Shown: in pieces, positions 1 through 7,640 of the stretch
Layout of the letters: every line of letters begins with the position of its first letter
How positions within the stretch are numbered: the first letter of the stretch is position 1
Source: a virus
Taxonomy: Monodnaviria > Loebvirae > Hofneiviricota > Faserviricetes > Tubulavirales
Direction: 5' to 3' (one strand)
Length of the DNA: 7,640 nt
Virus record (IMG/VR): IMGVR_UViG_2651869748_000001
Location: 1 to 7,640 of that record
Translations under genes and position numbers: made by a program
The notes under the pieces: model-generated
The model's database searches: none
What the model saw: the letters and a program-made list of their open reading frames with translations, nothing else
What the model was told of the DNA's origin: nothing

Positions 1-1254
<1,254 letters not shown>

Positions 1255-1334
1255 TCATGAAGACATTCCGCTTCCTCGTTTATTCGCTCACTACGTTCGG
1301 TCATAAACTTGCGGCGAGCGGTATCTCTTCTGTC

Positions 1335-2549
<1,215 letters not shown>

Positions 2550-2912
2550 TTAGCCTCCCGGTATTTTCCCTGATATAAACAAGCGAATATATCGATAAAT
2601 ACGTTCCTTTGAGTGAAAAAGAAAAGAAATAAAATCAGCGGCGATAATGAGATTTGCGCAAAATGTAAAGTTATGGGGTAAATAGCTGAACGCAATAATA
2701 AGGTACCTGTTCATAACAGCAGAAGAAGAAACAGTATCAATAACAGAGTTTGCTGCAAAAATAAAACTTACAGCAAGAGAAATCGACATAAAAAGATACG
2801 TTAATGTACCCGCATAAGAAAAAGCAGAAGGAAACTTATTTCTGAGGAAAGGCAGCAGCCTCCTGAAAATAATAAGCACAAAAGAATAAATGAAATTAAT
2901 AAAAACAACCAT
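2550..2912 (-). CDS. pVI-like minor coat protein (virion tip, hydrophobic)
   Basis: 120-aa very hydrophobic ORF, ATG at 2910-2912 with GAGG upstream. Starts 2 nt after the gIII-like stop and ends 3 nt before the pI start. Size, hydrophobicity and position match Ff gene VI; no sequence-level homology was checked. Confidence 0.6.
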   Translation of the reverse strand: MVVFINFIYSFVLIIFRRLLPFLRNKFPSAFSYAGTLTYLFMSISLAVSFIFAANSVIDTVSSSAVMNRYLIIAFSYLPHNFTFCANLIIAADFISFLFHSKERIYRYIRLFISGKIPGG

Positions 2913-2914
2913 AA

Positions 2915-4222
2915 CTAAACCTCAGCATGACGCATCAGGGCGCGACGATAAACAAAATAAAGACGAAAAACAGTAAGTGCATAAATAAAATATTCCAGAA
3001 CAGGCCTTAACAACAAATCATACGCTGATGAAAAATCGGATGTGTCAACTGTAAAATGTACAGTCCCAATCACCGGAAGATAAAATGAAAAATCAACCTC
3101 AAGTGGCTGAGCCCCATCAGAACGATGATTACCAGGAAAAAATAACTTGTCGAAATCAATAAATAACCACTCCTTAGGTAGCTTATCAATAAACTGAGAG
3201 ATTAAAGAATCATAATCATTTGATGAATCACCCGATTCATTTTTAACAATATCAGACAGCTGGTCATCAAAAGTATTCAGTGAATTATTTACATCAGCCT
3301 GAGAAAAAGAAAAGAAACTATTCAAATCATTCACTGAAACCCAAATACGCTGCAACCAGCCAAGAATATCACCAAGCCAGCCATCGCCGGAGGAACTGCC
3401 ACCGCCTGAGTTACCACCACCTGAGCTGCCGCCGCCTGAGTTACCACCACCTGAGCTGCCACCGCCTGAGTTACCACCACCGGAACTGCCACCACCTATG
3501 CCACCACCGCCAGAACTGCCACCGCCAGAACTGCCACCGCCAGAGCTGCCACCGCCAGAACTGCCGCCGCCTGAGTTACCACCACCGGAACTGCCACCAC
3601 CTGAGCTACCGCCATCCTCCTTATCATCGGAGAATGCAGGATCTACAGCAACTGGTTTCCAGTTGGCAGTACAAACCGTATCATCATCGGGATTACAAAT
3701 AAAAGGATTGCCGGTTGCCTCATAAATACACCCCTGCACATTAACATAACGGGTCCCGTCATCACCTTTATAAACACCAGGAAAAGTCATACCATCAAGA
3801 ACCGGACGAGAAAGACAAATCTCGTCAGTTGGCGGCTTATTATATTCAGGTGTCAAATCCCCCTCACCACCCTGAAAATCAAGAGTGCAGGTTTCCCACT
3901 CTCGCTTCTCTAAATCCCAGACTTTATATGCGGACCACCGGGCATGGACAAAAACCCCAACGGTGGAAGGCGCGCTAGACGAGTCTGATAGCTTACTACC
4001 GCAATAATGAATTATTCCGGAGCACGCGTCGTAACCACTGGAACCACAATAAATATGACCAGCTCCCCTGGCTAATTTAATCGATGCTCCCGCATCTGAA
4101 TAAGCTGTTCTGCAGTTGAAACGGCCAAAACACTGAACAAGCTTATCCGGATCTTCTTTCTCCTCAGCAAAAGAAAGCGAAGAAAAGAACAAAAACAGAA
4201 ACGGAAAAATAAGACGAATCAA
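2915..4222 (-). CDS. pIII-like adsorption / minor coat protein with Gly-Ser linker
   Basis: 435-aa ORF starting with TTG at 4220-4222, 7 nt downstream of AGGAG. Signal peptide (MIRLIFPFLFLFFSSLSFA|EE), Cys-rich N-terminal domain, 76-aa (GGGSS/GGGNS)n linker and hydrophobic C-terminal anchor. Position after the gVIII terminator matches Ff gene III. Confidence 0.8.
   Translation of the reverse strand: MIRLIFPFLFLFFSSLSFAEEKEDPDKLVQCFGRFNCRTAYSDAGASIKLARGAGHIYCGSSGYDACSGIIHYCGSKLSDSSSAPSTVGVFVHARWSAYKVWDLEKREWETCTLDFQGGEGDLTPEYNKPPTDEICLSRPVLDGMTFPGVYKGDDGTRYVNVQGCIYEATGNPFICNPDDDTVCTANWKPVAVDPAFSDDKEDGGSSGGGSSGGGNSGGGSSGGGSSGGGSSGGGSSGGGGIGGGSSGGGNSGGGSSGGGNSGGGSSGGGNSGGGSSSGDGWLGDILGWLQRIWVSVNDLNSFFSFSQADVNNSLNTFDDQLSDIVKNESGDSSNDYDSLISQFIDKLPKEWLFIDFDKLFFPGNHRSDGAQPLEVDFSFYLPVIGTVHFTVDTSDFSSAYDLLLRPVLEYFIYALTVFRLYFVYRRALMRHAEV
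3386..3613. repeat. Tandem 15/30-nt repeat encoding the (GGGSS/GGGNS)n linker of the pIII-like protein
   Basis: About 15 consecutive near-identical 15-nt units (plus strand ctgagttaccaccac / ctgagctgccaccgc and variants) between 3386 and 3613, translating on the minus strand to GGSSGGGSSGGGNSGGG... Confidence 0.9.
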
Positions 4223-4242
4223 GCAAAAACTCCTGAAATGAT

Positions 4243-4266
4243 TAAAAAAGCGCCCCGAAGGGCGCT
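4243..4266 (-). terminator. Rho-independent terminator downstream of the major coat protein gene
   Basis: Minus strand reads AGCGCCC-TTCG-GGGCGCT followed by TTTTTT: a perfect 7-bp GC-rich stem (4249-4255 pairing with 4260-4266), a UUCG tetraloop and a U-tract (4243-4248). It lies 16 nt after the gVIII-like stop and before the gIII-like RBS. Confidence 0.75.
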
Positions 4267-4281
4267 GTCGTTAAATAACTA

Positions 4282-4542
<261 letters not shown>

Positions 4543-4548
4543 TTAAAA

Positions 4549-4719
4549 TTAATTAACAGCATCGCTGAACATCCGGCAGACCAGAGTGAAAATAACACCA
4601 AGACCAAAGCCAAGAAGCCAGCAGACAATCCAGACATACAGAACGGCCCAGTAAAGCTCCCCGTCCTGTACGCCAGAATTCAGTGCGGATAAAACACCGC
4701 TGAAATCAAATTCAGTCAT
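4549..4719 (-). CDS. Small hydrophobic virion protein (gIX/gVII-like)
   Basis: 56 aa from ATG at 4717-4719 (MTEFDFSGVLSALNSGVQDGELYWAVLYVWIVCWLLGFGLGVIFTLVCRMFSDAVN) with one transmembrane-like helix. The ATG overlaps the upstream ORF stop (ATGACTGA), suggesting translational coupling. The ORF track's longer version would need a GTG start at 4750-4752 with no RBS. Confidence 0.45.
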   Translation of the reverse strand: MTEFDFSGVLSALNSGVQDGELYWAVLYVWIVCWLLGFGLGVIFTLVCRMFSDAVN

Positions 4720-4852
4720 AATAACGCTGAACAGTAATGCTTTGTGAGTCACAGGCGCGAATCAGTTTTATTCCGATGCCAAAACCTGAAGAAAATAAAA
4801 TCATTGCAGGCGCAGCAAATAAAACAAAGTTCAGAAAATCAGCGTCAGACAT
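4712..4852 (-). CDS. Small hydrophobic virion protein (gVII/gIX-like)
   Basis: 46 aa from ATG at 4850-4852 (MSDADFLNFVLFAAPAMILFSSGFGIGIKLIRACDSQSITVQRYYD), with AAGG about 8 nt upstream. Begins 5 nt after the stop of the 141-aa ORF. The alternative ATG at 4904-4906 lacks an RBS and would overlap the upstream gene by 50 nt. Confidence 0.45.
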   Translation of the reverse strand: MSDADFLNFVLFAAPAMILFSSGFGIGIKLIRACDSQSITVQRYYD

Positions 4853-4856
4853 ATCA

Positions 4857-5282
4857 TCAGCCTTTTTCTTTACCTGCGGGCAGCGCACCCAGCGGCTGAC
4901 CGTCAAAACGTTTCATGGAGCCGGAAATAAAACGATACCAGACACCATGACGTTCAGAGCCTGTCGACCATGAGTTAACATCCACCGTGAGATAAACAGG
5001 TTTGCCCTGCAAATCAGGACATGAATTAAAAAATTTAAAATCCTCCTCAGTACAGGAAAATCGCTCATGCTCCTCACGGCGGACTTTTAATTTTCGGTCC
5101 TCATACGGATAGGCAATAACAATGGCATATTTGGGTTTAGCCTCAGGGTTATAATGAGAACCCGTGGGCTTTAACTCCTCATCATTTATGACAGTGGCGT
5201 GAATAAAAAATCCCGCCATTGTCATACCTGCAGTAAAACCCTCAGGGGAAGGAAACGGAAAACTGTCATAAATTTGATTCAT
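4857..5282 (-). CDS. Hypothetical protein in the gV position (possible ssDNA-binding protein)
   Basis: 141-aa ORF, ATG at 5280-5282 with GAGGAG 8 nt upstream, starting 30 nt after the rep stop. The CDS call is solid; the function is inferred from position only (between rep and the small coat genes) and I recognise no motif. Confidence 0.6.
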   Translation of the reverse strand: MNQIYDSFPFPSPEGFTAGMTMAGFFIHATVINDEELKPTGSHYNPEAKPKYAIVIAYPYEDRKLKVRREEHERFSCTEEDFKFFNSCPDLQGKPVYLTVDVNSWSTGSERHGVWYRFISGSMKRFDGQPLGALPAGKEKG

Positions 5283-5312
5283 AAATCAGACTCCTCAATG
5301 TTAAAAATTCAG

Positions 5313-7407
<2,095 letters not shown>

Positions 7408-7451
7408 TTTTGAGATGTATGATGAGGTATGAAAAAACAGAGGGGATATAT

Positions 7452-7640
7452 ATGCCAACAAAGCACATAAACGATGTTTTATGGAGAAAGGTAGAGAAAG
7501 AAACTGTAAAAGTGGTAACAACACTGGCAATACCAGTAAAAGATACCAAAGTTTTAGAATGGATAATCGCAAAAGGACTGGAGTCTATAACAGAAGATGA
7601 CTACAGGAAATTTGCAAAGACGGATGCAACAAAAAAATAA
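7452..7640 (+). CDS. Small hypothetical protein, candidate transcriptional regulator of the phage switch
   Basis: 62 aa from ATG at 7452-7454, with GAGGGG 6 nt upstream, ending at TAA 7638-7640 (the ORF track starts earlier at 7410 with a weaker RBS). Divergent from rep, immediately downstream of the operator-like palindromes. AT-rich, lysine/glutamate-rich, and I recognise no family; the regulator role is inferred from context. Confidence 0.5.
   Translation: MPTKHINDVLWRKVEKETVKVVTTLAIPVKDTKVLEWIIAKGLESITEDDYRKFAKTDATKK

Follow-up and report, generated by a model that had tools for sequence, protein, structure and literature searches.

The locus considered here lies in a filamentous (inovirus) prophage of Escherichia coli. 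Within the 7,640-nucleotide stretch of DNA that was analysed (the window), positions 2550-3385 are markedly poorer in G and C than the remainder. An earlier reading of this DNA, made from the sequence only, had taken these genes for a structural module that was transferred as a unit and that has a different origin from its surroundings. This raises the question of whether the genes in the block travel together, and whether their composition records where they came from.

Genes and composition of the AT-rich block

The minus strand carries all of the phage genes. From the left these are the pIV secretin (1..1224, Pfam Secretin), the Zot-family assembly ATPase pI (1335..2546, Pfam Zot), gVI (2550..2912), gIII (2915-4222), a gVIII-like major coat protein gene (4282..4542, PHROG 2186, virion structural protein) and a rep gene (5313..7313, Pfam Phage_GPA, E = 5.9e-49). 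A terminator-like GC hairpin with a T-run (4249..4266, minus strand; 7 pairs, 6 of them G-C) is located between gVIII and gIII; in Ff phages a terminator follows the coat gene. To the right of rep is a small plus-strand ORF in an AT-rich region (7326..7640). Its sole match was PHROG 5219, a family of unknown function, and no HTH family was matched in Pfam or PHROG; the immunity module named in the sequence-only reading is at most putative. The region right of rep (7314-7640) is an alternative module, which is present in L004/L005 and absent from relatives that carry an IS110 transposase in its place. Searches with the whole window gave no Rfam RNA family at E ≤ 1, and no megablast match among 50,697 phage records.

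The gVI ORF encodes 120 amino acids and sits between gIII and pI. It has no Pfam match. Its profile aligns with that of the pVI proteins of M13, IKe and If1 (hhalign 86.6%, E = 4.4e-6) over 91 columns that include the LP-N--C motif, and it matches PDB 8b3o 'Head virion protein G6P' (E = 1.4e-4) and PHROG 1944 (E = 2.5e-7). On the strength of these profiles we identify the gVI product, which is small and hydrophobic, as the inovirus minor coat protein pVI (G6P).

The gIII gene comprises three parts. The N-terminal part (3614..4222) contains a signal peptide, an uncharacterised first domain and then a g3p N1 domain of the TolA-binding type (about 3638-3847), as judged from Pfam and PDB. The N1 domain was detected by Pfam Phage_Coat_A (E = 1.1e-8, amino acids 126-171) and by PDB 1tol (E = 1.7e-13, amino acids 132-258), with matches to 1tol, 2g3p and 8b3o over amino acids 132-222. 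A Gly/Ser-rich linker of 75 amino acids encoded largely by GGN codons (3389..3613, GC 0.66) follows; in relatives its length is 81 to 174 amino acids. The C-terminal domain is made up of a conserved 'head' (3293..3388, GDGWLGDILGWLQRIWVSVNDLN...) and a variable core (2915..3292). The profile of this domain matches the pIII C-domains of Ff, IKe and If1 (89.6%, E = 1.9e-6, 66 columns) over the beta-hairpin and terminal helix. When PDB sequences were searched directly by HMM with the C-domain, f1 pIII was not found. An AlphaFold2 model of the domain had a pLDDT of 46.6 and Foldseek returned only PDB hits with E > 1; at this pLDDT the model shows helices, a hairpin (97-115) and a long terminal helix, in the same order as described for f1. 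The one profile-profile match (89.6%) and the architecture point to a capsid anchor of the Ff pIII type. From its N1 domain, linker and C-domain, the gIII product is assigned as the inovirus attachment protein pIII (G3P).

The block consists of gVI and the C-terminal anchor domain of gIII. Its GC content over 836 nucleotides (2550-3385) is 35.2% compared to 49.4% for all other positions of the window (chi2 = 60, p = 8.5e-15). The 836-nucleotide interval of lowest GC in the whole stretch starts at 2534 (GC 0.344), so the block lies on the global GC minimum. In greedy binary segmentation the block goes undetected, being offset by the GC-rich linker beside it; optimal segmentation was used instead. 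Without supervision, penalised-likelihood segmentation recovered 2561-3375 (GC 0.344) under two of the penalties and 2561-3345 under a third. Other segments included 3376-3620 (GC 0.661, the Gly/Ser linker), 5341-7325 (0.55) and 7326-7640 (0.314). By gene, GC is 0.336 in gVI and 0.369 in the gIII C-domain, as against 0.546 in rep, 0.501 in pIV and 0.488 in pI. The compositional contrast described in the sequence-only reading is borne out by these measurements: gVI and the gIII C-domain in the mid-30s, rep, pI and the secretin near or above 50%, and a regulatory end with its small ORF again AT-rich. The pattern is absent from the Ff, IKe and If1 genomes, whose composition is even throughout, and in M13, IKe and If1 the gVI and gIII C-domain genes dip by only 0 to -4 GC points.

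Exchange of gVI and the gIII C-domain among related prophages

We compared the window with 19 related E. coli prophages, some of which are probably one prophage held in two databases. Their backbones are 87-99% identical, and across them at least three cassette types of deep divergence take the place of the segment at about 2556-3290. In alignments with types B and C, identity drops from about 98% to about 45% at ~2550 and is regained at ~3290-3320, and the core of the gIII C-domain, which is type-specific in the 19 phages and is swapped together with gVI, is about 45-70% identical. Between cassette types the pVI proteins share 30-37% amino acid identity, compared to 97-99.5% for pI, the conserved flank of the cassette, and about 99% for Rep. 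Synonymous divergence (dS) is 2.05 in gVI, the variable half of the cassette, against 0.035 in pI, 0.017 in rep and 0.02-0.04 in the flanks overall. The dN/dS is 0.07-0.38, therefore the genes are functional; it is somewhat raised in the gIII C-domain (0.3-0.67).

The distance matrices of gVI and the gIII C-domain are strongly correlated with each other (r = 0.98) and weakly with those of rep, pI and the gIII N-terminal part (r = 0.11-0.19), while rep and pI correlate at 0.84. By type, gVI and the gIII C-domain show perfect linkage to each other and none to the backbone. The two halves of the cassette are thus mutually congruent and incongruent with the backbone, in keeping with the sequence-only reading. 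The gIII N-terminal part reassorts independently of the cassette, and one cassette type is found on differing backbones and N-domains. These sequence comparisons support the view that gVI and the gIII C-domain form one co-inherited, exchangeable module.

The module is bounded by two conserved junctions. The downstream junction (2544..2555, minus strand) contains the pI start codon and RBS and the gVI stop codon; in all cassette types alignment identity restarts exactly at the pI RBS/ATG. The upstream junction is the head of the gIII C-domain, which is situated inside the AT-rich block. Here about 100 nucleotides are conserved across all cassette types, with divergence beyond. BLAST comparisons place breakpoints repeatedly at 2546/2555 and at 3275-3404, over 14 loci, and the junction alignments agree. 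There are two head variants, and each was seen with B cores and with C cores.

Two or three cassette types occur together, at separate loci, in six complete genomes. In E100341, types A, B and C are all present on backbones that are 94-99% identical. A rule that co-resident prophages always differ in type was considered and rejected, as two loci of 2015C-4136CT1 both have type A' and two loci of E200086 probably both have type A.

The recurrent breakpoints and the polylysogeny suggest a mechanism. Related phages often reside in one cell, which would allow homologous recombination between them to swap versions of the cassette, with one crossover in the pI start region and the other in the ~100-nucleotide head of the pIII C-domain, both of which are conserved. 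The virion tip of f1 contains pIII C-domains and pVI, five of each, which interlock (PMC10175506), and this interlocking provides a rationale for the joint inheritance of gVI and the gIII C-domain. We infer that structural co-adaptation links the pair: they would always travel together because only matched pairs assemble in the pentameric tip. Physical linkage alone could also explain the joint movement, since the two are adjacent and have no conserved sequence between them.

The existence of at least three types may have a further meaning, which we think unlikely. The types could be a maintained polymorphism, in which incompatible ('orthogonal') tips let near-identical prophages share a cell. 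If so, orthogonal tips would prevent cross-capping of virions and mutual exclusion among co-resident prophages, and switching of the cassette would offer escape from interference by a resident relative. The co-resident types, A, B and C in E100341 among them, are compatible with this, but at least two genomes have one type at two loci.

Source of the low GC content

The cassette is low in GC by 16.2 points relative to pIV, pI and rep combined. Amino acid composition accounts for 8.6 of these points (53%) and synonymous codon usage for 7.6. Phe, Ile, Leu, Ser, Asn, Tyr and Asp, which have AT-rich codons, are abundant in pVI and in the gIII C-domain. Protein composition is not the whole explanation. 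M13, IKe and If1 have no comparable dip, so it does not by itself force one.

The synonymous part is seen most clearly at third codon positions. The frequency of T at this position (T3) is 0.55-0.58 in the module (gVI GC3 0.30, T3 0.55; variable core of the gIII C-domain GC3 0.28, T3 0.58), 0.50-0.52 in M13 genes and 0.43-0.51 in the ssb-like gene, the gIII N-terminal part (GC3 0.37, T3 0.49) and gVIII (GC3 0.345, T3 0.51). It is 0.29-0.36 in rep (GC3 0.574), pIV (GC3 0.505) and pI, and 0.26-0.36 when pI is represented by its distal portion. These three, in the case of pI the 3' half, are without the T-ending bias and have a host-like look. Along pI itself GC3 climbs gradually from 0.36 to 0.58. 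When stratified by amino acid, the synonymous usage of the module does not differ from that of the gIII N-terminal part, gVIII and the ssb-like gene (Mantel-Haenszel OR 0.78, p = 0.22), and does differ from that of pI (p = 0.004) and of rep, pI and pIV together (OR 0.39, p = 7e-10). A codon log-likelihood ratio grades from +0.22 in rep, the most GC-rich and host-like gene, to -0.35 in gVI and the gIII C-domain, host genes having +0.30 and Ff genes -0.30. The dinucleotide distance (delta*) of the module is 95 to the backbone, just over the null 95th percentile of 87, and 61 to its neighbours, where the null mean is 62.

Single-stranded DNA phages favour NNT codons, also in their coat genes (PMC3278643). 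This bias is shared, in an M13-like manner, by the module and the other structural genes here. It is not genome-wide, being low in rep, pIV and distal pI. Expression level was considered as a cause of the codon bias and rejected, as gIII, gVI, gI and gIV all lie past the terminator that follows gVIII and yet differ in GC3.

Our preferred reading, to which we give a probability of roughly 0.7, is that the AT-rich block is the gene pair of the 'pointy' tip, that its low GC has two layers, and that it is, independently of this, an exchangeable cassette with ancient versions. In the first layer, protein composition would give the block its sharp edges, and the apparent right edge at 3385 is due to the GGN codons of the gIII glycine linker. 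The second layer would be the T-ending codon bias of the ssDNA-phage type, common to the ssb-like gene, gVIII and the gIII N-domains. The compositional anomaly and the exchanged module are thus separable. They share a position here and are shown by different evidence, composition coming mostly from the proteins and from ssDNA-phage codon bias, and exchange being shown by comparison of relatives.

A reversed direction of change is possible, though less likely than not, and such a reading is compatible with the explanation that we prefer for the cassette. The T-rich structural block from the ssb-like gene to gVI would have the ancestral inovirus composition, while rep, pIV and distal pI would either derive from host-like or dsDNA-phage sources or have drifted towards the composition of the host over a long residence as prophage. 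Several findings agree with this. The most host-like codon usage is that of rep, whose product is a member of the P2-type Phage_GPA family. Four Rep families (Phage_GPA, Phage_CRI, G2P_X_C and Rep_trans) are found among lineages whose pI is related. The pIV gene has a mosaicism of its own (dS 0.33, compared to 0.035 in pI). Composition is even in the classical E. coli inoviruses, at about 40% GC and a T3 of about 0.5. In relatives from Enterobacter, Salmonella and Edwardsiella, too, GC3 of gVI and the gIII C-domain is below that of pI and pIV. However, pI is a core inovirus gene and its composition is intermediate and graded, not stepped. The related E. coli lineage L025 is the opposite, with an AT-rich rep and a gVI GC3 of 0.65, and rep and pIV have been traced to no source.

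It is distinctly improbable that the cassette was lately acquired from an AT-richer foreign phage whose composition it still bears, unameliorated. The distance of its synonymous usage from rep, pI and pIV, its fit to the Ff/IKe/If1 group of about 40% GC (-0.35 versus -0.30), the incongruence of its phylogeny with the backbone and the slight excess in dinucleotide distance would all be expected of such a donor mark. However, neither the synonymous usage nor the dinucleotides of the module set it apart from the adjacent structural genes, and amino acid composition accounts for over half of the GC deficit. Every cassette type, whether three or four alleles are counted, is equally AT-rich, although the types are mutually saturated in dS. 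A search of 5.8 billion proteins for pVI and the gIII C-domain returned E. coli entries only. Scanning of GTDB species-representative genomes confirmed no relative with the pVI profile and none with the pI profile, whose patterns are very specific and give weak evidence of absence. All ten IMG/VR matches have the same backbone. No donor lineage of matching composition was found outside E. coli in these proteins, GTDB representatives and IMG/VR. The sequence-only reading's claim of a co-transferred tip module stands, on the joint inheritance of the pair and its divergence from the flanks; its inference of a different origin from AT-richness does not, in view of the amino acid share, the codon bias held in common with the neighbours (p = 0.22) and the uniform AT-richness of the alleles.

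Rapid evolution in place, with diversifying selection on the tip proteins and AT-richness purely from protein composition, would account for the 8.6 points and the raised dN/dS in the gIII C-domain, but is very improbable given that dS is saturated inside the block (about 2) and 0.02-0.04 immediately outside it, that the transition falls a few bases from the pI start codon, that a given cassette type is combined with different backbones and N-domains, and that the synonymous component of the deficit is significant.

Relation to known phages

The Ff phages (f1, M13 and fd) share with the present phage the gene order gVIII, gIII, gVI, gI, gIV, a 120-amino acid hydrophobic pVI and a pIII with an N1 domain, glycine linker and C-terminal anchor. 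The proteins described here differ in being at the detection limit of sequence identity to Ff proteins. In addition, pIII has an extra uncharacterised domain ahead of N1, Rep is of the Phage_GPA type and not the Ff gII type, and the present phage is a prophage.

In the Vibrio phage VFJPhi the backbone is that of fs2 and a segment of 700 bp derives from VEJ/VCYPhi (PMC3731265). VFJPhi is similar to the present phage in its modular genome with a short block of separate ancestry. In contrast, the unit described here is pVI with the pIII C-domain, no fewer than three allelic types of it occur on one backbone, and its junctions are defined and conserved. A search of the literature found no description of an exchange unit of pVI and the pIII C-domain.

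Engineered pIII chimeras, which are used in phage display and host-range retargeting, have the receptor-binding domain swapped and the M13 C-domain kept (PMC12477597). In these chimeras, as in the natural proteins, a glycine linker joins an exchangeable receptor-binding part to the C-domain that integrates into the capsid (PMC12477597). The natural N-domains likewise reassort independently of the C-domain. Unlike in the chimeras, the anchor is also swapped, and always together with pVI. The natural unit of exchange, pVI and the pIII anchor domain between two conserved junctions, mirrors the tip complex seen by cryo-EM. At least three natural matched pairs thereby become available for finding out which contacts determine whether pVI and pIII fit each other. 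This is of practical use in phage display and in the retargeting of M13, where current designs leave the M13 C-domain unchanged. The prophages belong to a mosaic inovirus family found in human E. coli isolates, diarrhoeagenic ones among others, often in several copies per genome.

Gene content and the AT-rich block

The long open reading frames are all on the minus strand and follow the filamentous-phage gene order: Rep (5313-7313; Pfam Phage_GPA, E = 5.9e-49), an ssb-like protein of 141 amino acids (4857-5282), two small ORFs, a gVIII-like coat protein (4282-4542), gIII (2915-4222), gVI (2550-2912), pI/Zot (1335-2546) and the pIV secretin (1-1224). The gIII protein contains a g3p N1 domain at amino acids 126-195 (match to PDB 1tol, E = 1.7e-13), followed by a 75-residue Gly/Ser linker and a 157-residue C-terminal domain, with a profile match to the C-domains of pIII from M13, IKe and If1 (hhalign 89.6%, E = 1.9e-6). 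The 120-residue gVI ORF is identified as pVI by hhalign against classical pVI (86.6%) and by PDB 8b3o G6P (E = 1.4e-4). No deposited phage genome matches the window; among 5,426 complete E. coli genomes, 42, most of them from human stool, carry prophages 90-99% identical to it. A strong terminator-like hairpin, AGCGCCCTTCGGGGCGCT followed by TTTTT, separates the gVIII stop from the gIII start on the minus strand (4249-4266). In Ff phages (the M13/f1/fd group) a terminator at this position divides highly from weakly expressed genes.

The sequence-only reading had placed an AT-rich block at 2550-3385, comprising gVI and the C-terminal anchor domain of gIII (gIII-C), and its coordinates and GC figures are correct. 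GC content is 0.352 in the block and 0.494 elsewhere in the window (chi2 = 60, p = 8.5e-15), and the block sits on the global GC minimum among stretches of equal size. Optimal segmentation, run without annotation, gives segments at 2561-3375 (GC 0.344), 3376-3620 (0.661), 3621-5340 (0.444), 5341-7325 (0.550) and 7326-7640 (0.314). Sixty nucleotides inside the 3' end of rep (5341-5400) have a GC of 0.80 and form their own segment at the lowest segmentation penalty.

Exchange of gVI and gIII-C between relatives

The family set (n = 19) consists of the window, eight RefSeq prophages and ten IMG/VR contigs, the backbones of which are 87-99% identical. Compared with the window, the relatives show recurrent BLAST breakpoints at 2546/2555, 2943, 3275-3404, 3613, 3801 and 4229/4244. 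Alignment with the relatives L005, L007 and L008 shows 95-100% identity to position ~2520, ~45% from 2561 and 97-100% again at ~3320. At the downstream junction the exact point where identity returns is the ribosome-binding site and ATG of pI; the upstream junction is ~100 nt kept in all phages, encoding GWLGDILGWLQRIWVSVNDLN, the head of the gIII C-domain.

Between these junctions three main divergent types are found. Type A comprises the window, L001 and L009, with sub-variants A' (L002, L010) and A'' (L004), type B comprises L003, L007, L008 and L013-L017, with sub-variant B' (L018), and type C comprises L005, L006, L011 and L012. Between types pVI is 30-37% identical, compared with 97-99.5% for pI and ~99% for Rep. 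Synonymous divergence between the window and L008 is 2.05 in gVI, 0.035 in pI and 0.017 in rep. The gVI dN/dS is 0.07-0.38, the genes are therefore under purifying selection. Fast evolution in place is ruled out by this 60- to 100-fold dS contrast across a junction only a few bases wide, a pattern that reflects recombination.

Each gVI type occurs with its own gIII-C type without exception, and the two distance matrices correlate at r = 0.98. Neither matrix correlates with those of rep (0.11-0.12), pI (0.14-0.19) or the gIII N-domains (0.11-0.16); for rep against pI, r is 0.84. The cassette is not tied to particular gIII N-domains or even to a particular C-domain head, both of which reassort on their own. 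The proposal that gVI and gIII-C are co-transferred thus stands: composition differs significantly (p = 8.5e-15) and the phylogenies are not congruent (r = 0.11-0.19). These comparisons show that the two move together between otherwise near-identical backbones, as a cassette of several ancient types bounded by two conserved junctions.

Exchange would proceed by homologous recombination between related phages sharing one cell. Two or three cassette types coexist, at different chromosomal sites, in each of six complete genomes, so the opportunity for exchange is ample. E. coli E100341 (NZ_CM128606.1) carries three full prophages, L001, L028 and L029, of types A, B and C, with 94-99% identity in the backbone flanks; two of the three share an identical annotated Rep, and all three an identical ssb-like protein. 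The other five genomes hold two types each. In the f1 tip a pentameric pVI core is wrapped by five pIII C-domains (PMC10175506), mismatched pairs should therefore fail, and this interlocking may be what keeps gVI and gIII-C together. Adjacency of the two genes without internal homology would give the same linkage.

Mosaicism of filamentous phages is established, for example in VFJPhi (PMC3731265), and the glycine linker is used in engineering as a joint for receptor-binding domain swaps (PMC12477597). We found no account, in the open-access literature, of a naturally occurring allelic cassette that joins pVI to the anchor domain of pIII and has defined junctions.

Origin of the low GC content

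Each gene was recoded with pIV+pI+rep codon usage, holding amino acids fixed. The gVI and gIII-C deficit of 16.2 points divides into 8.6 from amino-acid composition and 7.6 from synonymous choice. Their proteins are rich in Phe (11.8% versus 4.9%), Ile, Leu, Ser, Asn, Tyr and Asp, and depleted in Gly, Ala, Arg, Glu and Pro. The total-GC edges are sharp because of protein composition and, on the right side, the GGN codons of the linker.

The synonymous component is genuine (G/C-ending codons, OR 0.39, p = 7e-10, Mantel-Haenszel stratified by amino acid) and takes the specific form of a coding-strand preference for T-ending codons. T3 is 0.55-0.58 in gVI and gIII-C, 0.50-0.52 in M13 genes, 0.51 in gVIII, 0.49 in the gIII N-domains, 0.43 in the ssb-like gene, 0.36 in pI, 0.32 in rep and 0.29 in pIV; A3 in the module is 0.13-0.15. 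NNT preference is a reported signature of ssDNA phages (PMC3278643). A codon log-likelihood ratio of flanking E. coli genes against M13/IKe/If1 genes declines by degrees from rep (+0.22) through pIV (+0.12), pI (0.00), the ssb-like gene (-0.15), gIII-N (-0.20) and gVIII (-0.27) to gIII-C and gVI (both -0.35), with host genes at +0.30 and Ff genes at -0.30.

This bias is not specific to the module: with stratification by amino acid, synonymous usage there is no different from that of the adjacent gIII-N, gVIII and ssb-like genes (OR 0.78, p = 0.22); GC3 in pI climbs gradually, starting at 0.36 over the first 100 codons and reaching 0.58 by its end; and a GC-normalised dinucleotide signature separates the module only marginally from the backbone and not at all from the neighbours. 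At the codon level, the bias is a feature of the structural block as a whole.

All cassette types are alike in gVI (GC 0.31-0.34, GC3 0.21-0.33) and gIII-C (GC 0.35-0.37, GC3 0.24-0.33). The only homologues found for pVI and gIII-C are E. coli proteins, and species-representative genomes of other taxa yielded none. Among more distant inoviruses, reached via pI homologues, those of Enterobacter, Salmonella and Edwardsiella have gVI and gIII-C GC3 0.17-0.28 below pI and pIV. One distant E. coli lineage shows only a small GC3 difference between these genes and pI/pIV, and another, L025, has no dip but an AT-rich rep. Unlike the window, M13, IKe and If1 are uniform at ~40% GC and show no dip. Low tip-gene GC thus recurs, but not in every case, among temperate enterobacterial inoviruses with host-like assembly and replication genes. 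The idea that AT-richness marks one recent import is not supported, as every type has the same composition and the dip recurs in other inoviruses; once decomposed, the anomaly itself is ordinary.

Rep is at least as likely to be the compositional outlier, and four Rep families accompany related pI genes. The separately mosaic pIV may be another. Replication proteins in L022-L027 (pI 39-74% identity) are Phage_GPA, Phage_CRI, G2P_X_C and Rep_trans; in L023, pI and pIV are separated by a TraX-family gene and a second ORF.

Other variable regions

The AT-rich 7326-7640 segment (GC 0.314) and its small ORF are present in L004 and L005, and an IS110 transposase directly follows rep instead in L001, L003, L008 and L028, so this segment is also an alternative module. 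The ORF matches only PHROG 5219 (unknown function) and no DNA-binding family; the immunity function named in the sequence-only reading is putative. Two integration styles occur within the family: the IS110-carrying copies are at varied chromosomal sites (yoaA, hcxB/ybiB, murP), and L005, L006, L007 and L029, without IS110, adjoin hipBA/ydeT, in the dif region, often as tandem copies.

The gIII linker (3389-3613) is a repeat of 81 to 174 residues among relatives (L001-L018). Its antisense strand holds long spurious ORFs (e.g. 3280-3702, plus strand), and the L002 RefSeq annotation has gIII in fragments around it. The first gIII domain (3848-4165, amino acids 20-125), upstream of N1, is highly variable and has no family match. 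Its dN/dS is 0.79 against L008 and 1.54 against L005, with backbone dS ~0.02-0.04, which suggests positive selection or micro-recombination in this putative receptor-binding domain.

For the window and L008, dS is 0.33 in the pIV block (1-1335) and 0.035 in pI, and breakpoints fall at ~1266-1335; L006 and L007 have an extra small ORF between pIV and pI. A DUF2726-domain gene, possibly another accessory gene of this element, lies just past pIV, outside the window, in several relatives (L001 3153-3533, L003 3115-3495, L008 2830-3210, L028 2576-2956, L027 3079-3627).

Follow-up and report, generated by a model that had tools for sequence, protein, structure and literature searches.

The Gly/Ser-coding tandem array at positions 3392 to 3613 (minus strand) is very probably the flexible tether of an adsorption protein, the g3p (pIII) of an E. 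coli prophage of the filamentous type (Inoviridae), a tether that changes length, marks module exchange, and breaks assemblies. The array lies in a stretch of DNA of 7,640 nucleotides, called the window below, and it encodes residues 204 to 277 of the protein, the variable part of the gene. From the N terminus on, the protein has a predicted signal peptide, a head domain with cysteines (D1), a second domain of the TolA-binding type (D2), an acidic spacer of eight residues, the tether, and a C-terminal domain.

Genomic context and domains of the g3p protein

The gene that carries the array encodes a g3p/pIII-type adsorption (minor coat) protein of 435 amino acids (2915 to 4222, minus strand), an identification that draws on the ORF list, Pfam and PDB matches, and gene order. 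Its start codon is TTG with AGGAG ahead of it, and RefSeq annotates the same ORF in relatives. By the ORF list, Pfam and PHROG, the genes around the array follow the order g8p-g3p-g6p-g1p-g4p. The g3p gene is thus flanked by a major-coat-like gene and by g6p-like, Zot/g1p, and secretin genes, as is typical of an inovirus g3p. The neighbors were assigned to phrog_1944 (g6p-like), phrog_2186 (g8p-like), and phrog_1675 (g1p), and Pfam Zot and Secretin were matched among them. An intrinsic-terminator-like hairpin of seven pairs, six of them G-C, lies between the g8p-like gene and g3p (4249 to 4266, minus strand; AGCGCCC-TTCG-GGGCGCT, then TTTTTT). The IKe record has a comparable stem-loop annotated between genes VIII and III.

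The region upstream of the array contains ten cysteines and two head domains, one of which has clear homologs. The N terminus is hydrophobic, ends in S-F-A, and is modeled as a helix at residues 5 to 17; its sequence, MIRLIFPFLFLFFSSLSFA (residues 1 to 19; 4166 to 4222, minus strand), reads as a predicted signal peptide and falls where a signal peptide of 19 residues is annotated in IKe g3p. D1 (residues 20 to 125; 3848 to 4165, minus strand) has six cysteines and had no match in the Pfam or PDB searches. It has at least four alleles among the relatives and sits where IKe g3p has its N-pilus-binding domain, and it is the putative primary-receptor-binding head. D2 (residues 126 to 195; 3638 to 3847, minus strand) has four cysteines and is a homolog of the TolA-binding N1 domain of Ff, IKe, and IF1 g3p. 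Residues 126 to 171 match Pfam Phage_Coat_A (PF05357) with 35.1 bits against a cut-off of 20.8, and residues 132 to 195 match the solved N1 structures of these phages with E values from 2e-13 to 7e-7 (1tol, 1.7e-13; 4eo1, 6.7e-12; also 2g3p and 2x9a). D2 also matches PHROG attachment-protein and virion-protein families. The acidic spacer AFSDDKED (residues 196 to 203; 3614 to 3637, minus strand) follows, and in the alignment it forms the conserved upstream edge of the array.

The C-terminal domain is a putative virion-tip domain and membrane anchor. It comprises 158 amino acids (residues 278 to 435; 2918 to 3391, minus strand), begins with SGDGWLGDILGWLQRIWVSVNDLN, and weakly matches the g3p-like PHROG 17820 (profile positions 317 to 435 of 442; E 7.4e-5). 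In a low-confidence model it has helices, then a beta-hairpin, then a long helix at the C-terminal end, the same order as in the C domain of f1 pIII (PMC10175506). The putative membrane anchor, PVLEYFIYALTVFRLYFVY (residues 407 to 425; 2948 to 3004, minus strand), was read from the sequence as a hydrophobic segment followed by a basic tail, and it falls inside a predicted helix at residues 394 to 434. By eye the anchor helix resembles that of IKe, but BLASTP of the C-terminal 66 amino acids against the IKe g3p C terminus gave no alignment, and the resemblance has no statistical support. The structure model of g3p is poor as a whole (mean pLDDT 40.9), and only residues of about 130 to 200 exceed 65. 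Residues 201 to 282 have no predicted secondary structure and a pLDDT of about 30. A Gly-rich linker between a receptor-binding head and a C-terminal domain is likewise typical of an inovirus g3p. The first-pass annotation had described an adsorption protein with a linker between a Cys-rich receptor-binding region and an anchor, and this description is supported by Phage_Coat_A, the N1 structures, the gene order, the upstream cysteines, and the weak PHROG match of the C-terminal domain.

By homology with the g3p of Ff and IKe, the C-terminal domain would be held with g6p in the virion tip, and the tether would let both head domains swing out from the tip. D1 may capture the primary receptor, probably a pilus, and D2 would then reach TolA in the periplasm.

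Structure of the tandem array

The periodicity of the array exceeds what its composition would lead one to expect, since its lag-15 autocorrelation (0.74) beats that of 5000 codon shuffles of the same stretch (0.47 +/- 0.03, maximum 0.62; z = 7.7). The value at the array is the maximum across the whole window, and the lag-30 autocorrelation is above it (0.82). Read on the coding (minus) strand, the array consists of one 12-nt GGSS unit and 14 units of 15 nt, which encode nine GGGSS, four GGGNS, and one GGGGI. The units stand head to tail, their length is a multiple of three, and there are no indels, as in VNTR-like repeats. Both searches place the array where it was first described: TRF reports 3396 to 3607 with a period of 15, 14.1 copies, 75% matches, 0 indels, and a score of 207, and a separate repeat search found 13 registers with a spacing of exactly 15 nt. 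The interval given earlier, 3386 to 3613, is 76 codons in frame, as had been claimed, and adds two residues, Ser-Gly, to 3392 to 3613.

The units are alike in protein and diverse in DNA. They had been called near-identical, and this is correct for the protein but not for the nucleotides, where the 14 full units are nine distinct 15-mers with a mean pairwise identity of 78%. Most of the DNA differences among them are synonymous. The longest exact repeat inside the array is 36 nt.

Length variation among relatives

The length of the tether varies among related prophages, and the reading frame is kept throughout. In the sample of 20 full-length relatives, linkers of the GGGSS type span 27 to 117 amino acids (27, 52, 71, 77, 82, 87, 97, 102, and 117). 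The first-pass annotation had expected such variation between isolates, and the single copy number everywhere that it had named as the contrary outcome was not found. A second linker type, with a 39-nt unit, spans 87 to 165 amino acids, and it reaches at least 194 in one gene cut by the contig end. In all 20 full-length arrays the frame is intact and the units at the two ends are the same.

The comparison of copy number among related prophages that had been proposed at the outset shows that lengths differ even in near-identical genes. Array length differs in six of eight gene pairs that have 0 to 3 differences over about 1080 flanking nucleotides. For example, L008 and L009 have no differences in 1095 flanking nucleotides and arrays of 291 and 351 nt, while the window and L007 have three differences in 1077 and arrays of 231 and 156 nt (all sizes being those of the array plus SGD). 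For isolates 700481, E300010, E200139, and JNE21-009 the recorded sizes are 81, 156, 351, and 291 nt. In unit-level maps the arrays share their ends and differ by one to two units duplicated or deleted in the interior. On the other hand, hypervariability over short times is not seen: three tandem prophage copies in one genome have the same g3p, and isolates from Gambia and Mozambique have identical g3p.

Head-to-tail units of 15 nt, arranged partly as 30-nt pairs, would lend themselves to slippage during replication or to unequal homologous recombination. Either process would add or remove whole units and always keep the reading frame, a mechanism to which the comparative pattern points. The length of the tether therefore changes faster than the rest of the gene gathers point substitutions.

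Module exchange at or near the array

The distribution of alleles among the relatives suggests that heads and anchors have been recombined near the array. The C-terminal domain has three alleles (X, Y, and Z), and head allele A-a is found with all of them, which implies recombination at or just after the array. Each of the two array types is also combined with several C alleles. The L005 and L016 genes share an identical D2 (100%) and arrays of the same length that are 98.5% identical, but the identity of their C domains is 65%. Homology to two prophages (H48 and H49) in megablast ends at window positions 3392 and 3396. Tandem and multiple prophages were found in one genome, which would give opportunity for exchange. 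These allele combinations are consistent with a swap of head and C-domain modules at the array together with the conserved stretch that follows it, where the crossover would probably lie.

One tentative possibility, compatible with a tether, is that the main evolutionary role of the array is to act as a recombination joint for head/anchor swaps between co-resident prophages. The allele combinations and homology breakpoints described above favor it. However, all alleles have a conserved start of the C domain, 24 residues long, so the crossover may lie there and not in the array, and for L005 and L006 nucleotide homology reaches about window position 3293, roughly 100 nt past the array. In addition, the combinations of D1 and D2 vary as well, and exchange is therefore not confined to the array.

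Tether length and receptor geometry

Adaptive tuning of the tether to receptor geometry appears unlikely to explain its length. In such a scheme length would follow the pilus type, the width of the periplasm, or the repeat length of host TolA domain II, and variation would be a form of bet-hedging for host range. The wide range of lengths (27 to at least 194 amino acids) and the faster change of length than of the flanks are in keeping with tuning. So is the repeat of E. coli tolA itself, which has units of 15/18 bp and 8 to 16 natural copies, and whose alteration lowers susceptibility to phage fd (PMC3477136). Under neutral slippage, however, lengths would likewise vary widely among genes with one allele combination, and a naturally longer Gly-rich region of IKe is described as having no observed fitness effect (Bruno and Bradbury 1997, as cited in PMC7307601). 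A broader proposal unites tuning with exchange: the array would be a selected evolvability device, which provides rapid and reversible tuning of head reach, perhaps tracking the TolA repeat or pili, along with a shared crossover site for head/anchor reshuffling. We regard this proposal as quite doubtful.

Assembly breakage

The array interrupts draft assemblies; the first reading of the DNA had anticipated collapse in short-read data, and what is seen is breakage of contigs. Among 13 representatives of database clusters, eight proteins are incomplete and end at the start of the linker or within it, and in the two contigs that were checked the g3p gene runs to the last base. Draft contigs end inside the array, for example in GCA_018923865.1 and GCA_053701955.1, probably because the repeat exceeds what short reads resolve. 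Some of the recorded differences in copy number could be assembly errors in public records. It is nevertheless improbable that assembly artefacts account for the copy number in the window and for some of the differences between relatives, even with drafts that demonstrably break in the array. All full-length arrays are in frame with the same terminal units, and many reads could be placed uniquely among nine distinct 15-mers with no exact repeat longer than 36 nt. Variants also recur independently, including the L005 and L016 arrays already described and two pairs of equal genes (L002 and L003, L010 and L018).

Antisense reading frames and nucleic acid structure

The open reading frames on the plus strand are by-products of the repeat. 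A proline-rich frame beginning MPPPPELPPPEL (3498 to 3725; 75 amino acids) and a His/Cys-rich one containing HRLSYHHLSC (3280 to 3702; 140 amino acids) lie opposite the array. That either one is a real overlapping gene has next to no probability, although they stay open for 75 to 140 codons. Any array of the form (GGY GGY GGY AGY TCN)n can have no stop codon in two of its three antisense frames, and in the relatives the open stretches track array length exactly. Furthermore, the minus-strand frame has recognizable protein domains on either side of the array, and all other phage genes of the window are on the minus strand. The proline-rich antisense ORFs had been called spurious from the start, and their growth and shrinkage with the array agree with that.

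A tandem repeat in a surface-protein gene, together with the fold of the coding strand as DNA (z = -2.0), would suit a phase-variation switch for g3p or a structural role, as DNA or RNA, in the single-stranded genome. This reading is extremely unlikely. The centroid has essentially no structure, and folds at least as good came from 7 of 200 shuffles. With a unit that is a multiple of three and 20 of 20 relatives in frame, no on/off switching results. A phase-variable contingency locus was rejected on the grounds that every full-length allele is in frame, and a structural role of the array DNA was rejected on the grounds of the fold.

Implications for annotation and engineering

As the variable tether of g3p, the array affects how these E. 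coli prophages are annotated and typed. With short reads, gene III is split or truncated at the array, and gene III variants that differ only in the number of units are over-counted. The array is also a boundary between exchangeable head and anchor modules. Such a boundary is of use to those who retarget filamentous phages by engineering, and it helps to trace the mosaic history of these prophages.

Comparison with known systems

Megablast of the whole window against a phage reference collection gave no match, and a scan of 185,579 species-representative genomes with the g3p head found no relative. The rest of the genome is distant as well: g1p shares only 30.7% identity with f1 g1p, and its best matches among phage g1p proteins have 34.6% identity over 58% of its length. 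The paper on Erwinia PEar phages (PMC7697814) makes no mention of linker repeats.

The pIII of Ff phages (M13, fd, and f1) has a homologous N1 domain, and Gly/Ser repeats (EGGGS and GGGS) follow N1 and precede the C domain, as they do here. Ff pIII has two linkers in the arrangement N1-G1-N2-G2-C, whereas the present protein has one linker and its TolA-binding domain comes second. The linkers of f1 pIII are flexible and invisible by cryo-EM (PMC10175506).

IKe g3p has nearly the same size (434 amino acids compared with 435) and the same order of signal peptide, head, TolA-binding domain (about residues 130 to 195), Gly-rich linker, and C domain. D2 is 38 to 43% identical to the TolA-binding domains of IKe and I2-2 (Lineavirus), with 38% identity to IKe g3p residues 120 to 215 and a structure match to IKe (4eo1). 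In contrast, D1 and the C domain have no BLAST similarity to IKe. The IKe linker is about 50 amino acids long and irregular (GGDT, GGGST, and GGGSS; TRF periods 12, 15, and 27), while the array here has 15 regular units. Other differences are the Rep protein, which is of the GPA type here, unlike that of IKe, and the life cycle, since the relatives of the window are prophages and IKe does not integrate. Membership in Lineavirus (IKe and I2-2) was rejected; only the TolA-binding domain of g3p is recognizably similar, and the whole window had no megablast match in the phage collection. IKe has itself been reported to vary in linker length (Bruno and Bradbury 1997, cited in PMC7307601).

The host gene tolA offers a model for change in the g3p array. 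It has an in-frame 15/18-bp repeat of polymorphic copy number in an envelope-spanning protein that acts in the same infection pathway, and contraction of this repeat in E. coli is RecA-dependent and occurs at about 7e-5 (Zhou et al. 2012, PMC3477136). The tolA repeat is in a host gene, however, and it encodes a Lys/Ala-rich alpha-helical segment as opposed to the Gly/Ser coil of g3p.

A close parallel in behavior is UPphi, a group of Enterobacterales prophages that, like the phage of the window, are filamentous prophages of E. coli, and that integrate in tandem (PMC7307601). Gene III is the most variable gene of UPphi, with 95 variants in 229 genomes, and the variation is mostly in the number of Gly-rich repeats that link the N- and C-terminal domains (Shapiro and Putonti 2020, PMC7307601). 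The repeat unit of UPphi is GGGES, as opposed to GGGSS and GGGNS here, and the structural genes of UPphi share about 70% identity with those of IKe and I2-2. Identity with UPphi was rejected, given that the g3p studied here aligns to that of IKe or I2-2 over 18 to 19% of its length (43% identity for IKe) and g1p is about 31 to 35% identical to known phages. The array provides one more example of a known rule, in prophages of a group that the searched phage reference collection lacks, and opens no new question. Variation in the number of repeats in gene III had already been published for UPphi and IKe, and because the same behavior is documented for related phages (PMC7307601), the finding made here is correct but ordinary.

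Structure of the Gly/Ser array

The gene for the g3p-type adsorption protein, a 435-aa ORF on the minus strand (2915-4222), contains a highly regular Gly/Ser array. At 3396-3607 TRF calls a single strong array with period 15 and score 207 (14.1 copies, 75% matches, no indels), and a repeat search found 13 registers with a spacing of exactly 15 nt. On the coding strand the array consists of GGSS followed by 14 five-residue units (nine GGGSS, four GGGNS and one GGGGI), corresponding to g3p residues 204-277 (3392-3613). The first-pass annotation had placed a tandem repeat at 3386-3613, and it is present; this span is the array plus two residues, or exactly 76 codons. The lag-15 autocorrelation is 0.74, the highest value in the entire window, whereas codon-shuffled versions of this stretch give 0.47 +/- 0.03 (z 7.7). 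The lag-30 value is 0.82, indicating that part of the array is arranged as 30-nt pairs. The description of the array as about 15 near-identical 15-nt units overstated the similarity at the DNA level, as the 14 full units comprise nine different 15-mers, which average 78% identity in pairwise comparison. Exact repeats within the array reach 36 nt at most, and its Gly codons are GGT and GGC only. No convincing structure was found when the coding strand of the array was folded as DNA.

The domain matches and layout place the array between the receptor-binding heads and the expected virion-tip anchor domain, as had been proposed from the sequence alone. Ahead of the array, residues 126-171 match Pfam Phage_Coat_A (35.1 bits, cut-off 20.8), and a PDB search aligned residues 132-195 with TolA-binding N1 domains of known structure. 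These include 1tol (M13 g3p N1-TolA fusion, E 1.7e-13), 2g3p and 1g3p (fd g3p), and two chains named 'Attachment protein G3P', 4eo1 (70 aa, E 6.7e-12) and 2x9a (65 aa, E 6.8e-7). The aligned residues of 4eo1 are identical to residues 135-195 of IKe g3p, translated from IKe gene III. The other PDB hits, to artificial (G4S)n linkers of fusion proteins, reflect array composition only. A g3p-like PHROG matches on both sides: its C-terminal part aligns with the last 158 residues of the protein, after the array (E 7.4e-5), and its N-terminal part with the TolA-binding domain, D2. The AlphaFold model is poor (mean pLDDT 40.9, confident for D2 only) and was taken as weak support only. It predicts no secondary structure at residues 201-282; in the C domain it shows helices, a hairpin and, at the end, a long helix. 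A cryo-EM study of f1 (PMC10175506) describes the pIII linkers as flexible and not visible, and a C domain made up of helices and a beta-hairpin.

Two ORFs on the opposite strand of the array, one Pro-rich (3498-3725) and one His/Cys-rich (3280-3702), were rejected as genes. Stop codons close the in-phase antisense frame, where TCA of the coding strand reads as TGA, while the other two frames stay open across every array of this kind. The open stretches lengthen and shorten with the array in relatives, showing that they are by-products; the proline-rich ORFs had rightly been called spurious.

Length variation and module exchange in gene III

The array changes faster than its flanking sequence. 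Gene III was compared among 11 prophage loci from E. coli genomes, eight complete IMG/VR loci and the window. Linkers of the GGGSS type (array plus SGD) have lengths of 27, 52, 71, 77 (window), 82, 87, 97, 102 and 117 aa. Arrays at L010, L012 and L018-L024 are of a second type, with the 13-residue (39-nt) unit GSGSGGSSGSGGS; they are 87-165 aa long, and at least 194 aa in L021, whose contig stops within the array. The reading frame is kept in all arrays compared. Array length differs in six of eight gene pairs that have 0-3 differences over about 1080 flanking nt. With no flanking differences, the arrays are 291 and 351 nt in L008 and L009, and 300 and 495 nt in L019 and L020. With three differences, they are 231 and 156 nt in the window and L007, and 261 and 306 nt in L005 and L006. 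The expected variation in linker length between isolates is thus observed. Repeat number among related prophages, a comparison proposed in the first-pass annotation, differs as well; the prophage of strain 700481 has 5 units versus 15 in the window, despite 99.1% overall identity.

Unit maps, in which each distinct 15-mer was coded as a letter, show that the first and last units are conserved and that one or two units are gained or lost internally. For example, the L009 array is the L008 array with two separate two-unit insertions. Over short scales, however, the array is not hypermutable: the same g3p (WP_216334014.1) is present in all three tandem prophage copies of E. coli TD225-C4 (L011, 2414713-2447197), and g3p is identical between isolates from Gambia and Mozambique.

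Segments of gene III have also been exchanged. Clustering at 93% nucleotide identity gave four alleles of the N-terminal head domain D1, two of D2 and three of the C domain (X, Y and Z). One D1/D2 combination, A-a, occurs with all three C alleles, and several C alleles are seen with each of the two array types. Between L005 and L016, identity is 100% over D2 and 98.5% over the array but drops to 65% in the C domain, and the homology of the window to two prophages stops at 3392 and 3396, the edge of the array. Because conservation across all alleles extends over the first 24 C-domain residues, the crossover may have occurred either within these residues or in the array.

Contigs break at the repeat. 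A search of a large protein collection with the 203-residue g3p head found 13 cluster representatives, all from E. coli, on contigs of 0.5-4.5 kb; 12 are labelled partial by a source. Eight of the 13 end within the linker or where it begins. In two that were looked up, the gene reaches the last base of the contig (170-910 of 910 and 3054-3788 of 3788). The array is of practical relevance to assembly and gene III typing.

Genome organization and relatives

The long ORFs of the window are all on the minus strand and are arranged as in filamentous phage. They encode a GPA-type replication protein (5313-7313, PF05840), a 141-aa protein in the gene V position (4857-5282), a major-coat-like protein (4282-4542), g3p, a g6p-like protein (2550-2912), the Zot/g1p assembly ATPase (1335-2546) and a secretin (1-1224). 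Small minus-strand ORFs lie between the gene V-position and major-coat-like genes. Between the latter and g3p is a strong terminator-like hairpin (4249-4266, minus strand; 7 pairs, 6 of them G-C, then TTTTTT), with AGGAG and the TTG start of g3p downstream; the IKe record has a stem-loop annotated at the same place. A separate Ser/Gly-rich low-complexity stretch lies in the secretin (residues ~133-168, window ~721-828, minus strand), where TRF reported no tandem repeat. An ORF at 7410-7640, open past the window end, is on the plus strand, opposite to all phage genes, and could be a candidate regulator. The corresponding region of AST205 (L012) has small plus-strand hypothetical genes between prophage copies.

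The g3p of the window is rare. Its gene is matched in 15 of 5426 complete E. coli genomes, with at least 80% of it covered in only four, and no relatives were found among 185,579 species-representative genomes. Some part of the window is matched in 42 of the 5426 genomes and at least 80% in 11, and a handful have prophages 96-99% identical over most of its length. Megablast of the whole window against a phage collection gave no match. The listed g3p carriers are mostly human stool isolates from Africa, Asia and Mexico. One of the three TD225-C4 copies has a split Zot gene.

Replication and structural modules reassort among E. coli filamentous prophages, since the replication module (4864-7310; Rep and the 141-aa protein) is 99% identical to that of prophages with wholly different structural genes. 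One example, L014, has a DUF2523 protein, a shorter Zot and an unrelated 537-aa protein in the g3p position (4641-6254, minus strand), with a (GT/GS)n repeat of ~85 aa ahead of its C-terminal part. In some relatives a gene annotated as 'IS110 family (RNA-guided) transposase' adjoins the Rep gene (L001 10387-11352; L014 9456-10421), and these prophages are located at yoaA/yoaB or ybiB/hcxB. The tandem prophage of AST205 adjoins hipBA and has no IS110 gene, and it is the variant lacking this gene that the window matches beyond 7313. The presence or absence of the IS110 gene and the different sites suggest that the same phage body uses two different integration routes.

Comparison with known systems

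A Gly/Ser linker is a textbook feature of Ff pIII. The g3p of IKe shares the domain layout of the window protein, and the residue numbers nearly coincide: a signal peptide, an N-terminal head, the TolA-binding domain, one Gly-rich linker and the C domain. The TolA-binding domain is 38% identical to IKe g3p residues 120-215 (BLASTP), while the IKe linker is shorter and irregular compared to the array. A naturally longer Gly-rich region in IKe had no observed fitness effect, according to Bruno and Bradbury (1997) as cited in PMC7307601. Among 229 UPphi prophages, the copy number of a Gly-rich repeat in gene III is the main source of variation (PMC7307601). The window was rejected as a UPphi because its structural genes are far from IKe and its unit is GGGSS/GGGNS rather than the GGGES of UPphi.

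The E. coli tolA repeat provides a worked example of how 15-bp in-frame repeats change. It has 15/18 bp units in 8-16 natural copies, and its contraction is RecA-dependent, at about 7e-5 (PMC3477136). Overall, the observation of the array is confirmed and the interpretation in the first-pass annotation is supported. Variation in gene III Gly-rich repeat number is already known from related phages and will be of little surprise to a specialist. Repetitive Gly-rich tethers recur in adsorption proteins that have no recognisable sequence similarity to each other.

Follow-up and report, generated by a model that had tools for sequence, protein, structure and literature searches.

The question raised by this locus is the function of the protein encoded between the replication gene (rep) and the small coat genes of an inoviral genome. 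At that position the preliminary description of the sequence had expected the single-stranded DNA (ssDNA)-binding gene V (gV) protein of roughly 90 aa and had instead found an unfamiliar protein of 141 aa. The stretch of DNA analyzed (the window) is 7,640 nt long. Its large open reading frames (ORFs) are all encoded on the minus strand; together they form a complete inovirus gene set.

Coding status and genomic setting of the 141-aa gene

The following features of the window define the locus:

5313..7313, minus strand: rolling-circle replication protein (Rep) of 666 aa, Phage_GPA / RstA-like (Pfam PF05840, E 5.9e-49; PHROG 91)
5291..5296, minus strand: Shine-Dalgarno sequence GAGGAG, read from the sequence, 8 nt upstream of ATG 5282
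4857..5282, minus strand: CDS of the 141-aa gV-position protein (ATG start at 5282, TGA stop at 4859-4857; same CDS in RefSeq)
4712..4852, minus strand: gVII-like hydrophobic protein of 46 aa, read from the sequence (RefSeq 141-nt CDS at the same position)
4222..2915, minus strand: gIII-like protein of 435 aa with a Gly/Ser-rich linker, from the ORF list

The coordinates (5282..4857, minus strand), the length and the RefSeq CDS all agree with the placement first described, a 141-aa protein between rep and the small coat genes; the 426-nt RefSeq CDS is labeled "hypothetical protein". The start codon sits 30 nt past the Rep stop codon (TGA 5315-5313), and a gap of 4 nt separates the end of the ORF from ATG 4852 of the 46-aa gVII-like gene. 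Downstream, two small hydrophobic proteins are followed by an 86-aa major-coat-like protein, and the remaining genes encode the 435-aa gIII-like, a gVI-like and a Zot/gI-like protein and a gIV secretin. PHROG 91, to which the window Rep belongs, is labeled "nicking at origin of replication", and a tblastn search with this Rep matched, at ~30% identity, the replication proteins of the Vibrio phages fs2 and VFJ and of Shewanella phage Dolos, the RstA of CTXphi, and gpA proteins of the P2 type.

The Nei-Gojobori dN/dS of the 141-aa gene was 0.12-0.17 against five diverged copies, and the ORF is therefore a genuine gene under purifying selection. Homologues with identities to the window protein as low as 24% retained both its length and its position. 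A 64-aa ORF with a TTG start (4712-4906, minus strand) overlaps the end of the gene; it is over-extended, and its likely start is ATG 4852.

Several other observations concern the genome as a whole. The gIII gene contained a long stretch of GGGSS/GGGNS-type repeats (window 3280-3700), and its counterpart in Escherichia coli strain AST205 is 465 aa vs. 435 aa in the window, suggesting that the repeat copy number of the linker varies. The same type of linker variation was described for UPPhi gene III (PMC7307601). A strong GC-rich hairpin with a T-run (AGCGCCC-TTCG-GGGCGCT TTTTT) was found at 4249-4266 (minus strand), just 3' of the major coat gene; at the matching position, after gene VIII, IKe has an annotated stem-loop terminator. 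A 76-aa ORF (7410-7640, plus strand), upstream of rep and divergent from it, is a candidate regulator and had no match in Pfam or NCBIfam. AST205 has two small plus-strand RefSeq genes upstream of rep that are also without a family. GC content ranged from 0.55 in rep through 0.50 in the secretin gene, 0.45 in the 141-aa gene and 0.39 in the gVII-like gene to 0.34 in gVI, a mosaic that fits modular genome assembly.

Of 5,426 complete E. coli genomes, 42 contained chromosomal prophage DNA that shares 90-99% identity with the window. In AST205 (L001, 1-14229) the prophage adjoins hipA/hipB and is present as at least two complete tandem copies and part of a third. A search for the E. coli dif sequence that tolerated 2-3 mismatches found none in either the window or the 20-kb AST205 region, and a literature search yielded no E. 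coli phage of this kind that bears a name.

Six related contexts were read: L004, L006 (metagenomic assembly, long contigs), L007, L008, L030 and L009, the last being an E. coli prophage of different build. In all of them the homologue lay between a PF05840 Rep and the coat genes, following the Rep either immediately or after one small ORF; the order Rep - gV-position gene - gVII/gIX/gVIII was shared by the window and all six, with the same slot used in L009. In the remote relatives an ORF of 57-69 aa lay between Rep and the homologue (L007 4528-4737; L008 3569-3742; L030 about 2447-2680); this ORF had no Pfam match and no counterpart in the window. The two proteins diverged together: across the same loci, identity to the window was 58, 42-43 and 37% for Rep and 59, 34-37 and 25% for the 141-aa protein.

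A further locus, the metagenomic contig L005, carried two inoviral prophage copies side by side. The first encodes a Phage_GPA Rep and a 131-aa homologue; the second (11932-13547), directly downstream, encodes a Rep_trans Rep and, in the equivalent slot, a PF07459 RstB. VFJ and Dolos, whose Reps match the window Rep by tblastn, have annotated 104-aa ssDNA-binding proteins in the same slot. Published comparisons show similar patterns, in that genes II and V are the only genes common to UPPhi and YpfPhi (PMC7307601) and phiLf2 has RstA/RstB in place of phiLf gII/gV (bioRxiv 10.1101/2023.12.30.573655). From L005, VFJ/Dolos and these published patterns it follows that the slot is that of an ssDNA-binding protein, swapped with Rep as a module. 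None of the other scanned proteins of the phage was SSB-like.

Two side observations were made at L005. The Phage_GPA Rep of the first copy is split by an IS21-family element encoding IstB and a transposase (L005 1153-5326). The RstB of the second copy (L005 13203-13547) matched PHROG 929, the CTXphi RstB family, which is labeled "RstB sensor of two protein system" and placed in the moron category; this label seems to mistake the family for the RstB sensor kinase, an unrelated protein.

Protein family and remote link to PF17426

The protein had been called unrecognizable, and the standard libraries (Pfam, NCBIfam, PADLOC and PDB sequences) indeed gave nothing significant. The best Pfam match was PF17426 at 13.7 bits (E 0.068) vs. 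a cut-off of 25, NCBIfam and PADLOC gave zero matches, and a PDB sequence search with the family profile returned only a chance-level aminopeptidase C (E about 0.45). Searches with blastn and tblastn against 50,697 GenBank phage records found no relative, either as DNA or as protein. The one strong match was to PHROG 30648, a family of unknown function (E 7.1e-95, residues 1-141 of a 141-position profile), which all 19 aligned relatives also matched.

Among 1.84 billion representative proteins, the family profile matched nine, nearly all from E. coli, and a word-indexed search of 5.8 billion clusters returned 23. The exact 141-aa sequence occurred on 141 contigs, and all named members were from E. 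coli and labeled hypothetical; many of the matching strains were human isolates. The two largest 90% clusters of the protein contained 279 and 196 member sequences. No family member was found on GTDB species-representative contigs, and scans of metagenomes and IMG/VR recovered mostly 76-100%-identical copies, with L030 as the exception. A scan of IMG/VR for PF17426 likewise recovered solely copies of 85-100% identity. One human-gut metagenome contig with 1.2x coverage (L090, 1749-2174) carried a gene copy interrupted by several stops and frameshifts, for which sequencing error is a more likely explanation than a pseudogene.

PF17426 ("Putative_G5P") was the top Pfam match for 10 of the 19 family members, all of these matches being weak (best E 0.006). 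The best-scoring relative was the L009 homologue, at 17.6 bits (E 0.0043) still below the 25-bit gathering threshold; it and the window protein matched PF17426 through the same C-terminal region, roughly residues 85-122. As a reference for PF17426, a UPPhi-type E. coli prophage was located via its IKe-like assembly genes. The 105-aa product of its gene V matched PF17426 (E 1.6e-51) as well as PHROG 1547 (E 2.4e-50), and the prophage has a Phage_CRI-type gene II (PF05144/PF05155). PHROG 1547 was also the second most frequent PHROG match of the 141-aa family.

Using hhalign, the 19-sequence family alignment matched 10 PF17426 members with a probability of 71% (E 3.7e-5) over beta3-helix-beta4-beta5, and a 23-sequence alignment gave 60%, with E values for the link of about 4e-5 to 9e-5. 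At 60-71% the link falls short of decisive, and it covers mainly the C-terminal half of the protein. Columns that are invariant in both families coincided at V96/V73, W105/W82, G113/G89 and Y116/Y92 (beta4-loop-beta5). The score was 33.5 vs. 11-12 for reversed alignments; 200 column shuffles gave a mean of 11.8 and a maximum of 20.8, and 200 block shuffles a maximum of 26.7. A relaxed hhalign alignment was colinear over residues 20-128 and PF17426 positions 1-105, pairing the invariant G24/F26 with G5/F7. When the family was divided into two disjoint halves, both matched one and the same part of PF17426, with probabilities of 24% and 10%. The hhalign probability could not be raised, because the scans made to deepen the families gave mostly close copies.

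Judged by these profile comparisons, the PHROG 30648 family is probably a distant homologue of PF17426. The 141-aa protein is not filed under PF17426, because its score falls short of the Pfam threshold. Its identification as the YpfPhi/CUS gene V product itself was rejected: that gene is PF17426 with a Phage_CRI Rep, and all named members of the 141-aa family are from E. coli. PHROG lists the PF17426 counterpart as "unknown function". The YpfPhi review describes YPO2274 and YPO2275 as the replication module and cites disruption solely for YPO2274, not YPO2275 (PMC4266046).

Predicted fold and proposed function

The preliminary description had proposed structure prediction as a check for an OB fold. 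An AlphaFold run with 14 close sequences gave a pLDDT of 39 and was unusable for fold search; 19 sequences including remote homologues gave a pLDDT of 75.7 and a pTM of 0.68, with a pLDDT of 82-91 over residues 21-100. Both models had the same order of strands and helix. The parts of the protein, mapped on the window, are:

5226..5282, minus strand: residues 1-19, conserved N-terminal extension (D-x-F-x-F-P-x-P-x-G-F; alignment; pLDDT 38-58)
4908..5225, minus strand: residues 20-125, predicted OB-fold core (AlphaFold model)
5028..5087, minus strand: residues 66-85, charged central segment KVRREEHERFSCTEEDFKFF (model secondary structure mapped on the sequence)
4860..4907, minus strand: residues 126-141, conserved F-D-G-x-P-L motif followed by a Pro/Gly/Lys tail (alignment; pLDDT 35-50 at the end)

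The predicted core comprised strands beta1 (residues 20-31), beta2 (52-62) and beta3 (67-76), a helix (79-86), and strands beta4 (95-102) and beta5 (116-118). Three strands, a helix and two further strands are the classical OB-fold order. A long loop (32-51) joins beta1 and beta2, the low-confidence loop between beta4 and beta5 holds the invariant W105, and the invariant W115 and Y116 stand at the start of beta5. The charged central segment remarked on at the outset was quoted correctly and covers residues 66-85 (nt 5087-5028); in the model it forms strand beta3 and the helix between beta3 and beta4. The predicted model thus has the five-stranded OB barrel with a beta3-beta4 helix by which the SSB/PriB superfamily is recognized.

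Foldseek against the PDB ranked SSB and PriB chains first (E about 1e-3, probability up to 1.0), and against BFVD it returned mostly phage SSBs, one of them from Thermus phage OH3, an inovirus. The Ff gene V protein (gVp) structure was absent among the fold-search matches listed. The fold of the 141-aa protein is therefore likely to be an OB fold whose nearest structures are ssDNA binders of the SSB/PriB type; the modest Foldseek scores and moderate model confidence keep this assignment short of certain.

Outside the core, residues 1-19 precede the part alignable to PF17426 (the relaxed hhalign alignment begins at residue 20), and G15 and F16 are invariant across the family alignment. The extra length relative to gene V proteins of 87-105 aa is made up of this extension, the 20-residue beta1-beta2 loop, and the C-terminal F-D-G-x-P-L motif with its flexible tail. 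With a pI of 6.1 and a net charge of -2 the protein is close to neutral (pI 5.8-8.9 across the family), which speaks against a simple analogy with the basic gVp. Of its 141 residues 20 are aromatic, and it ends in ...LPAGKEKG.

A predicted barrel fold of the kind found in ssDNA-binding proteins makes it most likely that the 141-aa protein coats the phage's DNA. This reading, which is the best supported, also rests on the conserved slot, the co-divergence with Rep and the weak, reproducible profile link to PF17426. With a probability of about two in three, the protein would be the phage's divergent ssDNA-binding protein, built on an SSB/PriB-like OB fold and represented by PHROG 30648; as such it is most likely the functional counterpart of the Ff gene V protein and of CTXphi RstB. 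An ssDNA-binding protein of divergent sequence was one of the two possibilities offered by the preliminary description, and the predicted fold, the PF17426 link and the slot all speak for it, while the clear structural match to Ff gVp that would have made the case ordinary did not appear. For the other possibility, a morphogenesis or regulatory protein, no support was found. DNA binding, cooperativity, oligomeric state and a role in assembly are properties that we infer rather than observe.

In the mechanism proposed, the Phage_GPA-type Rep would nick the replicative form, and rolling-circle synthesis would displace the plus strand. The 141-aa protein would coat this displaced strand, making contact with ssDNA through its conserved aromatic residues F26, W105, W115 and Y116 and the basic residues K49, K51, R68, R111, R117 and R125. 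Coating would prevent the return to double-stranded DNA, and the coated genome would be delivered for export to the Zot/secretin machinery, at which the 141-aa protein would give way to coat protein. The protein may also keep ssDNA available for Xer-type integration, as has been said of RstB.

The main competing explanation, an unlikely one, is that the OB fold serves contact with the Phage_GPA Rep or origin recognition. The protein would then be a Rep-specific accessory or regulatory factor, a PriB-type adaptor or gene X-type modulator in place of a stoichiometric ssDNA coat. In its favor, every family member with a readable context follows a PF05840 Rep, and the two diverge together. The near-neutral charge, unlike that of the basic gVp-type proteins, the conserved aromatic/acidic extension outside the PF17426-alignable part and the presence of PriB among the structural neighbors would suit an accessory factor as well. 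What weighs against it is that VFJ and Dolos, whose Reps the window Rep matches by tblastn, fill the slot with annotated ssDNA-binding proteins, that the phage would be left without any SSB candidate, and that the remote profile link leads to gene V proteins whose partner is a Rep of another type, Phage_CRI. A more novel reading is, in our estimate, quite improbable. Here the 141-aa family and PF17426 would together be a class of inoviral gene V proteins in its own right, SSB/PriB-like, marked by the beta3-beta4 helix and evolutionarily unrelated to Ff gVp. Its 141-aa branch, near neutral and locked to one Rep type, would dock its D-x-F-x-F-P peptide on the Phage_GPA Rep or on host SSB-interacting proteins and act as a Rep-coupled ssDNA loader, not as a generic electrostatic coat.

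The tandem prophage copies next to hipA raise the thought that the protein serves integration above all, as was first assigned to CTXphi RstB, presenting or stabilizing a folded ssDNA attachment site for the host Xer recombinases and having little role in virion production. A UPPhi-type prophage likewise lies in tandem next to hipA, and UPPhi901 integrated in tandem at the dif site (PMC7307601); RstB, which fills the same slot in the neighboring L005 prophage, has been described as necessary for integration and as possessing an ssDNA-binding-like region (PMC3545932). Against this stand the lack of a dif-like site in the window or the 20 kb of L001 and the lack of a sequence relation to RstB (hhalign 0.1%). 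The proposal is also a sub-case of ssDNA binding and no true alternative, and we hold it to be a distinctly small chance. That the OB fold has nothing to do with nucleic acid, being for example a glycan-binding module like the B subunit of AB5 toxins or a moron product unrelated to replication, is highly improbable. SSB-type matches dominated every fold search, PADLOC gave no match, an A-subunit gene is absent, and the gene is tightly packed in a replication/structural operon and co-diverges with Rep. By eye the protein has no signal peptide, since its N-terminus is acidic/aromatic and has neither a basic n-region nor a hydrophobic core.

An ssDNA-binding role would give a probable function to a protein called "hypothetical" in every source name read. 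It would also make complete the gene map of a set of filamentous E. coli prophages for which the literature search found no description, with better annotation of inoviral prophages as the practical gain. Most likely, this is an ordinary function in an unfamiliar sequence. The locus illustrates how Rep and an ssDNA-binding partner move and diverge jointly as a replication module; a new biological principle would follow only if the Rep-coupled reading were true.

Comparison with known systems

Among known systems, the closest is the PF17426 / PHROG 1547 gene V of the YpfPhi, CUS and UPPhi prophages, the only reproducible sequence-profile link of the 141-aa family. Like the 141-aa gene, it directly follows the replication gene in filamentous prophages of Enterobacterales, and prophages of both types occur in tandem next to hipA. 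PF17426 proteins differ in being shorter and basic (105 aa, pI 9.3-9.8, 9.35 for the reference member, vs. 141 aa and pI 6.1) and in pairing with a Phage_CRI/G2P Rep, whereas the 141-aa protein pairs with a Phage_GPA (PF05840) Rep. Neither residues 1-19 of the 141-aa protein nor its C-terminal tail has a counterpart in PF17426, whose own function is putative.

Bacterial and mitochondrial SSB and PriB supplied the nearest structures, with OB domains at 3-16% sequence identity. The Pfam SSB family matched neither the 141-aa protein nor the 19 family members. E. coli SSB carries an acidic C-terminal tip, DDDIPF. The 141-aa protein ends in GKEKG and thus has no such tip, and unlike the bacterial/mitochondrial SSB and PriB proteins it is encoded in an inovirus replication module.

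The gene V protein of Ff and IKe (PF02303, Phage_DNA_bind) shares the genomic slot, an OB-type beta barrel and the proposed role in coating the plus strand. Cooperative binding of ssDNA as a dimer and translational repression of gene II are further traits of the Ff-type protein. The Ff barrel is not known to have a beta3-beta4 helix. The 141-aa model has this helix, and the nearest structures among the matches listed are not of the gVp type. PF02303 matched none of the 19 family members, even at E values up to 10, and M13 gVp has a pI of 9.2 vs. 6.1.

CTXphi RstB (PF07459) occupies a slot interchangeable with that of the 141-aa family, as the neighboring L005 copies show, and PF07459 matched no member of the family. 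The Pf1 ssDNA-binding protein (PHROG 1144, 144 aa) is annotated as such and is close to 141 aa in length. The orf104 product of fs2 and VFJ (PHROG 5738) is also annotated as ssDNA-binding and in VFJ follows a Rep that the window Rep matches by tblastn. Four of these proteins served as negative controls for hhalign and were rejected as relatives of the family, with probabilities of 0.1% for an RstB-like protein (PF07459 E 5.3e-26), 0.2% for IKe gVp (PF02303 E 2.1e-23), and 0.5% each for Pf1 g5p and VFJ orf104.

Proteins of the gene V slot span 87 aa in f1/M13 gVp, 88 aa in IKe, 104 aa in VFJ orf104, 105 aa in UPPhi, 114 aa in the RstB-like protein and 144 aa in Pf1. The 141-aa protein, initially called atypically large, is so relative to the gVp-type proteins of 87-114 aa; given the 144 aa of Pf1 it lies at the upper end of the inovirus range and not outside it, and the argument from size is correspondingly weaker than first stated. 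On the reading preferred here, it would be one more among the mutually unrecognizable ssDNA-binding families that fill the inovirus gene V slot.

Follow-up and report, generated by a model that had tools for sequence, protein, structure and literature searches.

A small gene divergent from rep in an inovirus prophage may encode a repressor that reads phased TCTWAGA repeats

It is quite probable that the 62-codon ORF at the end of the 7,640-nt stretch of DNA analysed here (the window) encodes a small, probably dimeric, sequence-specific DNA-binding phage repressor, which would act on TCTWAGA arrays at the predicted rep promoter (P_rep) and give immunity. The first-pass annotation had proposed a repressor or immunity determinant in an exchangeable module. 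Two lines of sequence comparison, independent of each other, support this reading: operator-like repeats always occur with the protein family and in the window overlap the rep core promoter, and near-identical Escherichia coli phages have unrelated small proteins with other repeats, or an IS110 transposase, in this slot. The pair of putative regulator and predicted operator is unusually conserved across distant phages and is not hypervariable, as the word "immunity" might imply.

The small gene, its prophage, and its protein family

An inovirus prophage occupies the whole window (1-7640), and all of its large ORFs lie on the minus strand (Table 1). The window also has several small ORFs and an ORF for a 141-aa protein (PHROG 30648). 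A megablast search of a phage collection with the whole window gave no match. Relatives were found in 42 of the 5,426 complete E. coli genomes, where they usually adjoin hipA, the site of the chromosomal dif, and are commonly arranged in tandem with two or three copies. The window closes with the stop codon of the small ORF and is short of the final ~300 bp of phage DNA, on the attP side; two loci with the same arrangement (L007 and L010) have ~300 bp of extra phage DNA past the small ORF. In L007 (10190-10500), the order is an unannotated 51-aa hydrophobic ORF (MQTTSDLILDLLIKHFVVGSITGMTIFSLITLVLPLVMTIHNKLSKDTEIL), a dif-like site (AGTGCGCACAATGACGTTATGTATAAA), a terminator-like hairpin rich in GC, and then the XerC arm of the host dif (ACATTATGCGCACC). 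The segment with the 51-aa ORF and the dif-like site is common to all dif-type variants, whatever their regulator type.

In the regions 2400-3300 and 3300-3750 of the window, the composition is a mosaic: GC is at ~34-37% in the pVI-like gene and towards the 3′ end of the pIII gene, but at ~56-59%, with a strong negative GC skew, in the Gly/Ser-repeat linker of pIII (GGGSS-type repeats). In a metagenome-assembled E. coli contig (L003 11465-20107), a window-type prophage is immediately followed by a second, unrelated inovirus, which is Ff-like, has a G2P_X_C rep and Phage_DNA_bind, and contains an interrupting IS21-type element. This arrangement suggests that different filamentous phages are stacked at one site.

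Table 1. Features of the window. Fractions give matches to TCTWAGA.
Feature	Position	Strand	Remarks
Secretin	1-1224	minus	
Zot/pI-like protein	1335-2546	minus	
pVI-like protein	2550-2912	minus	
Gly-rich pIII-like protein	2915-4222	minus	
86-aa major-coat-like protein	4282-4542	minus	
rep	5313-7313	minus	666 aa; Phage_GPA-type replication endonuclease; Pfam PF05840, E=5.9e-49; PHROG 91
Weak heptad	7323-7329		TCCAAGA (6/7); overlaps rep Shine-Dalgarno (GGAGG, minus strand)
Distal operator (predicted)	7337-7351		TCTTAGA (7/7) and TCTAAAT (5/7), 8 bp apart; in predicted rep 5′ leader
P_rep (predicted)	7369-7397	minus	-35 TTGACA (7397-7392); 17-nt spacer CTTAGAAACTAAGAAAT; -10 TATAAA (7374-7369)
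Proximal operator (predicted)	7378-7392		TCTTAGT and TCTAAGT (each 6/7), 8 bp apart
Candidate small-ORF promoter (weak, inferred)	7394-7423	plus	-35 TCAAGA (7394-7399); 18 nt; -10 TATGAT (7418-7423)
Third operator (predicted)	7402-7415		TCTAAGT (6/7), then TTTGAGA (5/7); on the ORF side of the P_rep -35; repeat family D1
Shine-Dalgarno	7440-7445	plus	GAGGGG; 6 nt upstream of ATG 7452; read from sequence
62-aa ORF	7452-7640	plus	MPTKHI(D/N) family, PHROG 5219; putative small DNA-binding regulator

The 62-codon ORF is a genuine gene. Its TAA stop codon (7638-7640) ends on the last base of the window, and its translation is identical to the 62-aa sequence given in the first-pass annotation. A TTG at 7410 is mechanically possible as an alternative start and would give a protein of 76 aa. 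Since every homologue begins with MPTKHI and a GAGGGG sequence lies at a proper place upstream (Table 1), the ATG at 7452 is taken as the true start. A word-indexed search gave 89 homologues, and an exhaustive search gave 141 representative clusters at 50% identity. The dN/dS values among the homologues are 0.07-0.16, indicating purifying selection, with third-position identity down to 0.32 and with synonymous sites close to saturation in the distant comparisons. The small ORF and rep are divergent, with 138 bp in between. The ORF, at a GC content of 0.349, and the intergenic region, at 0.312, are poorer in GC than rep (0.546) and the window as a whole (0.479). Thus, the low GC content that had been taken as a sign of an exchangeable module is real, but it is a weak argument for one. 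Since the pVI-like gene (0.336) is as AT-rich as the small ORF and the Pseudomonas homologues are GC-rich, the homologues tracking the GC content of their hosts, GC alone tells little.

The protein had been described as having no recognisable family. This holds for Pfam and NCBIfam: searches of these databases and of PDB sequences with the single protein, with 61 members, and with a 63-sequence profile gave no meaningful match. The ankyrin and LYR matches of the family were rejected as spurious helix motifs. On the other hand, the protein matches the PHROG 5219 profile end to end (residues 1-61 against positions 2-62 of 63, E=1.7e-22); this PHROG has no assigned function, and the membership names the family of the ORF and not an activity. 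A tblastn search with the 62-aa protein gave only two inovirus records, both uncharacterised. Two family clusters are labelled "Repressor" in UniRef, which is an automatic name and not evidence. No experimental work or published function was found for the family in the literature; the UPphi paper mentions that enterobacterial inoviruses have reverse-oriented, uncharacterised ORFs close to dif (PMC7307601), and the phiAFP1 paper leaves small ORFs unassigned (PMC9769780). The family is nevertheless widespread, from gut Enterobacterales to Pseudomonas, Haemophilus, and marine bacteria, and has no Pfam model; its hosts include Pasteurellaceae, Aeromonas, Methylobacter, marine Alteromonadales, and a Saprospiraceae MAG. 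It is probably an uncharacterised DNA-binding family.

The remark that no helix-turn-helix (HTH) is obvious was borne out, as no HTH family of Pfam or NCBIfam matched the query or the 61 members. A ribbon-helix-helix (RHH) type or a novel DNA binder had been suggested instead, with profile searches and structure prediction as a check. Pfam gave no RHH match for the query or any of the 61 members at E<=10, and no RHH chain was found in the PDB profile searches with the family. The AlphaFold (AF2) monomer model (pLDDT 89.6) has an extended arm (residues 1-7) and three helices (residues 8-25, 31-45, and 48-61). The N-terminal arm is conserved in the family; its MPTKHI sequence has one hydrophobic position, and no strand is predicted there in the monomer model. 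The third helix is acidic (ITEDDY) and poorly conserved. The best structural matches of the model are weak and below significance, and several RHH domains are among them, some of which belong to small RHH-type antitoxins.

Predicted promoters and the TCTWAGA repeats

The exact word TTCTAAG occurs three times in the window, always within 7338-7407, while 0.69 copies are expected for the entire window. P_rep, which is close to the consensus, is the sole TTGACA-17-TATAAA match in the window (0.01 expected). From its spacer sequence, the stretch between TTGACA and TATAAA is therefore made of the two heptads TCTTAGT and TCTAAGT, which form the palindrome CTTAG-TTT-CTAAG; the block is conserved in the family consensus. 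The distal operator is equivalent to the TTTCTAAGAAATTAGA site of other family members. The third operator falls in the spacer of the candidate small-ORF promoter, which was not detected by a consensus promoter scanner and whose TATGAT is also found in Citrobacter/Enterobacter-type loci (L018-L021). The weak heptad at 7323-7329 could add translational or roadblock control, or be a coincidence.

Is this arrangement common to the family? The upstream regions of members from all hosts examined share the same short words. TTCTAAG was found on either strand in 70 of the 72 unique 220-nt upstream regions, versus 4% of background segments from the same loci. The half-site TCTAA/TTAGA occurs 4.05 times per 180 nt, versus 0.69 in shuffles, and three of its arrangements are preferred: TCTAA-N4-TTAGA was counted 40 times, TTAGA-N1-TCTAA 25 times, and direct repeats with an 8-bp step 38 times, where less than 0.1 is expected for each. 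It was revealed that all of these reduce to one 7-bp palindrome, TCTWAGA, perfect copies of which number 1.64 per region versus 0.04 in shuffles. Neighbouring heptads with at least six of seven matches are spaced by 8 bp in 48 cases (0.3 expected). When 65 upstream regions were anchored on the adjacent GTCAA, the rep strand had TTGACA in 54 of them and TTGACT in 10 more, and the consensus after the -35 has a conserved TTAG-TTCT-AG block within the spacer and then a TAAnnT-type -10. The repeats are thus co-conserved with the ORF protein and are its putative operators. A reverse scan of viral contigs with the 15-mer TTCTAAGAAATTAGA was uninformative: 116 of the 120 matches were isolated, AT-rich, chance occurrences, and heptads were clustered only at the other four, which adjoin a family member.

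The exhaustive search also gave about 25 longer proteins (170-320 aa) whose first ~55 residues are the MPTKHID module. Several of them have a Walker A motif (GK(T/S)xSGKS(T/N)) and weak, sub-threshold matches to P-loop NTPases. Their hosts include Mixta, Salmonella diarizonae, Xenorhabdus, Serratia, and Pantoea; the S. diarizonae fusion gene lies among conjugation genes (TraX, TrbL/VirB6, SLT, and resolvase), and no such fusion was found in viral contigs. TCTAA-N4-TTAGA palindromes are present just 5′ of the start codons of the fusion genes themselves, and the N-terminal module thus keeps its half-site also when it is not in an inovirus. This pairing is the strongest indirect argument that the module may read that sequence. 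It is possible, though less likely than not, that MPTKHI proteins represent a DNA-binding domain not classified before and not a cryptic RHH or HTH, in which the invariant arm and the three-helix body would read 7-bp TCTWAGA palindromes in 8-bp phase. The module would then form a portable, near-universal repressor-operator cassette, shared by inoviruses of many bacterial orders whose replication modules are unrelated, and on conjugative elements it would have come to serve P-loop NTPase fusions as their DNA-targeting head. If so, one prophage could cross-silence very different incoming filamentous phages, which is conceivable because the protein and the operator are so conserved.

From the sequence comparisons I infer DNA binding, the direction of regulation, a dimeric or RHH-like fold, and immunity, and the following mechanism may be proposed. 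The ORF protein would recognise the TCTWAGA palindrome (half-sites TCTAA and TTAGA) in 8-bp phased arrays in the 138-bp region between the ORF and rep, where two heptads occupy the P_rep spacer, two are located in the rep leader, and a further one or two are found across the -35, in the likely ORF promoter. Cooperative filling of these sites would keep RNA polymerase off P_rep, so that rep would be shut down together with the structural and assembly genes that run in the same direction, and the small gene would probably be autoregulated as well. In a lysogen, the repressor would silence incoming phages with the same operators, which would give immunity.

Replacement of the regulatory module

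The small gene is divergent from a Phage_GPA rep in E. coli, from a G2P_X_C rep in tandem prophages of Pseudomonas aeruginosa, and from a Rep_trans rep in marine 6.3-kb genomes. Thus, the position is conserved but the neighbouring replication module is not, and the TCTWAGA operator accompanies the ORF family beside any of the three unrelated Rep families. The DNA on the 3′ side of the small gene is in every case largely non-coding and contains dif-like sequences.

In most of the E. coli relatives, the similarity to the window stops at the start codon of rep, and the slot beyond it is filled in at least four ways. The window type, with TCTWAGA operators and the 62-aa ORF, is present as a full module in one of the 5,426 complete E. 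coli genomes (CP159170, 100% identity), and the ORF alone is present in four more. The 700481 type, with an unrelated 62-aa ORF and TGCACAAnTGTGCA-like repeats, was found in seven of these genomes. In strain 700481 (L248 9664-9998), the backbone is 99.1% identical to the window, whereas the ORF in the slot (MSRKSIGISNERYL.../MSRKSIGISNERYLRIERAAVDITAKTGKVTKWSEIVNYLIDEYL...) gives no BLASTP alignment to the window ORF, and the repeats upstream of it are of the TGCACAA type. The GTTAACA type, found in eight genomes, has GTTAACA palindromes and a 60-aa ORF (MKRKAIAITESTYL...). In the AST205 type, which is a GTTAACA type, the 60-aa ORF precedes a 70-aa ORF and then a window-type 62-aa ORF; Pfam gave no match for the 60-aa and 70-aa ORFs. 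The IS110 type, seen in many of the E. coli relatives, has no divergent ORF and lies at non-dif loci; only 2 nt separate rep from an IS110-family transposase gene that lies upstream of it in the same orientation (L002 12334-13299; L250 9920-10885). Copies of this type were found at yoaB/yoaA and ybiB/hcxB, where they adjoin a DUF2726 gene, and the integration and regulation modules appear to have been exchanged together. Strains E100341 and E300010 each have one IS110-type copy and one AST205-type copy.

In the GTTAACA module (L001 12404-13229; L249 10100-10395), the 60-aa ORF is unannotated and RHH-looking, and appears to be frameshifted in L249. A direct repeat of ~45 nt, CAT(A/C)(G/A)TAGTTACCTATCGATACGAAGATT(C/G)CTA(A)GAAGCAATAT, is found after the 60-aa ORF and again after the 62-aa ORF (L001 12701-12750 and 13230-13275) and looks like the right-hand recombination boundary of a swappable module.

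The AST205-type prophages (L001 5001-13620) encode a protein identical to that of the window ORF, yet TTCTAAG is absent throughout, which leaves the regulator without an operator in cis in these prophages. The ORF may be either a leftover of a recent recombination or a gene acting only in trans on other phages. The TTCTAAG motif is lost where the regulatory region is replaced. The divergent gene and its own putative repeats are replaced as a unit on a constant backbone, which resembles heteroimmune module swapping as known for the rstR/ig-2 alleles of CTXphi.

Alternative roles and known systems

Other roles of the protein and of the repeats have to be considered. The same repeats may be bound mainly for a purpose other than repression, the protein serving instead to activate or switch its own transcript, or to act in replication or copy-number control through iteron-like repeats close to the origin. 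Phased short repeats are indeed also typical of iterons and centromere-like sites, and other mobile elements have fusions of the N-terminal module with P-loop NTPase-like regions. However, I consider such a role distinctly unlikely, as the repeats are placed within the spacer of the core promoter and in the rep leader, the classic position for repression. The cassette goes with three unrelated Rep families, which makes a part in a Rep-specific origin improbable, and a hairpin origin is unlikely because the intergenic ssDNA has no significant structure (z=-0.44); the origin reading of the intergenic region was rejected. That the repeats are bound by a host factor or otherwise used, with the small protein having a role unrelated to DNA, would agree with the lack of a match to any known DNA-binding profile. 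It is nevertheless very improbable, since the motif tracks the protein from Enterobacterales to the Saprospiraceae MAG, is also present upstream of the fusion proteins in non-phage contexts, and is gone together with the original regulatory region where this has been replaced.

The location of the gene between rep and the dif-like attachment region, the occurrence of family members in dif-integrating phages, and the absence of the gene from the IS110-type variants, which are integrated elsewhere, would suit an accessory factor for integration or excision, that is, a recombination directionality factor or an Xer helper working with the adjacent dif-like attP. The TCTWAGA heptads, though, are all at the rep promoter and none is near the dif-like sites, and other dif-integrating variants of the same phage are devoid of the protein and have an unrelated small ORF in its place, which makes this role highly unlikely. 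Finally, the protein might be the antitoxin of a small toxin-antitoxin pair, whose partner could be the 51-aa hydrophobic ORF past the window: this ORF comes next in E. coli, and the weak fold matches include small RHH-type antitoxins. Such a pair is hardly credible, because no downstream gene is conserved across the E. coli, Pseudomonas, and marine loci, and the reading was rejected for the lack of a conserved partner. The 51-aa ORF also follows unrelated alternative regulators in other E. coli variants, so it is part of the backbone and does not belong to this gene.

The preferred reading thus remains a repressor acting on TCTWAGA arrays at P_rep. The family now has a precise operator prediction. 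If confirmed, it would help to predict which inovirus prophages form an immunity group and which are cross-immune, also for prophages in tandem at dif in clinical E. coli, and might define a new DNA-binding domain family.

The regulation of lysogeny and chronic production of filamentous phages is understood in few models (CTXphi, SW1, and Pf4), all of which have HTH repressors. In the Vibrio phage CTXphi, the regulator-operator alleles of rstR/ig-2 are exchanged between otherwise similar phages, giving heteroimmune types, and RstR is an HTH protein of ~110 aa. The present locus resembles RstR/ig-2 in that a small gene is divergent from the replication gene (rstA in CTXphi) of a dif-integrating filamentous phage, with multiple predicted operators in a compact intergenic region. 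The region between the ORF and rep is also similar in size to ig-2, which is quoted as 138 bp (PMC4762005). In contrast to RstR, the ORF protein has no HTH and no sequence similarity, and the Foldseek comparison with RstR gave only E=0.84. The predicted operators also differ from those of CTXphi in being 7-bp palindromes in 8-bp phase, and the pair is conserved across very distant phages.

Binding to short phased repeats is known for RHH repressors such as MetJ (metboxes), CopG, omega of pSM19035, and Arc/Mnt, and for the N-domain of TraM. Short symmetric heptads in close tandem phase, an operator trait expected of RHH families, are found here as TCTWAGA, but the ORF protein differs from these repressors by its extra acidic third helix and the lack of a predicted N-terminal strand. 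FpsR of the Shewanella filamentous phage SW1, an HTH protein of the Cro/CI type, is a divergent repressor with four operators, one of which lies between the -35 and the -10 of the promoter of the replication gene, and the SW1 intergenic region is 621 bp with long overlapping leaders (PMC8569181, PMC4762005). FpsR was rejected as a homologue, being a 13-kDa HTH protein. Nevertheless, the small ORF shares the genomic position of FpsR and, like it, has a predicted operator inside the promoter of the replication gene.
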